Origin: an uncultured Candidatus Rokubacteria bacterium | GTDB taxonomy: Bacteria; Methylomirabilota; Methylomirabilia; Rokubacteriales; DASRDR01 | Reading direction: 5' to 3' | Assembly (NCBI GenBank): GCA_963805625.1 | Contig: CAWDVE010000011.1 | Coordinates: 96,001 to 160,000 of the forward strand | Length of the DNA: 64,000 nt | In this document: piece by piece, positions 1 to 64,000 of the stretch | Layout: the number at the start of each line of letters is the position of its first letter | How positions within the stretch are numbered: the first letter of the stretch is position 1 | Position numbers and translations under genes: made by a program | Notes under the pieces: model-generated | Databases searched by the model: none | Seen by the model: only the letters and a program-made list of their open reading frames with translations | What the model was told of the DNA's origin: nothing

Positions 1-571
1 CGAGGCTGCACAGGACTCCCGCCGCTCGCGGCACCTGCGTCAGGCCGCCCCCCGTGGCGGCGCGCCCCAGCCCGATCGAGCGAAGATGGCAGGGACGGTC
101 GACGGGCCGGTCGAACGTGAAGGCGTAGCCGATCACGAAAGGCCCGCGCCCGAGCGCCGCCGCGAGCGCCGCGTCCCGGACCGAGAGCGGGGGCGACTCG
201 CCCGGCGCCTGCCCAACCCCGCGGGGCGCGTCGCCGCCCGAATCGGGCTCCGCGAAGAGGATGTCCAGCCCGACGGCCGCCGCCCCGAGAATGCGAACCC
301 GTTCCACGAGACCGGCGACCCGGTCGCGAGACCACGGCCAGCGCCCGGCCTCGGCCAGGCTCCGCTCGTCCACCTCGACGAGGGCCACGCGGCCCGAGGG
401 GGCGCGGAGCGCGGACGCGGTGAGGAGGCGGTCATACACTGCCAGGTCGGCGCGGGCGAGGAGCGCCGGACGCAGGAGGTGGAGTCCGGCGACCACGCAG
501 CCGAGCGCCAGACATGCGGCGATGAGCGGGAGGGGCGACGGCCCGCGGCCCGCCGCAGCGCCGAGGATCAT
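1..571 (-). CDS. CHASE2 domain-containing signalling protein, N-terminal part (runs off the window)
   Basis: Not in the ORF track. ATG at 571 after GGAGAACC; manual translation MILGAAAG...DLAVYDRLL...VALVEVDERSLAEAGRWPWSRDRVAGLV...VGLDILFAEPD matches the CHASE2 pattern. Confidence 0.85.
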   Translation of the reverse strand, partial: MILGAAAGRGPSPLPLIAACLALGCVVAGLHLLRPALLARADLAVYDRLLTASALRAPSGRVALVEVDERSLAEAGRWPWSRDRVAGLVERVRILGAAAVGLDILFAEPDSGGDAPRGVGQAPGESPPLSVRDAALAAALGRGPFVIGYAFTFDRPVDRPCHLRSIGLGRAATGGGLTQVPRAAGVLCSL

Positions 572-630
572 GGTTCTCCATCGTACCCCAGCCAGGAACG
601 ATTTGACCCAGGGCCCGGCGCCGCGGTACG

Positions 631-2400
631 GTGATCACACTCACCATGGGCGGGAACGAAACCGTCCGGCGCTGGGTGGACGACGCCGCTCGGCTGTGTC
701 GCCCCGACGACGTCGTCTGGTGCGATGGCTCCGACGACGAGCGCGAGCGTCTCACCCAGGCGGCGGTGCGGGGCGGCGAGCTCGTGCCCCTCGACCAGCA
801 GAAGCTGCCGGGTTGCTACCTCCACCGGAGCGCCCCGAACGACGTCGCCCGCACCGAGCACCTCACCTTCATTTGTTCCCGCGACCGGGACGACGCCGGC
901 CCTACCAACAACTGGATGACGCCCGCGGAAGGTTACGACCGGCTGGGGAAGGTCCTCAACGGCTCCATGGCGGGGCGGACAATGTACGTCATTCCCTTCC
1001 TCATGGGCCCGCCGGGCTCGCCGTTCAGCCGGGTCGGCGTCCAGGTGACGGACAGCCGCTACGTCGTCCTCAACATGCGGATCATGACACGCATGGGACA
1101 GGTCGCCCTCGATCACCTGGGCGGCTCCGACGACTTCACGCGCGGCCTGCACTCGACGGCGGACCTGGACGTCGAGCGGCGCTTCATCTGCCACTTTCCC
1201 GACGACCGCACGATCTGGAGCGTGGGCTCCGGCTACGGCGGCAACGCCCTCCTCTCCAAGAAGTGCATGGCGCTCCGGATCGCGAGCGACGTCGGGCGGC
1301 GCGAGGGCTGGCTCGCCGAGCACATGCTGATCGTCGGGATCGAGAGCCCGGACGGCGAGATCACCTACGTCTGCGGCGCCTTCCCGAGCGCCTGCGGCAA
1401 GACGAACCTGGCGATGCTCACGCCGCCGCCGTCGATGAAGGGCTGGCGCATCCACACGATCGGCGAGGACATCGCGTGGCTCCGGCCGGGCCCGGACGGC
1501 CGGCTGTGGGCGGTCAATCCCGAGAACGGGCTCTTCGGGGTGGTGCCCGGCACCAACTCTCACACCAACGGCAACGCCACCGCGATGATCGAGCGCGACA
1601 CCATCTACACGAACGTCGCGCTCCGCCCCGACAACACGGTGTGGTGGGAGGGGCACGACGACCCGGCGCCCGCGTCGGCGATCGACTGGCGCGGCCGCCC
1701 CTGGACGCCCCGGAGCGGCGAGCCCGCGGCCCACCCGAACAGCCGCTTCACGGTGCCGGCCACGCGCTGCCCGACGATCTCGCCGGCGTGGCAGGCGCCG
1801 GGAGGCGTGCCAATCAGCGCCATCCTCTTCGGCGCACGCCGGCGGGCTCTCATCCCGCTCGTGTTCCAGGCCTTCAACTGGCAGCACGGCACGTTCCTCG
1901 GAGCGACGCTGGCCTCCGAGACCACGGCGGCGGCCACCGGCGCGGTCGGCGTCGTGCGCCGCGACCCAATGGCGATGCTCCCCTTCTGCGGCTACAACAT
2001 GGCCGACTACTGGGGGCACTGGCTCGAAATGGGCAAGCGCCTGCCTCACCCGCCGAAGGTGTTCCGCATCAACTGGTTCCGGCGGGACGCCGAGGGGCGG
2101 TTCCTCTGGCCGGGCTACGGCGAGAACCTGCGCGTCCTCGAGTGGATCATCGAGCGCTGCCGGGACCACGGCAAGGCGGAGGAGACGCCGATCGGCTACC
2201 GCCCCCCGTCCGGTGCCATCCCCACGCACGGCCTGAACATGGCGCCCGGCACCATGCAGGAGCTCCTCCACGTCGACCGCGAGGCCTGGCAGACGAACCA
2301 CCGGAGCCAGGCGGAGTTCTTCCAGAAGTTCGGCGACCGGCTCCCGGGCGGAATCCGCGCGGAGTGGGAAGCGCTCGGCAGCCGCCTCCGGGTCCGCTGA
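631..2400 (+). CDS. pckG: phosphoenolpyruvate carboxykinase (GTP)
   Basis: GSGYGGNALL, WLAEHM, AFPSACGKTNLAM, HPNSRF, RRDPMAMLPFCGYNM, WPGYGEN motifs. Confidence 0.97.
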   Translation: MITLTMGGNETVRRWVDDAARLCRPDDVVWCDGSDDERERLTQAAVRGGELVPLDQQKLPGCYLHRSAPNDVARTEHLTFICSRDRDDAGPTNNWMTPAEGYDRLGKVLNGSMAGRTMYVIPFLMGPPGSPFSRVGVQVTDSRYVVLNMRIMTRMGQVALDHLGGSDDFTRGLHSTADLDVERRFICHFPDDRTIWSVGSGYGGNALLSKKCMALRIASDVGRREGWLAEHMLIVGIESPDGEITYVCGAFPSACGKTNLAMLTPPPSMKGWRIHTIGEDIAWLRPGPDGRLWAVNPENGLFGVVPGTNSHTNGNATAMIERDTIYTNVALRPDNTVWWEGHDDPAPASAIDWRGRPWTPRSGEPAAHPNSRFTVPATRCPTISPAWQAPGGVPISAILFGARRRALIPLVFQAFNWQHGTFLGATLASETTAAATGAVGVVRRDPMAMLPFCGYNMADYWGHWLEMGKRLPHPPKVFRINWFRRDAEGRFLWPGYGENLRVLEWIIERCRDHGKAEETPIGYRPPSGAIPTHGLNMAPGTMQELLHVDREAWQTNHRSQAEFFQKFGDRLPGGIRAEWEALGSRLRVR

Positions 2401-2474
2401 GTCCCCCCGACCCCGAACGCCCCGGGTCTACCGTCGCGTGCGCTGGCTGACCGGCCCTCGCGCCAACTCGCCGA

Positions 2475-3317
2475 TCACTCCAGCCGATAGCGTTTGCTGC
2501 GGACGAAGGCCCCGAAATCCGCGCGCTGCGGCTCGCTGTACTGCCGCGCCTTGTCCTCGGTCCAGCCGTAGCGCGCGGCGGTGCCGAAACGCTCGACCAG
2601 GCGTTGCCGCCGGTACGGGCGCTCGCGGATCCGCCGCTCGTCGTATCTATCCAGCTCCCGGTCGACCCGGGCCGTGTCGTAGCGGCCGTGGTGCACGGTC
2701 GCGCTCAGCGCAAGCCGAGGGCTGAACGGCTCGCTCGTCTCGGGCCACCCCAGGGTCAGGCCGGCGATCGGGAAAACCCAGTCCGGCAGCCCGAATCGCT
2801 CGGCAATCGCCGCCGCGTGATTGCGGATCTCGCTGATGGGACAGCTCCCGAGGCCCGCGAGCCCTGCCGCCTGGACAAACGTCGAGAGCACGATCGCGCC
2901 GTCGACCGCAGCGTTGAAGAAGGCATCGAGGTGCTCGTTCGGGAACACGCGGCCGCGTCGCTCGAACACGCGCCGGAGACGGAAGCCGTCCCCGCAGAAG
3001 ACCAGGAACTCGGGCGCGCCGGCGATCCACGGCGAGTCTGGCAAGAGTGCGTGGATCGCCGCCCGGTCCTCGCCCGACTCGACCCGGACGATGCTCGCCT
3101 GCTGCAGGTCGCTCTTGGTCGGCGACGCGAGCGCCGTCGCGCACAGGAGGCGTAGCAGCGCTGCCGGGATCGGGTCGGCACGATAGCTCCGGCAGACCGA
3201 GCGCTCGTTCATGGCGGCCAAGGCGTCGCGTCCGGGTAGGTCCTCGGCGACGTCCACCGTCTCGCCGTAACGGCGGTGGATGGCAGCGGCAATACGGGTG
3301 GAGGCCGTGGTCTTCAT
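2475..3317 (-). CDS. nitroreductase family protein (NfsA/Frp-like)
   Basis: RSVCRSY, ASPTKSDLQQASIV, GLGSCPISEIRN, LTLGWP, PRL motifs; start at MKTTAS. Confidence 0.9.
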   Translation of the reverse strand: MKTTASTRIAAAIHRRYGETVDVAEDLPGRDALAAMNERSVCRSYRADPIPAALLRLLCATALASPTKSDLQQASIVRVESGEDRAAIHALLPDSPWIAGAPEFLVFCGDGFRLRRVFERRGRVFPNEHLDAFFNAAVDGAIVLSTFVQAAGLAGLGSCPISEIRNHAAAIAERFGLPDWVFPIAGLTLGWPETSEPFSPRLALSATVHHGRYDTARVDRELDRYDERRIRERPYRRQRLVERFGTAARYGWTEDKARQYSEPQRADFGAFVRSKRYRLE

Positions 3318-3422
3318 TGCGGGACTATAGCCGGCGCCCCGCAGGGCTGACAACGGCCCGAGCGAAGGAGCGGGACCTCCGAGATTACTCCCGCGAGGGC
3401 AGGCCCGTGCGGGGGACTCCTG

Positions 3423-3605
3423 CTAGCGCCGCGAGGCGGAATCAGTCTCGCGGGCCTGCGAATCGCCCGACGACTCCCGTCCGCCGCAGGTCTTGGGCTC
3501 CGTCCCGGAGCCCGGCGCCGGGGGGCGTCAGCCGAGTCCCCGGCGCGTCAGGAGCACGAAGACGACGGTCAGCCCCACGACCGCGAGGATCTGCTCCCAG
3601 CTCAT
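3423..3605 (-). CDS. small single-TM protein, candidate selenoprotein (UGA at 3528-3530); 25 aa if UGA is a stop, 60 aa on readthrough
   Basis: ATG overlaps the upstream TGA (ATGA) after GGAGG. MSWEQILAVVGLTVVFVLLTRRGLG-UGA-RPPAPGSGTEPKTCGG...SRR-TAG; 8-bp hairpin starts 15 nt after the UGA. Confidence 0.6.
3495..3513 (-). promoter_or_regulatory. candidate bacterial SECIS hairpin of the small membrane protein
   Basis: GGGCUCCG-GGA-CGGAGCCC, perfect stem with a G-rich loop 22-25 nt after the UGA and no U-tract following. Confidence 0.45.
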
Positions 3606-4297
3606 CGGGCTACCTCCGGCTCCGCGCCGGGATCGATCGGGGCGTCTCCCGCCGCGTTGACCGCCCGCAGCACCGCGTCGACGAACTCGGCTTCGGGCAG
3701 GGCCCCCTCGAACGAGACGCGATCGTTGACGACGGTCTTCGGCACGGCCATGACCATGTAACGCTGCGCGAGATCGGGGAACTCGGTCGCCTCCACGCAG
3801 TCGCCGCGGATCCACTCCGAGGCGACCGCGAGGTGATGCGCCAGGCGCACGGCCCGGGGGCAGTGGGGTCAGGTGGGCGTCGAGAAGACCTGAATGTGGA
3901 CGCGCTCCTTGAGGCCGGCCAGGCGCTCGAGCGTCTCGGCCCCGAGGGACGGCGTGCCCGACGAGGCGACGATCATCGAGTCGATCAGGTTCGTGAACTC
4001 ATAGCCCATCGGGATCCCGAAGAACCGGATGCCGTAGTCGCGGGCGCCCTCCACGACGATCGCGGGCACGCGGTCGATCCCGTAGGCCTCCGCCCGTTCA
4101 CGGTCGATGTGGAGGTTGAGGATCTCCACGGTGATCTGGTCCGAGCACTCCGCGACCTCGCGGACCAGCCGCTCGGTCTCGATGCAGTACTCCGACGCCC
4201 CGAGTTGAGTGGAGAACACGATCAGCTTGACCGGACCCGCAAGCTTCGCGAGCTCGGTCTGGACCGCCGCCCGGTCCGGATCCGTCAGGATCGCCAT
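3602..4297 (-). CDS. selenocysteine-containing protein disulfide oxidoreductase (PDO / AhpF N-terminal-like, two thioredoxin folds), UxxC motif
   Basis: ORFs 3869..4393 and 3602..3850 are in the same frame, joined by TGA 3869-3871: VFSTPT-U-PHC-PRAVRLAH; also GIPMGYEF, VMAVPKTVVN, FEGALPE. Confidence 0.9.
3837..3862 (-). promoter_or_regulatory. candidate bacterial SECIS hairpin of the PDO gene
   Basis: UGCCCCCGGGC-CGUGC-GCCUGGCGCA can pair; loop begins 18 nt after the UGA with G at its second position. Confidence 0.5.
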
Positions 4298-4364
4298 CTT
4301 CCCTCCAGGGGGCCGTGCGTCGGCACCGCCCGCCTTGATTGTACAGGCCGGAGCCGGCCGCGCC

Positions 4365-5540
4365 TCAGGCGAGCTGCGTGAGCCCCGCGGCAATCCGTCG
4401 AAGGGCCTCGCGGATCGTGTCCCGCGACGCCGCGTAGGAGAGGCGCAGGTACCCCTCGCCGTACTCGCCGAACGCCGTCCCGCCGAGGACCGCCACGCCC
4501 GCCTGCTCGAGGAGGTGGGTGGCGATCTCCTTCGATGGACGCCCGAACGACTTCACGTTCGGGAAGACGTAGAAGGCGCCGCGGGGCCGCGCGCAGGAAA
4601 CCCCGGGGATCTGGTTCAGCCCGTCGACGACGAGGTCGCGCCGCTGCCGGAACTCCTCCACCATCGCCTGCACTGGGGTGTCGTCGCCCCGGATCGCGGC
4701 CAGGCCCGCGTGCTGGATGAAGGTCGCCGTGCAGGACACGGAGTTCGTCATGAGACGGGTGAGATGCTCGGCCAGCAGCTTCGGCATCACGCCGAACCCG
4801 AGGCGCCAGCCCGTCATCGCATAGGACTTCGAGAAGCCGTCCAGGATCACGGTCTGGGGCTTCATGCCCGGCAAGCTCGCGATCGAGGCGAACTCCCCGT
4901 CGTAGAGGAAGCGCCGGTAGATCTCGTCCGACAGCACGGGCACGCGGAAATGGCGCGCCAGCTCCGCGATGCGGCCGACGTCCTCGGGCGACAGGACGCC
5001 GCCCGTCGGGTTCTCCGGGGAGTTGATGATGATGAGCTTGGTCTTACGCGAGACGCGCCGCTCGAGCTCCCCGAGGTCGAAGCCGAAGCCGGTCTCCTCG
5101 CGGAGTGGGATCGGCACGGGCACCCCGCCCACGAAGTTGATGACCGACTCGTAGATGGGAAACCCGGGGTTCGGGTACACCACCTCGTCCCCGCGGTTCG
5201 TGAGCGCCATGATCACGAAGAACATGATCGGCTTGGCCCCCGGCGTGACGACGACCTCGTCGGGCACTACCGGCACGCCGCGCGTCTTCTCGATGTCCTC
5301 GGCGATCGCCTCGCGTAGCTCGGGCAGGCCGGCCGACGGGCCGTAGTGCGTCGCCCCCGCGTCGAGCGCCCGCTTGGCCGCCTCGCGGATGTGGGCGGGG
5401 GTGTCGAAGTCCGGCTCGCCGATCTCGAGGTGGACCACGGACTTCCCTTGGCGCTCCAGCGCGCGCGCCCGCGCTAGCACCTCGAAGGCAGTCTCCGTGC
5501 CCAGCCGTCCCATCCGCTCCGCGATCATGGATTCGATCAT
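4365..5540 (-). CDS. PLP-dependent aminotransferase class I/II (aspartate aminotransferase-like)
   Basis: LEIGEPDFDTP, INSPENPTG, SDEIY, GFSKSYAMTGWRLG, GAFYVFP. Confidence 0.95.
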   Translation of the reverse strand: MIESMIAERMGRLGTETAFEVLARARALERQGKSVVHLEIGEPDFDTPAHIREAAKRALDAGATHYGPSAGLPELREAIAEDIEKTRGVPVVPDEVVVTPGAKPIMFFVIMALTNRGDEVVYPNPGFPIYESVINFVGGVPVPIPLREETGFGFDLGELERRVSRKTKLIIINSPENPTGGVLSPEDVGRIAELARHFRVPVLSDEIYRRFLYDGEFASIASLPGMKPQTVILDGFSKSYAMTGWRLGFGVMPKLLAEHLTRLMTNSVSCTATFIQHAGLAAIRGDDTPVQAMVEEFRQRRDLVVDGLNQIPGVSCARPRGAFYVFPNVKSFGRPSKEIATHLLEQAGVAVLGGTAFGEYGEGYLRLSYAASRDTIREALRRIAAGLTQLA

Positions 5541-5557
5541 GGCCGTCGTCCCTCCTG

Positions 5558-6250
5558 CTAGAAGACGCCGAACTTCTCGTACGCTGCGAGCGGCGCCATC
5601 CCCTTGCGGACGGCGTCGCGGACCCGATTCTCGGTGTGGAGGAGCCGCTCGCACTCGAGGAGCACCGGCACCGCCAGCGCCTGCGGCACCACGGCGACCC
5701 CGTCGAGGTCGCCCACCACAACATCGCCCGGTGCGATCCGGACACCGCCGATCGTGACCGGCCGGCCCCACTCGACGACGCGCCAGCGCGGCAACGAGTC
5801 GAGCGGCGTCCGGTAGCGGCAGAAGACCGGAAACCGCTCGCGCAGGATGTAGGCCGCGTCGCGCGTGGCCCCGTCGATCACCACGCCCCGGACCCCGCGT
5901 GCCCTCATGGCCACCGCCGACAGCTCCCCGAAGTGGGCCGACACGTCGTCGTTCGACTTGACGACCAGGACGGCATCCCGCCGCACCGCGCCGAGCAGCG
6001 TCAGGAACGCCCGGATGGCGCGCTCCGGATCCGGCTTTCGGGTTGGCCGGCCGGCGGCCGGGAAGGCCAGCCCGGCGACGCGCGTGCCGGGGGTGAGCCC
6101 GACGATGTCGTGGGGCAGCGTCTGCGCGTAGCGGCCGAGGTGGTCCAGGACGTCGGTGATCGCGGCCGTGTAGAGGCGCCCGTAGCGGTTGCAGAGCTCG
6201 GACGTCGAGATCGGCCGGGTCGGGGCCCGACGGGCGCGAGGCTTGGTCAT
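5558..6250 (-). CDS. RraA / HMG-aldolase family protein
   Basis: AHFGEL, GVVIDGATRD, PGDVVVGDLDGVAVVP. Confidence 0.9.
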   Translation of the reverse strand: MTKPRARRAPTRPISTSELCNRYGRLYTAAITDVLDHLGRYAQTLPHDIVGLTPGTRVAGLAFPAAGRPTRKPDPERAIRAFLTLLGAVRRDAVLVVKSNDDVSAHFGELSAVAMRARGVRGVVIDGATRDAAYILRERFPVFCRYRTPLDSLPRWRVVEWGRPVTIGGVRIAPGDVVVGDLDGVAVVPQALAVPVLLECERLLHTENRVRDAVRKGMAPLAAYEKFGVF

Positions 6251-6357
6251 GGCGTGAGCGTCTCCTGTGCGCGGGTGCGCGCCGCCGCTCGACGGCGACA
6301 CGAGCGTCATCTTACCCCGCGCCCGGGGGGGCCTCAAGGGAGACCCGGCCGCGGGCA

Positions 6358-6770
6358 TGCGGCTGCCCGCTCGAGGAACTCGGCTGGGCCACGCATCTGC
6401 ACGGCGTGCTGAGCCGGGAGAAGCTCACCGCGGGCGGGATGACCTTCTATGACATCGACGTCGTGCGGGTCATGAAAAGGTGCTTCGGGGCCGCTTCGGC
6501 GGTGGTCCGACGGACTACCAGCTCGTCGAGGACGAGACTGCGTCCGGAGAGCCCCTCGTGCGCCTCTTGGTCCACCCGGCGGTCGGGCCCCTCGAGCCTG
6601 CCCACGTGGCGTAGACGTTCCTCACCGCGATCGGCACGGGCTCAGGAGTCAGGGCATCATGGGCTCCGAGTGGCGCGACGCCAAGCTCCTCCAGGTGGAG
6701 CGCCGCGCGCCGCTGGCAGGCCCTTCCGGGAAGGTCCTCCACCTCTACATCGCCATCGTCCCCGGCCGAG
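6358..6770 (+). pseudogene. decayed C-terminal fragment paralogous to the 16663..18285 PaaK-like protein
   Basis: Across frames reads CGCPLEELGW...EKLTAGGMTFYDIDVVRV / GRFGGGPTDYQLVED...LLVHPAVGP...stop / WRDAKLLQVERRAPLAGPSGKVLHL. Confidence 0.85.
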
Positions 6771-6804
6771 CGGCTAGCCGCCCGCGCAGCCCGGGGGCGT
6801 CAGG

Positions 6805-8239
6805 TCAGAAGCGGAGGGTGGCGAGGACGATCGCTGTCGCCTGGATGTTGCTCGCGGCGTGGGCCAGCATCCCGGGCAGGAGGCTCCGCGTCCGCTCGTA
6901 GGCGACCGCCCACAGCACCCCGCTCACGAAGACCGAGGCGAAGCCGAGCGCTCCGTAGCCGTGCGCCAGGGCGAAGAGCGCGGCGCTGGCGAGGGTCGCC
7001 GGCGCGGGCCCGAGGCCGAGCCTGAGCGTCCCGTAGAGCACCCCGCGGAAAAGCGGCTCCTCCAGGAGCGGCGCGAAGACGCAGCTGTCGAGGACGTCCG
7101 CCGCCACCTCGCCCGGCGTGCCCCACACGAGCCGCTCCTGGAAGCCGTCGGTCCAGTGCGTCTCGACGCCAATGCGCGCGCCCCCGAGCTCGATCAACAC
7201 GTCGGCGAGCGTCGACACGCCCACGAGCCCGAGGGTGGCCCGCACGAGGGTCGGCCAGGACGCCCGCGAGACCTTGAGCCCGAAGGTCTTGGCGAGGGTC
7301 GCCCACGAGCGGTGGCAGTACCAGAGAAGGTATCCCCCGAGCGGGATCGTCTGGAGCACCGACACGAGCAGGGTGGACCACGCCGTCGTCGGGCAGGAAT
7401 GGCCACACCACCGCCACCCCCACCAGACCGACGGCGCCGCGCGTGAACAGGCCGACGCCCGCCGCGACGGTCCAGCGGGGCGGGATGGGCGCCGTGGCGA
7501 CCCGGGCCGCACGCTCTCCCGGGCTGGCGAGCCAGGCGGCGAGCGCCACCAGTCCCAGCGCGACGAGCAGCGTCTCGCCGGCGAGGATGGCGCGAAGACG
7601 CCAGAGCAGCCGGGTGCCCCGCGCCTCGGTGGCGCGCTCCGCCTCCGCGGCCGCCGCCGCATCGCCGAGACGCGACGCCAGCCGGGCCACGAGACGGTCG
7701 GCGAACCAGCCGGCGGGCAGCTCCCGGCGGACCGCGTCGAGTGTCGCCCGGAGCTCCTCCGGCGGCGGAAGCTCGGTCTCGTATGCCGCCCGGCCCCACG
7801 TCGCGAGCCGGCGGGCCCAGTCGTCTCCCGGCGCCCAGGCCGTCACGGCCGCCTCGAGGGCCTCCGCCTGGCCGTCCTCGGCGAGCAGGATGACCCGGTA
7901 GAGCTCGGCCAGCGGCGAGCCCTCGACCCGGACCAGCTCGTCGTACCAAGCGAGCGCGTCGGCCCGCGCCGAAGCGTCGGAGGAGAACGCGAGCGCGTGG
8001 AGCCGGCGCTCCCAGACGGGCGCGGCCCGGGCCGCGGCGCGGAAGTCCATGTCGCTCGCGACCACGCGCTCGAGCGATTGCTCCGGCCGGTCGAGCGTGT
8101 CGAGCCCGTGCGACGGCCAGAAGATGAGGGCGGCCAGGACACCCAGGACCCCGAGGGCGACGCCGGTGACCCAGCGGTTCAAGCGGGGCGGCCCGTCGCT
8201 CGGCTCGACCGGCGCTTCCCCCGCGAGCTCGGCGGACAT
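6805..8239 (-). CDS. CPBP (CAAX/Abi) intramembrane metalloprotease with large N-terminal domain; frameshift near 7380
   Basis: N-terminal part lies in the 6800..9049 frame (MSAELAG...); C-terminal part in the 6805..7662 frame has EEPLFRG, FALAH, LAHAASN. Confidence 0.85.
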
Positions 8240-8247
8240 GGGGCGGC

Positions 8248-8275
8248 AGTATACCGCGGAGGGGTGAGGTATAAT
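8248..8275. promoter_or_regulatory. back-to-back -10 boxes of divergent promoters
   Basis: TATACT on the minus strand (8248-8253) 8 nt before ATG 8239; TATAAT on the plus strand (8270-8275) before the ABC operon. Confidence 0.6.
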
Positions 8276-8320
8276 CCCGGCACTCCTCAGCCACCTCGAG
8301 CCGGCGGAGGCGAGCGGACC

Positions 8321-9100
8321 ATCCCGCACGCGGACGCGATCGCCGTCAGAGACGTCTCGAAGCGCTACGCGACCCGCGACGGCAGCGTCGCGGCGCTCGA
8401 GGGCATCAGCTTCGGCATCGGCGAGGGCGACTTCGTGGCCGTCGTCGGGCCCTCGGGCTGCGGGAAGACCACGCTGCTCAAGATCCTCGCCGGGCTCATG
8501 CCGCCCTCGGGCGGCGACGCGCGCCTGCGCGGCACCCCGATCACCGGGCCGCGCCAGGACATCGGCGTGGTCTTCCAGGCGCCGGTGCTCTTCCCCTGGC
8601 GGACCGTCCTCGATAACGTGCTCCTGCCCATCGACGTCCAGGGTCTCTCCCGCGAGCGTCACCGCGCGGCCGCGCTCGACCTCCTCGCCCTCGTCGGCCT
8701 CGAAGGCTTCGAGCGGCGGTACCCGTGGGAGCTGTCGGGCGGCATGCAGCAGCGCGTCGCGCTCACACGGGCCCTCGTCCACGACCCCGCCATGCTCCTC
8801 ATGGACGAGCCCTTCGGGGCGCTCGACGCGATGACCCGGGAGCAGATGAACGTCGAGCTCCAGCGGATCTGGCTCGAGCGGCGCAAGACGGTCGTGTTCA
8901 TCACGCACTCCATCCCGGAGGCCGTCTTCCTCGGCGACCGCGTCCTCGTCATGAGCCCGCGCCCGGGGCGCATCCTCGAGGACGTCCGCGTCGAACTCCC
9001 GCACCCGCGGTCGCTCGACGTCATGAACACCCCCGCGTTCGGCGAGCACGTGCGGGCGATCCGGCGGCGCTTCGCGGTGGCCGGGCGGCTGGACGGGTAG
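8321..9100 (+). CDS. NitT/TauT-family ABC transporter ATP-binding protein (start uncertain, ATC 8321 or GTG 8263)
   Basis: GPSGCGKTT, LSGGMQQR, LLMDEPFGALD, FITHSI. Confidence 0.93.
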   Translation: MPHADAIAVRDVSKRYATRDGSVAALEGISFGIGEGDFVAVVGPSGCGKTTLLKILAGLMPPSGGDARLRGTPITGPRQDIGVVFQAPVLFPWRTVLDNVLLPIDVQGLSRERHRAAALDLLALVGLEGFERRYPWELSGGMQQRVALTRALVHDPAMLLMDEPFGALDAMTREQMNVELQRIWLERRKTVVFITHSIPEAVFLGDRVLVMSPRPGRILEDVRVELPHPRSLDVMNTPAFGEHVRAIRRRFAVAGRLDG

Positions 9101-9105
9101 GCGGC

Positions 9106-9958
9106 GTGCATCGCGGCCGGAACCTCGCCCTGACGGTGGCCTTCTTCCTCGGGTCCATGGCCCTCTGGGAGGGCGCCGTCCGCGGCCTCGAGGTGCCGCC
9201 CTTCATCCTCCCGGCACCCTCGGCGGTGGCGGTGGCGCTCTGGCGCGGCCTAGCCAGCGGGCTCTACGTGAAACACCTCTGGTACACGCTGATCGAGACG
9301 CTGCTCGGGTTCCTCCTCGGCTCGGCCCTTGGCTTCGGCCTCGGCACGGCGGTGGCCATGAGCCGGTGGGTGGAGTACTTCCTCTACCCCTACATCGTGA
9401 TGTTCCAGTCGCTCCCGAAGATCGCCCTGGCGCCGCTCATCGTCATCTGGTTCGGGCTGGGGCTCGCGTCGAAGGTCGTCAACGCGGGCTTGGTCGCCTT
9501 CTTCCCCCTTCTCGTCAACACCATGGTCGGGCTCAGGTCGGCCGACGAGGACCGCGTGAGCCTGATGCGCTCCCTCGCCGCCACGCGACCGGCAGATCTT
9601 CTGGATGCTCCGGCTCCCCAACGCGCTGCCGTTCGTCATGGCCGGGCTCGACATCGCGATGATCTTCGCGCTGATCGGCGCCATCGTGGGCGAGTTCGTC
9701 GGCGCCACCGCCGGCCTCGGCATGCTGATCCAGAGCATGAACTTCACGATGGACGTCTCCGGCCAGTTCTCGGTGCTGCTGGTGCTCTCGTTCGTGGGCC
9801 TCGGGCTCAGCCGGGCCATCCAGCTGATCCGCCGGCGAGTCCTGTTCTGGGACCCGTCGGAGAAGGCCGCCCTCGAGCATGCCGACGAGGATGCACCCCT
9901 GTCCGCGTCGCTCGCGCGCGACCCGCGCGCGAGGAAAAAGGAGGTTACCGCATGGTGA
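9106..9958 (+). CDS. NitT/TauT-family ABC permease; one-base frameshift near 9590
   Basis: ILPAPSAV, QSLPKIALAPL, then QIFWMLRLPNALPF...GAIVGEF in the shifted frame (9605..9958 ORF). Confidence 0.88.
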
Positions 9959-11046
9959 GACCCCGCTCGCGCCGTCTCTCTCCCGTCGCGCCGGCCATCG
10001 CGCTGCTGGTCGGCCTCGCCGGGCTCGCTGGGCCGGCCAGCGCCCAGGTCGCGAAGATCAAGGTGGGCTGGTGCGCCCGCACCGTGTCGGCGGCCGCCGC
10101 CCCGTTCGCGATTGCCACCAAGCTCGGCTGGTTCCGGCAGGAGGGTATCGACGTCGAGCTGGTGCCGATGCCGGGCTCGACGGACTGCGTGAAGAACGTG
10201 GCGGTTCGCGAGGTCGATTTCTCGCTGCCGAGCGTCGAGCCGCTGGCGGTGGGCCGCCCGCAGGGGATCAAGGCCCAGATCTTCTACACGGCGTACCAGG
10301 GGAACATCTACGGGATCGCCGTGCCGCACGACAGCCCGGTCAAGGAGTTCACGGACCTCAGGGGCAAGCGCCTCGGGGTGATCTCGATGGCGTCGGCGGG
10401 CGTGCTCGTGGCCCGGGAGCTCGCCCGGGTGGCCGGGCTCAACCCGGACACCGACATCAACATCGTCGTGGCCGGCGAGGGCGCCCAGGCGGCGGCGATG
10501 GTCCGCGGCGGCCAGGTCGACGCCCTCAGCCAGTTCGACACCCAGTACGCGATGATCGAGAATGCCGGCGTCAGGTTGCGGCTCCTCGACACGCGGGCGA
10601 TCGACCGCTTCCCGTCGAACGGCTTCCTCGCCCTCGAGGAGGCGCTGCGCTCCCGCCGCAAGGAGGCCGTGGCGCTCGCGCGCAGCTACGCGAAGGGCAC
10701 GGTGTTCGCGATCGCCAACCCCGAGGCCGCCATCCGGATCCTCTGGGAGGTCTTCCCGGCGACGAAGCCCACCGGGAAGGACGAGGCGACGGCGCTCCGG
10801 GACGACACCAAGGTGCTCCAGGCGCGGGCCCAGAACTGGCGGCTCGAGAAGGCCGGCGTGAAGCGGTGGGGCGAGAACTCCGAGGCGAACTACGGCGCCT
10901 ACGCCGACTTCATGCTGAAGACCGGCATCATCAAGCAGGCGGTGACGGTGCAGGAGCTGATCACCAACGAGCTGGTCGACGAGATCAATCGCTTCGACCC
11001 GGAGAAGATCGCCGCCGAGGCGCGCGCCTACCGGGCCGGCGGATGA
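9952..11046 (+). CDS. ABC substrate-binding protein (NMT1/THI5-like)
   Basis: Signal peptide ending ASA; GWFRQEGIDVEL, DLRGKRLGV, GQVDA; GGAGG RBS. Confidence 0.9.
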   Translation: MVRPRSRRLSPVAPAIALLVGLAGLAGPASAQVAKIKVGWCARTVSAAAAPFAIATKLGWFRQEGIDVELVPMPGSTDCVKNVAVREVDFSLPSVEPLAVGRPQGIKAQIFYTAYQGNIYGIAVPHDSPVKEFTDLRGKRLGVISMASAGVLVARELARVAGLNPDTDINIVVAGEGAQAAAMVRGGQVDALSQFDTQYAMIENAGVRLRLLDTRAIDRFPSNGFLALEEALRSRRKEAVALARSYAKGTVFAIANPEAAIRILWEVFPATKPTGKDEATALRDDTKVLQARAQNWRLEKAGVKRWGENSEANYGAYADFMLKTGIIKQAVTVQELITNELVDEINRFDPEKIAAEARAYRAGG

Positions 11047-12116
11047 GCTCACCGGCCGAAAGCCGTCCAATCAGCCCGGCCCCCCGCCCGGAGCCTCGCG
11101 CCCCGGAAGCGGCGCGGCTGCTCCTCGAGGCGACCGAGCTCGTCGACCTTCACATCCACGTCGGCGCCGCAGTGGCCCCGCACGTGCTCTGGGAGATCGC
11201 CCACGATCACGGGTTCAAGCTGCCCGTGAGGACCTATCCGGAGTTCCAGGACCTCGTCTACGCGGATCCCGCCCGCGTCACGTCCTTGGAGGGCTACCTC
11301 GACATCCTCCACCGCTGGACGGAGCGCATCCAGTCGTCGCCCGCGGCCATCGAGCGCTCGGTCTACTCGATCATCGGGAAGGAGTACCGCTCCTCGCGCG
11401 TCTCGACCATCGAGCTCCGCTTCAACCCCATGAAGCGGAATCTCGGCGGTGAGCGCGACCTCGACCACATCATCACCGCAGCCATCCACGGGATGGAGCG
11501 CGCCTGTCTCGCGTACGGCGTCCGCGCCGGGCTGATTTTCTGTCTCGCGCGCGAGTTCGACTACGAACTGAACGACATCATCGTCCGGAAGGCCGAGCGC
11601 TACCGGGATCGCGGTGTGGTCGGCATCGACCTCGCCGGTCCCGAGCAGCATACGCTCGAGTTCGGTGGCGACGTCGATCGATATCGCGACCTCTTCGCCC
11701 GCGCGCGCGCCGCCGGCCTCGGCACGACCATCCATACCGGGGAGACCTCGCACACGGGCGCGGATGGCGTCTTCGCCGTCCTCGAGAAGCTCCAGCCGGA
11801 CCGCATCGGCCACGGCATCGCGGCGGCCCGCAGCAAGGAGCTCATGCGGCGGCTCAGTGACCAGGGAACGGTGCTGGAGCTGTGCCCCTCGTCGAACCTC
11901 CGGACGCACGCCGTCTCCGGGTGGGAGGAGTTGCGCGAGGTCTACCAGAGCCTACGGGACGCCGGGGTGCGGACGACCGTCAACACGGACGGCACGTACC
12001 TCCTCCGCACGACTCTCCGCCACGAGTACGAGCTGCTCCTCGCCCACCGCGTGCTCGACTCCGACGACGTCCTGCGCTCCATCGAGACCGCACGGCAGGC
12101 GACGTTCGTCCGGTAG
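11043..12116 (+). CDS. adenosine/adenine deaminase family protein
   Basis: DLHIH, ELRFNP, GIDLAGPE, TIHTGE, RIGHG, ELCPSSN, VNTD. Confidence 0.9.
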   Translation: MSSPAESRPISPAPRPEPRAPEAARLLLEATELVDLHIHVGAAVAPHVLWEIAHDHGFKLPVRTYPEFQDLVYADPARVTSLEGYLDILHRWTERIQSSPAAIERSVYSIIGKEYRSSRVSTIELRFNPMKRNLGGERDLDHIITAAIHGMERACLAYGVRAGLIFCLAREFDYELNDIIVRKAERYRDRGVVGIDLAGPEQHTLEFGGDVDRYRDLFARARAAGLGTTIHTGETSHTGADGVFAVLEKLQPDRIGHGIAAARSKELMRRLSDQGTVLELCPSSNLRTHAVSGWEELREVYQSLRDAGVRTTVNTDGTYLLRTTLRHEYELLLAHRVLDSDDVLRSIETARQATFVR

Positions 12117-12192
12117 GTGGTGGTGAATGCGGCTCGAATCAATCATCCTTGCCATGGACCGAGCGCGTGGCGAGACACTCAGGAGAAGAGCG

Positions 12193-12792
12193 ATGGCGGA
12201 GAGGCGATTCGACATTGGCCTGGACCCCGAGAACAAGGATGCTCAGCGGCAGATGTGGGACAGCTGGTGGTACGACCGTTTCGAGATCCCGCACACGATC
12301 CCGGACGGTGCCCGCGGCCTCCAGATGGAGATGGGCGGGGAAACCTTCGGGGCCGTCCTTCTCGACCACGTCGCCCCGAAGACCTGCCAGGCGTTCTGGG
12401 AGGCGCTGCCCTATACGGGCAACATGATCCATTGCGCTTGGTTCGGTCATGCCGCCTTCTATCTCGATCGAGTGCCGCTGCTCGACGCGCTCGGCTATGA
12501 GCTGGAGAACCGCTTCCAGCGCCTCGCTCCCGGCGACATCGTCTGGGACCCGTACATCGAGGAGGTGACGATCGCCTATGGGCGCAATGCCTTCGTGAAC
12601 TTCCCGACCACGATCTACACCAAGGATGGCCGAGCGCATCCGAACCAGGTCTGCATCTTCGGCCGCGTGGTCGAGAACCTGGACGGCTTCGCCGTCATGT
12701 GCAAGCGCCTGCGCTATGAAGGCACCAAGCCGATGACGACCCGGCGAGCCGCGCAGAGGCCGCACGCGGCCGGACGCGTGGCGACCGGCTGA
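12193..12792 (+). CDS. DUF3830-like (cyclophilin-fold) protein
   Basis: APKTCQAFWEALPY...IHCAWFG, EN...PGDI, IAYG; AGGAG RBS. Confidence 0.65.
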   Translation: MAERRFDIGLDPENKDAQRQMWDSWWYDRFEIPHTIPDGARGLQMEMGGETFGAVLLDHVAPKTCQAFWEALPYTGNMIHCAWFGHAAFYLDRVPLLDALGYELENRFQRLAPGDIVWDPYIEEVTIAYGRNAFVNFPTTIYTKDGRAHPNQVCIFGRVVENLDGFAVMCKRLRYEGTKPMTTRRAAQRPHAAGRVATG

Positions 12793-12931
12793 TCATTCGC
12801 CAGCCGGTTGCCGGCCGCGGGGAACCGTGCCACGCTGACCCCCGGCCGACCGCTCTCACCAACACGCACGAGAACGGTAGGACCCGTCCAGTCGGCCGCC
12901 GGGCCCGCCGCCAGCCACGACGGAGGAGCAC

Positions 12932-13390
12932 GTGAAGCGCCAGGTCATCAGCACCGACAAGGGTCCCCGCACCGGTCTCCCCTACTCACAGGGCATCCGT
13001 CACGGGGACCTCGTCTTCGTAGCCGGACAGGTCGCGCTCGATCCCGCCACCGGGCAGGTCGTGGCGGGCGGCATCCGCGAGCAGACGCGGCAGACGCTCG
13101 AGAACGTGGAGGCGATCCTTCGCGCGGCGGGCACGTCGCTCGGGCACGCGGTCGAGTGCCTCTGCCTGCTCCACGACATCGGCGACTTCGGGGCGTTCAA
13201 CGAGGTCTACAAGGGGTTCTTCCCGACGGACCCGCCGGCCCGCACGACGGTCCAGGCCGTGCTCCCGCGCCCGGGGCTCCTCGTCGAGATCCGGACCGTC
13301 GCCGCGATGCCACCCCGCGGTGCGGCCGCGAAGGGCAAGACGGCCCGGCGGGGCGTGGGCCGGGCGCACCTGGCTTGGCGACGGCGCTAG
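12932..13390 (+). CDS. RidA/YjgF family imine deaminase
   Basis: PYSQG, FVAGQVA, FNEVY..FF...PPARTTV, LVEI. Confidence 0.92.
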   Translation: MKRQVISTDKGPRTGLPYSQGIRHGDLVFVAGQVALDPATGQVVAGGIREQTRQTLENVEAILRAAGTSLGHAVECLCLLHDIGDFGAFNEVYKGFFPTDPPARTTVQAVLPRPGLLVEIRTVAAMPPRGAAAKGKTARRGVGRAHLAWRRR

Positions 13391-13400
13391 CCGGCGTCGA

Positions 13401-14195
13401 TCACGGCGGGCGCCAGCGTCCCAGCCGCGTCTCGAGCAGGCGGAGCCCCTGCGTCACAGCCACTCCGAGGAGGGCCAGCAGCACGACGGGCGCGAGCGCG
13501 TCGGCCGTCCGGAGGCGCGCGCCGTAGAGCGTCATGCGGAACCCCAGGCCCGCGTTGGCGCCGAACATCTCGCCCACCACGACCCCGACGAGCGCGCGGC
13601 CCGCGGCCAGCCGGAGCCCGGCCAGTACGAGCGGCAGCGATCCCGGTAGGACAACCTTCGTCGCCACGGCGCGGCGGCTCCCGCCGAACGCCCGCACGGC
13701 CCGGACGAGCACCGGATCCGCCGCTCGCACAGCCGCCAGCGTGTTGACGACGATCGGGATGACTGCCAGCAGGAACGCGAGGGTCACCGCCACCGGGAAC
13801 CCGAAGCCCACCCACACCACGAGCAGCGGGTGGAGCGCCACGAGCGGAGTCGCGTAGAGGAACCAGACGAAGGGATCCAGCGCGAGCTCGACGCCACGCC
13901 ACGCCCCCATCGCCAGGCCCACGACAATCCCGACCACCGTCGCGAGCCCGAAACCGAGGGTGAACTCGACCCCGCTCCAGACGAGGTCCGAGCCGAGCTC
14001 GCCCTGGCTCCATTGCCGAGCCAGCGCCGCCGCGACGCGGGCAGGGCTCGCCAGGACGACCGGGTTCACCAGGTGGAGCCTCGCGGCCGCTTCCCAGCCT
14101 CCAAGCGCGAGCGCGAGGCCCGTCAGTCCGAGGACGACCGCCCCGTGCAGGGACGGCCGCACCCGCTCGGCCCGGAGCGGCGCCGCTGGTGTCAG
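13401..14195 (-). CDS. NitT/TauT-family ABC permease (start uncertain, CTG 14195 or GTG 14162)
   Basis: LASPARV, YATPLVALHPL, KVVLPGSLP, GVVVGEMF. Confidence 0.88.
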   Translation of the reverse strand: MTPAAPLRAERVRPSLHGAVVLGLTGLALALGGWEAAARLHLVNPVVLASPARVAAALARQWSQGELGSDLVWSGVEFTLGFGLATVVGIVVGLAMGAWRGVELALDPFVWFLYATPLVALHPLLVVWVGFGFPVAVTLAFLLAVIPIVVNTLAAVRAADPVLVRAVRAFGGSRRAVATKVVLPGSLPLVLAGLRLAAGRALVGVVVGEMFGANAGLGFRMTLYGARLRTADALAPVVLLALLGVAVTQGLRLLETRLGRWRPP

Positions 14196-15028
14196 GGCTC
14201 GATCCCCCGCCGCCAGGGTCCAAGCCGGGCCTCCGCCATCCGGCACGCCTGCACACCGGCCAGGCTCACGAGCCCGACGAGCCCCGCCAGGGCCAGCAGA
14301 TCGGCCGTGCGTCCGGCGTTCCCGTAGGCCGCCAGAAGCTGCCCGACGCCGGCGACCGAGACGTACATCTCCCCGACGATCACCCCGATGAGCGCCCGGC
14401 CAAGTCCCAGCCGGAGCCCGCCCATGACGGCCGGTAACGTCCCGGGCAGGACCACCTTCGCGAGGACGGCAACGGAACGGCCGCCAAACGCGCGCACGGC
14501 GCGCTCCCAGAGGGGGTCGAGCTGCCGGACGCCGGCCAGCGTGTTGACCAGCACGGGAAACACCGCGCCCAGGAAGGCCACCGCCGCCTTCGAGACCACG
14601 CCGATGCCGAGCCACAGAACGAGGACGGGCAGGAGCGCGACGCGCGGAGTCGAATGCCCCACCATCACGAGGGGGTCCAGGAGGTGCCCGAGGCGTGGCA
14701 CCCGGCCCATGGCCACCCCGAGTGGCACACCGACGAGAACGGCCAGCGCAAAGCCCAGGGCGAGCTCCTGGAGGCTCACGAGCGCATGCGCCAAGAGCTC
14801 ACCCGAGGCGAGAAGGCCGAGGCCCGCCCGGAGCACGTCCGCCGGCGTGGCGCCGAGTCCCCGATCGGCCGGGCCCCACGTCCCAGCGGCCTGCCAGCCG
14901 AGGAGCACGAGCACCACCGACGCCGTGCGAGTCAGTGCGGGCCGGACACGCTGCCAGGACACCGTCACACGACGGCCCAGGGGAGGGACGTGGGTGGGCG
15001 CGCCCAGGACAGCCGGCGTCTCAGCCAC
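14192..15028 (-). CDS. NitT/TauT-family ABC permease
   Basis: STPRVALLP, KVVLPGTLP, GVIVGEMY; multiple hydrophobic segments. Confidence 0.9.
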   Translation of the reverse strand: MAETPAVLGAPTHVPPLGRRVTVSWQRVRPALTRTASVVLVLLGWQAAGTWGPADRGLGATPADVLRAGLGLLASGELLAHALVSLQELALGFALAVLVGVPLGVAMGRVPRLGHLLDPLVMVGHSTPRVALLPVLVLWLGIGVVSKAAVAFLGAVFPVLVNTLAGVRQLDPLWERAVRAFGGRSVAVLAKVVLPGTLPAVMGGLRLGLGRALIGVIVGEMYVSVAGVGQLLAAYGNAGRTADLLALAGLVGLVSLAGVQACRMAEARLGPWRRGIEP

Positions 15029-15830
15029 CCCCGCCCCCGTCCTCCGGCGCGGCGCCGAGCGCCCGCCGAGCCTCGCCCTCGAGCCGCGCCCAGAGGCGCT
15101 GCCGGTACGCCCCGAAATCGGAGGTGCCTCGAACCGCCAGCGACCGCGGCCGCGGTAGCTCGATCCGCACCGACTCCAGCACTCGGCCGGGACGCGCTGA
15201 CAGCACGACCACGCGGTCGGCCAGATAGATCGCCTCGTCGAGGTCGTGCGTGACGAACAGGATGGTCTTGCGGTCGCCCTCCCAGAGCCGGAGGAGCTCC
15301 GCGCCCATCAGAACCCGCGTCTGGGCGTCGAGGGCGCCGAACGGCTCGTCCATGAGAAGCACGCGTGGCCGAACGGCCAGCGCCCGGGCCAGCCCCACCC
15401 GTTGCCGCATGCCGCCCGACAGCTGGTGCGGGAAGTAGTCCTCGAACTCCGCGAGGCCGACGAGCCCGAGGTGTCGCCGCGCCTGGACCCGTCGCTCCGC
15501 TGCCGGATGGCCCGCCAGCTCCAGTCCCACCTCCACGTTGCCAAGGGCCGTGCGCCAGGGGAGCAGCGCAAACTCCTGGAACACGAGCGCCCGCTCCGAG
15601 CTCGGTCCCGAGATCGGCGTGCCCTCGAGCGTGACACGCCCCCGGGCTGGCCGGAGAAGCCCGTTGACGACGAGGAGGAGGCTCGACTTGCCGCAGCCCG
15701 AGGGGCCGATGACCGCGACCAGCTCCCCCGCGTCGACCGTGAAATTCACCCCGTCCAGCGCGACGAGCTCCCCGCCGTCGCCGGGGCGCTGGTACGCGAC
15801 GACGAGATCCTCGACCACGAGCTGTGTCAC
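15021..15830 (-). CDS. NitT/TauT-family ABC ATP-binding protein
   Basis: GPSGCGKSS, LSGGMRQR, MDEPFGALD, VTHDLDEA. Confidence 0.93.
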   Translation of the reverse strand: MTQLVVEDLVVAYQRPGDGGELVALDGVNFTVDAGELVAVIGPSGCGKSSLLLVVNGLLRPARGRVTLEGTPISGPSSERALVFQEFALLPWRTALGNVEVGLELAGHPAAERRVQARRHLGLVGLAEFEDYFPHQLSGGMRQRVGLARALAVRPRVLLMDEPFGALDAQTRVLMGAELLRLWEGDRKTILFVTHDLDEAIYLADRVVVLSARPGRVLESVRIELPRPRSLAVRGTSDFGAYRQRLWARLEGEARRALGAAPEDGGGGG

Positions 15831-15926
15831 GGCGCGAACGCTGCTAGCGCGGGGCCCACGCGTCGAACGTGTCGACGAAGGTCCACGCCAGCACGCAAAG
15901 CGCGAGCCATGCCGCCGGTGGGGACC

Positions 15927-16410
15927 TCACCCCAGTCCCCGTCGCTCCCGAGCCCCGGTACCGTCGCCCGCCACGACGCGGTGCACGTGGGCGATCTTAC
16001 CGCCGCGCGTGCTCTCGGCCGGCCGACGCTCCACCTCGAGATACGCGCCGTCGCGCCACAGCCGGGCTGCTCCGCCGCGCCGTTTTGCGCTCCCAGCGTG
16101 TCGACCATGACGCCGACGACCGCCCGCGGATCGAGGGGACCCACCGCGGGGTCCACGGCGGGCGTGCTCGCCGTCCTGCTCCTCGGCGAGCTGATAGTCC
16201 GTCGGGCCGCCGCCAAAGCGCCCGGGAAGCACCTCGTCTAACACTCGCACCACGTCGGCGTCGACGAGGTTCATGCCGCAGGCCGTGAGCCAGCGGCTGG
16301 CGGAGGAAGCCGGGTAGCCGGCGCAGGAAGGGCGCGGCCATGCGGAGGTCCGCCGCAAGGACGCGCGAAGCCACCCGCCCGGCGCCCCCGCGAGGAGCCC
16401 CGCGCTTCAA
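15927..16410 (-). pseudogene. internally deleted paralog of the PaaK-like protein
   Basis: N-terminal ADLRMAAPFLRRLPGFLRQPL is joined directly to LTACGMNLVDADVVRVLDEVLPGRFGGGPTDYQL...WRDGAYLEVERR...GGKIAHVH, with frameshifts. Confidence 0.8.
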
Positions 16411-16662
16411 CCGACCGCGCGCGTCGCCGGGGCCGGGACGCGCGAGGGACCGATGGTAAGGGCGGTAGTCGACATGAGTGCCGCTTCCCAGCTGTCTCCT
16501 CCCCAGGACTCCTAGGGGCTGGCAACTGGCCGAGGCCCGATTCTACTCGGACGACCCGCGCGCCGTCGACGAGTTCTGGACCTAGCCCACACGATACTAC
16601 CCCATGGATACGGTGGCGTCTGCTACCATCGGCCCGGAAACGACCGCGCGCGAGGTGAGAGA

Positions 16663-18285
16663 ACGCGACTCGCCACCAACCTCACCCGTCTGGATCTGAT
16701 CGCGGCCGCACGGCTCCTCCTCCACCTTCCCGGCTTCCTTGCACGCCGGCCGGGGGAGATGGACGCTCGACAGATCCTTCGCGAGCGCCTGGCGACCCGT
16801 GAGGCGCGCTTCCTCGGTTTCGTGAGGCGCGCGGTCTTCGAGCAACCCGGCAGCCCGTATGCGAGCCTCTTCGCACGTGCGCGATGCGAGAGCGGAGACC
16901 TGGAGCAGCTGGTCAGGCAGAACGGTATCGAGGGCGCGCTCCTCGAGCTGTTCCGGGCGGGAATCTACCTCAGCGGGGACGAGTTCAAGGGCCGTCGACC
17001 GGCGCGGCGCGGCGCCGACACGATTTCAGTCAGCCCCGAGCGTCTGGTCAACCCGACCGTGGCGTTCGACTTCCTGACCCAGAGTAGCGGGAGCCGAGGA
17101 ACGCGGACGACGGTCCCGACGGACCTCGACTGGATCCGCGAGCGTGCGGTCAACACGTTCCTGGCTGTCCAGGCGCGAGGCGGGACTCGGTGGCGCCACG
17201 CGCTCTGGAATGTGCCGGGCGGCTCGGCGCTGTCCGTGCTCCTCCAGTACGCCCACTTCGGCCTGCCGATCGGTCCGTGGTTCTCACAGGTGGATCCGGC
17301 CGCTGCGGGCCTCCACCCGCGCTACCGTTGGAGCGCACGCGCCGTGCGCTGGGCAAGCGCCCTGGGTGGCGTCTCCCTGCCTCGCCCCCGGCACGTTTCC
17401 GTCGACGATCCTCTCCCGATTGCCCGCTGGGCGGCCGAACTTCTGCGAGCCGGGCACACGCCCCATCTGGACACCTTTCCGAGCGCGGCCGTGCGGCTAT
17501 GTCGGGCGGCTCTCCGCCAGGGCATCGACGTGACGGGCCTTCGGCTCCGGCTCACCGGTGAGCCCGTGACGGAGGCGCGGCACCGCGTCGTGCGGGAGGC
17601 CGGTGCCGAGCCGTTCCCACTGTACGCCGTGACCGGCTCCGGGCCGATCGGCCAGGGCTGCTTGGCTCCCGCGCACCCCGACGAGGTCCATTTGCTGCAT
17701 GACCTCCATGCCCTCATCCAGCCGGGGCTAGCCGGCGCGACGGATCTTCCCCGCCCGGGGGCCCTCCTGGTCTCCACCTTCTCGCCCGCCGCTCCGTTCA
17801 CCCTCATCAACGTTGCACCCGGCGACGAGGCCGTGCTGAGCGACCGCCGGTGCGGGTGCCCCTTCGAGGCGCTCGGGTGGACCGGGCACGCCCACACCAT
17901 CCGGAGCTACGAGAAGCTCACCGCGGCCGGAATGACGTTCTCGGACGTCGACGTGACCCGCGTGCTCGACGAGATCTTGCCAGCGCGATTCGGGGGGACG
18001 CCCACCGACTATCAGCTCGTGGAGGATGCCAGCGACGACGGCGAGCCCCGCCTGCGGCTCCTCGTGGCCCCTACAGTCCGTGTCTCAGATTTGGCAGCGG
18101 TCGCTGAGGTCTTCTTGGCCGGGATCGGGAACGGCTCGGGCGCGGAACGGATCATGGCCGACGTCTGGCGCCAGAGCGGCGTCCTCCACGTGGAGGTGCG
18201 GGAACCGCTTGCCGGGCCTTCCGGAAAGATCTGGCACGTCCACCTGAATCTCCGCTCGCAAGTCGGGGTCGGGCCGGCCGGCTGA
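16663..18285 (+). CDS. phenylacetate-CoA ligase / CapK-like (ANL superfamily-like) uncharacterised protein; first ATG at 16759
   Basis: QSSGSRG loop, LTGEP, LINVAPGD, CGCP, RSYEKLT; the frame is open upstream of 16759 and resembles the paralog N-terminus (LHLPGFL). Confidence 0.65.
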   Translation, partial: TRLATNLTRLDLIAAARLLLHLPGFLARRPGEMDARQILRERLATREARFLGFVRRAVFEQPGSPYASLFARARCESGDLEQLVRQNGIEGALLELFRAGIYLSGDEFKGRRPARRGADTISVSPERLVNPTVAFDFLTQSSGSRGTRTTVPTDLDWIRERAVNTFLAVQARGGTRWRHALWNVPGGSALSVLLQYAHFGLPIGPWFSQVDPAAAGLHPRYRWSARAVRWASALGGVSLPRPRHVSVDDPLPIARWAAELLRAGHTPHLDTFPSAAVRLCRAALRQGIDVTGLRLRLTGEPVTEARHRVVREAGAEPFPLYAVTGSGPIGQGCLAPAHPDEVHLLHDLHALIQPGLAGATDLPRPGALLVSTFSPAAPFTLINVAPGDEAVLSDRRCGCPFEALGWTGHAHTIRSYEKLTAAGMTFSDVDVTRVLDEILPARFGGTPTDYQLVEDASDDGEPRLRLLVAPTVRVSDLAAVAEVFLAGIGNGSGAERIMADVWRQSGVLHVEVREPLAGPSGKIWHVHLNLRSQVGVGPAG

Positions 18286-18303
18286 CGGCAGGGAGGTGAA
18301 CGC

Positions 18304-19356
18304 ATGGAGCGCGGCGATGATCGGCGGACCGCCCGGACACTCCGGCTCGGTGTTGTCCTGGGCCTTCTGTTTACGGGCGCGGTGCCTGCGGACGTGTCAG
18401 GCGTGGACGGAGTGCCCGTCGCCCAGGCGGGCGCGGGCGGGCCCCAAGTCGGGCCGCCCCGACCGACGCTCCGGCTCGGGCTCTCGGTACCGTACATCAA
18501 CTACCTCCCGGCCTACGTAGCGAAGGATCACACCTTCGAGGCCGAGGGGCTGGACGTCCATCTCGTGGCCTTCCGCGGGAGCGCTGAACTGGCCCAGGCG
18601 CTGGCGTCCGACTCCATCGACGTGGCCGCCGCCTCCGTCAGCACGGTGGTCAACCTCGTCACGGCCGGTCACGCGGTCAAGGTGTTCTATGGCGGCGTGT
18701 ACGGGTCGAACTGGGACTGGCTCGCCGCTGCCTCGATCGGCACCTTCACGGACCTCCGCGGGAAACGGATCGGCGTCTCGGCTCCCGGGTCGCTGGTGGA
18801 CTGGTTCACCCGGCACGCCCTCCGCCGGCACGGCCTCGACCCGGATCGAGACGTCCAGCTGATGTCGGTCGGAGGATCACCCTTTGCGTACCAGGCGTTG
18901 CGCGCCGGCCGCATCGATGCCGCCATGCTGGCACCGCCGTTCAAGTGGCAGGCCGCCGCCGCGGGCTTTCGGGTGATCGGCACGGCCGCAGCAGAGGTCT
19001 CCCCAGAGTGGCCGACGGTGGTGCTATTCGCCAAGGAAGCGTTCTTGGCGACCCAGGCGAACCGCATCCGGGCCCTCCTGCGCGCCTACGTGCGGGCGAT
19101 CGCTCGTGCCCGTGCGGATCGGAAGGCGACGTCGGACACGATCGTCCGGTGGCTCAAGCTCGAGCGCCCGGACGCCGAGCGCTCCTACGACGAGGTCATC
19201 GGCACCCTGAACGAGCGGGGTACCCTCCCCGCCCGGGGCATGGTGGTCTTCTGGGAGCTCGCGCAGACCGTCGGGGAGGTGACCGGGCCCTGGCCGGAGG
19301 CCCGCTACCTCGATCGACGGTTCATCGACACCTTCGACGCCTGGGCGCCCCGGTAG
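18304..19356 (+). CDS. ABC substrate-binding protein (SsuA/NMT1-like)
   Basis: FEAEGLDV, DLRGKRIGVS, GLDPDRDV, GRIDAA; signal-like N-terminus. Confidence 0.9.
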   Translation: MERGDDRRTARTLRLGVVLGLLFTGAVPADVSGVDGVPVAQAGAGGPQVGPPRPTLRLGLSVPYINYLPAYVAKDHTFEAEGLDVHLVAFRGSAELAQALASDSIDVAAASVSTVVNLVTAGHAVKVFYGGVYGSNWDWLAAASIGTFTDLRGKRIGVSAPGSLVDWFTRHALRRHGLDPDRDVQLMSVGGSPFAYQALRAGRIDAAMLAPPFKWQAAAAGFRVIGTAAAEVSPEWPTVVLFAKEAFLATQANRIRALLRAYVRAIARARADRKATSDTIVRWLKLERPDAERSYDEVIGTLNERGTLPARGMVVFWELAQTVGEVTGPWPEARYLDRRFIDTFDAWAPR

Positions 19357-19392
19357 GACGAGCGTCCCCGGAGGGCGAGGCGTGCGGTACCG

Positions 19393-20181
19393 TCACCGAC
19401 CGCGAAAGACCGGCGGGCGCTTCTCCGTGAACGCGCGGACCCCTTCGGCGAAGTCCTCGCTGTGGCTGCTCTGCGCGATCGCCTGGCTCTCGTGCTCCAT
19501 CTGGGTCTCGAGGCTCTCGGTCGTCGAGAGGTGGAGAAGCCGCTTGCCGCGCCCGAGCGCGAGGGTCGGCCCCTGGGCGAGCTCCGCGGCCAGGGCTCGC
19601 ACCGCGCCGGGGAACTCCGCGTCGGGAACAGCCCGCGTCGCGAGCCCCCACTCCACGGCGTCCTTCGCGGTGAGCACGCGGTTCGTGTAGAAGAGCTCCA
19701 TCGCCCGGCGGATGCCGCAGAGTCGCGGCAGCCAGTAGGTCGACGACCCGTCCGGCGTGGCGGCGATGCGCGAGTAGGCCATCGTGAACCGCGCGGACTC
19801 GGCGGCGACCACGAGATCGCCCGCCAGCGCGAGCGCCAGCCCGCCGCCGGCGGCCACGCCGTTGACGGCGGTGATCACGGGCTTCGGCGTCCGCACGAGC
19901 CGCGAGACCACTCCGTGGATGAACGTCGTCAGCTCCTTGATCAGGATCCCGATGCGCGGCAGGCTCTGTGTGAACTCCTTGACGTCCCCGCCGCCGCAGA
20001 AGGCCTTCCCCGCTCCGGTGAGCACGACGCAGCGCACGGCCGGGTCCTCGTCCACCTCGAGCACCGCGCCGAAGAGCTCCCGGCCGAGCGTGAGGCTGAG
20101 CGCGTTGTAGGCCTCCGGGCGGTTCAGGGTGATGGTGGCGATACCCTGGGCGACGTCGAGCGTGATGGTTTCGTAGCGCAT
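19393..20181 (-). CDS. enoyl-CoA hydratase/isomerase (PaaG-like crotonase)
   Basis: TLNRPEAYNAL, AFCGGGDV, AVNGVAAGGG, PDGSSTYWLPR, F.EKRPPVF. Confidence 0.92.
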   Translation of the reverse strand: MRYETITLDVAQGIATITLNRPEAYNALSLTLGRELFGAVLEVDEDPAVRCVVLTGAGKAFCGGGDVKEFTQSLPRIGILIKELTTFIHGVVSRLVRTPKPVITAVNGVAAGGGLALALAGDLVVAAESARFTMAYSRIAATPDGSSTYWLPRLCGIRRAMELFYTNRVLTAKDAVEWGLATRAVPDAEFPGAVRALAAELAQGPTLALGRGKRLLHLSTTESLETQMEHESQAIAQSSHSEDFAEGVRAFTEKRPPVFRGR

Positions 20182-20292
20182 CGAGTGTCTCTCCCTCTCC
20201 GGGGTTTGACCCCGGCGACGGCCGCATTCTGCCACGCGCGCCGAGCCAGCCGCCAGCGTGTGCGCCGGGAGGAACTTCGGTAGAATGAGCGG

Positions 20293-21414
20293 GTGACCCA
20301 GCGCCTCACCTGGTTCGTCGCCGTCATCCTCGTGGCCGCGCTCCTCGTCCTCGGGGGCATCGTCTCGATCCGCGTCGACGTCCACCCGCCGCGCTGGGCG
20401 GCCGCCGAGTTCTGGACGAACGCGCCGAAGGACGGACCGCTCCCGCCCGCGTACCAGCTCTGGGTCGACCTCGCCAAGGCGGCGCGGCCCGCCGTCGTCA
20501 ACGTCAGCACGCAGGCGCCCATGTCGGATCCGCGTGCCGAGTTCTTTCGCCGCTTCTTCGAGGGCGGGCCTCCCGGCAGCAGCCCGCGGTCGAGTCTCGG
20601 CTCCGGGTTCATCATCTCGTCTGACGGCTACGTCGTGACCAACAACCACGTCGTGGCGAGCGGCGGCGACATCATCGTGCGCCTCTCGCGGGGCACCGAG
20701 CACGCCGCGCGTGTCGTGGGCACCGACCCGCCGACGGACCTCGCCCTGCTGAAGATCGACACCTCGACCCTGGCGGTGCTCCCCCTGGGCGACTCGGACC
20801 GGCTGCAAGTCGGGGAGCCCGTGATGGCGATCGGCAACCCGTTCGGCCTCGACCAGACCGTGACGACCGGGATCGTGAGCGCCAAGGAGCGGTTCATCGG
20901 GAGCGGGCCGTACGACGAGTTCGTCCAGACCGACGCGTCGATCAACCCGGGTAACTCGGGAGGGCCGCTGCTCGACAGCCGCGGCGCGGTCGTCGGGATC
21001 AACAGCGCGATCTTCTCCCAGTCGGGCGGCTCCATCGGGATCGGCTTCGCGATCCCGATCAACCTCGCGAAGACCGTCCTGCTACAGCTCCGGGACCGAG
21101 GCGCGGTTGTCCGCGGCTACCTCGGGGTGGCCGTCCGCCCGGTCACGCCGGAGGCGGCCGAGTCCGCCGGGCTCAAGGAGCAGAAGGGCGTCGTCATCGA
21201 GAACGTCGTCGAGGGCTCTCCGGCCGAGAAGGCGGGCGTCCAGAAGGGCGACGTGATCGTCGCCGTCAACGACCAGGCCGTCGCCGCGCCGCAGGAGCTC
21301 ACCCGCCGGATCGTCGGGACCGCGCCCGGCACGCGGGTCGAGCTTTCGCTCGTGCGCAAGGGCAAGCCGCTCAAGCTGCCCGTCGAGCTCGGCCGCCTCC
21401 CCGACCGCCGCTGA
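20293..21414 (+). CDS. HtrA/DegP-like serine protease with one PDZ domain
   Basis: TNNHVV, DLALLK, QTDASINPGNSGGPL, RGYLGV. Confidence 0.95.
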   Translation: MTQRLTWFVAVILVAALLVLGGIVSIRVDVHPPRWAAAEFWTNAPKDGPLPPAYQLWVDLAKAARPAVVNVSTQAPMSDPRAEFFRRFFEGGPPGSSPRSSLGSGFIISSDGYVVTNNHVVASGGDIIVRLSRGTEHAARVVGTDPPTDLALLKIDTSTLAVLPLGDSDRLQVGEPVMAIGNPFGLDQTVTTGIVSAKERFIGSGPYDEFVQTDASINPGNSGGPLLDSRGAVVGINSAIFSQSGGSIGIGFAIPINLAKTVLLQLRDRGAVVRGYLGVAVRPVTPEAAESAGLKEQKGVVIENVVEGSPAEKAGVQKGDVIVAVNDQAVAAPQELTRRIVGTAPGTRVELSLVRKGKPLKLPVELGRLPDRR

Positions 21415-21419
21415 CCCCG

Positions 21420-22253
21420 TCGCCGACCGGCGCACCGGCACGCGCGTGGCCCGACGCCGCGCGGCAAGCGCCGGGCGCCAGCCGGGGCACCCCGGCCGCC
21501 TCGCGGCCTGTCCGGCCCGCCCGGGCCCGGCCCGCGGTCCACGACGCCGACAAGATCGCCCGCGATCTCGATGTCCGGCGCGGTCGGCCGGTTGAGTCGC
21601 GTCTCGGCCCGCCAGAGCGCGCGCCCGGTCGCCCCGTCGAACGCCTGCACCACCCCGTCGGCGGTAAGGACGGTGATCCGCCCGCCGCCGACTGCCAGGC
21701 ACTGGCGGCAGGCCCCGTGGATCGCGTCGGACATCACCGCCGTCCACAGCGACGCCCCCGTGCCGAGCGCGCGCGCCTCGAGCCGCTCGCGGAACGCGAC
21801 GAGCACGCGGTCGCTGTCGAGCCACAGGCGCACCAGACCCGCATCCGGCCCCGTCACGCCGTCGAGCGCAAGATCCCAGCGCGCCTTGTCCGCCGGCGGC
21901 AGGGCGATCCTGGTGAGGTACACGCGCGCCCCGCCCGACTACCTCGCCCCCGAGCGGACCACCTCGGCGACCGGCTGGGCGTTCTCCTGGCTCAGGACGA
22001 CGGCGCCCTCAGCGAGCGGGAGGACGGCGCCCCGCGCGACCCGTCCGCCTTCGAAGAGGAGCGCCCGGAGCTCCGGCACCCCGAAGAGCGTGCGGTAGAG
22101 CCCGAGCCCGACGCCGCCCACCATGAGGATCGGCAAGCCGATCGCGACCACGATCGCCATCACGAGCCCGAGGCCCCGCAAGCGGCGCCGGCGACGGGCC
22201 GGCGGGCCGCCTGGGCCCCCCGAACCCCCGGTGGTGATGCGGATCACCTGCAC
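21420..22253 (-). pseudogene. membrane-anchored PQQ-like beta-propeller protein, interrupted by in-frame TAG (21939-21941) and apparently truncated
   Basis: TM segment GLGLVMAIVVAIGLPILMVGG; ARALGTGASLW and AFDGATGRALW repeats in the same frame after the TAG. Confidence 0.6.
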
Positions 22254-22291
22254 GCGAGACGCTGGTCTTCGTGACGCCGCCGATGGACGCG

Positions 22292-23064
22292 TCACGCAGC
22301 TCCGCGAGGAATCCGCGGATCGCGGCGTTGACCAGGGCGGGCTGCGCCAGCTGGGGAAAGTGCCCGGCGCCCGGGATCTCCAGCAGGCGCGCTCCCGGAA
22401 TCGTCTCCGCGAGGAACCGGCCGTACCGGAGCGGCGTGAGGCGGTCCTCGGTGCCCCGTCACGATGAGCGTGGGCGTCCGGATCCCGGCGAGGCGGTCCC
22501 GGACATCGAACCGGTCGCAGGCGAGGTAGTCGCCAAGCGTCACGAGCGCCACCCCCTCGCGCAGGACGCGATGGACCATCTCGACGCACTCCCGCGGAGC
22601 GGCGGCGCCGAACGAGAGGTCCTGGATGAGGTTCTGCCCTTCCCGGGGGTCTTGGCGCAGGAGGTCCACGATCCGGGCCAGCACCCGGAGCCGCGCGCCC
22701 GTGCCGATGAGGATCAACCCGGCGAGGTCCGCCGGCTGCGCGAGCGCGAGGGTCTGCGCGACGGCGCCACCCATGGAGTGTCCGACGAGGACCGGCGGTT
22801 CGTCGCCGAGCGCCCCGAGAAAGCCGCCGAGCCACTCCGCGTACGCCGCGACGCTGGGCTTGCCTCGACCGCCGAGCGGCCCCTGACCCGGCCGGTCGGG
22901 CGCCACGACCCGCGCGACGTCGGCGAGCCCGTCGAGCTGCGGCTGCCAGAGCTCCGCGGACCCGCCGGCGCCGTGAATCAGGACGAGCGGCGGGCCTGAC
23001 CCCGCCTCGAGCCACGCCGCCGGCTGCCCGGTGACGGACCGGGTGCGCCGGGCGGCCCTATCAC
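22292..23064 (-). pseudogene. alpha/beta hydrolase with frameshifts near 23050 and 22455
   Basis: LVLIHGAGGS, GHSMGG nucleophile elbow, GTEDRLTP and AGHFPQL in a shifted frame. Confidence 0.8.
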
Positions 23065-24173
23065 AGGACCGCGCCGCGCGCGGTGATCGGCCAGAGCGCC
23101 TCGACCCGGCCGCCGCGCACCGCGACGTACCAGTCGTACAGGTTGATCGTCGGGTCGCAGTGACCGGGGATCAGCCACACGCGGTCGCCGAGCCGGAGGC
23201 CCTGGCCCCCGCTCCCGACCCGCAGCACGCCGTGCTCGTCCGACGCCCGCTGGAATTCGACGTCGGCCAGACCGTGGACGCGGGGCATGCCCTTGTCGAC
23301 CGAGAGCGCCTTGAGCCCGGCGTCGACCACCGCGCGCTCGGGGGCCGCGCGGCTCATCACCGTCGCCAGGACGAAGAGCGACTGCGTGAACTCGCGCGGG
23401 AATCCCTCGACGAGGCCGTACTCCACGTCCATGAAACAGTAGGAGCCGGCCTGGACCTCGGTGTAGACGCCGCTCGCGACCTCCCAGCGATAGCTGCCCG
23501 TCCCCGCCCCCGAGACGGTCTCGCAGGCAAGTCCCTGCCGCTTGAGGAGATCGATGGTCTGCCGCACGTCGGCGATGCCCGCCTCGATCGCCGCCCGCCG
23601 CTTCTCCACCTCGTTGATGTGCTGCGCGCGCCCGTAGTAGGCCTGGAGTCCCGCGAAGCGCAGGCCGCGCTGGGCGGCGACGTGTCGGGCCAGCGCGACC
23701 GCCGGTTCGCCGGGCAGGACGCCGCAGCGGAGGTTGCCGACGTCGATCTCGACCAGGACGGGCAAGCGCACCCCCGCGGCGCGCGCCGCCGCGGCGAGGT
23801 CGTCGACGTTCCGCGGATCATCGACGCACACGGAGACCTCGGCCTGCCGGGCGAGCCCGACAAGCCGCTCGATCTTGCGCCGGTCCACGATCTCGTTCGA
23901 GACGAGGACGTTCCGCACGCCCCCGGCGACCATGGCCTCAGCCTCGCTCACCTTCTGGCAGCAGGATCCGACGGCGCCCCGGGCGATCTGGTGAAGCGCG
24001 ACGATGGGGCACTTGTGGGTCTTCGCGTGACCGCGGAGGCGGACGGGCGTGCCGGCGAGCGAGGCGGCCATCAAGTCCAGGTTGTGCTCGTAGGCGTCGA
24101 GGTCGACGACGAGCGCCGGGGTCTCGATGTCGGAAACGGACATCCCTACGTCGGCGGGCGGACGGGTCGTCAT
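23061..24173 (-). CDS. DSD1 / D-threonine aldolase family PLP enzyme (fold type III)
   Basis: ETPALVVD, RGHAKTHK, RCGV, QAGSY, DAGLKALS, SDEHG, PGHCDPT. Confidence 0.92.
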   Translation of the reverse strand: MTTRPPADVGMSVSDIETPALVVDLDAYEHNLDLMAASLAGTPVRLRGHAKTHKCPIVALHQIARGAVGSCCQKVSEAEAMVAGGVRNVLVSNEIVDRRKIERLVGLARQAEVSVCVDDPRNVDDLAAAARAAGVRLPVLVEIDVGNLRCGVLPGEPAVALARHVAAQRGLRFAGLQAYYGRAQHINEVEKRRAAIEAGIADVRQTIDLLKRQGLACETVSGAGTGSYRWEVASGVYTEVQAGSYCFMDVEYGLVEGFPREFTQSLFVLATVMSRAAPERAVVDAGLKALSVDKGMPRVHGLADVEFQRASDEHGVLRVGSGGQGLRLGDRVWLIPGHCDPTINLYDWYVAVRGGRVEALWPITARGAVL

Positions 24174-24264
24174 GAGGGAAGCTCCAGGATGAAGGTGACC
24201 AGGAGAAGCCGAGGGCCGCGCGGCGACGCGCGGCGGGCGTGGGGACTCGAGCGAGATACCGGGT

Positions 24265-25335
24265 TCACAGGCGCGGGAGCACCTCGTCGACGAGGAGCCG
24301 CATGGACCGTGTCCATGCCTCGCGCGGCTCCCACTCGTGGCCGATGACGAGGAGCGTCCCGAAGTCGCCCACGTCGGCGCGGAGGGCGCGGATGCAGCGG
24401 ACCACCTCGTCGGGATCGCCCACGAGCCAGGTGTTGTCCGCCAGGTACTCGAGCGTGACCGCGCTGTCGGGCATCCCGGGATCCTGCTTGAGCATCTCCA
24501 GGCCACGCCCCTTCTTGATCAGCGGGAAGAAGTAGCCGGTCCAGTCCCGCGCCATCGGGCCGGCGAGCGCCTGACGGCGCGCCTCCGCCGTCGTATCGGC
24601 GATGAAGACGTCGCGGGCGATGCGCCAGGTCGCGCGATCGGCCACGCGCCCTCCCTGCCGCGCCCCCGCCTCGACCGAGCTCCAGTGCGTCTTGAGAACG
24701 CGGGGCGGCACGAAGTTGATGCTCATGGGGATGTAGCCGCGCTCACCGGCCAGGGCCAGCGTGTCCGACTTCTCGCTGACGCCCGCGACGGCGATCTGCG
24801 GGTGGGGCCGCTGATAGGGCCGGAGGTGGAGCCGGAGCGCGATGTCCTCCTGCGGCTCCGGGACGCGGAACCGCCAGTGGGGCGCCTCGTAGATGCCCGG
24901 CTTCGGGTCGTTCCAGAGGTCGAGGATCAGATCGAGCGCCGCGCGCGTGACCGTGCGGTGCTCGCCGGCCTTCGCGTCGAGCTCGAAGAGCTCGAGGTCG
25001 CCCGGGAAGCCACCCGAGCCGACGCCCCAAAGGAACCGGCCCTGCGCCATCTGGTCGAGCTGGGCGATGCGCTGGGCCAGCATCAAGGGGTTGTGGTTCG
25101 GGAGGCACGACACGCCGGTCCCCAGCTTCATCCGGCGCGTCACCCCGAGCGCCTGGGCGATGAAGAGGTCGGGGCACGGGATATTCTCCCACTCCGCCGT
25201 GATGTGCTCGCCGACCCATGCCTCCTCGTAGCCGAGCTGGTCCAGGAAGACGAGCTGCTCGAGGTCGTCGGCCATCGTGAGGCCGGGATCCGCACCGGGC
25301 GGGTGGAGAGGCATCGTGAAGTAGCCGACGTGCAT
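24265..25335 (-). CDS. luciferase-like (LLM) flavin-dependent monooxygenase
   Basis: FTMPLHPP, AWVGEH, KLGTGV, LDQMAQGR, QRPHP. Confidence 0.92.
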   Translation of the reverse strand: MHVGYFTMPLHPPGADPGLTMADDLEQLVFLDQLGYEEAWVGEHITAEWENIPCPDLFIAQALGVTRRMKLGTGVSCLPNHNPLMLAQRIAQLDQMAQGRFLWGVGSGGFPGDLELFELDAKAGEHRTVTRAALDLILDLWNDPKPGIYEAPHWRFRVPEPQEDIALRLHLRPYQRPHPQIAVAGVSEKSDTLALAGERGYIPMSINFVPPRVLKTHWSSVEAGARQGGRVADRATWRIARDVFIADTTAEARRQALAGPMARDWTGYFFPLIKKGRGLEMLKQDPGMPDSAVTLEYLADNTWLVGDPDEVVRCIRALRADVGDFGTLLVIGHEWEPREAWTRSMRLLVDEVLPRL

Positions 25336-25485
25336 CCAGGCCTCCCTGTCGTGCCGAGGGCCGGCTCGGGCCGGCCCAGACGTGACCCGGTTAGCCTACC
25401 ACGGGGCGTCGCGGCCGGCGGGCCGGCGATGTAGACTGATCGGCGGTCCCGATTTCATTTCCCCGAACCAGGAGGAACAACCCCG

Positions 25486-26598
25486 ATGTCAGAGACGGGC
25501 CGGCTGGCGGCGTGGATGGGCCTGGGCAAGGGCTTCGAGATCCGCGAGTACCCGGTGCCGGATCCCAAGCCCGGCGCGCTCCTCGTCAAGGTCGCGATCG
25601 CGAACGTCTGCGGCTCCGACATGCACTACTGGAAGGGTGAGCAAGATATGGAGAAGCGGGGGCGGAAGCTCCCGCTGAATACCGGCCACGAGCACATGGG
25701 CACGGTCTGCCGCCTCGGCGACGGGGTGACAACCGACTCGGCGGGCCAGCCCCTCCGCGAGGGCGACCGCGTCATCTACCGCTACTTCCTGCCCTGCGGG
25801 CGCTGCCGCGCCTGCCTTCGCCGTCAGTTCAAGTCGTGCCCCACACGCCAGTCGAACTGGAGCGTGTCCTGCGACGTGTGGCCGCATTTCCAGGGGGGGT
25901 ACGGCGACTACTTTTACCTCGGGCCCAATCACGCGATCTTCCGGATCCCCGACGAGATCACCGACGAGATGGCCGCGGGCATCAACTGCGCGTTCACCCA
26001 GGTCTATGCGGCCCTCGAGATCGCGGGGTTCAAGGCGGGACGGACGGTCGCGATCCAGGGAGCGGGAGGGCTCGGCGTCTACGCGTGCGCCGTCGCTCGC
26101 GAGATGGGCGCCGCCAAGGTGATCGTGATCGACGGCGTCGAGGAGCGCCTCGCGCTCGCCCGGGACTTCGGCGCCGACGAGCTGGTGGACCTCCGCGAGT
26201 GCCCGACGCCCGCGGCGCGGATCGAGCGCGTGCTGGAGCTCACGGAGCGGTGGGGGGCCGACGTGGTGATGGAGCTGGTCGGCAATCCGAACGTCGTCGA
26301 CGAGGGGCTGCGAATGACGGCGCCCGAGGGCGCGTACCTCGAGGTCGGCAACATCAACGTCGGCTGGGAGACGCGGTTCGACCCCTCGTGGATCCTGTTC
26401 GGCAACCGCCGGATCATCGGCGTGGCCCACTACGAGGCCGAGCACCTGAAGGCCGCCCTCGACCTCATGATCCGGACACGCCAGCGATACCCGTACGACC
26501 GCATCCTCTCCCACAAGTTCCCGCTCGTCGAGATCAACGAGGCCTTCCGGCAGCAGGAGGACGGCCACGTCACGCGCGGGGCGATCGTCCCGAACTGA
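25486..26598 (+). CDS. zinc-binding dehydrogenase (MDR family)
   Basis: CGSDMH, GHE, CGRCRAC...C, GAGGLG. Confidence 0.93.
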   Translation: MSETGRLAAWMGLGKGFEIREYPVPDPKPGALLVKVAIANVCGSDMHYWKGEQDMEKRGRKLPLNTGHEHMGTVCRLGDGVTTDSAGQPLREGDRVIYRYFLPCGRCRACLRRQFKSCPTRQSNWSVSCDVWPHFQGGYGDYFYLGPNHAIFRIPDEITDEMAAGINCAFTQVYAALEIAGFKAGRTVAIQGAGGLGVYACAVAREMGAAKVIVIDGVEERLALARDFGADELVDLRECPTPAARIERVLELTERWGADVVMELVGNPNVVDEGLRMTAPEGAYLEVGNINVGWETRFDPSWILFGNRRIIGVAHYEAEHLKAALDLMIRTRQRYPYDRILSHKFPLVEINEAFRQQEDGHVTRGAIVPN

Positions 26599-26893
26599 TC
26601 AGCCGCGCCCGGCCGGCACCCCGGCCCGGAAGGGGCGCGCTATACTCGGCCAGCATGGACGGTCCGGTCGCCACGCGCTCAAGGGCAGCGGCCGGCCCCG
26701 GGCCCGAGCATCGGCAAGCCGCAGCCGAGTCGCATCAAAACCTCCTGACGTCGCGGATGGGGATTGCGCGGCGGGAGCGCCCCGACGGCCTCGCATCTGG
26801 CCGTCTCGCCTTGACAGGCGTCGGGCCCCTGGCCCAGACTGATCGCCGCACGTGAACGCCGAATCCGATCTTAGCATGCCAAAGGAGGGTGTC

Positions 26894-28246
26894 ATGGACG
26901 ACACTCGGTCCGGCCCGCGCGTCGACGCCGTCTCGCGCCGCACCGTGCTCCGCCTCGGGGGCGCCGCCCTCGCGGGCGCCGCCACGGGGCCGTTCGTCTT
27001 CACACCCGCACGCGCCCAGGGCTTCAACTGGAAGCGCTTCCAGGGGAAGGAGCTGTTCTTCCTCTTCTACAAGCACCCGTGGGTCGACGAGATGGTGAAG
27101 CATGTCCCGGAGTTCGAGTCGATGACCGGGATGAAGGTCAAGCACGAGATCCTGCCCGAGGTCCAGGGCCGCCAGAAGCTGGTCGTCGAGATGACGGGCG
27201 GCTCGGGCGGGGTCGACGGCTTCCACTCGTCCACGCACGTCGAGAAGCGCCGCTTCTGGAAGTCGGGCTGGTACCAGCCGATCAACAAGTACCTCGAGGA
27301 CGCGACATTGACGCCGCCCGACTTCGACTGGAACGACATCCTGCCGGGGGCGAAGCTCGCCGTGCAGCAGCCGGACCAGTCGATCAGCGGCATCCCGACC
27401 TTCGTCGATCCCTTCGTCCTGTTCTACCGGAAGGACCTCTACGACCAGAAGGGATGGAAGGCGCCCAAGACGGTGGCCGAGATGGAGACCCAGGCGAAGG
27501 CGCTCCACGGGCCCCCCGGCATGTACGGCATCGTCTACCGCGGGCTCAAGAACGCGAACGCGACGCCCTGGGCCTACCTGCTGTACGCGATGGGCGGCGA
27601 CTACCTCACGAAGGACGGCAAGTCGGCCATCAACACGCCCGAGTGGGCGAAGACCATGGACCTCTACGCGGGCATGCTCCGCCAGTACGGCCCGCCGGGC
27701 GTCGTGAACTTCAACTGGTACGAGTGCTCGGCGGCCTTCATGCAAGGCCAGGTGGGCATCTACTTCGACGGAGTCAACTTCGCCAACCAGTTCGAGGACC
27801 CGGCCAAGTCGAAGATCGCCGGCAAGGTCGCGTACTCGGTCCTACCGGCGGGTCCGGGCGGCCACCACACGTGCACCTTCACGAACGCAATGGCCGTGTC
27901 CGCCCAGAGCAAGAACAAGGAGGCCGCGTACCTCTTCTGCTGCTGGTCGACGAACAAGCAGAACGCCGTCCGAGAGCTCCTGGCCGGCGTCGGGGTGGGC
28001 CGCGCTTCGACGTGGGCGAACCCCGAGGTCAAGGCGAAGCCGAAGATGCCGCAGAGCTGGTACGACGCGTACCTGGAGTCGCTCAAGATCGGGAAGCCCG
28101 GCCTCCCCGAGATCAACAGCGTCACCGAGTACCGGGACATCATCGGCGTCGCCATCCAGAAGGCGATCGAGGGCATGCCCTCGGCCCAGGCACTGGCGGA
28201 GGCGCACAAGGACTTCCAGGATCTCCTGAACCGCACCGAAAGCTAG
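26894..28246 (+). CDS. Tat-exported sugar-family ABC substrate-binding protein (copy 1)
   Basis: SRRTVL twin-arginine signal, ARA cleavage site, LFYRKDL, SKNKEAA; AAGGAGG RBS. Confidence 0.9.
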   Translation: MDDTRSGPRVDAVSRRTVLRLGGAALAGAATGPFVFTPARAQGFNWKRFQGKELFFLFYKHPWVDEMVKHVPEFESMTGMKVKHEILPEVQGRQKLVVEMTGGSGGVDGFHSSTHVEKRRFWKSGWYQPINKYLEDATLTPPDFDWNDILPGAKLAVQQPDQSISGIPTFVDPFVLFYRKDLYDQKGWKAPKTVAEMETQAKALHGPPGMYGIVYRGLKNANATPWAYLLYAMGGDYLTKDGKSAINTPEWAKTMDLYAGMLRQYGPPGVVNFNWYECSAAFMQGQVGIYFDGVNFANQFEDPAKSKIAGKVAYSVLPAGPGGHHTCTFTNAMAVSAQSKNKEAAYLFCCWSTNKQNAVRELLAGVGVGRASTWANPEVKAKPKMPQSWYDAYLESLKIGKPGLPEINSVTEYRDIIGVAIQKAIEGMPSAQALAEAHKDFQDLLNRTES

Positions 28247-28394
28247 GCGCCATCCGGATCTGCTGAGGCGGGTGGCGTCGGGCTGCTGGCCCGGCCGCGC
28301 GAAGTGAGACCCTCGTCAGGGTGACGGAGCGCGGCCGGGCTATAGAGCCCGTCGACAGGACCCGCCGCATCCCGGCCGCCATGAGGGAGCACAC

Positions 28395-29093
28395 GTGGCC
28401 CGACGGACTCTCGATCCCGCGCTCTTGGCCGAGCTCGCCTCGGTGGACACGCCCACGATCTGCAACGCCATCGAGGCGTTCAAGCACCGCGACGACAGCG
28501 AAGGCTTCATGGGCGCGCGCGTGCGCTGCCTCACCCCCGAGCTCGGCGTGATGGTCGGCTATGCGGTGACCGCGACCTGCGACAGCATGACGCCGGGCCA
28601 GCCGCGCCGGCGCGAGCCGTTCATGGCGCTCTGGGAGACGCTGGCCGCAGCGCCCAAGCCCGCCGTCCTCGTCTTCCAGGACGTGAGCCCGGCGGCCACC
28701 CACTCGGTGCACCTCGGCGACGTGATGGCGACGATCGGCGCGCGGCTGGGGGCGGTCGGCCTCGTCACCGACGGCGCCGTGCGCGACCTCGAGGGCATCC
28801 GGCCCCTCCGCTTCCACCTCTTCGCGCTCGGCGTGGCGCCGTCCCACGGCACGTTCAACGTTCTCGACGTCGGCGTCCCCGTCGTTGTCGACGGGGTCCG
28901 CATCGCGCCGGGCGACCTCGTGCACGCCGACTCGAACGGCGTCACCACGGTGCCGATCGAGATCGCCGACCGCGTCTACGCGCAGTGCCGGACGGTCCAC
29001 GAGCACGAGCGCTCGCTCCGCGAGTACGTGATCGGCAGGGACTTCAGCCTCGAGGGCCTACGCGAGCGGGTCCTCGGCAAGGCGTCTCACTAG
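28395..29093 (+). CDS. RraA / HMG-aldolase family protein
   Basis: DTPTICNAIE, MVGYAVT, VTDGAVRD, PGDLVHADSNGV. Confidence 0.9.
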   Translation: MARRTLDPALLAELASVDTPTICNAIEAFKHRDDSEGFMGARVRCLTPELGVMVGYAVTATCDSMTPGQPRRREPFMALWETLAAAPKPAVLVFQDVSPAATHSVHLGDVMATIGARLGAVGLVTDGAVRDLEGIRPLRFHLFALGVAPSHGTFNVLDVGVPVVVDGVRIAPGDLVHADSNGVTTVPIEIADRVYAQCRTVHEHERSLREYVIGRDFSLEGLRERVLGKASH

Positions 29094-29887
29094 TGGCCGT
29101 GCGTAGGCTCGAGAGCCAGGTCGCCATCGTCACCGGCGCGGGGAGCGGCATCGGCCGCGCGACGGCCCTCCTGCTCGGAGCCGAGGGCGCCACCGTGGTG
29201 GTCGCGGGCCGCCGACAGGCGCCGCTCGACGCCCTCGTCGCCGAGATCACCCGCGCGGACGGCCGGGCGGACGCCCGGACGACCGACGTCGGTGACCCGG
29301 ACCAGGCGGCCGCGCTCGCGCGGTGGACCGTCGAGCATCACGGGCGCGTCGACATCCTGGTCAACAACGCGGGGTCCAGCAGCCGCATCCGCAACGTCCG
29401 CTGGGTCGGCCGGGAGGAGTGGGAGCGCGTGTTCGCCGTCAACATGACCGGCGTCTACGCGCTCACCCAGGCCGTGCTGCCCGACATGATCGCGCGTGGC
29501 GGCGGGACGATCGTCACCGTCTCGTCCGCCGCCGCCCTCCGGCCCGGACTTCTCGGGGGCGCGCCCTACGGCGCGGCGAAGGCCGCCGTCCGGAACCTCA
29601 TGGGCCACATCCACACGGTGCTCCGCGACAAGGGCATCCGGGCGACGACGATCCTGCCGGCCGAGGTCGACACGCCCATCCTCGAGAACCGGCCGCTGGT
29701 CCCCGACGCGCGCGCCCGCGCCACGATGATGCAGCCCGAGGACGTGGCGGCCGCCATCCTCCTCTGCGTCACGCTGCCGCCGCGCACCGTCGTCGAGGAG
29801 ATCGTGCTGAGCCCGACCGTCGCCCGCGACCTGAGCGCCGATCTCGTCGTGGCGCGCGATCTCGGAGGACCCACGGCCGCGCCCTGA
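29093..29887 (+). CDS. SDR family oxidoreductase
   Basis: TGAGSGIG, NNAG, YGAAK. Confidence 0.93.
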   Translation: MAVRRLESQVAIVTGAGSGIGRATALLLGAEGATVVVAGRRQAPLDALVAEITRADGRADARTTDVGDPDQAAALARWTVEHHGRVDILVNNAGSSSRIRNVRWVGREEWERVFAVNMTGVYALTQAVLPDMIARGGGTIVTVSSAAALRPGLLGGAPYGAAKAAVRNLMGHIHTVLRDKGIRATTILPAEVDTPILENRPLVPDARARATMMQPEDVAAAILLCVTLPPRTVVEEIVLSPTVARDLSADLVVARDLGGPTAAP

Positions 29888-29940
29888 CTGGCCCGGCCGG
29901 CCGTCGACAACGCCCGGATTCCCAGGCAAAGGAGGACCCG

Positions 29941-31293
29941 ATGTCAGACGCCAAGACGACGCCGACCTCTCGGACGCCCTCACGACGCACAATGCTCCGC
30001 CTCGGCGGGACCGCGCTTGCCTCGGCCGCGGCCGGCCCGTTCGTCTTCACGCCCGCGCGCGCCCAGGGCTTCAACTGGAAGCGCTTCCAAGGAAAGGAGC
30101 TCTACCTCCTGCTGTCGAAGCACCCCTGGGTCGACGTCCTCGAGAAGAACATCCCCGAGTTCGAGTCGCTGTCCGGAATGAAGGTCAAGTGGGAGACCCT
30201 GCCCGAGATCCAGGCCCGCCAGAAGATGACGGTCGAGATGACCGGTGGCTCCACCGGGATCGACGCATTCTTCACGTCCCTTCACGTGGAGAAGAAACGG
30301 TTCTGGAAGGCGGGCTGGTACCACCCCCTGAACAAGTTCCTGGACGACCCCACTCTGACGAGCCCCGAGTTCGACTGGAAGGACTTCACCGACGGCGCCC
30401 GGGCCGGCGCGACGCAGGCCGACGGCAGCATTTCCGCGCTTCCGGCCTTCATCGACGCCAACGTGCTCTTCTACCGGAAGGACGTGTTTGCCCAGAAGGG
30501 CCTCACGCCCCCGAAGACGCTCGCCGAGCTCGAGCAGACGGTCGCCAAGCTCCACGCCCCGCCGGGAATGTACGGGATCGTGCTGCGCGGGCTCAAGAAC
30601 GCGAACGCCACCCAGTATCCGAGCGTGTTGTTCCAGATGGGCGGGGCTTACCTCACCCAGGACGGCAAGGCGGCCCTCGATACGAAGGAGGGCGTCGCCG
30701 CCATGGATTACTACACGCGCATCCTGCGTCAGTACGCGCCGCCCGGCGTGGTGAACTTCAACTGGTACGAGGCCTCCTCGGCCTTCTTCCAGGGCCAGGT
30801 GGCGGTCTACATGGACGGGGTCAACTTCGCGAGCCAGTTCGAGGACCCGCAGAAGTCGAAGGTCGTGGGCAAGGTGGGCTACGCCATGCTCCCCTCGGGG
30901 CCCGGCGGCCATTTCTCCCCGATCTACATCACTGGCATGGCCGTCTCGTCGGCGAGCCGCAGCAAGGAGGCCGCCTACCTGTTCGCGCAGTGGGCGACGA
31001 ACAAGCAGAACGCCGTCCGCGAGCTGATGGCCGGCGTGGGCGTGGGGCGCTCGGGTGCCTGGGACAATCCCGAGCTGAAGGCGAAGCCGAAGATGCCCAT
31101 GGACTGGTACCAGGCCTACCAGGCGTCCCTCAAGATCGGGCGGCAGGGCCTGCCTGAGATCGTGGCCGTGACCGAGTACCGGGACATCATCGGGGTCGCC
31201 ATCCAGAAGGCCATCGAGGGGGCACCGGCAGCGCAGGTGTGCGCGCAGGCGCAGAAGGAGTTCCAGGAACTCCTGGCACGAACCGAGGGCTAA
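29941..31293 (+). CDS. Tat-exported sugar-family ABC substrate-binding protein (copy 2)
   Basis: SRRTML signal; close paralog of 26894..28246. Confidence 0.9.
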   Translation: MSDAKTTPTSRTPSRRTMLRLGGTALASAAAGPFVFTPARAQGFNWKRFQGKELYLLLSKHPWVDVLEKNIPEFESLSGMKVKWETLPEIQARQKMTVEMTGGSTGIDAFFTSLHVEKKRFWKAGWYHPLNKFLDDPTLTSPEFDWKDFTDGARAGATQADGSISALPAFIDANVLFYRKDVFAQKGLTPPKTLAELEQTVAKLHAPPGMYGIVLRGLKNANATQYPSVLFQMGGAYLTQDGKAALDTKEGVAAMDYYTRILRQYAPPGVVNFNWYEASSAFFQGQVAVYMDGVNFASQFEDPQKSKVVGKVGYAMLPSGPGGHFSPIYITGMAVSSASRSKEAAYLFAQWATNKQNAVRELMAGVGVGRSGAWDNPELKAKPKMPMDWYQAYQASLKIGRQGLPEIVAVTEYRDIIGVAIQKAIEGAPAAQVCAQAQKEFQELLARTEG

Positions 31294-31300
31294 CCCGCCT

Positions 31301-32254
31301 GTGACGAGCCCCACCGAAACGACCTCCGGCGCGCGGGCGGTGAGTCCCGCGGTCGGCCGCGCCCGCGCGTCGAGGCGTCTCGGCAACTGGGGCCACCGTA
31401 ACGCGCGCTTTCTGTTCCCCGCCCCGGCCGTCCTCCTGGTGGCCGCAATCATCGTCTACCCGATCGTCTACACGGTGTGGATGAGCCTCCAGGACTGGTT
31501 CGCCTCGAGCCTGACGGCGCCTAAGTTCATCGGCGCCGCCAACTACCAGAAGATCCTCTTCGGCGACCCGCGCTTCCGCGAGGCGGTCGTCCGCACGCTC
31601 TACTTCACGGTGGTGGTCATCGCCGGCGAGACGGTGCTGGGCGTGGCGATGGCGCTCCTCTTCAACCGGGAGTTCTGGGGGCGGGGGCTCCTGCGGACGC
31701 TCGCCATCCTGCCCATGGTGGCCACGCCGGTCGCCATCGGCCTCGTGTTCGTGATGATGTACCACCCGACGCTCGGCGTGGCGAACTATCTGGTAGGCCT
31801 GACCGGCCTGGCGCCGTTCAAGTGGACCTACTCCAGCTCGACCGCGCTCTACGCGATCGCCGTCGTCGACATCTGGCAGTGGACCCCGCTCATCATGCTG
31901 ATCGCGCTGGCCGGTCTCGCGAGCCTGCCCCGGGAGCCCTACGAGGCGGCGCACATCGACGGCGCCACGGCGCTGCAGGCCTTCTGGCACATCACGCTGC
32001 CGCTCCTCCGGCCCGCCATCGTCGTCGCGATCCTCTTCCGGGCCATCGACGCGATCAAGACCTTCGACATCATCTTCATCATGACCCAGGGCGGGCCCGC
32101 TAACTCCACGGAGACGATCAACATCCTGCTCTTCAACCAGGCCTTCTCCTACTTCAACATGGGCTACGCCTCGTCCATGGCGGTGGCGCTGTTCGCGGTC
32201 GTGATGGGCGCCTCGCTGATCCTGATCAAGCTCCGGCGGACGGCGGCATGGTGA
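31301..32254 (+). CDS. carbohydrate ABC permease (MalF-like)
   Basis: DIWQWTP, YEAAHIDGA EAA motif, TQGGP, MGYASS. Confidence 0.93.
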   Translation: MTSPTETTSGARAVSPAVGRARASRRLGNWGHRNARFLFPAPAVLLVAAIIVYPIVYTVWMSLQDWFASSLTAPKFIGAANYQKILFGDPRFREAVVRTLYFTVVVIAGETVLGVAMALLFNREFWGRGLLRTLAILPMVATPVAIGLVFVMMYHPTLGVANYLVGLTGLAPFKWTYSSSTALYAIAVVDIWQWTPLIMLIALAGLASLPREPYEAAHIDGATALQAFWHITLPLLRPAIVVAILFRAIDAIKTFDIIFIMTQGGPANSTETINILLFNQAFSYFNMGYASSMAVALFAVVMGASLILIKLRRTAAW

Positions 32255-33081
32255 GTCCCGGCCGACGGCGCGGACGACTGCGCACGGCGGGCTTCTACGC
32301 GCTGGCCGCGCTCTTCATGCTCCCCACGGTGTTCGTCTTCTACTGGATGATCACGCTGTCGATGAAGCCCCAGGTGGAGGCCACGGCCTATCCGCCCTCG
32401 TTCTTCTGGTTCAGCGTGTCCGCGAACGGCTACCGGGAGGTCTTCACGAAGTACCCGTTCCTCCTCTACACGTGGAACAGCCTCGTGGTCGCGGCGGGCT
32501 GCACGGCGCTCGGCCTGGCCGTCGGGCTCCCGGCCGCCTATTCCATCGCCCGCTGGCGGCAGCGGCGCCTCGCGCTCACCGTGCTCGTGGCGCGCATCAT
32601 CCCGGGGATCTCGTACCTCATCCCCTGGTACATCTTCTTCCGGCACCTGCGCCTCATCGACACGCACGCGGCGCTGATCCTGACGCACCTGATCGTGGGC
32701 CTGCCGATCATCATCTGGGTCATGATCGGCTTCTTCGAGGATGTGCCGCCGGATCTGGAGGACGCCGCCCTGATCGACGGCTGCTCCTACTTCGGGGTGT
32801 TCTGGCGGGTGGCGCTCCCGCTCGTGCGCCCGGGCGTGGTCGCGACGGCGATCCTGTCGTTCGTCTTCTCGTGGAACAACTTCCTGTTCTCGGTGATCCT
32901 CGCCGGACGCGAGACGCGGACGCTGCCGATCGCCGTCTTCAACATGATCTCCTACGAGGAGATCAACTGGGGGACGCTGGCGGCGGCGGCGACGATGATC
33001 ACGCTTCCGGTGCTCGTGCTGGCGCTCATCGTCCAGCGTCACATCGTGACCGGGCTCACGTTCGGCGCGGTCAAGCAGTAG
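32248..33081 (+). CDS. carbohydrate ABC permease (MalG-like)
   Basis: LEDAALIDG, FSWNNF, GLTFGAVK. Confidence 0.93.
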   Translation: MVSPGRRRGRLRTAGFYALAALFMLPTVFVFYWMITLSMKPQVEATAYPPSFFWFSVSANGYREVFTKYPFLLYTWNSLVVAAGCTALGLAVGLPAAYSIARWRQRRLALTVLVARIIPGISYLIPWYIFFRHLRLIDTHAALILTHLIVGLPIIIWVMIGFFEDVPPDLEDAALIDGCSYFGVFWRVALPLVRPGVVATAILSFVFSWNNFLFSVILAGRETRTLPIAVFNMISYEEINWGTLAAAATMITLPVLVLALIVQRHIVTGLTFGAVKQ

Positions 33082-33317
33082 GGGTCAGACTTCGGTTCTT
33101 CCGAATGCCGGTCGCCGACGTCGCCGCGGCATTCCACTCGGCTGACTTCGAGACGTTGGTGCCGGTGCCGCTCCCGCCGGATGGGACCGTGATGGACCTC
33201 CCGCTGAATGTCGCGACGATCTGCGCCCTCACGTACATGTGCCTGGAAGGGAACATTCACCCGACCACCGATGGCTACGCGGTAATGACCCAGGCCTTCC
33301 TCGAGGTCCTGCCCTAG
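33082..33317 (+). pseudogene. C-terminal remnant of an SGNH/GDSL hydrolase
   Basis: VADVAAAF...NVATICALTYMC...NIHPTTDGYAVM (block V-like); no N-terminal part. Confidence 0.6.
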
Positions 33318-33545
33318 GGACGGCCGCGCGAAGCTCGGATCCGGACGGAGGCGGCGACCCGATCCCGGCGCCGCCTCTTCCCTCCGATCCGATCCGGTCC
33401 GGCCCGGCCCCGGCCGCGGCAGCCGCCGAACACCCGAGGCCTCCTCGGGCTCGGATAGCAATCGGGGCGCAGCGGTCGCCCCACCCTAACTGACTCCAGT
33501 GCGGTCCTCTCCGGGCGCGCGCGTGTTCGCGGCGCGCCGCCCAGA

Positions 33546-33977
33546 CTAGAGGGTCGAAGTCCGGCCCGTCAGCTTCGCGGCGACCTCGGGCGGGATGGGC
33601 AGCGCGCGGAGGCGGGCACCGGGCGTCTCGGGACTGGCGACCCAGGCCCGGACCTCGAAGCCCTCGGCGCAGCGCCGGTCCCCGACCGAGAGCTCGTGCT
33701 CGACCCGGAACGTCTTCTCACGCACCCACGCGACGCGCGTGCGGACCGCCACGGCATCCCCGTAGCGAACCGGCGCGACGAAGCGCGACCCCGCCTCCAG
33801 GATGGGCACCCCGACGATGCCGTAGCGGGGGAACGCCTCGGCCCACGTGAGGCCGAGCGAGGCGAACAGCGCCTCGGTGCCGATGTCGTACCACTCGAAG
33901 AAGCGCGGGTAGAAGGCGATCCCGGCCGGATCGGCGTCACCCCAGCGCACCTGGACCGTCGTCGTGTGCTCGACCAC
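33546..33977 (-). CDS. acyl-CoA thioesterase (4-hydroxybenzoyl-CoA thioesterase-like hotdog fold)
   Basis: VRWGDADPAGIAFYPRFFEW, PVRYGD. Confidence 0.9.
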   Translation of the reverse strand: MVEHTTTVQVRWGDADPAGIAFYPRFFEWYDIGTEALFASLGLTWAEAFPRYGIVGVPILEAGSRFVAPVRYGDAVAVRTRVAWVREKTFRVEHELSVGDRRCAEGFEVRAWVASPETPGARLRALPIPPEVAAKLTGRTSTL

Positions 33978-33994
33978 GCGGCGAATCCTCCGCC

Positions 33995-34069
33995 TTACCG
34001 GATGAGCCTGTCCGCGCGCAGGATGACCCCCTGGCGGAACGTGAGGCCGAGGGCCTTCGCGGTCTTCAC
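33995..34069 (-). pseudogene. C-terminal remnant of an ABC_sub_bind (DUF534-type) substrate-binding protein
   Basis: VKTAKALGLTFRQGVILRADRLIR-stop matches the family tail NLKTAKALGLTIPxSxLLRADxVI. Confidence 0.65.
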
Positions 34070-34226
34070 GCGCGCCCCACGTCGCCGCCCGGCGCGGCTT
34101 CGACCACGCCCCGAGCCTACCATGTGGGATCTGCGGCCCTGACGAGCGCCCCCCTACAACTCCTCTCCGTCACTGGGGCCGTACGCTCGTCATGCGGTTG
34201 ACACCTCGGTGGACCCATCGGGTCGC

Positions 34227-34242
34227 TGGCACACCGCTTGCG
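34227..34242 (+). promoter_or_regulatory. sigma54 (-24/-12) promoter
   Basis: TGGCAC-ACCGC-TTGCG fits the consensus TGGCAC-N5-TTGC. Confidence 0.7.
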
Positions 34243-34435
34243 ATCAATCTAGTCAGGACAGGACACCGTTGATGCCTGCGAGCAGCGAGTCTCGGGTCAT
34301 CGTGCACGAATCTCCTTCACCCGCAGGGGGTTCGGAGGCACTCGCGCTTACCCGCTCCAGGGGAGGGCAAGCCCGTCCGTCGGCGACTTTCTGGCAGGGC
34401 GCCGCCGAAGACCGTCACCCCGGGAGGTCCTGATC

Positions 34436-34945
34436 ATGGTTCTCGGCGATCTCTCGCTCTGGAAGTTGCTGAACGACCTGATTCGCGATCCCGACCCCGA
34501 TCTGGTCGACGCGGCCTCGATCCACGTCCGCGTAGGTCCCGAGATGCGGCTCGAGGTGGGACCGGAGGACTGGAGAGCTGTCGACCTCACTGCCGGTCGC
34601 GTCCACCTCCAGCCGGGGGACTTCGCGCTGGTGCCCACGCTTGAGTGGCTGATGGTGCCCAACGGTTACGCCGTCGAGCTCAAGCTCGGGAGCTCGCACG
34701 CGCGCCAAGGCTATGAGCACATGGCCGTCTGGCTCGATCCGGGCTGGTCTGGGACGGCGACCATGGGGATCCGCAACGCGACCCGGTACACACCGCTCCC
34801 GATGGAGCGGGGAATGCTCTGGGCCCAGATCATCGTCCATCAGCTCGACCAGCCCGCGGTCCGTCCCTATCGGGGCCGAGACGAGGGCACGCGCACGATC
34901 GAACGCTCGAAAGTGGCCACAGCCATCGACGGGCGCCCTCGATGA
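34436..34945 (+). CDS. dCTP deaminase homolog (divergent)
   Basis: ASIHVRVG, LQPGDFAL..TLE, SSHARQG, LDPGWSG, AQ, PY.GR. Confidence 0.8.
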   Translation: MVLGDLSLWKLLNDLIRDPDPDLVDAASIHVRVGPEMRLEVGPEDWRAVDLTAGRVHLQPGDFALVPTLEWLMVPNGYAVELKLGSSHARQGYEHMAVWLDPGWSGTATMGIRNATRYTPLPMERGMLWAQIIVHQLDQPAVRPYRGRDEGTRTIERSKVATAIDGRPR

Positions 34946-35163
34946 CGGCCACGACGACCGCGCCCGAGCAACCCGCCTTCGACCCCGACTACTATCTCGA
35001 CTGCCGCCAGCCGGGGTGGGACGTCTACGAGGATCGCGGCCTCGTCCGCTTCGAGCGCCCGCTGGGGTCGAAGCGGTCGCTGGTGTTCGTGGACGACGAT
35101 TGCACGGAAGTGCTCGAGGCCTTGCGAACGCGTGTGAGTCGCGGGGTCGAGGCCAGACGCTGA
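34942..35163 (+). CDS. small hypothetical protein
   Basis: ATGA overlap with the dcd-like stop; protein-like acidic/aromatic composition. Confidence 0.6.
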   Translation: MTATTTAPEQPAFDPDYYLDCRQPGWDVYEDRGLVRFERPLGSKRSLVFVDDDCTEVLEALRTRVSRGVEARR

Positions 35164-35273
35164 TTCGAACCCTGTTGACTCAGCGCGATTCGCGGAGCTA
35201 GCTTCTCCGGCATTCGTCGGCGCCCCGGGACGGCCGACCTCAGCGTGGCCCCAGTCGTGCTAGCCTCGACGGC

Positions 35274-35736
35274 ATGAGCCTGAAAGACGACCTCCTGCGG
35301 CAGGCCGACCACGACTTCGGCGCGCTCAAGCGCGCGATGGTGGGATTTGAGCGATGACGCCATGCGCCAGCCCTGGTCCGGCACCTGGGGGGTGCGCGAG
35401 ATCCTCGCGCACATCGCGGGGTGGCAGCGGGAGATGATTCCCGTGCTCGAGCGCGTGGCCAGCGGCGAGAAGCCGATTCCCGACGGGGTGAGCTACGCGG
35501 ACCTCGACGGGTGGAACGCGCGCCACGTCGCCGCCCGGCGCGGCCTGACCGTGGAGGGTGTCCGCGCCGAGCTCGACGCCACGCACCGCGACTTCCTCGC
35601 CGCCGCGCGGGCCGTCCCCGAGGCGCGCTTCGGGCCGGCCAAGACGGCGACGCGCATCGTGGATCTCAACGGCCCCCATCACTACCGGGATCACACGGCC
35701 CACATCCGCGCCTGGCGCCGACAGGCACACATCTAG
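35274..35736 (+). CDS. DinB-like / ClbS-DfsB four-helix bundle protein; frameshift near 35345
   Basis: MSLKDDLLRQADHDF... shifts at GGATTTGAG into W.VREILAHIAGW...HHYRDH. Confidence 0.8.
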
Positions 35737-35833
35737 GCACTCGCCTCCCGCCCGACGACTCGTGGAATTCCGTCCGGCAGTGCGTCCGTGGAGCCATCGC
35801 GCCCCGGGAGCGCCGGCTCGCGTGACGCGGCCG

Positions 35834-36679
35834 ATGATCGTCGCCCTGGCAGCTCTCGTGGCCGCCCAGGCGGCAGCCGACGCCGCGCGGGCCCGGAAGA
35901 CCCTAGAGGAGGGCCTCGTCCCCGTGACGGCGCAGGAGCTCCTCCAGCGGGCGTCCCGCGACGAGGTCGAGGTCGTCAGGCTGCTGCTCGAAGCGGGCGT
36001 CCGCCCGGACGCCGTCCAGCCGGCCGGCTGGCGCGCGGGGTGGACGGCGCTACACCACGCGGCCCGCCGCCTGGACGGGAAGACCCTGGCCCTCTTGCTC
36101 AATGCCGGCGCGCCGGTGAACGCCCAGGCGAAGGACGGCGATACGGCGCTGTGCGTGGCGGTGGGCGAGGGATACCCTTCGAACGTGGCCGATCTCCTGG
36201 CGGCGCGCGCGGACGCGACGCTCGTCTGCCGCGAGGGCCGCACGGCTCTCCACGAGGCGACCGGACGTGCCGGCGAGCCGAGGCCCTCCGCCCTCCTCGT
36301 CGCGCTCAAGGATCCGGAGCCCGGCGTCCGCAAGGTGGCCGCTGCCGCCTTCCGGTCGATGGAGGCCCCGCCCCGAGGCGCAATCGGCGCGCTCGTGGAG
36401 ATGCTTCGCGACACGAACGCCGAGCTCCGGGCCGAGGCCGCCTTCGGGCTGATGGGCTTTCACTCGCCCCCGGCCCGCGAGGCGGTGCCCGCGCTTTCGA
36501 ATTCCTTCGCCCAGGATTCCGACCGCCAGGTCCGCGTCAACGCGGCGCGCGCGCTCGGCCTGATGGGCCCCGTCGCACGCGACGCGGTCCCGGCCTTGCG
36601 GGCCGGGCTGCACGACGCGGACGAGCGCGTGCGGGACGTTGCCGCCGAGGCGCTCCAGGCCATCGAGCCCCGGCGCTGA
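35834..36679 (+). CDS. ankyrin-repeat plus HEAT-repeat protein with signal-like N-terminus
   Basis: GWTALHHAA, GDTALCVAV, GRTALHEA followed by LKDPEPGVR, LRDTNAELR, DSDRQVR, LHDADERVR. Confidence 0.8.
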   Translation: MIVALAALVAAQAAADAARARKTLEEGLVPVTAQELLQRASRDEVEVVRLLLEAGVRPDAVQPAGWRAGWTALHHAARRLDGKTLALLLNAGAPVNAQAKDGDTALCVAVGEGYPSNVADLLAARADATLVCREGRTALHEATGRAGEPRPSALLVALKDPEPGVRKVAAAAFRSMEAPPRGAIGALVEMLRDTNAELRAEAAFGLMGFHSPPAREAVPALSNSFAQDSDRQVRVNAARALGLMGPVARDAVPALRAGLHDADERVRDVAAEALQAIEPRR

Positions 36680-36719
36680 CGGGCGCGGGCGCTACCGGAG
36701 CCCGCGGCGACGGCGCCGA

Positions 36720-37409
36720 TCAGCCCGCGGCTTGAAGCCGCGCCGCAACACGGTCGAGCACCTTCTCGAACTCCGGCAGGCGCGGCACATAGCGCTGATC
36801 GACGGCTGCCTTGATCTCCGCCGGCGCGCGGGTAGGCGACCCGCCCACGAAGGGCGGCTTCGGATCATATTCGATCCCGAGCTGCACTGTCTGCGCCATT
36901 ACGGGGCCGGCGATCTCGCTCATCACGACGAACGCGAAATCGACGCCGGCGGTGACGCCGCCGCCCGTGAACGTGTTGCCGTCGCGGACCACACGCTCCT
37001 TCACCGGAATCGCGCCCACGCGCGGCAGGAGATGATGAAAGGCCCAATGGGTGGTCGCGCGCTTGCCGCGCAGGAGGCCTGCCGCGCCGAGGATGAAGGC
37101 GCCAGTGCAGACGCTCGTCACGTACTTCGCGCGCGCGCCCTCGCGGCGGATGAAGGCGATCGTTTCCTCATCCTCCATCGCCTGGTCCATGCCGAAGCCG
37201 CCGGGGATGCAGAGGAGATCGAGCGGCGGGCAGTCGGCGAACGTCGCCGTCGGCGGGATCGCCAGCGGACCATCGGACGGCACGGGCTCGCGCGTCTTGG
37301 CCACGATGTGCGTCGTCGCGCCGGGCAGGCGGTGCAGCACCTCCAGCGGCCCGGTGAAATCGAGCTGGGTCAGGTTGGGGAAGATCACGAAGCCGGTGGT
37401 GAAGCTCAT
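36720..37409 (-). CDS. DJ-1/PfpI family protein (isonitrile hydratase-like)
   Basis: LTQLDFTGP, IPGGFG, SVCTGA, ATTHW, GGVTAGVD, EYDPKPPF. Confidence 0.92.
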   Translation of the reverse strand: MSFTTGFVIFPNLTQLDFTGPLEVLHRLPGATTHIVAKTREPVPSDGPLAIPPTATFADCPPLDLLCIPGGFGMDQAMEDEETIAFIRREGARAKYVTSVCTGAFILGAAGLLRGKRATTHWAFHHLLPRVGAIPVKERVVRDGNTFTGGGVTAGVDFAFVVMSEIAGPVMAQTVQLGIEYDPKPPFVGGSPTRAPAEIKAAVDQRYVPRLPEFEKVLDRVAARLQAAG

Positions 37410-37510
37410 CGGTATACCTCCACGTCGCCTCGCCGACGTCGCTCGCCCCGGTCGTCTCGGCGTGAGTCGAAGGGCCGCGGGACGCGTGAACCGGATCGCC
37501 GAGGGGGTCG

Positions 37511-39094
37511 CTACCGGAGGCTGCGGCGCTCGTCGCGCCGGAGCTTGTACTCCACCGAGTCGACCAGGGCCTGCCAGGAGGCGTCGATGATGTTGCAGGC
37601 GACGCCGACCGTCCCCCAGGTCTCCTCGCCGTCGGCCGACGTGATCAGCACGCGCGTCTTGGCCGCGGTGCCGCTCGTCTCGTCGAGGATCCGCACCTTG
37701 TAGTCGACGAGGTGCATCTCCTGGAGGTTGGGGTAGAACTCCTCCAGCGCCTTCCGGAGCGCGTGGTCGAGGGCGTTCACGGGGCCGTTCCCGGTGGCGG
37801 CGGTGTGCTCGGACATCCCCTTGACCTGGACGCGCACCGTCGCCTCGGCGAGGGGCTCTCGATCGTCCCGCCGCGTCTCGACGATCACCCGGTAGCCCTC
37901 GAGGTCGAAATACGCGCGGTGGTTCCCGAGGGCCCGCTCCATCAGGAGCTCGAACGAGGCCTCGGCACCCTCGAACTGGTACCCCTCGTCCTCGAGCCGC
38001 TTCAAGGTCTCGAGGATCCGGCGGGTCTCGGGTGTGTCCTTGTCCAGGTCGATCCCGTACTCGCGCGCCTTCCAGAGGATGTTCGACCGTCCCGCGAGCT
38101 CGGACACCAGCACCCGCCGGTGGTTCCCCACGAGGTCGGGCGTCATGTGCTCGTAGGTCTCGGGATGCTTGAGGATCGCCGACACGTGCATCCCGGCCTT
38201 GTGCGCGAACGCCGAGTCGCCCACGAAGGGCTGGCTCTGCCAGGGCGGCCGGTTCGCCAGCTCGAAGGCGAACCGGGCGACGTCACGCAGCTCGCGGAGG
38301 TGGACCTCCGGGATCGCCTGGAGCCCGAGCTTCAGCATGACGTTCGGGATGACCGAGACCAGGTTGGCGTTCCCGCAGCGCTCCCCGAACCCGTTGAGGG
38401 TCCCTTGGACTTGCTCCGCTCCTTCCACGACCGCCGCCAGCGAGTTCGCGACGGCGCACTCCCCGTCGTTGTGGGCGTGGATCCCCAGCGGCGCCTGGAC
38501 GTGCCGCCGCGTCTCGCGCACGATCTCGGCCACCTCCGAGGGGAGCGTGCCGCCGTTCGTGTCGCAGAGCACGAGGCAGCTGGCGCCGGCTCGCTCGGCC
38601 GCGCGCAGGGTCTCCAGCGCGTAGTCGCGGTCTCGCTTGAACCCGTCGAAGTAGTGCTCGGCGTCGTACACGACCTCCTCGACGTGCTGGACCAGGAAGG
38701 CCACCGAGTCCGCGATCATGAGGAGGTTCTCGGGCAGGGTCGTCTGGAGGGCGTGCGTGACGTGGAAGGGCCAGGACTTTCCGAAGATCGTCGCCACCGG
38801 GGTGCGCGCCTCGACGAGCGCTCGGAGGCTCGGGTCCGCCTCGGCGGAGATGCCGGCCCGCCGCGTCGCGCCGAACGCCGCCACCCGCGCGTGCTTGAGC
38901 GGCACGTCGAGGATCCGGCGGAAGAACCGCATGTCCTTCGGATTCGAGCCCGGCCAGCCGCCCTCGATGTAGTGGACGCCCAGCGCGTCCAGCCGCTGGG
39001 CCAGACGCACCTTGTCCTCCATGGAGAAGGACACGCCCTCTCCCTGGGTGCCGTCCCGAAGCGTCGTGTCGTAGATCCTGATCAGGCGCGCCAT
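37511..39094 (-). CDS. cimA: citramalate synthase
   Basis: [53 protein letters not shown]. Confidence 0.93.
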
Positions 39095-39136
39095 GGCGGG
39101 CCTCCTCATCCCCTTGGGGCCCCGAGGGGGACCCTC

Positions 39137-39166
39137 ACGATATCGGCCGCCCGGCGCGCCTGTCAA
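39137..39166 (-). promoter_or_regulatory. sigma70-type promoter of cimA
   Basis: TTGACA-N18-TATCGT upstream of GGAGG RBS. Confidence 0.55.
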
Positions 39167-41256
39167 GAAACGGGCGGGCGGCGCCGATCGAGGATTTCCC
39201 GGACCTTTCGGAGGAGCCCGTCCGAGGTGAACGGCTTCGGCAGGAGGGTTGCGTCCGCGCCGAGGTCGGTCTGGGAGTGGAGCTGGTCGGCGGTGTAGCC
39301 GGAGACGTAGAGCAGCCGGATCCCCGGATCCCGGGCCCGGAGCCGGACCGCCAGGTCGGGCCCGCTCATGTGGGGCATGATCACGTCGGTCACAACGAGG
39401 TCGATGGGGCCGGGGTGGGCCTCCGCCATCGCCAGCGCCTCCACGCCGTCGCCGGCGGCCAGGACGGTGTAGCCGCCCTTCGCGAGAACCCGGTGCATGA
39501 GATCGCGCAGGGCGACCTCGTCCTCGACGAAGAGGACCGTCTCCCGGTCGCCCGGGCGGAGCCGCTCGCGCGGCGCCGACCGTCCGGGCGTGGGGCGCGC
39601 CTCGATCCTCGGCAGGTAGACCTCGAACGAGCTGCCGCGACCGGGCTCGCTCGTCACATCGATGTAGCCCCTGTGCTGCTTGACGATCCCGTAGACGGTG
39701 GAGAGCCCGAGCCCCGTACCTCGGCCGGGCTCCTTGGTCGTGAAGAAGGGCTCGAAGAGGTGGGACATGACGTCCGGGCCCATCCCGCACCCCGTGTCGT
39801 GGATCGAGAGCCGGACGTGCGCCCCGGCGACGGAGCCCGGGTGCGCCGCGACGAAAGCCTGGTCGAGTGTCGCCGGGGCGGTCTCGAGGGTCAGACGGCC
39901 GCCCTGCGGCATGGCGTCCCGTGCGTTGACGGTGAGGTTCATGACCACCTGCTCGAGCTGTCCCGGATCCGCCGACACCCGTCCCGCGTCGGCGTCCAGC
40001 CGGAGCTCCAGCTGGACGTCCTCCCCGATGAGCCGGTGGAGCATCGTGGCGAGGTTGCCGACCAGCGTGTTGACGTCGATCACCTGCGGCTGGAGGAACT
40101 GCCGGCGGCTGAAGGCCAGGAGCTGACGCGTCAGGGTGGCCGCGCGCTCGGACGCCCGCCGGATCTGCTCCACGTCATGGGCCAGCGCGTCGCCCTTCTT
40201 GAGGACGCTCCGGATCAGGTCGCTGTGTCCCATGATCACGGCGAGGAGATTGTTGAAGTCGTGGGCGATCCCGCCGGCCAGGCGACCGACGGCCTCCATC
40301 TTCTGCGCCTGCCGGAGCTGGGCCTCGAGGCGCTTCCGCTCGGAGGTGTCCTCGAGGATTGCCAGCGTCCCGATCGTCGAGCCGGCCGAGTCCCGGAGCA
40401 GGGCGAGCGAGAAGCGGCACTCTACCCAGCGTCCGTCCCGTGCCAGGATCTCGGTCTCGTGGTCCCGGATGCGATCCTCCACGCGGAGGCGCCGCATCAG
40501 GGCGCGCGCCGCCTCCCGTCCCCCGCGCTGGAGCTCGGCGACCGGCCGCCCCAGCACCTCGTCGGAACGGTAGCCGAGCAGCTCCTCCGTCCGCGGGCTC
40601 CAGTACGTGATGCGGCCTTGCACGTCGGTCGTCACGATTCCCGCGGGCGAGTGCTCCGCGATGGAGCGGAGGAAGTCCCGGGCGCCCCGCGCCTCCTCGT
40701 ACAGCCGGGCGTTGCGGATCGCCCGCGCGGCCTGGGCAACAAAGCTCTCGAGAAGCTCTCGGTCCTCGGCATCGAGGTCGAAGGGCGCCCGTCCGTTCAG
40801 GGCGAGGACGCCGAGCAGCGCGTCCCGATGGACGATCGGCACGATGTACGCGCTCCGGAGGTCGTGCTCCCGGAACCAGTCCACGGCGAGCATGCGCCCG
40901 TCCGCGAACACGTCCGGGACGACCAGAGTCTCGCGGTGCGCCGCGGCCCACCCGGGCAACCCCTCCTCGAACTTGATGCGACGCCGCGGATACGTGGCGG
41001 CGAACCGCTCGTCGGAGAACGCCCGCGGCTCGAGCGTCCTCGCCGCCTCGTCGGCCACCCAGAGCCCGACGGCCGGCGCCTCCATCAGCTGCGCGGCCGC
41101 GCGGGCGATCTCGCTGAGGACCTGGTCGAGGTCGAGCGACGACGCGATGACGCCCGAAAGCCGGGCGAGCCCCTGGAGGCGGGCGAGCCGCCGGTCGGCG
41201 ACCACCCTCTCGTGGCGCAGCCGCGTGATCTCGACGTCCGGCGTCTCACCACTCAC
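39163..41256 (-). CDS. hybrid sensor histidine kinase (GAF-PAS-HisKA-HATPase-REC)
   Basis: [48 protein letters not shown]. Confidence 0.95.
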
Positions 41257-41307
41257 GGGAGAATCCTGGCGCCTCGTGTGTTGATCAGGCGGCCTGCTCC
41301 GGCGGCC

Positions 41308-41472
41308 TCAGAAGACCCGCGCCGTGCATCCGAAGTGCTGGCACCCGCACGCGTCGGCGCCGTCGCCCGCACGCGCGCATGCCCGGCAGCAGTAGGCCCG
41401 CCCGGCGTCCACGAGGCAGCTGCAAGCCGGGTTCGCGCAACCACCCGCCGTCACCTCCGGCGCCGCGGCCAT
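41308..41472 (-). CDS. bacterial metallothionein (SmtA/BmtA-like), 54 aa
   Basis: CANPACSCLV...AYCCRACA...ACGCQHFGC: 9 Cys plus His in prokaryotic metallothionein spacing. Confidence 0.75.
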   Translation of the reverse strand: MAAAPEVTAGGCANPACSCLVDAGRAYCCRACARAGDGADACGCQHFGCTARVF

Positions 41473-41525
41473 CCCACCGGGGAACTTCGGGACTGGCGGG
41501 GCTGGCGCGGTCACGAGCGGCCTCC

Positions 41526-41541
41526 GGCACCCCGAGTGCCA
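41526..41541 (-). promoter_or_regulatory. candidate sigma54 promoter of the metallothionein (palindromic)
   Basis: TGGCAC-TCGGG-GTGCC keeps GG-N10-GC spacing; arms GGCAC/GTGCC are inverted repeats. Confidence 0.5.
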
Positions 41542-41715
41542 CGTAACGGCGGAGCCGTGACAGGACCGCGTCGCCGGCAAGCAGCGCGCCACGTCAACGG
41601 ACTTTCGCTGACGATCGGCGGGACGACCATAAATAACTGGAAACACGAACCTTCCGTCACCTACGCCGCCTTCCTGTCCATTACCGTCCCCGACCAGTAA
41701 AGTCACCAGCAGGGC

Positions 41716-41731
41716 GGGCATGATCCTTGCT
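41716..41731 (+). promoter_or_regulatory. candidate sigma54 promoter
   Basis: GGGCAT-GATCC-TTGCT, GG-N10-GC spacing, 18 nt before ATG 41750. Confidence 0.55.
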
Positions 41732-41749
41732 CATCCGATCTGCACGGAT

Positions 41750-41971
41750 ATGGCTTCCTCGATTCTCAACACCTCGGTCCTCTCGAGTTGCCGCGTGTGC
41801 GGGTGGGCGACGCTCCCCGGCTCCACGCTCTGCGTGGGATGCTTGGACATCCGTGAGTGGAGCCGCGTCAACCGCGCGTTCTGCGAACTGCTCCACCGTA
41901 CCCAGCCACTCGATCGCGCGTCCGGGCGCGCCGAGATCTACGCGTCCGCCGGCTTCGCCCTGACGGCCTAG
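41750..41971 (+). CDS. small CxxC...CxxC (zinc-finger-like) protein
   Basis: CRVCG-X8-CVGC, then WSRVNRAFCELLHR. Confidence 0.6.
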   Translation: MASSILNTSVLSSCRVCGWATLPGSTLCVGCLDIREWSRVNRAFCELLHRTQPLDRASGRAEIYASAGFALTA

Positions 41972-42083
41972 CACCCCAGCGCCTCCGGATTCCCGCCGCG
42001 GGTCCTCTCGCCGGTTCGCCCCGAGCGCCGGGGCCCTCACCGTCGCCACCCGCGGCGAATCGCGCGAAGCGAGGAAGTGGGCA

Positions 42084-43268
42084 CTAGACGACGCCGCTCG
42101 TGCGGAGCTCCGCGACCGCATCGGAAGAATAGCCGAGCACCTTCGTCAGGACCTCGTCCGTGTGCTCGCCGAGGAGCGGCGCGGGCGTCGCGGCCTCGGC
42201 GGGCGTCCCGTGGAGCCGGATCGGCGGCCCGACCATCCGCATGCGCCCCGCGGTCGGATGGTTCACGGTCACGATCGCGCCGCGCGCCCGGAGATGCTCC
42301 GACTCCAGCGCCTCGCCCACCGACTTGATCTTCCCCGCCGGCACGCCCGCGCGCTCCAGCCGCGCGAGCCACTCGGCAGCCGGGGCCGTCCGGAAGATCG
42401 CGGCAAGCAGCGGGACCAGCACGTCGCGATGCTCGACGCGCTTCGTCTCCGTGTCGAAGCGCGCGTCCGTCGCGAGCTCCGTGTGGCCGATCCCCTGGCA
42501 GAAGCGCGTCCAGAGCGAGTTGTTCGCGACGCCGACCGTGAGGTAACCGTCCGCCGCCTCGAAGACCTCGTAGGGCACGATGGACGGGTGCTGGTTCCCT
42601 CGGCGCCGGGGGCTCACGCCCGTCGTGAGGTACCCCTGCCCCTGGTAGGTGAGGAGCGCTGCCATCACCTCGAGCATCGCGATCTCGACCTTCTGACCGG
42701 CGCCCGTCCGTTCCCGGGCGAGGAGCGCCAGCACCACCCCGTGCGCGGCCATAGTGCCCGAGGCGAGATCGGCGATCGAGTTGCCCACCTTCACCGGCGG
42801 CCCGTCGGGGAAGCCGGTGAGGTCCATGACGCCCGACTCCCCCTGGACGATCAGGTCGTAGCCCGGCCGGCTCGCCTCCGGCCCCGACTCGCCGAAGCCC
42901 GAGATGGAGCAGTAGACGAGCCGGGAATTCAGCGCGTGGACGGCCTCCCAGCCGAAGCCGAGCCGCGCGAGCGTGCCGGGCCGGAAGTTCTCGACCAGCA
43001 CGTCCGCGCCCGCGAGGAGCTTCCCGAGGACCGTCTTCCCCGCCCCCGCCTTGAGGTCGAGCGTGACGCTCTTCTTCCCGCGGTTGACGCTCATGAAGTA
43101 GGTCGACTCGCCGCCGGCGAAGGCGGGCCAGGCGCGCGTGTCGTCCCCCTTGCCCGGCTCCTCGACCTTGATCACCTCGGCCCCCATGTCGGCGAGGAGC
43201 ATCGTGGCGTAGGGCCCCGCGAGCACACGGGACAGGTCGATGACGCGCACCCCGTCGAGCGGCCTCAT
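42084..43268 (-). CDS. CoA transferase family III (CaiB/BaiF)
   Basis: DLSRVLAGP, GAEVIKVE, NRGKKS, ENFRPG, GYD, APLLGEHT. Confidence 0.95.
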   Translation of the reverse strand: MRPLDGVRVIDLSRVLAGPYATMLLADMGAEVIKVEEPGKGDDTRAWPAFAGGESTYFMSVNRGKKSVTLDLKAGAGKTVLGKLLAGADVLVENFRPGTLARLGFGWEAVHALNSRLVYCSISGFGESGPEASRPGYDLIVQGESGVMDLTGFPDGPPVKVGNSIADLASGTMAAHGVVLALLARERTGAGQKVEIAMLEVMAALLTYQGQGYLTTGVSPRRRGNQHPSIVPYEVFEAADGYLTVGVANNSLWTRFCQGIGHTELATDARFDTETKRVEHRDVLVPLLAAIFRTAPAAEWLARLERAGVPAGKIKSVGEALESEHLRARGAIVTVNHPTAGRMRMVGPPIRLHGTPAEAATPAPLLGEHTDEVLTKVLGYSSDAVAELRTSGVV

Positions 43269-43819
43269 GGGGTCCTCCGCAGGAGCCGCTTGGCGGCGCT
43301 CTTGGCGAACGCAGAGACCCGGCCGGTTGCGGTCCCCGCGCGCTGGCGCCAGAACAGCGCCGCGCGCTCGCTCAGGCTCAACATCGAGAAGTAGTAGATA
43401 TCGTCCACGGCCTCGATCGCCACGCGCGCGCCGAGGCGGAGCCCCTTGGTGTCCGTGCCGTGGCAGAAGAACTTCGCGCCGCCAGGCAGCTCGACGAGGG
43501 CCAGGTGGAGCGGCGAAGCGAACCCCGTCGGTGGCGAGTAGAGCGTGGTGAAGGAGACGACCTCCCCGTGGGCCGCCACCGTCATGGGCGCCATGGGTGT
43601 CCCGTCGTCGGGGCAGTAGCGCGCCGGCGGCGCGCACGCCCGCGCGCAGCGGGGGCAGCGGGACGCCGGGATGACCCCCTCTGACACGGGCCAGGCTGAA
43701 CGCTCGGGCGTCGCGGCGCTCACCGGGCCGCCCTCACCCCCCGCCGGTGCCGGTCGGGCGATCGGGATCGGACGGCTGACGGCGCCGCCGTCCATCTCCG
43801 GCGGCCTGTGCGCGGTCAC
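43265..43819 (-). CDS. DUF35 (Zn-ribbon plus OB-fold) protein
   Basis: RCPRC...PPARYCPDD, GEVVSFT, LALVEL. Confidence 0.85.
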   Translation of the reverse strand: MTAHRPPEMDGGAVSRPIPIARPAPAGGEGGPVSAATPERSAWPVSEGVIPASRCPRCARACAPPARYCPDDGTPMAPMTVAAHGEVVSFTTLYSPPTGFASPLHLALVELPGGAKFFCHGTDTKGLRLGARVAIEAVDDIYYFSMLSLSERAALFWRQRAGTATGRVSAFAKSAAKRLLRRTP

Positions 43820-44940
43820 GCAGCCTCCAGGAGAGTCACCCAGTTGGACGTGGCGAGACCGCCGATGGACTGCGCGAGCCCGACGCGCGCCGACACCTGC
43901 CGGCCGGTCGCCTGCCCGGTGAGCTGCCAGCAGAGCTCGACGACCTGGGCGAGGCCCGTCGCGCCGAGGGGATGGCCGCGCGCCTTGAGACCACCCGAGG
44001 GATTCACCGGCAGCCGCCCGTCGAGCGCCGTCTCGCCGTGGGCGACCATGCGGGCCGCCTTCCCCGCGGACGCGAGCCCCGTGTCCTCCATCGAGATCAG
44101 CTCGAAGGGCGTGAAGGCGTCGTGGAGCTCTGCCACTCCGACCCGCTCCGGCCCGAAGCCGGCCATGCGGAACGCCGTGCGGGCCGCGTCACGCGTCGCC
44201 CGGAACCCGGTGAAGTCGTCCCGATAGCGGAGGGCGAGGTAGTCCGACCCCTGGCCGATGCCGGCGATGCGGACGGGCGCGCGCTCGGCGCGGACGACGA
44301 CGGCGGCCGCGCCGTCCGAGATCGGGCAGCAGTGGTAGAGGCGAAGCGGATCCGCCACGAGCCGGCTCTCCAGGACCGTCTCGATGGTCACCGGCTCCTG
44401 GAAGTGCGCGAGAGGGTTCTTGGCGCCGTTCGCGTGGTTCTTGACGGCGACCAGCGAGAGATCGCGCAGCGTGGCGCCGGTCCGCGTCATCCACGCCCGC
44501 GTGACGATCCCCGCCAGCGCCGGCATGGTCGCCCCGTACGAGCGCTCATAGGGGTCGATCGACCGGCCGATCAGCTCCGAGACGCGGGGCGTCGGGAGGT
44601 GGGTCATCTTCTCGCCGCCGACGACGAGGACGCTGCGATGGAGACCGGCCGCCACCTCGGCGTACGCCGCGAACAGGGCGGCGGCGCCCGACGAGCTCGC
44701 GGTCTCGGCGCGGAGGCTCGGCACCCGCGCGAGCCCGAGATAGGTTGCCACGTGGGACGCGAAGTTGCCCTCGCCGACGAACTCCTCGGGATTCATCGCC
44801 GAGACCACGAGGGCGTCGGGCCGCTCCAGGCCGGCGGCCGCGAGGGCGCCCCGGCCGGCCTCCGCCATGAGGTCGGGCAGCGAGTCCTCCCGCCGCCCGA
44901 CCCGGGTCATGGCCGCCCCCGCGATGTAGACCTCGCCCAC
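43816..44940 (-). CDS. SCP-x-type thiolase-family protein lacking the nucleophilic Cys
   Basis: ETASSSG, GGEKM, KNH, CCPISDGAAA, ELHDAF, NPSGGLKARGHP. Confidence 0.9.
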   Translation of the reverse strand: MGEVYIAGAAMTRVGRREDSLPDLMAEAGRGALAAAGLERPDALVVSAMNPEEFVGEGNFASHVATYLGLARVPSLRAETASSSGAAALFAAYAEVAAGLHRSVLVVGGEKMTHLPTPRVSELIGRSIDPYERSYGATMPALAGIVTRAWMTRTGATLRDLSLVAVKNHANGAKNPLAHFQEPVTIETVLESRLVADPLRLYHCCPISDGAAAVVVRAERAPVRIAGIGQGSDYLALRYRDDFTGFRATRDAARTAFRMAGFGPERVGVAELHDAFTPFELISMEDTGLASAGKAARMVAHGETALDGRLPVNPSGGLKARGHPLGATGLAQVVELCWQLTGQATGRQVSARVGLAQSIGGLATSNWVTLLEAA

Positions 44941-45230
44941 GCTGGCCTCCCGAACGGCCGAATGGCTCCGGCGGAATGGCTCCGCCAGAAGCAAGCGTAC
45001 CATCGAGGCGGTCACGCCCGGGCGAGGCTCGATGATGGCCGGGGATGGGCTCGGCCGGAGCCTGGACCCCGGAGATCGCCACGACCCCTGAGGACTCTGG
45101 GCGGCCGGCTGGGCCTTGACGCCGCCTCGGCGGAGCCATAGCGTGGTCCTGGACGGACCGGACCAACCCAGATCACCGGAGCGCCCCGCGACGGATGACC
45201 GGCGCGGGGACGTCGACCGTGGGAGGCACC

Positions 45231-46157
45231 ATGGCGGACGGGGTAGCGTTCATCGACGGCGAGTACACACCGGCTCATGAGGCGCGGATTCCCCTCTTCG
45301 ACCTCGGGTTCACGCGCGGCGACGCCGTGTACGACACCGTCTCGGTCTGGAAGGGACGCTTTTTCCGGCTCGACGATCACATCGCCCGTTTCCTGCGCTC
45401 GTGCGCGGGCGCGCGGCTCACCTGCCCCCACCCGCCCGAGGAGCTGAAGCGCATCTTGGCGGAGTGCGTCCACCGCGCCGGCCTGGAGGACTCCTATGTC
45501 CAGATGATCGTGACGCGGGGCGAGTTCGTCTCGATGACCAAGCGCGACCCGCGGCTCTGCCGGAACCGCTTCGTCGCCTTCGCGCTGCCGTACATCTGGA
45601 TCGTGCCGCCCGAGCGGCAGGAGGTCGGCATCGACCTCGCGATGGTCGACAATCGCCGGACGCCGACGGAGGCGATCGACCCCCGCGTGAAGAACTTCAA
45701 CTGGATGGACCTCCAGCGGGGCCTCTTCGAGGCGCTCGACCGCGGGGCTGACACCGCCGTTCTCTGCACGCCCGCCGGGCACCTGGCCGAGGGCCCGGGC
45801 TTCAACCTGTTCGTGGTGAAGGACGGGACGGTGTGGACGCCGCGCGGCAACATCCTCGAGGGGATCACGCGCCAGACGGTCCTCGACCTCGCGGTCGAGC
45901 TCGGGGTCCCCGCCCGCCAGGCGGATCTGACGCCGAACGCGCTCCGGACGGCGGACGAGGCGTTCCTCTCGTCCACGGCCGGCGGCATCATGCCGGTCTC
46001 GCGGGTGGACGGGAAGCCGCTGGGCGCCGGGCGGCCGGGTCCCCTCACCACGCGCTTCCGGACGCTCTACTGGGAGAAGCGCGAGGCCGGCTGGCGGGGG
46101 ACCCCCGTCGCCGATCTGGTTAGCGTAGCTAGCCCGGCCGGAACCCGCGCCCGCTAG
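45231..46157 (+). CDS. class IV aminotransferase, (R)-selective amine transaminase-like
   Basis: RGDAVYDT, YVQMIVTRG, IDPRVKNFNWMDL, EGPGFN, LEGITR, STAGG. Confidence 0.85.
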   Translation: MADGVAFIDGEYTPAHEARIPLFDLGFTRGDAVYDTVSVWKGRFFRLDDHIARFLRSCAGARLTCPHPPEELKRILAECVHRAGLEDSYVQMIVTRGEFVSMTKRDPRLCRNRFVAFALPYIWIVPPERQEVGIDLAMVDNRRTPTEAIDPRVKNFNWMDLQRGLFEALDRGADTAVLCTPAGHLAEGPGFNLFVVKDGTVWTPRGNILEGITRQTVLDLAVELGVPARQADLTPNALRTADEAFLSSTAGGIMPVSRVDGKPLGAGRPGPLTTRFRTLYWEKREAGWRGTPVADLVSVASPAGTRAR

Positions 46158-46501
46158 CCCTCGTCCGACTTGTCCTCCTCGCGGAGGCGCTTTCGGAACT
46201 CCCGTGCTGCCTCCTCGGTGACCTCCTCACGCGGACGCTGGCGCCGGTCCTCGATGATGTCGACCCCGCTCTGGCCCATCACGGCCCGGAGCTGGTCGAG
46301 TAGCTCCGGATGGCCCCGGGCCACGATGAACAGCGACTGAGAGTCGTCGTCGCCGATGCGGTGCACGGTTGGGCGCTGGGGAACCCCGCCTTCGCCAGCC
46401 GGCTCGGGCCCCGACTCCCCCAAGGCGTCCACCGCCTCGCCACAGACCCCGCAGGTGACCCGCAGCCACGGATGGGTGCAGCCTCGGCCCGGCTCAGACA
46501 C
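46154..46501 (-). CDS. hypothetical protein (N-terminal Cys/His motif, LFIVAR...DRR domain)
   Basis: GGAGG upstream; CTHPW...CGVC; promoter located upstream. Confidence 0.6.
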   Translation of the reverse strand: MSEPGRGCTHPWLRVTCGVCGEAVDALGESGPEPAGEGGVPQRPTVHRIGDDDSQSLFIVARGHPELLDQLRAVMGQSGVDIIEDRRQRPREEVTEEAAREFRKRLREEDKSDEG

Positions 46502-46626
46502 TCCCGGCCTCCCTCGCGCGGCGCCGGCGCGGCGCCCTCACCTTCATCCACCTCGCCTCTCCGGTCGACAGGCCGCTGGGCGCCCTCGCGCGGCCCTCGT
46601 CGCGGGAGTCTCCCACGGCTGCCGCG

Positions 46627-46656
46627 AGTGTAGGGACCCGCCCCTGACAGTGTCAA
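46627..46656 (-). promoter_or_regulatory. sigma70-type promoter overlapped by a TGACA-G-TGTCA palindrome
   Basis: TTGACA-N18-TACACT. Confidence 0.55.
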
Positions 46657-46719
46657 GATTTGACGGGAATCACTCCGCGACCGCGCTTCCGGGACAGCCG
46701 CGGCCTGATCCCGGTCGCT

Positions 46720-47184
46720 TCAGGGCACGGCGATCCCGCGCCGGGTCAGCTCCGCCTCGAGATGGAGGGGCCGCGTGCCGACGGGCTTCCCCCCGGGCAC
46801 CGTCCAGAACACCTCGAACTCAAGCCCGTCCGGGTCCTTCGCGTAGAGCGACAGGCTGACGCCGTGATCCGACGATCCCACCAGCGCCCCGGCCTCGGTC
46901 AGGCGACGCCGGGCGCGCACCAGGTCGGTGAGCTCGCCCACCTCCCACGCGGAGTGATACATGCGCGCGACGCCCTCGTCGGGCGGCGGGGCCCCGCGCT
47001 GCTCGAACAGCCCGAGGTGGTGGTCGTCGGGACTGCCGGGGATCTTCAGGAACGCCGCGTTCGGGTACCGTACCTTCACCTCGAAGCCCAGGACGTCGCG
47101 ATAGAAGCGCACGCTGCGCTCGACATCCGATATCCAGAGGACCAGGTGCTGGAGTCGCCTGAGGCCGATTCCGTCGGTCGTCAT
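46720..47184 (-). CDS. VOC (glyoxalase) family protein
   Basis: HLVL...RSVRFYRDVLG, YHSAW, SLYAKDPDGLEFE. Confidence 0.9.
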   Translation of the reverse strand: MTTDGIGLRRLQHLVLWISDVERSVRFYRDVLGFEVKVRYPNAAFLKIPGSPDDHHLGLFEQRGAPPPDEGVARMYHSAWEVGELTDLVRARRRLTEAGALVGSSDHGVSLSLYAKDPDGLEFEVFWTVPGGKPVGTRPLHLEAELTRRGIAVP

Positions 47185-47254
47185 TGGAAAACTCCCACAG
47201 GGTGCCGGCGAGCCCGTCCCGGGCGTTCCCGATACCCTGGCCAGAGGTGTCGAT

Positions 47255-47653
47255 CTACGGCTTGATGAGCTGCTCCCGGCCGTCCTTGCTCGTCAGTTTC
47301 AAGGAGGCCCTCGCGTCCTCGGCCTTTAAGATGACATGGATCGCATCTGACTCGGCCAGAAGGCTGAGCCCCGCGCCCTGCTCGGAGCCGGCGAGCTTCA
47401 CGGACGGCCGGCCGTTCGGGTCGATGAGGCGAAGGATCACGGTCTCCGGATAGGGTTGACCGTTGGCCGTGCCGCCAGGCTGGATCTTGAGGCTGGCCCG
47501 CACCCTCCCCAGGTCGTCCACGATCTCGAGCGCGCGTCCGCGGAGCACCGAATCGGCGCCGTGTGCGTCGGGCGCCCCAGCGCGTACCAGCAGGAACAGC
47601 AGGAGTCCGAGATTGACGAACGTGAGGGCGGCGAGAAGTCTCCGAGTCGTCAT
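47255..47653 (-). CDS. secreted or membrane hypothetical protein
   Basis: GGAGGAGG RBS; hydrophobic N-terminus; VLRGRALEIVDD.GRVRA and LRLIDPNGRP repeats. Confidence 0.75.
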   Translation of the reverse strand: MTTRRLLAALTFVNLGLLLFLLVRAGAPDAHGADSVLRGRALEIVDDLGRVRASLKIQPGGTANGQPYPETVILRLIDPNGRPSVKLAGSEQGAGLSLLAESDAIHVILKAEDARASLKLTSKDGREQLIKP

Positions 47654-47727
47654 GGCCCGTCCTCCTCCTGCGACGCGTCGTGGACGCCGCGCCCGCCAGC
47701 TTCGGCGTTCAAACACCATCGCATGGG

Positions 47728-48870
47728 CTAGGCGCCCGCCCGCAAGTGGACGGCCGCGCGATCGAGCTGGGCCAGGGTGGGACGCCCGATGAGGGCGAGA
47801 GCGCGGTCGATCTCCTTCTCGAGGATCTCGATCGCCATCTCCACGCCGCGCTCGCCGAGTGCGGCGACCCCGTAGTTGAACGCCTTGCCGATCATGCAGG
47901 CGCGGGCGCCCAGCGCGATCGCCTTGACCACGTCCGAGCCGCGGCGGATGCCGCCGTCGAGGATCACCTCGGCCCGCCCGTCCACGGCGTCGACGATCTC
48001 CGGCAGCACCTCGATCGGCGACGGCGCGTGGTCGAGCTGGCGGCCTCCGTGGTTCGACACGATGATCGCCTCGATGCCGCGCTCGGCCGCCTGGCGCGCG
48101 TCCTCCCCGGACATGATTCCCTTGAGCACGATCGGCCCCGGCCAGATGGACCGGTACCAGTCGACATCGGCCCAGCCGATGGACGCGCTGAACTGCTTCG
48201 TGGTGAAGGCGGCCAGCGAGACGGCGTCGTGCTCCACACCAGGCATCCCCACGAAGTTGCCGAAGGTCGGCCGAGGGTGAGTCAGGAAGTCCCGCAGCCA
48301 GGAGAAGCGGCGCAGCGTGTCGAGCACGTTCTTCACCGTGATCCGCGGCGGGAGCACGAGCCCGCTGCGGATATCGCGCTCGCGCTGTCCCAGGACCGGG
48401 GTGTCGAGGGTCACCACGAGGGCGCGGTATCCGGCCGCCTTCGCGCGCTCGATCAGCATCTGCACGATCCCGCGATCCCGCCACACGTAGAGCTGGTACC
48501 AGATGGGCCCGGTCGCAGCCTGGGCGATCTCCTCCATCGGGCAGATCGACATGGTGCTGGCCGTGTAGATGATGCCCTTCCGGCCGGCCGCGCGGGCAGC
48601 CAGGGCCTCGCCACGGGGCCAGAACATCCCGGTAAAGCCCGTGGGCGCGAGGATGAGCGGCGACGAGACCGGAATGCCGAGGACCGTCGCGGACTGGTCC
48701 CGGTAGCTCACGTCCACCAGCGCCCGAGGCCGGAACCGGTAGCGCTCGAAGTCCGTCTGGTTGGCGCCGATGGTGACTTCGTCCTCGGCGCCGCCGTCGA
48801 TGTAGTCGAAGAGCGCCCGCGGCAACCGCCGCCGGGCGGCCTTCCGGAGGTCGTCGATCGTGACGATCAT
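47728..48870 (-). CDS. FMN-dependent alpha-hydroxy acid oxidase/dehydrogenase
   Basis: FDYIDGGA, APTG, VLKGI, SNHGGRQLD, DGGIRRGSD. Confidence 0.95.
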   Translation of the reverse strand: MIVTIDDLRKAARRRLPRALFDYIDGGAEDEVTIGANQTDFERYRFRPRALVDVSYRDQSATVLGIPVSSPLILAPTGFTGMFWPRGEALAARAAGRKGIIYTASTMSICPMEEIAQAATGPIWYQLYVWRDRGIVQMLIERAKAAGYRALVVTLDTPVLGQRERDIRSGLVLPPRITVKNVLDTLRRFSWLRDFLTHPRPTFGNFVGMPGVEHDAVSLAAFTTKQFSASIGWADVDWYRSIWPGPIVLKGIMSGEDARQAAERGIEAIIVSNHGGRQLDHAPSPIEVLPEIVDAVDGRAEVILDGGIRRGSDVVKAIALGARACMIGKAFNYGVAALGERGVEMAIEILEKEIDRALALIGRPTLAQLDRAAVHLRAGA

Positions 48871-48938
48871 GCGGTGAGCTTACTCCCTCGGAGGGCCCGG
48901 CCGCAGGGCACGGACCAACCCCCCGCCGGTGGAGAAGA

Positions 48939-49510
48939 TCAGCTGAGCGCCTCGAGAGCCGCCCTCGCCTGCGTCGTCCAGAAGCCCATGTCCATTTCGC
49001 CGTACATCGTCGCAGCGGTGGCGAGGTGTTCCCCCGTCCGAAGCACCGCGATCGCGCGCTCGACATGTGATCGCGCCTTCGGATAGTCACCTTGGGCCAG
49101 GTGGAGCGCGCCCGCTGTCCGGTGGACCAGGCCGACGGCGTACGCCTACTGAGTCGACTGAGGTCGATCACCGGCAGATAGCTCGTCGCCTTGCCGTACG
49201 AGACCGAGGCGGCCTCGAGGACCAGCCGGTCTTGCAGGCGGTGCGAGTGGGTGAACTCGTAGACGAGGCGTGACTTGCCTATCCTCGCCTCGCCGACGAT
49301 CGCCAACACCTGCCCGTGACCGTCGCCGGCGAGCAGCTGGGCATGGTGGAGCTGCTCCAGCTCGGCGTCGCGGCCAACGAACCGCGTCAGCCCGCGCCGC
49401 GCGGCCGCCTGGAACCGGGTCCGCGCGGGGCCCGCACCCGTCACCTCGAAGACCTCCACCACGTCGGCGAGCCCCTTTCACCAGCACTGGGCCGAGCGGC
49501 TTCACGGTGA
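48939..49510 (-). pseudogene. collapsed remnant of an adenylate cyclase-AAA-TPR protein
   Basis: VKG..VEVFEVTG, RGLTRFVGRDAEL, GEARIGKSRL fused through deletions to the tail HLATAATMYGEMDMGFW. Confidence 0.8.
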
Positions 49511-49541
49511 CGCGTCGTGCCGTCCGGGGGACGGCCTCAGG

Positions 49542-50132
49542 TTACCTGCTGCGCTTCTTCCGAGCGGCCTTGCGTCCCGCCGGCCGGACCTGGCGCGTCC
49601 GGGCCGCCTTGTCCCTGGCCTTGAGCAGGCCGCGGATGTATGACGCCTCGCCGGCATGCTGGTGGCAGTCGGCCACGATGCTGACGATGCGCACGCCAAC
49701 TGTTGGTGGGTCCGGCCCCGGCTCGAGCTCGCGTTCGAGGTCGGCCGGGCGGAGGGCGGCGAGGTACTGCTTCGTCCGATCCGTGACCGCGTGCAGGTAG
49801 TCGAGCTGGACCTTCGCGCTCGGCGACCGGAACGCCTTCACCTGCTCGGGCGTGTGCCCGTACCCGGAATCGTCGTGGTCCGGCGGCCGGTCGAACTTCG
49901 CGTGCCAGCCGTCGCGGGTCCAGAGACCCGGCTCGCCCATGAGATCGGCGATCTGGGCATCCTGCACGCGCGTGAGATGCCACACGGTCCAGCCGAGGGG
50001 GTTGCAGCCGGAACGGGGCTGCCAGTCGAGGTCGGCGGTGCGAACGCCCGCCAGCACCTCCTCCATCAGCTCCGGCAGCCGATCGTAGCCGTCGACGATG
50101 AGCTCGCGCCATTCCATGGCGTCCTCCCGCAT
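49542..50132 (-). CDS. DinB family (DUF664-like) protein
   Basis: NPLGWTVWHLTRVQD, DSGYGH, DCHQHAGEASY. Confidence 0.85.
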   Translation of the reverse strand: MREDAMEWRELIVDGYDRLPELMEEVLAGVRTADLDWQPRSGCNPLGWTVWHLTRVQDAQIADLMGEPGLWTRDGWHAKFDRPPDHDDSGYGHTPEQVKAFRSPSAKVQLDYLHAVTDRTKQYLAALRPADLERELEPGPDPPTVGVRIVSIVADCHQHAGEASYIRGLLKARDKAARTRQVRPAGRKAARKKRSR

Positions 50133-50167
50133 CGCGCCATCCACGATGTCCTGGCGCGATTGGCGCG

Positions 50168-50196
50168 AGTTTAGGAACGGCCTCCACCAGTGTCAA
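50168..50196 (-). promoter_or_regulatory. sigma70-type promoter of the DinB gene
   Basis: TTGACA-N17-TAAACT. Confidence 0.65.
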
Positions 50197-50249
50197 GCCT
50201 CGCCGACATCAGACTACCGGCTGCGGCTGCCCGCGGAGGTCCGAACGCG

Positions 50250-51698
50250 TTACTCCGCCGCGGCGCGCGCGGGGATCGGGGGAGCGCCGACACCGGCCGC
50301 AACGGTCGGGACTGCCGCCGGCGCCGCCAGGCCGAGGTCGCGGATCAGGCGCGCGAGATAGGTCCGCTGGAGCCCGAGGAGGCGCGCCGCCCGCGTGCGG
50401 TTCCCGCTGGTCCGGCGGAGGGTGGACGCGATGAGCCCGCGCTTGAACTCCTCGATGGCTGCGTGATACGTCCGCACCGCCTCCCGGGTCATCCCGTCCG
50501 TGAGCCCGACCTCCCGGATCTCGGCGGGCAAGTCCTGCGGCGCGACGTCGGGCCCGTCGGCGAGGACAGCGGCGCGCTCGATCACGTTCTCGAGCTCCCG
50601 GACGTTCCCCGGCCAGGCATACCGGCGGAGAGTCGACAGCGTCTCGGGCGTGATGCCGTGCAGCTCGCGCTTGAGCTCCCGCCGGTAGCGCCCGAGGAAG
50701 TGCCGGGCGAGCGCGGGAACGTCCCCTGCCCGCTCGCGAAGCGGCGGCAGGGTCACGCTCACGACGTCGAGCCGGTAGTAGAGGTCCAGGCGGAAGAGGC
50801 CGTCCCGGACCGCGGCCCGAAGGTCCCTGTTGGTGGCGGCGACGAAGCGGACGTCGGTCTGGATCGGCCGCGTCCCCCCGACGCGCTCGAAGGTCTGGTC
50901 CTGGAGCACGCGGAGGAGCTTGGCCTGGAGCGCAGGACGGATGTCGCCGATCTCGTCGAGGAACACCGTCCCGCCGTGGGCGACCTCGAGCTTCCCGCGC
51001 TTCTGCTGGTGGGCCCCCGTGAACGCGCCCTTCTCGTGGCCGAACAGCTCGGACTCGAGGAGCTCCTCGCTGAGGGCCACGCAGTTGACCACGACGAACG
51101 GCTGGTCCGCCCGGCGACTCCAGCGGTGGATCGCCCGAGCGATGACCTCCTTGCCCGTCCCGCTCTCGCCGAGGAGCAGCACCGTCGTCCCGCTCGGCGC
51201 CACCCTCCGGGCGACGTCCAGCACGGCCCGCATCTGGGAGCTGTCGCCGACGATGACGGCGTAGCGGTCTCCCACCTCGGAGGAGAGGAGCGCGTTCGCG
51301 TCGCGGAGCGCCTGACGCTCGAGCGCCTTGCCCAGCACGATCTCGAGGTGCCGGGGGTCGATCGGCTTGGAGACGAAGTCGTAGGCGCCCTTCTTCATCG
51401 CCTCCACGGCCCGCGCAATCGTCCCGTGCCCGGTGATGACGATCACGACGACATCCGGCTCCTCCCGCCGGATCGTCTCCAGCACGGCCATGCCGTCCAT
51501 GCCCGGCAGGACCAGGTCCAGCAAGACGATCGCGGGCGGCTCCTCGCGGCAGAGGCGGAGGGCCTCGGGGCCGCGGTCGGCCACCGATACCTGGAAGCCG
51601 AGGAAGCGGAGTCGGTCGCTCAGCGCCTCGCAGAAGTCCGGATCGTCGTCGACCAGGAGAACGCGCGCGGGAGGGGCCATGGCTCGATCCTCAGTCAC
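50250..51698 (-). CDS. sigma54-dependent response regulator (NtrC family)
   Basis: REC domain, GESGTGKE, GAFTGA, FLDEIG, WPGNVREL, Fis-type HTH. Confidence 0.96.
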   Translation of the reverse strand: MTEDRAMAPPARVLLVDDDPDFCEALSDRLRFLGFQVSVADRGPEALRLCREEPPAIVLLDLVLPGMDGMAVLETIRREEPDVVVIVITGHGTIARAVEAMKKGAYDFVSKPIDPRHLEIVLGKALERQALRDANALLSSEVGDRYAVIVGDSSQMRAVLDVARRVAPSGTTVLLLGESGTGKEVIARAIHRWSRRADQPFVVVNCVALSEELLESELFGHEKGAFTGAHQQKRGKLEVAHGGTVFLDEIGDIRPALQAKLLRVLQDQTFERVGGTRPIQTDVRFVAATNRDLRAAVRDGLFRLDLYYRLDVVSVTLPPLRERAGDVPALARHFLGRYRRELKRELHGITPETLSTLRRYAWPGNVRELENVIERAAVLADGPDVAPQDLPAEIREVGLTDGMTREAVRTYHAAIEEFKRGLIASTLRRTSGNRTRAARLLGLQRTYLARLIRDLGLAAPAAVPTVAAGVGAPPIPARAAAE

Positions 51699-52098
51699 GG
51701 CGGAACGCCTGCGCCGTGAGGCGCAGGAGCTCGCCGGGGTCGAAGGGCTTGAGCATGAAGTCGTCGGCGCCGCGGGCGCGGCACGCCTCGCGGAGGGGAC
51801 GGTTGGGGGACCCGGTCAGCACGATCACGCGGGCGGCGGGCGCCGCCTGCCGAATCTCCGGCAGGGCCTCGAAGCCGCCGAGCCGCGGCATCTTGAGGTC
51901 GAGAATGATGCAGCCGGGGCGCGCGTCGCGCGCGCAGGCGAGGGCCTCGATCCCATCGCGCGCGGTGAGGACACGGTACCCGGCGGCTGTTAGGCGGTCG
52001 GAGACCATCTGGAGCAGATCCGCCTCGTCGTCGACGACGAGGACGAGGCGGTCCTCCCCGGCCGCCGGCGGGAGCAAGGGAGTCGGCAGGACGGTCAT
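51691..52098 (-). CDS. single-domain response regulator
   Basis: LVVDDE, ILDLKMP, LTG, KPF. Confidence 0.92.
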   Translation of the reverse strand: MTVLPTPLLPPAAGEDRLVLVVDDEADLLQMVSDRLTAAGYRVLTARDGIEALACARDARPGCIILDLKMPRLGGFEALPEIRQAAPAARVIVLTGSPNRPLREACRARGADDFMLKPFDPGELLRLTAQAFRRD

Positions 52099-53339
52099 CC
52101 GGCCATCCCACCCGGGACGGGCAGCAGCAGGATGAAGGCCGCGCCGCCGTCCGGCGCGTCCTCCACCCAGATCCGGCCGCCGTGGAGCTCGACCAGATGG
52201 CGCGCAATGGTGAGGCCGAGACCGGTGCCGGGCGGCCGCTCCACTTCGACCCGACCGACCTGGTAGAACTTGTCGAACACGCGCTCGCGCTCGGCCGGCG
52301 GGATCCCGGGACCGCTGTCCTCGACCGCGAGGCGGACCAGTCCTCCGGCGGCGGGGCGGGCCGTGACCACCACCTGGCCCCCCGGCGGGCTGAATTTGAT
52401 GGCGTTCGTCAGGAGGTTCGTCAGGATCTGGTGCACCCGGTCCGGATCCGCCCAGACCGGCAAGCACGGCGCCAGGTCAGGGGCCACGCGGACTCGGCGC
52501 TCGTCCGCGAGGTGGCGAAGGCCATCGACGGCGTCGGCGACCAGATCAGCGACCGGGAGCGCTCGCGGGATGAGCTCGATCTTGCCCGCCTCGATCCGTG
52601 TGAGATCGAGGAGGTCCGACACCATGCGACCCAACCGGTCGGTGTTGTCCCGGACGCGACCGAGGTAGTGGCGGGGCTTGTCGGTGAGCGGCCCGGCCAC
52701 GCCGTCCAGGAGGTTGTCGACGTAGCCCTTGACTGCGGCCAGCGGGGTCCGGAGCTCGTGAGAGACGTTGCCGAGGAAGTCGGACTTGAGCTGGTCGACC
52801 TCACGGAGGCGGGCGTGTGAGGCCTCGAGCTGCCGGTACGTGGCCTCCAGCTCGGCCGTCCGCTCGTGCACCTTGGCCTCGAGCTGGGCGGCGGAGTCCT
52901 GGAGCCGGCGATAGAGGTGGGCGTTCTGGATCACCACCGCGACCTGGGCCGCGAAGACTGTCACGAGCCGGACGTCGTTTTCCGACAGTCCGCCCGGCTT
53001 GTTGGCGATCGAGATCTTTCCGACGAAGCGTCCCTCGTGGAAGAGGGGGATCTCCGTCAGGTTGTAGACGCCGAACGGCCGGAGGAAGGCGCGCTGCTCC
53101 TCGTTGAACTCCTCCGGCCGCTTGTTGACCATCGGGCCCCGGTGCCGGAAGTTCCAGGCGGGCCGGAGTGCGTCGGCGGGGTAGCGGACCTTCTTGAGCA
53201 GCTCGTCCGCCACGTTGTAGCCCGGCCACTGGCAGACGAACTCGCGGGTCTCCGGCTCGTAGAGCGAGATCACGCACTTCTCGCAGCCGACGAGCTCCGC
53301 CAGCTGGCGGGTGAGCCGACCGTAGGTCTCGCGGATGTC
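52095..53339 (-). pseudogene. GAF-HisKA-HATPase sensor kinase, 5'-truncated by the integrated element (first usable GTG 53273)
   Basis: SHELRTPL, NAIKFS, DSGPGI, GTGLGL; GAF-like frame continues upstream (DIRETYGRLTRQLAELVGCEKC) until about 53340 with no start codon or RBS. Confidence 0.8.
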
Positions 53340-54904
53340 ACCCCTCGGGACGGTTCCATGGGCACGGTGGGTGTCGACGGCTCGACCGACGGCCCGACCG
53401 TGGGCACCATCCCCGCAATGGTCAGCTCACCCGAGGGATGCACCACGATCTCGTCGATGGCCGCCGTGAGGATCGTCCGGCGGGCCGCGCCCTGCACGGC
53501 CGCCAGCCCGCCCGGCAGCGTCCGGAGCCATCGCCGCAGGAGCGCATCCTGCCCGACCGCCTGGGTGCGCGCCTGCGCCTGGGCGGCGACCACCCCATCC
53601 AGGCGGGCGAGGCGCTCGCGGAGCAGCGTCCGTTCCCCCTCCAGGGTCGCCAGCCGAGCGCGCAGCTCGGCCTCAGGCCGCGGGGCGCTGTCGTCCAGGA
53701 ACACGTCGAGAGCCTTCTGGATCTGTCGCTCGAGCCGAGTCAGGGCCGTGCGCAGCTGGACACGTCCTGACTCCGCCTCCACGTCGGCCACGGCCCGCGT
53801 CGTCTCACGCCGGGACAAGTGCGGCCAGAGGGCCGCCGGGTCCTGGAACGCCTTGCGCAGCGCCGCCCAGACGCGGGCCTCCAGCGGCGCGGCGGCGTGC
53901 TGCGGCAGGCCACACTTCCGGGGCAGGCCGAGCTTCATGTAGTCCACGGATGCGCACCGGTACGCCGTTGCACCCCGCCGGCCCGGGACGCCGTAGAGCC
54001 GTCGGCCGCACACGCCGCACCGAAGGAGCCCGCGCAAGAGGTACACCGCCCGTGCCGGGCGCCCGCCGCGCCGCTGGGTCAGACTGGCCTGAACGCGCGC
54101 CCACAGGGCGGTCGGCACAAGCGCGGGCACGGGGATCCCGATCCAGTCCCCTTCGGGCTTCCGCGTGATGAGCGCCGACCGGCGTCCCGTCACGCGCGTG
54201 TAGCGCCGCCGGTTGTACACCGCCATCCCCTGGTAGGCCGGGTTGATCAGGATGCGGTGCAGCGTGGTCGTGAGCCAGCGGCCCCCGTGCGGCGCGGCGA
54301 TGCCAAGGTCGTGGAGCCGCCGGATAGCGGCCCGGATCGACAGCCCCTCGTCGCCGACCCAGCGAAACACATCGGCGACGACGGCCGCGGGGCCGGGATC
54401 CGGCTCAAGCGTCCCCGCGGCGTAGCGATAGCCGTGGGGCCAGCGGCCCGTCACGAAGCGCCCGCTCCGCGCCTTGGCCAGCCGACCGGCGTGGGTGCGC
54501 TCCCGGATCTGGGCGCGCTCGAGCTGACTGACGCCGGCCATGACGGTCTGGATGAAGTCGCCCACCGGCGTCGGCTCGGACGGCAGCGCCAGGTACTCCA
54601 CCCGCACGCCGACTTCGGTGAAGGCGTGGACGACGTTCGCCCACACGCGGAGGTCCCGCGCGAGCCGGGAGGAGTCGAGCGTGAGAACGACGTCGCACTG
54701 GCCCGCGCGGGCGTCGGCGAGCAGGCGATCGAGGTCCGGCCGGCGCTCGACCGCGCCGGAGATGCCTTGGTCGGTATAGATCCCGGCGATGGTGTCCCCA
54801 CGCCGGACGACGGCTGACTCCAGCGCGTGGCGCTGCGCCGCAAGCCCGTACCGTTCCGCCTGGTCATCAGTCGACACGCGGCAGTAGAGAGCGACCCGCA
54901 TCAC
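53270..54904 (-). CDS. large serine recombinase (integrase)
   Basis: ALYCRVSTDDQ, SRLAR, ERAQIRERT..GR, PHGY, NPAYQG, LLRCGVCG...YRC zinc ribbon, coiled coil. Confidence 0.95.
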   Translation of the reverse strand: MMRVALYCRVSTDDQAERYGLAAQRHALESAVVRRGDTIAGIYTDQGISGAVERRPDLDRLLADARAGQCDVVLTLDSSRLARDLRVWANVVHAFTEVGVRVEYLALPSEPTPVGDFIQTVMAGVSQLERAQIRERTHAGRLAKARSGRFVTGRWPHGYRYAAGTLEPDPGPAAVVADVFRWVGDEGLSIRAAIRRLHDLGIAAPHGGRWLTTTLHRILINPAYQGMAVYNRRRYTRVTGRRSALITRKPEGDWIGIPVPALVPTALWARVQASLTQRRGGRPARAVYLLRGLLRCGVCGRRLYGVPGRRGATAYRCASVDYMKLGLPRKCGLPQHAAAPLEARVWAALRKAFQDPAALWPHLSRRETTRAVADVEAESGRVQLRTALTRLERQIQKALDVFLDDSAPRPEAELRARLATLEGERTLLRERLARLDGVVAAQAQARTQAVGQDALLRRWLRTLPGGLAAVQGAARRTILTAAIDEIVVHPSGELTIAGMVPTVGPSVEPSTPTVPMEPSRGVTSARPTVGSPASWRSSSAARSA

Positions 54905-55074
54905 GCCGCCTCCTCGGGCCCGTACTCGGGCGGCACGGCGGTCAGGAGCGCCTCGACCAGCGCCGCCCAGCGCGCGGCATCCGCCTCGACCGGCACCCAC
55001 GTCACCCCGGCCTCGGGGTCGGCCTGAGTGTCGTGAGGCGAGGACGACACGTCAAGGGGCACAGCCATCGCCAT
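54901..55074 (-). CDS. small hypothetical protein coupled to the integrase
   Basis: Its TGA overlaps the integrase start; ends GAGGAGG (EEAA), which also serves as an RBS. Confidence 0.55.
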   Translation of the reverse strand: MAMAVPLDVSSSPHDTQADPEAGVTWVPVEADAARWAALVEALLTAVPPEYGPEEAA

Positions 55075-55431
55075 CCGGTAACGCGACGCTGCCCGCCGGG
55101 CAAGTCCGTGAGGCGTCGGCGCCCTCCACGGCCTTGCGTACCGCCTGATCATCCCGATCTCCGCCGTGTTGGCCACCCGCGGCGGCATCGCCTACCCGTT
55201 GATCGTCGCCATCTACGACGTGGTGGTCTACACCGCCTACTAGACCGTCAACGGGATGGTCGCGGTGCACGACGGCGAGGATTCGCCGGGCACCGAGCGG
55301 GATGGACACCTCGGCTCTCCAGTGAGACGGCAAGGCCGCGAGGAGCAGCGCCTGGGGCCGGGTGAGCTCCCGGCCGTTCCCGCCCCTGGACCGGCGGCCG
55401 TGGCCGATGCGCGCGCGAGGCGTTGGGGGGA

Positions 55432-57920
55432 TCACGAGTCGTCCTCGCCCCGGACCCAGGGGGGCTCCTCCTCGGAGGGCTCCGAGGGTTCGGAGGATTC
55501 CTGACCACCCCAGCGATCGCGCGCGCGCGCGTGTGCGTGGGCAATGGGTGGCACACCCTCCGAATCCTCCGGACACTCCGAGAGGCGCCAGCGGATGCCA
55601 CCGGTGTCGCTCGCCGTGGGCGCTTTCTCAACCCTGAGCCGCCGGGAATCCTCGAGGCGGTAGACGCAGTCCTGGATCTTCCCCAGCAGGCGGCCGAGCC
55701 GAATCCGCTGCGCCTGCACGGTTCTCCCCTCCACGTCGAGTCCGACCTCCGGCGCGAGAGCGACGGGGACTAGCTCGGCCACCGGCTGTGGAGTGGTGCC
55801 ATGCTGTTCCCACCAGAGGGCCAGGAAGGTCCGAACCAGGGCCGTCTCGTTGTCGGCCCGCTCGTATAGGGCCGCCCGGTTCTCGAGGAACCCCGGAATG
55901 TCCGCCGACGCCAGGATGCCCGCGATCACGCGGGCCCAGGCCTCGAACATACCCAACGCGGGCACGCGCGGCGGCGCAGGCCGATCTGTGGCAAGCCATG
56001 CCTGGCAGAGCACAAGGAAGGCGCGCACGAGGGCTGGACGGGAGGCGTCGACCCACGCGAGAAGGTCCGGGTGGCGAAACGCATGTCGCTCCCAAGGGCG
56101 ATCGCGCCGGGCGTCCAGGCGGCACGACACGGTTCGCCGGGCAAGTTCAGGTGACAAGACCGGATTGTTGCCGGTCGCGATCCAAGCGCAGCGCACGGGC
56201 AGATGCACCATCTCTGACCGCCCGAGAACCCGGTCCGTCCAATATTCGGCGGTGATGGCAGCGCTGAGGGCGGCCGAATCGAGGCGGCGGCGGAGATTGT
56301 CGATCCAGGCGATTGCCGGACTGCCCATGAGAGTCGAGGTGATCCGCTTTCTCCATTCGTCCTCGTCCTGCCCTTCGCTCATGGTTCCGGGATCTCGCCC
56401 GGTGGCGACGCGGGCGAGGGCGGCGACCAAGAGGGAGGCACCTGTGCCCGGCGTCGGTTTCTCCACGAGGATCAGCGGAACAGGCCCCTTGATGAGCGGA
56501 CGGACGAACAACGTTATTGCGAATGCGACGACATGGGCTAGGTCGGCCGCGCCGACGAACGGAAATTCTCCCAGGAGCTCCTTGAGCACCAGTTCTCGGG
56601 CCGCTGTGACGTCAGCGGGTGTGGGCGCGGACGGCACCTGAGGCACCACGAACCCAGATGGCGGTGCGTAGATCACACGGCTCTCGGGGTCGTAGCCGGC
56701 CGTCGCGTGCAGCCGGCCGGACGGTGTAAACACCGGCGTTTCGGTGATTTGCTCGAGTACGGGCAGGGGAGCGTTTGGCCGGGCCAAGAGGTCGCGCACG
56801 ACGGGCATAGGTGGATAGACACGCTGAAGCTGATCACCTCGACGCTGTCGCCAGTCCGCGACTCGGGCTAGGTGGTGGCGGAGGCGGTCTGGGGTCAAGG
56901 GACGACCTACTGGGCCGCCATTGTCGTCTCGCTCGATCCGGGCGAGGTTTCCGGCCCAGCGGAAGAACTGTGGTGGTTTGTTCGCTGCCTCCAGCGCGGC
57001 CCAGGCCGCCGCCGCAAGGCGAGGCAAATCCTGGTCGTCCGTCTCGATCATCGGGACATCCAGCTCGACGCGGGGGAGTTGGCCTATATCGTCTCCAGTG
57101 GCGCCCGTGCCGTGGATGTAGTCGTCGGCCCCGACCTTTGGATCTGTCACGACGCCACTCTCAGGTGATTGGGCAGGACGACGATGCGGGGTCGCGCACC
57201 CCGAAGACGGAGCGCCGTTGCGAGCCGGCGCACGCCGCGTTCCACACAGATGTTGGTCTGCCAGTCGCCGTCCGGCAGGAGCTCGATGACGCGACCGCTC
57301 ACGGGAATGACGTCGAAGTCTGGTAGGAGCTCGCGGGAGCCTCGGACATGCCACCCCTCGATCCCCTCGAACCCGACAGCCGGCAGGCTCAGTTGCGCGA
57401 CGCTCAGGGCCTTCTTGACGCCTTCCACCAACCACACCGGCTCGTCTCCCTTGAGGACGCGGGCCAGGCTCGGGACACAGAAGTACAGCCTGGGCGGGAC
57501 GCCTTTGGGCCCGAGATACTTCGTTGTGTGGCCGGTCTCGGAGATCAGCGGTGGGAAGACCTTGACCCTGACATGGTCCGTGAACCCGCCTGTGGGGGAC
57601 CGGAACGGAAAGAGCAGGGCCGAACGTACGACCGGCACGTCGAACCCCAGGAGCTTCGGCAGCATCGTCGGTGGGACCGAGCGGATGAAGTGCGCTCGGA
57701 TAGTCTCGTCGGTCAACCCACTCTTCGCGAGGTCAGCCCGATGCTCGGGTGCCAGCGCGCCGTCACAGAGGCATGAGAGGAGGAGGGCCAGGGTGGGATT
57801 CCTGCTCTCCTCACTTGGCGTCACTCTGGAGGCCCTCCGGGCTCCGGAACGAGCCCTCCCCGCTTGGAGGGTTGGGTCCGACGGCTTCATGCGGTCCTGG
57901 CGGTCTGTAGTCACGCTCAT
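55432..57920 (-). CDS. primase (DUF3854/Toprim-like) fused to a helicase-like domain; frame break near 57170
   Basis: KYLGPKG..PRLYF, LVEGVKKAL, GIEGW, PDGD in the 57147 frame; KVGADDY, PTPGTGAS, IDNL, ATGNN, RR in the 55432 frame. Confidence 0.8.
55472..55581. repeat. 3+3 inverted 9-bp iteron-like repeats (candidate replication origin)
   Basis: TCGGAGGGC/TCCGAGGGT/TCGGAGGAT (55472-55498) and ACCCTCCGA/ATCCTCCGG/ACACTCCGA (55555-55581) around a (CG)n run. Confidence 0.7.
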
Positions 57921-58222
57921 CGGGGGGTGAGCGAGAAATTCTCGAGGCGGCCCCGGCGTCGTCGCCGCAGGCGGAGGACCCGTGCCACTTCGGGCAGGCG
58001 CTCGGGCGCAAAGAGGACGCGGGCCTCCGTCGAGCCGATCTGGTGGGGTCGCACCCCCGGCACGGCCAGGAGTGGGATGATCTTCCGAGCCCGGTCGGTG
58101 TAGGCCGCCAGCGTCGTGGCATCGTGCCACTCTACTCGTCCGTACTTCCCGGGCAGGATTGGCCAGTGCTCGACGTCGGGCGCAATCCGGAAGCCGTGTT
58201 CACGCGCCACCAAGCGGAGCAT
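57917..58222 (-). CDS. phage-like hypothetical protein (start uncertain)
   Basis: PILPGKYGRVEW...HQIGSTEARVLF; stop overlaps the primase ATG. Confidence 0.6.
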   Translation of the reverse strand: MLRLVAREHGFRIAPDVEHWPILPGKYGRVEWHDATTLAAYTDRARKIIPLLAVPGVRPHQIGSTEARVLFAPERLPEVARVLRLRRRRRGRLENFSLTPR

Positions 58223-58432
58223 CGTGAACGCGCGTCGATGCTCGCTCGTACGTCCGGCACGAGGGTGCTCGCGCTGGCGGGGTCGGAGGACAGCGACGGG
58301 CGCTGCCCGATGGACGGGGCGGGGCGCGCGCCGGACGTTGCGCGACAACGGCGACTGAGGTACTGTTCCGATCAGCACGTTCGATTTCCTCCAGCGCCTC
58401 CAGAGCTAGCGACTCTTGGAGGCGCGTCTGTT

Positions 58433-58651
58433 TTAGGGTGTGTCCTCGTTCTCGGGAGCTCGCACGACCGTGGCATGAGCCGTCCGCTCGGCATACAGGC
58501 GGTCGATGATCTCCCGCGTGAACAGACGTGCGCCCCGGGGTGTGACCACGCTCGGACGAAGCCGGCCAGCCCTCACCAGCGCTCGGACTCCCGCCGGTGT
58601 GAGGCCAAGGACACGGCCCACATCGGCGGTTTCGAGGAGATGCTGCACCAT
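58433..58651 (-). CDS. helix-turn-helix protein (excisionase / MerR-like)
   Basis: LLETADVGRVLGLTPAGVRAL...TPRGARLF. Confidence 0.8.
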   Translation of the reverse strand: MVQHLLETADVGRVLGLTPAGVRALVRAGRLRPSVVTPRGARLFTREIIDRLYAERTAHATVVRAPENEDTP

Positions 58652-58736
58652 TACTGACCCCCCTTTCCTGTGATGTTGTGTGCATCTTCGCGCACGCATC
58701 ACGGGTAATGGGTCAACCAGGGCTGGAGCGTTTCAG

Positions 58737-58763
58737 GGATCCCCGCGTCTAGCGCGGGGATCC
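58737..58763. repeat. perfect 11-bp inverted repeat
   Basis: GGATCCCCGCG-TCTAG-CGCGGGGATCC upstream of the HTH gene. Confidence 0.8.
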
Positions 58764-58842
58764 GATGGGACGAACTTTCATTTGGTGACTAATGCGTCAA
58801 CTACCGGGAGCCGGGGCGAGCGTTCCTCCGAGAGGGTTATTT

Positions 58843-59604
58843 CTAGGGACGGGAGGTATTCCTCTCGCGTTTGGCCATCACGGTATGCGACCGCGTACAC
58901 CCCTTGGCGGGTGACGTTCGATATGTCGGTGATGTATCGAGGAAGAACTTGAGGCAGCCAGAGTGCTGGCATCGTCGAATACGACCGAGAGCATCGGGCC
59001 GAGTGGCGAAAAGAGCGACGACCGTGTCCATGAAGCGTTGCGTCCTGGGACGATGAGGGGAGTCTCGAGCCCATGACAAGAACCGCTCGGCATGTTCTCG
59101 CGCCTCACGTGCCTTGTGGACGATTGGGTTGACCGGGACGGACTCGATCTCATACTCCTCCGACCCGTCTGCATGTTCGTGTAACAGTGTCCATTTCACC
59201 CCGCGTGTCCCGGGCTCATGATGGGGGGGTGCCTCGGCCAATCCCGCGAGAACGCCAATAAGGGCACAGCCCCAGTCGTAGCCCTCCTCGAGACTTTCGC
59301 GACGAGAGTGCTCCCAGAGGCCAAGCCCGACCTGACAGAGTCGATCGAACTCCAACAACGAATCACGCGGTTCCGGTGTGTCTTGGCGAGACGGCCCGTC
59401 CCTCCACGGAACCGCAGTGTCGTTCTCATACATGTTTGTACGCATCGCATTGATGGCAGCCAAGGTCGCATCCCACAGGCGAAGCTCCTTGCGAGTGAAT
59501 GTGGGACGTCTGGGTCGACGCCTCTTGGCCTGTCTGGGAGCCTCATCATCGGTTCTCGCAATTCGGTCGAGCGTCTTGTCTTGTTGCCGCCGGACTTCGT
59601 TCAA
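58843..59604 (-). CDS. hypothetical protein with C-terminal CGNR-like zinc finger (start uncertain)
   Basis: RIRRCQHSGCLKFFLDTS...GCTRSH; lower GC. Confidence 0.55.
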   Translation of the reverse strand: MNEVRRQQDKTLDRIARTDDEAPRQAKRRRPRRPTFTRKELRLWDATLAAINAMRTNMYENDTAVPWRDGPSRQDTPEPRDSLLEFDRLCQVGLGLWEHSRRESLEEGYDWGCALIGVLAGLAEAPPHHEPGTRGVKWTLLHEHADGSEEYEIESVPVNPIVHKAREAREHAERFLSWARDSPHRPRTQRFMDTVVALFATRPDALGRIRRCQHSGCLKFFLDTSPTYRTSPAKGCTRSHTVMAKRERNTSRP

Positions 59605-59942
59605 CGACACCGCATCCGTCCCGGGCCGCCAGTTCGATGGGGTGCCGTCATTTTGCCCGCGGGCAAAATTCGGCTTCGGGACTCCGCGGCTTTCAAGTCC
59701 GTCCGCGCCTCCGCCTGCCCCAGGTACCGCCCACAGCCGAGGCAGACCGCCACCGGAAAGGGCTTCACCGGCTCCAGCGGGGTCGTCTCGTCCCGCGTCC
59801 AGACCGACTCGGCGATCCAACTCCAGGCGTCCCCCCGCCAGCGTTGGACCTTCCGACCCCACCGCGCCAGCGCCGCCTGCTCCGCCTGCCGCTCCGCCGG
59901 GGTCGGCGGCCGGGTCAGGGGCCGGATCCCGTGGACGCTCAT
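59601..59942 (-). pseudogene. possible N-terminal remnant of a terminase large subunit
   Basis: Follows terS; W.WIAESVWTRDE...VKPFP resembles TerL N-termini, but no ATPase motifs follow. Confidence 0.35.
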
Positions 59943-60035
59943 CCCAGGGTCCGCAGCGCCCGGGCCTTGCGTCACCACGCACGTCGTCGGATGGATCACC
60001 TCCCGCTGGGCCTCCGTCCGTAGCCATGCCTGAGA

Positions 60036-60731
60036 TCATGGGTCCGCCTCGGGCGTCGCTTCGATCACCGGCGGCGCGTCCTCGTCGAGCGTCGTCCCCT
60101 CGGGAAGATAGCCCTTGATGCGCTCGACGTCGCCCATCACGATCGCCGCGAAAAAGCCCTTCGGGAACAGGGGCCGCGCTGGCTCGTCGTTTCGGTCCTT
60201 CAGGAGGCCGAGGTACTTGGAGAGGTGCCCCAGCGCCGCGATCTTGTCGTGGAGCTTCACCCGAAGGTGCCGCTCCTCCGTCACCGTCCTGACCTCACCC
60301 GGCGGCTGGTAGCTCGGCTCGCCTGGCTCTCCGACCGCCGGCGTTATCCGTGTCGTGGTGCGCGTCGTGCGATGCTCGATCACGTCCGCCACGGCCGGTG
60401 CCACGTCATCGGGCAGTTCGGCGCTCGCCTTTAGCACGACCCCCTCGGGGCCCCACGTCGCCACGTCGCCCATGTCGGAGAAGGCGACGCGCCGCAGCTC
60501 CTCGAGCACGCGGTCGACGGTGAGATCGGCCTTCCGTAGATAGGCGGCGATCGCGTCCTGGATCCGGGGCTTACGGAGCAACTCCGACGCGCCCGAATAG
60601 GCGGCCTTGGGCGCATAGCCTGCCGCGATATACGCCCGGCTGGCATTCCCACGGATACCCGGCCGGCCCGCGAGGAAGTGCTGGACGAACGCCCGTTCCT
60701 TGACCGAGAGGCGAGTCCGGGTGCGCGCCAT
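60036..60731 (-). CDS. terminase small subunit
   Basis: LSVKERAFVQHFL, NASRAYIAAGY, ASELLRKPRIQ, VLEELRRVAFSD, VKLHDKIAAL..L.KYLGL. Confidence 0.92.
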   Translation of the reverse strand: MARTRTRLSVKERAFVQHFLAGRPGIRGNASRAYIAAGYAPKAAYSGASELLRKPRIQDAIAAYLRKADLTVDRVLEELRRVAFSDMGDVATWGPEGVVLKASAELPDDVAPAVADVIEHRTTRTTTRITPAVGEPGEPSYQPPGEVRTVTEERHLRVKLHDKIAALGHLSKYLGLLKDRNDEPARPLFPKGFFAAIVMGDVERIKGYLPEGTTLDEDAPPVIEATPEADP

Positions 60732-60890
60732 CGGCGCGAGAGTAGACCGACGCTCGAGAGGCTGCCATTTCTTTTTCGAGGCGGCGAGGGAACGAGGGGT
60801 CCTCAGTTCGGAAAGGAGCCGCCTTCCAGTGCCGGCCGGTTGGCCTGGCCCCGTCGGCAAATCTGCCCGGCGGGCAGATTTCGCCCCCCG

Positions 60891-61322
60891 TCACTGCGGT
60901 GCCCCCGGCGGCCGAGGCAGCGCGGTACCCTGGCAGCCTCGCAACTGGAGCAACGCCGGATCCCGCCGGACCGTGGCTTCGAAGAATCGCGGGGGAGGCC
61001 CGACGGCCTCGGTAGGTGCGATCAGCACGGCCCGGTGGACGTGGCGAGGGAGCGGGCTCGTTACCGGGGCGGAGACGCGACGCTTCCGGGCACCGGGACG
61101 AGGACGGCGGGCGGCGGCCTGGAGCTGGGCGCGCTTGGCGTCGGTCAGCCGGCGGCCCCCGCGGGCGCTCCGGCACCGGTGACAACTGAGTTGCGCGGTG
61201 GGGTGCGTGGGGCACGTCGGAGCGACCAGCACGCCGACTTGAGCGAGGACCCCGGCCTTGTCAGCGAGGCTCCTGGCCGCGTCAAGGCGGCGGAGGATGG
61301 CTTGCGCTTGCGTGGGCGTCAT
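60891..61322 (-). CDS. basic hypothetical protein with CxxH...CxxC motif
   Basis: CPTH...SCHRC...RGG...TDAK. Confidence 0.5.
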   Translation of the reverse strand: MTPTQAQAILRRLDAARSLADKAGVLAQVGVLVAPTCPTHPTAQLSCHRCRSARGGRRLTDAKRAQLQAAARRPRPGARKRRVSAPVTSPLPRHVHRAVLIAPTEAVGPPPRFFEATVRRDPALLQLRGCQGTALPRPPGAPQ

Positions 61323-61864
61323 GCAGGGCTGAGAGTAGGCGAGTCTGCGAGCTTCTGCCATTTCTTTCCGCCGCGCCCGCCACCGAGAAGCGACGCACCC
61401 CTGGCATCCTCGCTCAGCGGCGCTAGATGGCGGAGATGATCGCCGGTGGGGCCAGCTACGGCCAGGCCCCAGAGCTGGTGGTGCGAGAGTATCCAGCTCT
61501 GCCACAGCCGAGTAACTGGATTCTGCCCGCGCCGGCCGAATCGAGGTCCTACGAACGTCCGGTCCGCCGCCGATCTCACGCCGCGCCCGCCACTGGATCG
61601 AGGGGAAGAAGGGAGGGTCATTTGCGACAGCGAAGTCCTTCGTTGGTACGCCAATGGGTATTAGTCGGGCGGCTCATCGAGGCCTTCAGAGCGTGAGTAG
61701 CAAAACACAGGGCCAGCGAAGCCGGAAGAGGCGGCGGCAATCTCAAAAAAGCGAGACTCGTCACAGAGTTGGCGAGGGCCGTCGGTATGTCCGGCTCCAC
61801 CTACAACCGGGCCAATTGTCAGGTTTTCTAGGCAGGCTTACGCTCGCACTGGCGCCGACCTCTA

Positions 61865-63235
61865 ATGCTGATAGCCTCTGCCGGCTGGATCGCCCGAAGA
61901 AACCGGACCCTTCTTGCGCGGCTTTTCCGCCCAGGACTATATCTAACTGGTCTATTCGTTATTCTCTTCATGGCTGTCCAAGCGGTTTTGGCGATTAGCT
62001 CCTTGTACTATCTGGAGGCGACACTGATTGGTCGCTTTCACGTCGGACTTCTGATCGCGATTGCGGCGGGTGCCGTGTTGGGAATAGGTGGCGTGGCGAA
62101 GGCAGTGTTCTCTCTCGTTCACGAGGCAGAGCTGTCAGCTATCGGGGTTAGGTTGTCGAAGGATTCAATACCACGCCTCTGGGCGTTCGTGCGTCGTGTG
62201 GCCGATTCCGTCGGGACTGCGCCTCCCGAGAACATAGTCCTAGGCCTCGAACCAAACTTCTTCGTCACTTACGCGAAAGTGAGGACGCCTACAGCCGCGC
62301 TCAGTGGACGGACTCTCTTCATGTCGTTGCCACTAATGCGCATCCTGGCCGAAAAGGAAATTGCCGCGATCCTTGGACACGAACTTGGTCACTACCGTGG
62401 AGCCGATACGGATTACAGTCTGCGGTTCTATCCGATATACCGGGGGACGTCGAATGCCCTTCATGCATTGAACGCAACGGGAGGCGCTGCCCTCGCTCAG
62501 TTGCCCGCAGTGGCAACCCTCTCCTACTTTCTCGATGCGTTTGCCGAGGCCGAGAAAGGGATTTCACGAGAGCGAGAGCTTGTCGCGGATTCGGTAGGTG
62601 CCGAAGTAGGCGGCCCGGAGGCGATGGCAACGGCACTGGTGAAGGTTCACGCGTACGATGGTTGTTGGCCCTTCCTCCTGTCGAGGATGGTCGAAGGGCT
62701 TGCGCATGGGAAGGTATTGGCGAACGCGTGTGAAGGGTATTCCGCGTTGATTGCTCGCACTAACGATCAGGATGACGTATTTGCGCAGTTGGGTAACCAT
62801 CGGACGAGCCATCCGACAGACTCTCATCCGCCCCTGAGCCTACGCTTGGAAAGATGTGGTTACACCGTCGAAGGGTTGGCCCGGAGTGTCCGCCTGGCCC
62901 ACCCGCAAGGTGTGATCGATGGCCTGGAAGTTCCCTCGGAATGGGAGCGCGAGGCAACGAAGACCCAGTATGCACTCATCGAACGATTTCTAGAGAGTCC
63001 GAATGCTGTTCGCAATGCGGCGGTCTGCGAGTGGTCGGATCTCGAAAGCGAGCAGGCGATCGGTTCTAAGAAGAGCGCATCGATGCCTCATGTCTTCTCT
63101 CGTGGCAGCACCCCGCAAACACCTCCTTCGGTGCAGTGCTGGCGGTGCAAGCAACCGCTGCGGACGAGCGGCGCAAAGCCTGGCGCACACGTGAAATGTC
63201 AATCCTGCGGGACGAAGCAAGCATTGCCACTGTGA
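61865..63235 (+). CDS. M48 (HtpX-like) membrane metallopeptidase with C-terminal zinc ribbon
   Basis: Two TM segments, PNFFV, ILGHELGH, SRERELVAD, DSHPPL..RL, CWRC...CQSC; low GC. Confidence 0.9.
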   Translation: MLIASAGWIARRNRTLLARLFRPGLYLTGLFVILFMAVQAVLAISSLYYLEATLIGRFHVGLLIAIAAGAVLGIGGVAKAVFSLVHEAELSAIGVRLSKDSIPRLWAFVRRVADSVGTAPPENIVLGLEPNFFVTYAKVRTPTAALSGRTLFMSLPLMRILAEKEIAAILGHELGHYRGADTDYSLRFYPIYRGTSNALHALNATGGAALAQLPAVATLSYFLDAFAEAEKGISRERELVADSVGAEVGGPEAMATALVKVHAYDGCWPFLLSRMVEGLAHGKVLANACEGYSALIARTNDQDDVFAQLGNHRTSHPTDSHPPLSLRLERCGYTVEGLARSVRLAHPQGVIDGLEVPSEWEREATKTQYALIERFLESPNAVRNAAVCEWSDLESEQAIGSKKSASMPHVFSRGSTPQTPPSVQCWRCKQPLRTSGAKPGAHVKCQSCGTKQALPL

Positions 63236-63329
63236 CGGAACCCTCATGGGTCGGTTGCTTCGGGCGTGTGTCACGCTCACGACCGTCTACGATGCCGGGC
63301 GGCGGGGAAATAGGGTGCCACAGACTATC

Positions 63330-63386
63330 ATGCTCCAGCGCCTCGCCCAGGCCCTCGGCGTGCCGGTGATGCGACTGCTCGAATAG
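63330..63386 (+). pseudogene. C-terminal remnant of an XRE-family HTH
   Basis: MLQRLAQALGVPVMRLLE-stop. Confidence 0.45.
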
Positions 63387-63402
63387 AAAGGAGGCTATCG
63401 AG

Positions 63403-63654
63403 GTGAAGCGGGCGAGCGAGAAACCAGACGATCTACTGGTCGAGCAGCCTGGGCCTTACAGCCAAGCCGAACTTACCCGCCGACTGAAGGTCGCGATCGA
63501 GAACCTCGAAGCGGAGTTGGTGAAGCAGCAGACGAGCTCGAACACGCTGGCCGGGCGTCTTGAGATTCTGACGCGCCGTCTGCTCTGGTTCACGATCGCC
63601 CTCTTCGTGGTCGCGATTGTCCAGGTGGCCATCACCGCCTGGCCGGTGCGCTGA
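63403..63654 (+). CDS. small protein with C-terminal TM helix
   Basis: AAAGGAGG RBS; LTRRLLWFTIALFVVAIVQVAI. Confidence 0.7.
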   Translation: MKRASEKPDDLLVEQPGPYSQAELTRRLKVAIENLEAELVKQQTSSNTLAGRLEILTRRLLWFTIALFVVAIVQVAITAWPVR

Positions 63655-63704
63655 CGCGCGAGGCCATCCAGTTAAGGCTCCAACGCGCGAAGGAGGTCAG
63701 TCTG

Positions 63705-63932
63705 ATGCTGCTGCTTGCCTATGTGCTGGCGCTCGCGGCAGGAGTAGAGCCATTGTGGCTTCCCATCCTCCGTATCTTGGCATTGGCCGAGGGAGCCGTG
63801 CTCGCCTTAGAAACGGCATCTCGAGGGCTGAGTCTGATCGTTTCACTGATACCCCAATCCGTTCCTTCACCACCGTCGCCGCCTCACTGCGTGACCTGCT
63901 GTCCGGAGCGATCCAGCGATGCGAATGTGTAG
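63705..63932 (+). CDS. small hydrophobic hypothetical protein
   Basis: AAGGAGG RBS 8 nt upstream; hydrophobic N-terminus. Confidence 0.4.
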   Translation: MLLLAYVLALAAGVEPLWLPILRILALAEGAVLALETASRGLSLIVSLIPQSVPSPPSPPHCVTCCPERSSDANV

Positions 63933-64000
63933 CGCGCGATCTCATGGTGTCTGGGCTGTTTCCTCGCCATCCTCACCCTTCCTATCGTCGCGGTCGCCGA

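Follow-up and report, generated by a model that had tools for sequence, protein, structure and literature searches.

A candidate membrane-tethered micro-selenoprotein encoded behind a disulfide oxidoreductase gene in an uncultured Rokubacteria bacterium, and its apparently uncatalogued relatives

Bacterial selenoproteins decoded by SelB through a SECIS element within the ORF carry an in-frame UGA and a G-loop hairpin 16 to 37 nt downstream (as given in Fig. 2 of the review PMC13188914). Their Cys homologs occur in Sec-negative genomes, their distribution follows that of selA, selB, selC, and selD, and gene callers truncate them. The TIGR02187 protein disulfide oxidoreductase (PDO) is one known selenoprotein family, listed in Table 1 of the same review. 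Here, we describe a small ORF behind a PDO gene in the window (the whole 64,000-nt stretch of an uncultured Candidatus Rokubacteria contig that was analyzed) that resembles the SelB-decoded selenoproteins in each of these features. Judging from comparative sequence evidence, its UGA is very probably decoded as selenocysteine by means of the hairpin that follows it.

All features of the locus lie on the minus strand; the plus-strand reading of positions 3423 to 3605 yielded nothing meaningful. The ATG of the small ORF (3605 to 3603) overlaps the TGA stop of the PDO gene (3604 to 3602) in an ATGA arrangement and is preceded, at a distance of 7 nt, by the Shine-Dalgarno sequence GGAGG (3613 to 3617), as an earlier sequence-only reading of this DNA had described. 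In relatives, either the overlap with the PDO stop or a nearby purine-rich site precedes the small ORF. Twenty-five codons ending in RRGLG lead to the in-frame TGA (codon 26; 3530 to 3528), after which the frame stays open for 34 more codons to a TAG (3423 to 3425), giving a read-through product of 60 residues (3423 to 3605). The 25-residue hydrophobic peptide, the open frame, and the TAG were thus correctly recognized in that reading, which had also pointed to a TCGG motif in the tail; the motif is not conserved as such, and only its Cys is. The candidate resolving cysteine is Cys40 (3486 to 3488), located at +14 from the Sec. Contigs assembled from four RNA runs cover parts of the PDO gene, not the UGA of the micro-selenoprotein. 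The downstream nitroreductase gene has a sigma70-like promoter match of its own at positions 3353 to 3324.

The upstream PDO gene (3602 to 4297; 231 residues) contains a UGA at positions 3871 to 3869 in a UPHC motif (U143), followed by a SECIS-type hairpin (3841 to 3857) with a 5-nt apical element 18 to 22 nt past that UGA. The N-terminal CxxC of the PDO is degenerate (SEYC), and the C-terminal UPHC is its only complete site. PDO genes were present in 56 of the 61 genomes searched. Among the best 30 PDO loci, the small ORF was found directly behind PDO in 18 and was absent from 12, and all 18 copies contained the UGA. We consider the PDO a likely redox partner of the micro-selenoprotein. In four order-level relatives (L022, L024, L025, and L029), a different selenoprotein is encoded directly behind the PDO stop. 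It is AhpC/TSA-like, with a hydrophobic N terminus and a UGA after FTPG, FTGG, or FTSG, and its occupation of the same slot suggests that in both arrangements the PDO works with a Sec protein anchored in the membrane. Several other loci vary at this position. One (L016; genome G020) has lost the transmembrane part and the UGA, with a SECIS-like hairpin left as a relic immediately after the PDO stop. In four (L002, L003, L004, and L012), one or two copies of a 17-nt motif separate the PDO stop from the small ORF; the insertion comes with a duplicated ribosome-binding context, and the motif occurs in 26 copies in the genome of the window and looks like a small dispersed repeat. At L006 (G008), the read-through frame runs into the downstream nitroreductase gene with a 381-residue tail, which is either a chance frameshift or a fusion.

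The hydrophobic segment of the small protein (approximately residues 5 to 19; positions 3549 to 3593), which is followed by RR, is predicted to form a single transmembrane helix; its best 17-residue segment has an average hydropathy of 1.98. Under the positive-inside rule, basic residues are found on the cytoplasmic side of a membrane helix. Lys and Arg are commoner on the C-terminal side in 85 of 87 family proteins, and the N-terminal side is acidic; we therefore predict an N-out, C-in topology with the Sec on the cytoplasmic face. An AlphaFold2 model of one family member contained a single helix (residues 2 to 25) and a low-confidence tail (pTM, 0.42). Tails of at least 15 residues were found in 87 of 87 members, and 84 have 15 to 58 residues past the Sec. 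Because the sequence beyond approximately +15 varies freely and the post-UGA part of the micro-selenoprotein is scored as noncoding by a dicodon model (-0.14 versus +0.78 before the UGA), the tail in the window likely serves to carry the SECIS element and one Cys.

Homologs of the small ORF are widespread. A pattern scan of GTDB genomes gave 200 matches, of which 179 were confirmed and 80 were returned; TGA was found at the Sec position in 77 of the 80. The other three loci were unrelated and represented GVPW ends of other membrane proteins. According to their record titles, the carriers include Acidobacteria, Planctomycetes, deltaproteobacteria, Spirochaetota, KSB1, Zixibacteria, Rokubacteria, and others. 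The commonest motif is LPRLGVPT-U-MSxxC, and among 87 unique proteins, a Cys follows the UGA at +5 in 45 and within 30 residues in 74. In nine loci (L075, L078, L080, L086, L107, L114, L118, L123, and L138), the +5 Cys is lacking and a Cys is instead located 20 to 24 residues past the Sec, at or near the C terminus; the spacing of the partner Cys therefore appears to have changed more than once. Both expectations of the sequence-only reading with respect to homologs, namely, Cys or UGA at this position and conservation past it, were borne out: the UxxxxC/CxxxxC spacing is found family-wide, a Cys at +14 or +15 recurs in the lineage of the window, and no TAA or TAG was seen at the Sec position among the homologs examined.

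A profile search yielded 1,047 clusters at E values up to 0.001. Among the representatives of the top 150 clusters, 71 had Cys at the Sec position (60 of them with a Cys at +5, commonly CMSGAC), a share that is inflated by the presence of Cys at this position in the profile. A further 57 ended exactly there, which agrees with the suspicion that gene callers would miss the full-length protein. The rest had Trp (16 representatives) or R, S, L, or G (5 representatives), and one was unrelated. On the basis of the protein records alone, the 16 Trp records are likely gene-caller readings of UGA, and the R, S, L, and G residues would each correspond to a codon that differs from UGA by a single base. 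Of 40 matches in a word-indexed search, 37 were proteins of 26 to 32 residues that stop at or just before the position and, where named, are called "hypothetical protein."

The copy in the window departs from the common form. In its genus, the ORF ends in RRGLG-U (13 copies, including that in the window), and in neighboring genera, it ends in RWVLPRLGVPT-U; one locus of the latter type was identical to a Candidatus Rokubacteria record (L019 = L069). The direct HMM score of the window protein against the family profile was weak (E = 0.038), and its profile-profile comparison with the full-motif form gave a probability of 96.9 (E = 1.5e-10). The two forms share the slot after PDO, the MSW start, and nearly the same hairpin. 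On these comparisons, the window's copy is a divergent member of the larger WVLPRLGVPT-U family.

UGA forms of the gene track the Sec machinery, and the three Cys forms read at the codon level come from genomes without it. In the Planctomycetota sample, at least 28 of 301 genomes carry the gene, and in the Acidobacteriota sample, at least 77 of 251 do (22 to 27 candidates were scored per genome, and the carrier counts are thus lower bounds). Of the Planctomycetota carriers, 25 have UGA and 3 have Cys codons (TGC/TGT). selA was detected in 24 of the 25 UGA carriers, against a background of 219 of 301 genomes; the remaining UGA carrier has selB and selD. The three Cys-form genomes have no selA, selB, or selD match over the cutoff. 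All 78 Acidobacteriota matches contain TGA; in the 29 loci read at the codon level, UGA was found in 29 and a Cys at +5 in 27. selA was present in 75 of the 77 Acidobacteriota carriers versus 121 of 174 noncarriers, a background tally that includes one unpublished genome (G433, a noncarrier). Of the two carriers lacking selA, one has selB and tRNA-Sec, and the other, which gave the weakest and only a partial match, has neither. When the first 50 GTDB carriers (of 77) were examined, 49 had selA; the exception (G078; locus L084) has the UGA form and an intact hairpin, no selA, selB, or selD match over the cutoff, and ambiguous tRNA-Sec scores, and may represent an incomplete bin or a recent loss. 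Related genomes are not independent in these co-occurrence and family counts, so that p-values computed from them overstate the association.

The genome of the window itself encodes tRNA-Sec, selA, selB, and selD, so the selA/selB/selC/selD set anticipated in the sequence-only reading is complete. Its selD gene has an in-frame UGA of its own. Its selB gene is split over two frames by a one-base difference from a close relative in a C/G run (G000:C21, approximately 224970 to 224997). A full-length selB match was found in four of five genus relatives, and the fifth has a partial match in an open frame of 654 codons. The extra base is present in a contig from a second study and in a short-read contig that does not otherwise differ in this region. 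Because short-read contigs and relatives do not have the break, we read the frameshift as a homopolymer assembly error, and a broken Sec machinery was ruled out. Two more genes in the window, presumably encoding a CPBP-like membrane protein and an ABC permease, also seem split between frames (approximately 7446 to 7662 and 9580 to 9605), probably from the same cause. A general recoding of UGA as Trp was likewise ruled out, since long genes of this genome end in TGA; TGA accounts for 1,641 of its 2,487 ordinary stops. Eight further in-frame UGA sites were observed in genes of this genome that were judged by eye to be peroxiredoxin/redoxin-like (in G000, with strand: C4:168796-, C19:61081+, C11:170847+, C19:196211+, C17:56531+, C10:1995280-, C17:546856+, and C24:152170+).

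The hairpin behind the UGA of the micro-selenoprotein (GGGCUCC-G-GGA-C-GGAGCCC; 3513 to 3495) consists of 7 bp plus a closing G-C pair, with a GGA loop 23 to 25 nt past the UGA (22 nt intervene) and a folding energy of -14.8 kcal/mol. It matches the published SECIS consensus, which we took from the Fig. 2 legend of PMC13188914 and coded in our own script rather than using bSECISearch. As the sequence-only reading had stated, the hairpin is perfect, its loop is G rich, and no U-tract follows it; with no minus-strand site here in a terminator scan either, an intrinsic terminator was ruled out. A dispersed repeat was also ruled out, as the 17- to 19-nt hairpin pattern occurs once in the genome. 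A search of Rfam gave 0 matches at E values up to 1. The folding energy alone is ordinary in DNA of 69% GC (z, -0.4 to -1.8); it is the position and the conservation of the hairpin that are unusual. The published consensus was matched by 81 of 90 unique family sequences versus 291 of 720 shuffles. A stricter, position-fixed rule, which was set after the 90 family sequences had been seen, was matched by 75 of 113 members (including 11 of 23 new Planctomycetota sequences) and by 20 of 29 Acidobacteriota sequences held out, versus 42 of 3,390 shuffles, 20 of the 1,641 ordinary TGA stops of the window's genome, and 0 of 3 Cys forms. Within this genome, 10 of 11 Sec sites matched the strict rule (the target, PDO, selD, and 7 of the 8 peroxiredoxin-like sites). 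In 14 aligned sequences, 112 of 112 stem cells were paired, with two-sided changes in four of eight pairs; structures slid along the alignment as a control were 20 to 58% paired, and the structure itself was taken from these 14 sequences. The hairpin thus covaries and fits the genome's own SECIS pattern.

We can now consider what such a protein may do. The sequence shows translation of the small ORF to be coupled to that of the PDO gene, and it shows conservation of the ORF, of the UGA, and of the hairpin. SelB-tRNA-Sec would bind the GGA-loop hairpin and insert Sec, a step that we regard as highly probable. The product is predicted to be an N-out, C-in protein with a disordered tail, the first part of which would be shaped by the need to encode the SECIS element. 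Its selenol may then attack a substrate at the membrane or within it (a persulfide, a disulfide, or a peroxide). A nearby Cys, located at +5 in most family members and at +14 in the window protein, would resolve the resulting form, and a co-encoded thioredoxin-fold enzyme, which at this locus would be the PDO, would re-reduce the Sec. The steps from attack to re-reduction are plausible on balance, and so, in our estimate, is the function that they imply, that of a redox carrier for reactive sulfur, tethered to the membrane on its cytoplasmic side. The complete account, in which a real small gene with a Sec-decoded UGA encodes a single-pass, 60-residue, tethered carrier of this kind, is in our judgment reasonably probable.

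We propose the carrier function because of the sulfur and thiol genes near the family, a Cys-form record fused to thioredoxin (P0189), and the coupling to PDO. Within approximately 4 kb of the 77 GTDB loci, neighbors included thioredoxin-fold (18 loci), DUF302 (17), YgaP-like (14), and rhodanese or MBL-rhodanese (7) genes and, more rarely, OsmC (5), DsrE (5), pyridine nucleotide-disulfide oxidoreductase (4), and TauE (2) genes. A thiol or sulfur neighbor was found at 46 of the 77 loci, compared with 13 of 300 random 7-kb segments taken from the window's genome; this comparison is partly circular, given that the loci themselves supplied the reference genes and that the background is one genome. 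At the held-out Acidobacteriota loci (3 kb), 8 of 29 had such a neighbor. DUF302, the tightest neighbor elsewhere, is absent from the window's genome; it has been reported in sox clusters (in the consulted part of PMC5037610). The neighbor set resembles the sulfane-sulfur-responsive ArsR regulons, which contain sqr, pdo, rhodanese, RND, TauE, and YeeE genes (according to the consulted part of PMC12423496).

The same neighborhoods could be read in terms of metals, with the Sec and the tail cysteines binding a soft metal or metalloid (Cu, Hg, or As) and passing it to an efflux system. RND genes, present near 19 of the 77 loci, and ArsR genes, present near 11, would fit such a role, as would the cation-efflux gene and the multicopper oxidase that adjoin a few loci and the CC or CCC clusters in some Cys forms. 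Metal-related selenoproteins are known (PMC13188914, in the part consulted). Against this, thioredoxin-fold, YgaP-like, rhodanese, SQR-like, DsrE, TauE, and YeeE neighbors together outnumber metal genes, no MerR/MerT/Cop core occurs among the recurrent neighbors listed, and the window gene is coupled to a disulfide oxidoreductase. We therefore regard metal transfer as unlikely.

The motif itself raises a different possibility, that the selenoprotein does not act as a carrier but belongs to a membrane complex as a small accessory subunit or sensor switched by redox state. It might be an AcrZ-like partner of an RND pump or feed a signal into an ECF sigma/zinc-finger anti-sigma pair; RND genes lie near 19 and ECF/zf-HC2 genes near 11 of the 77 loci. 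The conservation of WVLPRLGVPT at the membrane face far exceeds what a simple anchor would require. No neighbor is universal, however, and the genus of the window has deleted most of this motif (six residues beside the UGA) and kept the UGA, the hairpin, and the PDO coupling, so that this role seems somewhat more doubtful still. The genus form has also lost the +5 Cys, its partner Cys being at +14. A Cys at +14 or +15 occurs in 11 of 19 ORFs of the Rokubacteria group (some of them near-identical), including genera that keep the full motif. Frame-shifted long tails were observed in 2 of 12 genus relatives, and several relatives have no tail Cys. The RRGLG codons (pS, 0.27; pN, 0.02, versus 0.33 and 0.22 for codons 2 to 25 overall) appear to be under strong purifying selection. 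That the UGA has become an ordinary stop in this genus, ending a 25-residue peptide and leaving the hairpin and tail as relics of an ancestral selenoprotein, is improbable: the deletion, the lost +5 Cys, the poorly conserved and noncoding-scored tail, and the decay or loss at L008 (a genus relative whose hairpin has decayed), L014, and L016 would agree with it, but the genus copies have UGA in 13 of 13 cases and no TAA or TAG, the hairpin is fully paired with compensatory changes, the +14/15 Cys is shared with full-motif genera, RRGLG is constrained, and the Sec machinery is intact.

The Sec-containing, membrane-anchored protein of 60 residues proposed in the sequence-only reading thus agrees with the conserved UGA, the Cys homologs, the SECIS covariation, and the predicted single helix. 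The family to which it belongs is apparently uncatalogued. When the window protein, 10 homologs, and 39 members of the alignment were searched against NCBIfam 20.0 and Pfam, none scored over the cutoff; weak Pfam scores to PGF-CTERM and Arabinose_trans were below the cutoff and reflect hydrophobicity. PDB sequences and the named clusters of the ESM Atlas also gave no match, and the nearest ESM Atlas cluster (score, 0.88) is an unnamed "hypothetical protein" cluster of 123 members, which we note as a lead only. No family with such a motif or architecture appears among those displayed in Table 1 of the 2026 review PMC13188914, and the family is not described in the consulted parts of deep-Sep (PMC12013277), Haft and Gwadz (10.1101/2022.07.06.499078), SelCysML (PMC13745706), or two 2026 preprints, nor was it the subject of any paper listed in literature searches; existing candidate lists or supplements (e.g., BSepDB) could include it. 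With slightly better than even confidence, we propose a previously undescribed and very widespread family of minimal (approximately 45- to 70-residue), single-pass membrane selenoproteins with UxxxxC. It would be a bacterial counterpart in layout to SelK and SelS and would supply a missing component, as yet unannotated, of the gene clusters that respond to sulfane sulfur (persulfide). Carried by roughly a third of the Acidobacteriota genomes sampled, the family may rank among the commonest selenoproteins of those lineages. In Acidobacteriota, Planctomycetota, deltaproteobacteria, Rokubacteria, Spirochaetota, and others, across which it is widespread, it is annotated as hypothetical proteins of 29 to 32 residues or missed. 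It would also link selenium to reactive-sulfur gene clusters. The same 30 bases would encode the SECIS element and the catalytic motif, in a peptide short enough to synthesize and assay.

Most catalogued bacterial selenoproteins are folded enzymes; this family would extend the catalogue to a Sec peptide that is tethered to the membrane and has no domain. Its spacing, UxxxxC or U-x13-C, differs from the UxxC and CxxU of known bacterial selenoproteins, and it has no folded domain. KCU-star (NF033934), UXX-star (NF041114 and NF041211), and SaoC (NF040734) are similar in their short length, UGA truncation, and lack of a known function. In those proteins, the Sec is at or near the C terminus or on a Grx-like fold, whereas here it follows a transmembrane helix, and their models gave no match to 39 family members. 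The MerT-like and CcdA-like selenoproteins also lie in the membrane and have a Sec in place of a Cys, but they are multihelix transporters or reductant conduits with Pfam matches, unlike the single helix without a match found here. In layout, the family resembles the eukaryotic SelS and SelK, with one helix, a small N terminus outside, and a Sec with a partner Cys in a disordered cytoplasmic tail, as predicted for the family. This likeness is one of layout only, and Pfam gave no match. SelS has the pair Cys174/Sec188 and reductase activity in vitro (according to the consulted part of PMC3628699). Compared with SelS and SelK, the family proteins are much shorter, place the Sec beside the membrane rather than at the C terminus, and would be decoded through a SECIS element within the ORF rather than one in the 3' untranslated region.

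Follow-up and report, generated by a model that had tools for sequence, protein, structure and literature searches.

A predicted selenoprotein PDO with a single redox site and an overlapping micro-ORF in a Candidatus Rokubacteria genome

In the window, the whole 64,000-nucleotide stretch of Candidatus Rokubacteria DNA that we analyzed, table 11 translation yields two short thioredoxin-fold frames (3869-4393 and 3602-3850), and the question is whether these are one gene interrupted by a UGA that is read as selenocysteine (Sec) and, if so, what an oxidoreductase with one complete redox motif would do. The initial annotation had already joined the two frames into a single selenoprotein with a U-P-H-C motif. 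Translated with TGA as U, the minus-strand frame from 4297 to 3602 encodes 231 aa with a single internal TGA at codon 143. This TGA lies in the context F-S-T-P-T-U-P-H-C, exactly at the first Cys of a CPxC motif (3869-3871, minus strand) as had been proposed, and the first thioredoxin site reads S35-E-Y-C38, again as first described. The full-length product scores 258.2 bits in an HMM search with TIGR02187.2 PDO_seleno_TRX (cut-off 185) and aligns over its whole length with the PDOs of Pyrococcus and Aquifex, U falling on the first Cys of their second CxxC (CPYC in PfPDO). Its AlphaFold model (pLDDT 92.8) matches the PDO structures 1j08, 2ywm and 1a8l in Foldseek with TM 0.86-0.88, and AhpF N-terminal domains with TMq 0.77-0.83. 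Model and Foldseek matches together show the two fused thioredoxin folds of a classical PDO; a CxxC in each fold, as in the classical two-site form, is not present, the first site being SEYC. The protein does not have the fusion to a TrxR-like FAD domain that marks an AhpF: it scores 71 bits on TIGR03140 against a cut-off of 503, and its 231-aa frame has its own start and stop. Coordinates of all features are collected in Table 1.

Table 1. Features of the PDO locus and the micro-ORF downstream of it, in window coordinates
Feature	Position	Strand	Support
Predicted selenoprotein PDO / AhpF-N-terminal-domain homologue, 231 aa, two thioredoxin folds	3602..4297	-	TIGR02187.2, AlphaFold, Foldseek
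Shine-Dalgarno-like site GGAGGG, 3 nt 5' of the ATG at 4297	4301..4306	-	sequence
Degenerate N-terminal site S35-E-Y-C38, CxxC remnant	4184..4195	-	alignment, relatives
In-frame TGA, predicted Sec143, first residue of U-P-H-C	3869..3871	-	relative loci, alignment to PfPDO CPYC
C-terminal redox motif U143-P-H-C146	3860..3871	-	translation, alignment
Extended PDO hairpin	3837-3862	-	folding
bSECIS-like upper stem, 6 bp, 5-nt loop, G second in loop, loop 17 nt after UGA	3841..3857	-	synonymous invariance, folding
Single-pass membrane micro-ORF, 60 codons, start overlapping the PDO stop (ATGA)	3423..3605	-	profile, alignment, position
Micro-ORF in-frame TGA, predicted Sec26	3528..3530	-	class and metagenome loci
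Micro-ORF bSECIS-like hairpin, 8 bp, GGA loop, 22 nt after UGA, -14.8 kcal/mol	3495..3513	-	folding, covariation

The neighbours of the PDO gene in the window are a class I/II aminotransferase, an RraA-like gene and a nitroreductase, and no gene for thioredoxin reductase (TrxR) or peroxiredoxin adjoins it there. A sigma-70-like promoter match (10/12) lies upstream of the nitroreductase at 3324-3353 on the minus strand. The public runs closest to the window PDO are soil and sediment metagenomes, and a scan of viral contigs found no relative.

Comparison with relatives shows that the UGA at 3869-3871 is almost certainly read as Sec, and that the two short frames are almost certainly one gene. 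PDO matches are present in 56 of 61 related genomes, with TGA at the aligned codon in all 30 loci fetched, and in 95 of 151 genomes of the class, where all 100 match rows carry TGA. Among the distinct PDO sequences extracted from the class, the Sec site is TGA in 72 of 72 and never TAA or TAG, while in other phyla Cys aligns with this codon, the Cys/UGA pairing for which the initial annotation wanted a homologue alignment. It had also called for a check of the codon itself, which we carried out on assembled contigs of public runs. A DNA contig from run X1 (3613-4155), which may be the source sample, spans the codon with no differences, an RNA-library contig from run X15 spans it with five differences, all elsewhere, and in eight public runs none of the listed differences falls at 3869-3871; contigs from RNA libraries overlap the gene in part and cannot show transcription. 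The database proteins P0331, P0354, P0004 and P0003 are recorded with W or L in place of Sec or, in one order-type PDO, with Cys, which may be a true substitution or a gene caller's reading of TGA.

Methylomirabilota are recorded in the literature as selenoprotein-rich, and the genome of the window is so as well: 14 of its 30 AhpC/TSA-domain matches carry an in-frame TGA, and all 14 translate to U-motifs of the TxxU, UxxC or WxxU type. It carries tRNA-Sec (selC), together with selA over the cut-off and selD over the cut-off with a TGA of its own. The selB gene (G000:C21:223609-225488, L001) lacks one base of a C/G run when compared with three congeners; since selB is full length in 16 of the 17 matching relatives (one partial; 20 searched), this frameshift is probably an assembly error. 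Absence of selB or tRNA-Sec was named at the outset as grounds for abandoning the Sec reading; tRNA-Sec is present, and selB is present in a copy that is frameshifted in the assembly.

Decoding of the PDO UGA would proceed through SelB and a SECIS element, for which the gene offers a candidate. The foldable hairpin noted initially at 7-32 nt past the TGA is real, folding as (((..((((((.....)))))).))) at -11.6 kcal/mol, and its upper stem of -8.9 kcal/mol (6 bp, loop CGUGC, 17 nt after the UGA) has the properties given for a bSECIS in the legend of Figure 2 of PMC13188914, from which our criteria were taken. Taken alone the hairpin is not unusual against shuffles in four windows (z = -0.10, 0.86, 1.01 and -1.68), so its support is comparative, and an Rfam scan of window positions 2000-6000 gave no match near the gathering score. 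Codons +4 to +9 past the UGA show no synonymous variation across 60 distinct segments of the order, apart from one codon that is constant in 59 of the 60, while the codons flanking them vary. Folding energy over nt 12-34 averages -10.1 in 81 distinct Sec segments compared with -5.4 in 67 Cys segments, with the same direction in the three phylum samples that have Sec forms. Covariation in a fixed register gives 60.8% paired, but a slide of +1 scores equally, the register shifting between lineages.

A genuine stop codon or a sequencing error at the TGA, which would make the locus a pseudogene or a pair of unconnected thioredoxin-fold peptides, is extremely improbable. That reading could draw on the selB frameshift, on the z-scores of the hairpin and on the storage of a 142-aa fragment as a protein (92 of the best 120 database matches likewise end at the Sec position), but is contradicted by a TGA kept in every distinct sequence of the class with coding conserved on both sides, by the synonymous freeze across the hairpin, by the unchanged codon in the independent X1 and X15 contigs and by the lack of any start 5' of the U-x-x-C motif in the second half. 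Reading the UGA as Sec corrects a routine mis-annotation, those 92 matches being fragments cut at UGA.

The family itself is known. A PDO selenoprotein family is listed as predicted UxxC in Table 1 of PMC13188914 and in PMC9312934, and is also tabulated in PMC1794560, in line with the initial remark that Sec variants of PDO exist. With this TIGR02187 UxxC subfamily the window protein shares a score above the HMM cut-off, the two-fold architecture, Sec as the first residue of the C-terminal motif and a SECIS-like hairpin within the ORF. The TIGR02187 reference ABB15282.1 (deep-Sep supplement file 3) has an intact N-terminal CxxC, whereas the clade of the window has lost it throughout the order. 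We regard the window PDO as a selenoprotein of a known family and a modest single-site variant of it, with no new mechanism.

The N-terminal CxxC is kept in none of the 60 distinct PDO orthologues of the order. Position 1 of the site is S in 29, G in 17, A in 11, P in 2 and T in 1, a tally that depends on the alignment where an insertion is present, with Ser there in some families; the last position is C in 46, N in 6, S in 4, A in 3 and T in 1. Within the genus, Cys38 is kept in 9 of 14 loci and is S, T or A in the other five. Outside the order but within the class, eight sequences have CxxC alongside UxxC, so the loss occurred on a lineage that already used Sec or gained it independently. 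Sec forms in other lineages mostly retain the first site as well (CxxC in 39 of 45).

We considered a link between Sec and loss of the first site, which appeared strong in cluster representatives and failed in codon-verified genomes. Among representatives at 50% identity, the N-terminal site is lost in 18 of 56 sequences that end at the Sec position, counted by truncation and not by TGA codon, compared with 4 of 58 Cys sequences (naive Fisher p 0.0007). In the tree of these representatives, from which 130 of 430 rows were left out (both sites not scored, or part of a near-identical truncated set) and a further 56 were removed by 85% de-duplication, 13 of 16 loss clades among those listed are wholly or mostly of the Sec type, and the independent-pair test is not significant. 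A codon-verified census of four phylum samples found first-site loss in 6 of 45 Sec genes and 10 of 99 Cys genes (naive p 0.58, or 0.41 leaving out the all-Cys phylum). The full-length tree, for which 4 of 308 rows were dropped (no coverage, or S/N where Sec is expected) before de-duplication to 172, has nine loss clades, five Sec and four Cys, and here too the independent-pair test is not significant.

First-site loss thus recurs in the PDO family with or without Sec, and the pattern is one of decay of a dispensable site. The initial annotation had taken SxxC for a motif and its pairing with UxxC for something unusual; neither is supported, since under half of the orthologues have Ser and 14 of 60 have another residue for the second Cys, and since CxxC is mostly kept in Sec forms and is lost at a similar rate in Cys forms. 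A specialized SxxC site, monothiol or holding in function, that rewires an internal relay and pairs specifically with UxxC would fit the frequency of Cys38 and Ser in the order and the excess of Sec-type losses among the cluster representatives; we consider it unlikely, because close congeners swap Cys38 for other residues, the codon-verified census and the mixed loss clades show no link, both independent-pair tests fell short of significance, and not all truncations among the representatives may be TGA. Some residual role for Cys38 is possible given its retention in 46 of 60 orthologues, and the first motif of P. aerophilum PDO, although disrupted, is described in PMC1188242 as still forming a disulfide. 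A further initial claim was that an internal diselenide or selenosulfide can arise at the Sec site alone. The selenenylsulfide part stands, as the first site has a single Cys, while a diselenide is impossible in a protein with one Sec; a relay between the two sites is not shown in the PDO literature that we searched.

PDOs with related losses occur elsewhere as well. Cys-only PDOs without the N-terminal CxxC occur in the Chloroflexota sample (L231-L233, L235, L237 and L238) and also at L289 and L290. The N-terminal CxxC is also gone in two paralogues from the phylum of G167, in which the C-terminal motif moreover begins with Ser. A second, divergent PDO paralogue (L147-L150, in G102, G059, G130 and G162) has U-x-x-C, no N-terminal Cys and a covarying hairpin of its own.

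With decay of the first site as the preferred reading, the window locus is quite probably one Sec-decoded gene whose product would be a two-fold oxidoreductase, likely cytoplasmic, working via U-P-H-C alone because its N-terminal CxxC is broken. Two known systems bear on this. In the AhpF N-terminal domain, the redox disulfide is found in the second fold only. That domain (1zyn, 1hyu, 4o5q; E. faecalis 5h29/6il7) has the same double-thioredoxin fold as the window PDO, but belongs to a Cys protein fused to a TrxR-like flavoprotein, whereas the window PDO stands alone and has Sec. In its passages on the Salmonella enzyme, PMC8395237 describes this one redox disulfide, the Cys129-Cys132 centre, as reducing AhpC. 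The hyperthermophile PDOs (PfPDO 1a8l, PhPDO 1j08, AaPDO 2ayt/2ywm, ApPDO 2hls and SsPDO) share the position of the C-terminal CxxC and align structurally with the window PDO at TM 0.85-0.88 and 31-39% identity, but are Cys-only proteins with two CxxC sites, whereas the window PDO has a single site with Sec. According to the sections of PMC7465337 on SsPDO, mutagenesis showed the C-terminal site to be key for thiol transfer and both sites to be needed for isomerase activity, and electrons from TrxR reach Bcp peroxiredoxins via PDO; what PMC7278568 gives on SsPDO also underlies this model of the TrxR-PDO-peroxiredoxin link.

By analogy with the archaeal TrxR-PDO-peroxiredoxin chain and the AhpF N-terminal domain, the window PDO is likely a single-site reductase, thioredoxin-like and similar to that domain. 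Sec143 would attack disulfides of the substrate and Cys146 would resolve the intermediate, giving a selenenylsulfide that the NADPH thioredoxin reductase of the genome, found over the cut-off, could re-reduce. The N-terminal fold would then be mainly structural, with the disulfide-isomerase activity of two-site enzymes lost. Candidate substrates are cytoplasmic peroxiredoxins and the putatively cytoplasmic Sec of the micro-selenoprotein described below.

A TxxU peroxiredoxin-like gene, whose product has an apparent signal peptide by eye and may be an exported selenoperoxiredoxin, follows PDO in some families (12 of 62 distinct class loci); direct reduction of this protein by PDO is doubtful on account of the signal peptide. 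AhpC/TSA genes with F-T/S-x-G-U were seen after PDO at L028, L030, L031, L035, L042, L043, L045, L056, L058, L060, L062 and L064, and are in turn followed by genes that we take, by eye, to be gamma-glutamylcyclotransferase-like and class III aminotransferase-like.

Reviews call PDOs thermophile-specific, as in the statements on distribution in PMC7465337 and PMC1188242. Against this view of thermophile-specific two-site enzymes, stand-alone PDOs are common in a soil order as predicted single-site selenoenzymes, and would be natural counterparts of archaeal PDO mutants with the N-site knocked out. In our literature search, from which most subscription journals were missing, neither single-site stand-alone Sec PDOs nor single-site bacterial PDOs turned up as the subject of a paper.

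Downstream of PDO, and absent from the initial annotation, is a micro-ORF with one hydrophobic helix and a TGA at codon 26. We conclude from its sequence features that it likely encodes a second selenoprotein, a divergent member of the G. lovleyi-type micro-selenoprotein family. A profile of the micro-ORF finds matches at E <= 0.01 in 43 of the 151 genomes of the class, of which the weakest are probably spurious, and the best 30 class loci all have TGA, in comparison with a TGA share among stops of 2006 of 3032 in the genome. In the best 80 of 349 metagenome loci (71 distinct), which were ranked by a Cys homologue and so favour such loci, the codon is TGA in 66, Cys in 5 and TAA or TAG in none. 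A Cys lies five residues past Sec in 62 of these 66 distinct TGA loci, and 49 of the 66 have a hairpin at or below -7.5, compared with 4.7 in shuffles. Loop-anchored covariation shows compensatory changes at 7 of 7 pairs and in 0 of 500 shuffles, with 18 of the 30 loci hand-picked and hand-anchored.

At the family level, the G. lovleyi-type proteins share by eye one helix, the motif W/Y-I/V-L-P-K/R-x-G-x-x-T and then U-M/L-x-x-x-C. The window micro-ORF has the membrane helix, the in-frame TGA, the SECIS-like hairpin and a Cys homologue in common with them, but is a genus-level variant in which the helix ends RRGLG-U and both the LP(R/K)xG motif (LPRFG in the family) and the Cys five residues past Sec are missing. 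What links it to the family is its position and its alignment; the score against the profile is not independent, as the sequence itself is part of that profile. We also considered the micro-ORF as an uncatalogued family, which is ruled out by its presence in the deep-Sep supplement (Data S1). Nineteen sequences of the micro family gave no match above the cut-off in NCBIfam or Pfam, and Table 1 of PMC13188914 has no obvious row for it.

The overlap of the two genes raises the alternative that PDO is a dedicated reductant of the membrane micro-selenoprotein and not a general thioredoxin-like reductase. In addition to the ATGA overlap in the window, a strict pattern places the micro-ORF after PDO in 21 of the 62 distinct loci of the class, and at a metagenome locus (L360:1131-1990) an all-Cys PDO with two CxxC sites overlaps a Cys micro-protein by the same ATGA coupling. 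Positively charged residues follow the helix and suggest a cytoplasmic orientation of Sec26. By the same strict pattern the micro-ORF is missing at 41 of the 62 PDO loci, however, and a PDO is nearby in just 3 of 80 metagenome micro loci, the other neighbours being varied (rhodanese, TauE, DUF302, AhpC/TSA and unrelated genes); moreover, LPRFG and the Cys at +5 from Sec have both been lost in the window copy. On balance a dedicated reductant appears improbable, and we give a similarly low chance to its more specific form, in which the one-Sec-site PDO of the order and the ATGA-coupled micro-selenoprotein make up a dedicated Sec-to-Sec relay at the inner membrane face. Such a relay, if true, would be the first function for a widespread and unannotated micro-selenoprotein family. 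A general thioredoxin-like reductase remains our preferred reading of PDO, and its coupling with the micro-selenoprotein, also seen as an all-Cys pair, offers a testable lead for a family without an assigned function; the literature that we searched has no description of this pairing.

A scan for promoters and terminators between PDO and the micro-ORF gave nothing useful. Elsewhere in the window, a Pfam search of the frame at 6409-6777 returned no match; the plus-strand ORF at 6406-6800 looks ParB-like by eye, with an apparent frame change near 6560-6660.

Follow-up and report, generated by a model that had tools for sequence, protein, structure and literature searches.

The interrupted operon and the inserted element

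The locus lies in contig C11 of an uncultured Candidatus Rokubacteria genome of 7.27 Mb in 28 contigs, and the window is the whole stretch of 64,000 nucleotides that was analysed from this contig. The genome bin (G000) has 6.26% contamination and duplicated contigs. The window contains a two-component operon in which the sensor kinase gene is interrupted by an element carrying a large serine recombinase (LSR). The features relevant to the interruption are the following.

50250..51680, minus strand: NtrC/AtoC-type sigma54 activator, intact, with a receiver, an AAA+ domain with GAFTGA and a Fis HTH
51691..52098, minus strand: single-domain response regulator, intact (PF00072), with a full-length match in 14/14 relative loci
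52095..53339, minus strand: 3' part of the sensor kinase (GAF-HisKA-HATPase_c by Pfam), 414 codons with no internal stop; the start and about 35 codons are missing
53270..54901, minus strand: LSR of 543 aa (Pfam PF00239, PF07508 and PF13408, that is Resolvase, Recombinase and zinc ribbon)
53300..53372, minus strand: right attachment junction (attR), element arm followed by kinase arm; identity to the empty site starts at 53339 and the element arm is partly conserved in metagenome contig L019
53340..64000, no strand: inserted element, extending past the window; 4/5 congeneric genomes have no match to it, and the fifth matches over 107 bp
54901..55074, minus strand: small ORF of 57 aa, its stop overlapping the LSR start; by its conserved position a candidate directionality factor
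55432..57435, minus strand: primase/helicase-like replication protein (phrog_10537, E 1.5e-83; phrog_19930 'DNA polymerase/primase', E 6.8e-29; no Pfam match)
57147..57977, minus strand: DUF3854 primase-like protein (Pfam and phrog profiles)
58433..58702, minus strand: HTH_17 / excisionase-like DNA-binding protein, a weak assignment (PF12728 at E 4e-5, under the curated cut-off; phrog_66, phrog_4691)
60036..60860, minus strand: terminase small subunit (PF03592, E 1e-20; phrog_51)
61865..63235, plus strand: M48-family peptidase (PF01435) in low-GC cargo DNA (GC 0.58-0.62 vs about 0.71 in the host)

The response regulator and the activator downstream of the cut are complete, as a first-pass annotation made from the sequence had suggested. 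The same annotation had placed the change from kinase to element sequence at about 53340, and the similarity of the relatives ends exactly at 53339 in 14/14 loci. The kinase remnant is 96% identical in amino acids to the unbroken copy of genome G013. Its dN/dS is 0.08-0.16 against six relatives and that of unbroken copies is 0.08-0.17; purifying selection on the remnant resembles that on the unbroken copies, a pattern that fits a recent insertion and a maintained function alike. The kinase frame has no start codon from the upstream stop (about 53426) to a GTG at 53273, within the GAF domain, and the element arm at the junction supplies neither an in-frame start codon nor a replacement sequence for the cut gene.

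The catalytic Ser10 and the four zinc cysteines of the LSR are invariant in 13 aligned sequences, as befits a large serine recombinase. L021 is a close homologue, and the closest outside homologues are 60-71% identical; by its sequence this LSR is a new clade, with a target gene that is also new, in an uncultured lineage. The LSR frame crosses the junction, the last 20 or so codons and the stop lying in kinase DNA in a different frame. The position of this stop within kinase DNA differs between the window and L019, and a short tail is thus likely to distinguish the integrated form from the free one, with no sign that this difference is under selection. A small ORF similar to the one of 57 aa was identified directly before the LSR in 5 of the 6 LSR loci inspected (the window and four of the five others). 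The position makes it a candidate directionality factor, although a homologue was also identified inside a tyrosine-integrase element of genome G019, an occurrence that does not fit such a role.

Outward from the LSR, the element comprises the 57-aa ORF, the primase/helicase-like protein, the DUF3854 primase, the excisionase-like HTH protein, the small terminase and the low-GC cargo. Beyond the window, another 19.5 kb of C11 carry insertion sequences and multi-copy signalling genes, up to a multi-copy repeat at the contig end. Integrase, primase/replication module, excisionase-like HTH (weak matches) and small terminase form a PICI-like gene set, and no lytic or capsid genes were identified in the 13 and 12 ORFs scanned; beyond the window the ORFs were inspected by eye and only 3 were scanned. 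By its gene content the element looks like a phage satellite.

The attachment site and its occupancy in relatives

The part missing from the window is formed by the 35 or so codons preceding the GAF domain; in 14/14 relative loci examined the gene extends only about 30-40 codons upstream of the cut. The first-pass annotation had expected a 5' half of the kinase at the far end of the element. A 5' piece exists, but it is these 35 codons and not a half: it closes contig C4 of this genome, which stops after the first base of the codon that the two pieces share. The C4 piece, with 35 codons, and the piece in the window, with 414, abut in frame with no gain or loss relative to the unbroken genes, so the in-frame rejoining proposed by that annotation is borne out, and excision would restore the frame if attL is a normal one. 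Gene order is in agreement: on single contigs in four genomes (G014, G003, G009 and G001), the operon is flanked by a gene that in C4 lies 2.2 kb from the contig end and by one that the window has at 37.5-39.1 kb.

Both attR and the empty site (attB) were mapped, and the host arm of the far side ends at the C4 contig end. The empty site contains the short inverted repeat CGGA-CA-TCCG, from whose centre we infer a crossover dinucleotide at 53337-53336. The far end of the element and attL were not found in the own assembly, where contig ends and fuzzy inverted-arm patterns were searched.

The same site (site 1) was identified as occupied in a second species. In L019 the orthologous kinase, only 78% identical in DNA to that of the window, is cut at the same base, and the LSR is 68% identical to the one described here; two elements with related LSRs (n=2) are thus located at one site of one gene. 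Over 2137 bp, the host side of L019 matches the congeneric genome G007 at 99.95% identity, and G007 has the gene unbroken, so filled and empty alleles occur within one species. On its LSR side, L019 is identical to a contig assigned to bin G128, with prophage-like genes unlike those of the window element.

Among the 21 genomes of the family, 19 hold the gene and 17 are continuous at site 1. Exceptions are G000, where it is split, and G008, in which the contig breaks off 4 bases beyond the site and the 3' kinase part was not found. The whole gene is unbroken in 16/19 (exceptions G000, G008 and G019), so that relatives with an empty site, also anticipated by the first-pass annotation, are common in the family. 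Frameshifted copies in G014, G004 and one G001 copy were counted as unbroken; the activator is frameshifted too in G014 and G004, which makes sequencing error likely. Contig C23 of G004, with a 76-bp match to the 5' arm and no integrase ORF nearby among those listed, was left out of the counts, as was G165, whose kinase is a different one. The empty site is spanned by contigs from sequencing runs X2 and X3, that of X2 differing from the window at 6/565 bases. Contigs end at the junction, or at most 4 bases from it, in three assemblies (G000, G008 and G019).

The case of G019, from the same family and another genus, is different. Site 1 is intact, and the tyrosine-integrase element interrupts the kinase directly behind the H-box, between codons 243 and 244; the 3' part begins exactly at the end of another contig. 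The four closest relatives of this integrase are located at tRNA-Lys (two), at a tRNA-Lys-like fragment (one) and at an intergenic site (one), so the G019 insertion may be a single off-target event. Two neighbouring control genes are full length in 14/15 and 12/13 genomes, the exceptions being at contig edges in fragmented bins. Only 3 tyrosine-integrase loci were tallied in the own genome, a number too small for a background rate.

Integration, excision and alternative readings

The comparisons demonstrate the split of the gene, the fit of its pieces in frame, the use of one and the same base by a second LSR element, in another species, and the presence of filled and empty alleles in one species. 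The insertion is real and, as a site-specific event recurring across species, well supported; it is probably reversible. With moderate confidence, we favour a satellite-like element whose LSR has its attachment site near codon 36 of the kinase, excision being a by-product of the element life cycle and not a switch run by the host. The LSR would integrate the element at this conserved palindromic site. From LSR biochemistry, the crossover is expected at the central dinucleotide without target duplication and the reversal should need a directionality factor, for which the 57-aa ORF coupled to the LSR is the candidate. Judging from the layout, integration would sever the kinase body, the receiver and the activator from the kinase start and the upstream promoters and would likely inactivate the kinase; receiver and activator may get read-through from the co-oriented recombinase transcript. 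Excision would rebuild the kinase gene exactly, by established LSR chemistry and with attL assumed. Satellite-type genes in the window and the L019-type LSR in a different, prophage-like gene set argue for such a mobile element. Against it stand the second, unrelated integrase family in the same gene (G019), which a neutral-site model does not predict, and the three assemblies whose contigs end at the junction. Such ends fit mixed filled and empty molecules and possibly frequent excision, a hint that co-occurring strains would explain as well as excision does. Also against it is the cut without replacement sequence, a pattern often marking regulated gene integrity according to the available part of PMC10111431.

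The first-pass annotation had proposed instead a regulated excision switch, an active lysogeny comparable to those of sigK, spsM and comK, where a cue would drive excision, rebuild the kinase and activate the NtrC-type regulator. The two kinase pieces that fit in frame, the intact LSR, the undecayed remnant and partner genes, and the contigs that break at the junction in three assemblies beside an element arm without replacement sequence speak for this proposal. However, the absence of decay is equally expected from a recent insertion and near-identical populations carry the empty site; most genomes (16/19) lack any element here, the elements retain replication and packaging genes, and the contig breaks may come from co-occurring strains, given the contamination and duplicated contigs of the bin. 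Of the attB- and attP-spanning sequences which that annotation had recommended looking for, the former were identified in X2 and X3, that is, only in other samples; neither attP nor attL nor an excision read was found. Pattern scans of viral contigs for attP and attL gave none, the 5 and 1 pattern matches being without LSR or kinase match or unrelated, and the sole LSR from viral contigs (L037, 36% identical) was discarded, its context being different. No public run contained half of the junction words, and no contig spanning the filled junction was present among the run contigs compared, a result that is uninformative at this depth. Polymorphic within species, the elements resemble ordinary mobile satellites or prophages; the switch is unsupported so far and we hold it to be unlikely.

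That element and kinase were wrongly joined during assembly is scarcely credible. No read or contig was seen across the exact junction and the 5' piece is on a separate contig, but L019 is an independent contig from another species which repeats the junction base and the conserved element arm with a diverged LSR and a different element, and misassembly, which the first-pass annotation had raised as an objection, is for this reason unlikely. Run X1, which may be the source sample, also has exact pieces of host and element. Very improbable too is a rewired kinase, a shortened form starting at the GTG at 53273 and expressed from the element: GTG and the LSR stop (TGA) overlap at 53270-53273 and open a 392-aa ORF with HisKA and HATPase, and phage HK022 is a precedent for altered torS expression through cis elements (PMC6814406, in the part available). 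The overlap is not conserved, since in 5/14 unbroken relatives the GTG simply encodes Val, and in L019, whose LSR stops earlier, it is GTC; moreover, the first GAF helices would be missing from the product.

Different elements might also converge on this gene in a conflict hotspot like comM, since silencing the pathway would help an element to persist or spread. Two LSR elements at site 1, and the tyrosine-integrase element at a second site (site 2) immediately behind the H-box, point in this direction, and neither control gene shows an internal split away from a contig edge (15 and 13 genomes). L023, a 42%-identical relative of the window LSR, sits in a gene labelled comM-like from its sequence features and not from a family search. 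The precedent is comM itself, a conserved gene interrupted by diverse, unrelated elements whose convergence is driven by conflict (PMC11472951, in the part available); there the benefit for the element is arguable, whereas here the second family is a single case that may be off-target. In the available part of PMC10083194 kinases show no enrichment among LSR targets (HisKA genes, 7/1069 vs 7/908), and the controls are only two genes; a hotspot is quite unlikely. If several integrase families truly converged here, the pathway would be one that mobile elements gain by silencing.

Known systems and possible output of the operon

PICIs have no lytic or capsid genes, measure about 15 kb and are induced and packaged by a helper phage. 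The favoured satellite-like element shares with PICIs and other satellites the integrase, the primase/helicase, the excisionase-like HTH and the small terminase, and among the ORFs scanned it showed no capsid gene. It differs in its integrase, which is serine and not tyrosine, and is located downstream of and co-oriented with the replication genes.

The available text of Durrant et al. (PMC10083194) predicts 82.8-88.3% of LSR clusters as site-specific and describes cases in which one site of a coding gene is shared by diverged LSRs; in TIGER, 43.4% of mapped islands are in coding sequence (PMC12424338, in part). The elements of Durrant et al. resemble those described here in the Resolvase-Recombinase-zinc ribbon LSR, the use of one base by diverged LSRs and the HisKA genes listed as targets. 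As far as that text goes, the differences are a new LSR clade, a new target gene and a tyrosine integrase that is also present in the gene. The LSR with its mapped, conserved target site is directly testable and of possible tool value; a screen for directionality factors has been described (PMC12286644, in part).

Gene-intervening switches involve timed excision and a phenotype. Like skin (sigK), SPbeta (spsM), the Listeria comK prophage and yin (yabG), the element has an LSR and interrupts a regulatory gene close to the 5' end, and co-oriented recombinase, in-frame fit and small candidate directionality factor are also common to them (PMC10747680 and PMC6814406, both in part). In contrast to these systems, the target is a sensor kinase, no excised circle was found and the locus is not known to take part in a developmental programme. 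HK022 at torS-torT of E. coli also alters a two-component system by integration; however, it inserts between genes and changes promoter control, whereas the window element cuts coding sequence (PMC6814406, in part). In a search of titles and abstract openings, no prophage restoring a histidine kinase gene on excision was identified; the candidates of Mageeney et al. 2020, which may include kinases, fall outside this scope. Mobile elements would turn a conserved signalling operon on or off strain by strain in an uncultured lineage. If excision were regulated, gene-intervening switches would no longer be confined to sporulation and competence genes but include a sensor kinase.

As output of the operon, the first-pass annotation had supposed a sigma54 regulon turned on by excision, with boxes at 34.2 and 41.5-41.7 kb. 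The boxes are present, the one at 34227 as an exact match and those at 41527 and 41577 with one mismatch each, but the link to the activator does not follow. The window contains 6 matches against a chance mean of 2.73, and 6 were reached in 4/100 shuffles, so that as a set they barely exceed chance and are weak evidence. GAFTGA activators number 21 in the own genome and strict sigma54 boxes 57, and for this reason the boxes at 34.2 and 41.5 kb are not assignable to this activator; with these boxes, and with neither attL, attP nor excision reads found, the supposed regulon has no support so far.

A conserved sigma54 box was identified about 800 bp upstream of the insertion site, before a gene labelled ferredoxin-like from its cysteine motifs and not from a family search. 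Of the 17 loci examined, 15 have sufficient flanking sequence, and the box occurs in 13 of them, which suggests a better candidate target than the boxes pointed out before. A recombination-controlled master switch, where serine and tyrosine elements converge, subpopulations flip off and on, and the kinase drives the activator at this ferredoxin promoter, is doubtful; if true, it would be regulated gene integrity acting on a two-component sensor in an abundant, uncultured soil and sediment lineage. By eye, a sigma70-like promoter was also identified ahead of the ferredoxin-like gene.

Further copies of the kinase operon

The sensor kinase gene interrupted by the large serine recombinase (LSR) element of the window is also interrupted in the family genome G019, 3' of the H-box, by a tyrosine-integrase element. 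This element encodes a UvrD-like helicase and has a small unknown ORF in common with window 57917-58378; the target of most of its relatives is tRNA-Lys. In the family genome G001 the operon appears twice, which may be a true duplication or an assembly error, and one of the kinase copies carries a frameshift.

L046:4355-6260 and L047:5009-5617, split copy of the sensor kinase (G019)
L045:3400-11500, apparent tandem duplicate of the ferredoxin-kinase-receiver-activator block (G001)

Promoters and genes near the operon

The DinB/mycothiol-transferase-like gene need not rely on the sigma54 activator because it has a good sigma70-type promoter of its own. The exact sigma54 box listed here is without a link to the kinase operon.

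Window 50168-50196 (-), predicted sigma70-type promoter, good (10/12)
Window 49542-50144, DinB/mycothiol-transferase-like gene downstream of this promoter
Window 34227-34241 (+), exact sigma54 box preceding an ORF resembling dCTP deaminase by eye

On the same contig (C11), past the window, L001:2500-8500 holds genes of the multi-GAF histidine kinase and adenylate-cyclase/TPR types, which occur in many copies in this genus; an IS21-like pair follows them.

Related elements and element parts

The Csf2 (type IV Cas7) match in G128 is weak (E 1.8e-5, far under the cut-off) and adjoins a gene with a PAPS-reductase domain; the two could represent a type IV-B CRISPR-like module. The LSR in G167 is preceded by the same small ORF as lies before that of the window (54901-55074), and the gene it splits is presumably comM/magnesium-chelatase-like, given its sequence features.

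L028:15700-18700, Csf2-match region of a prophage-like element with an L019-type LSR (G128)
L023:1500-3200, LSR 42% identical to that of the window, inserted within a gene (G167)
C10:1957229-1975300, primase homologue (44%) near another LSR
C13:439284-439904, small-terminase homologue (63%)

The C10 and C13 loci are parts related to the window element located elsewhere in the same genome (G000), and the C10 LSR comes with similar cargo, a kinase and a cyclase.
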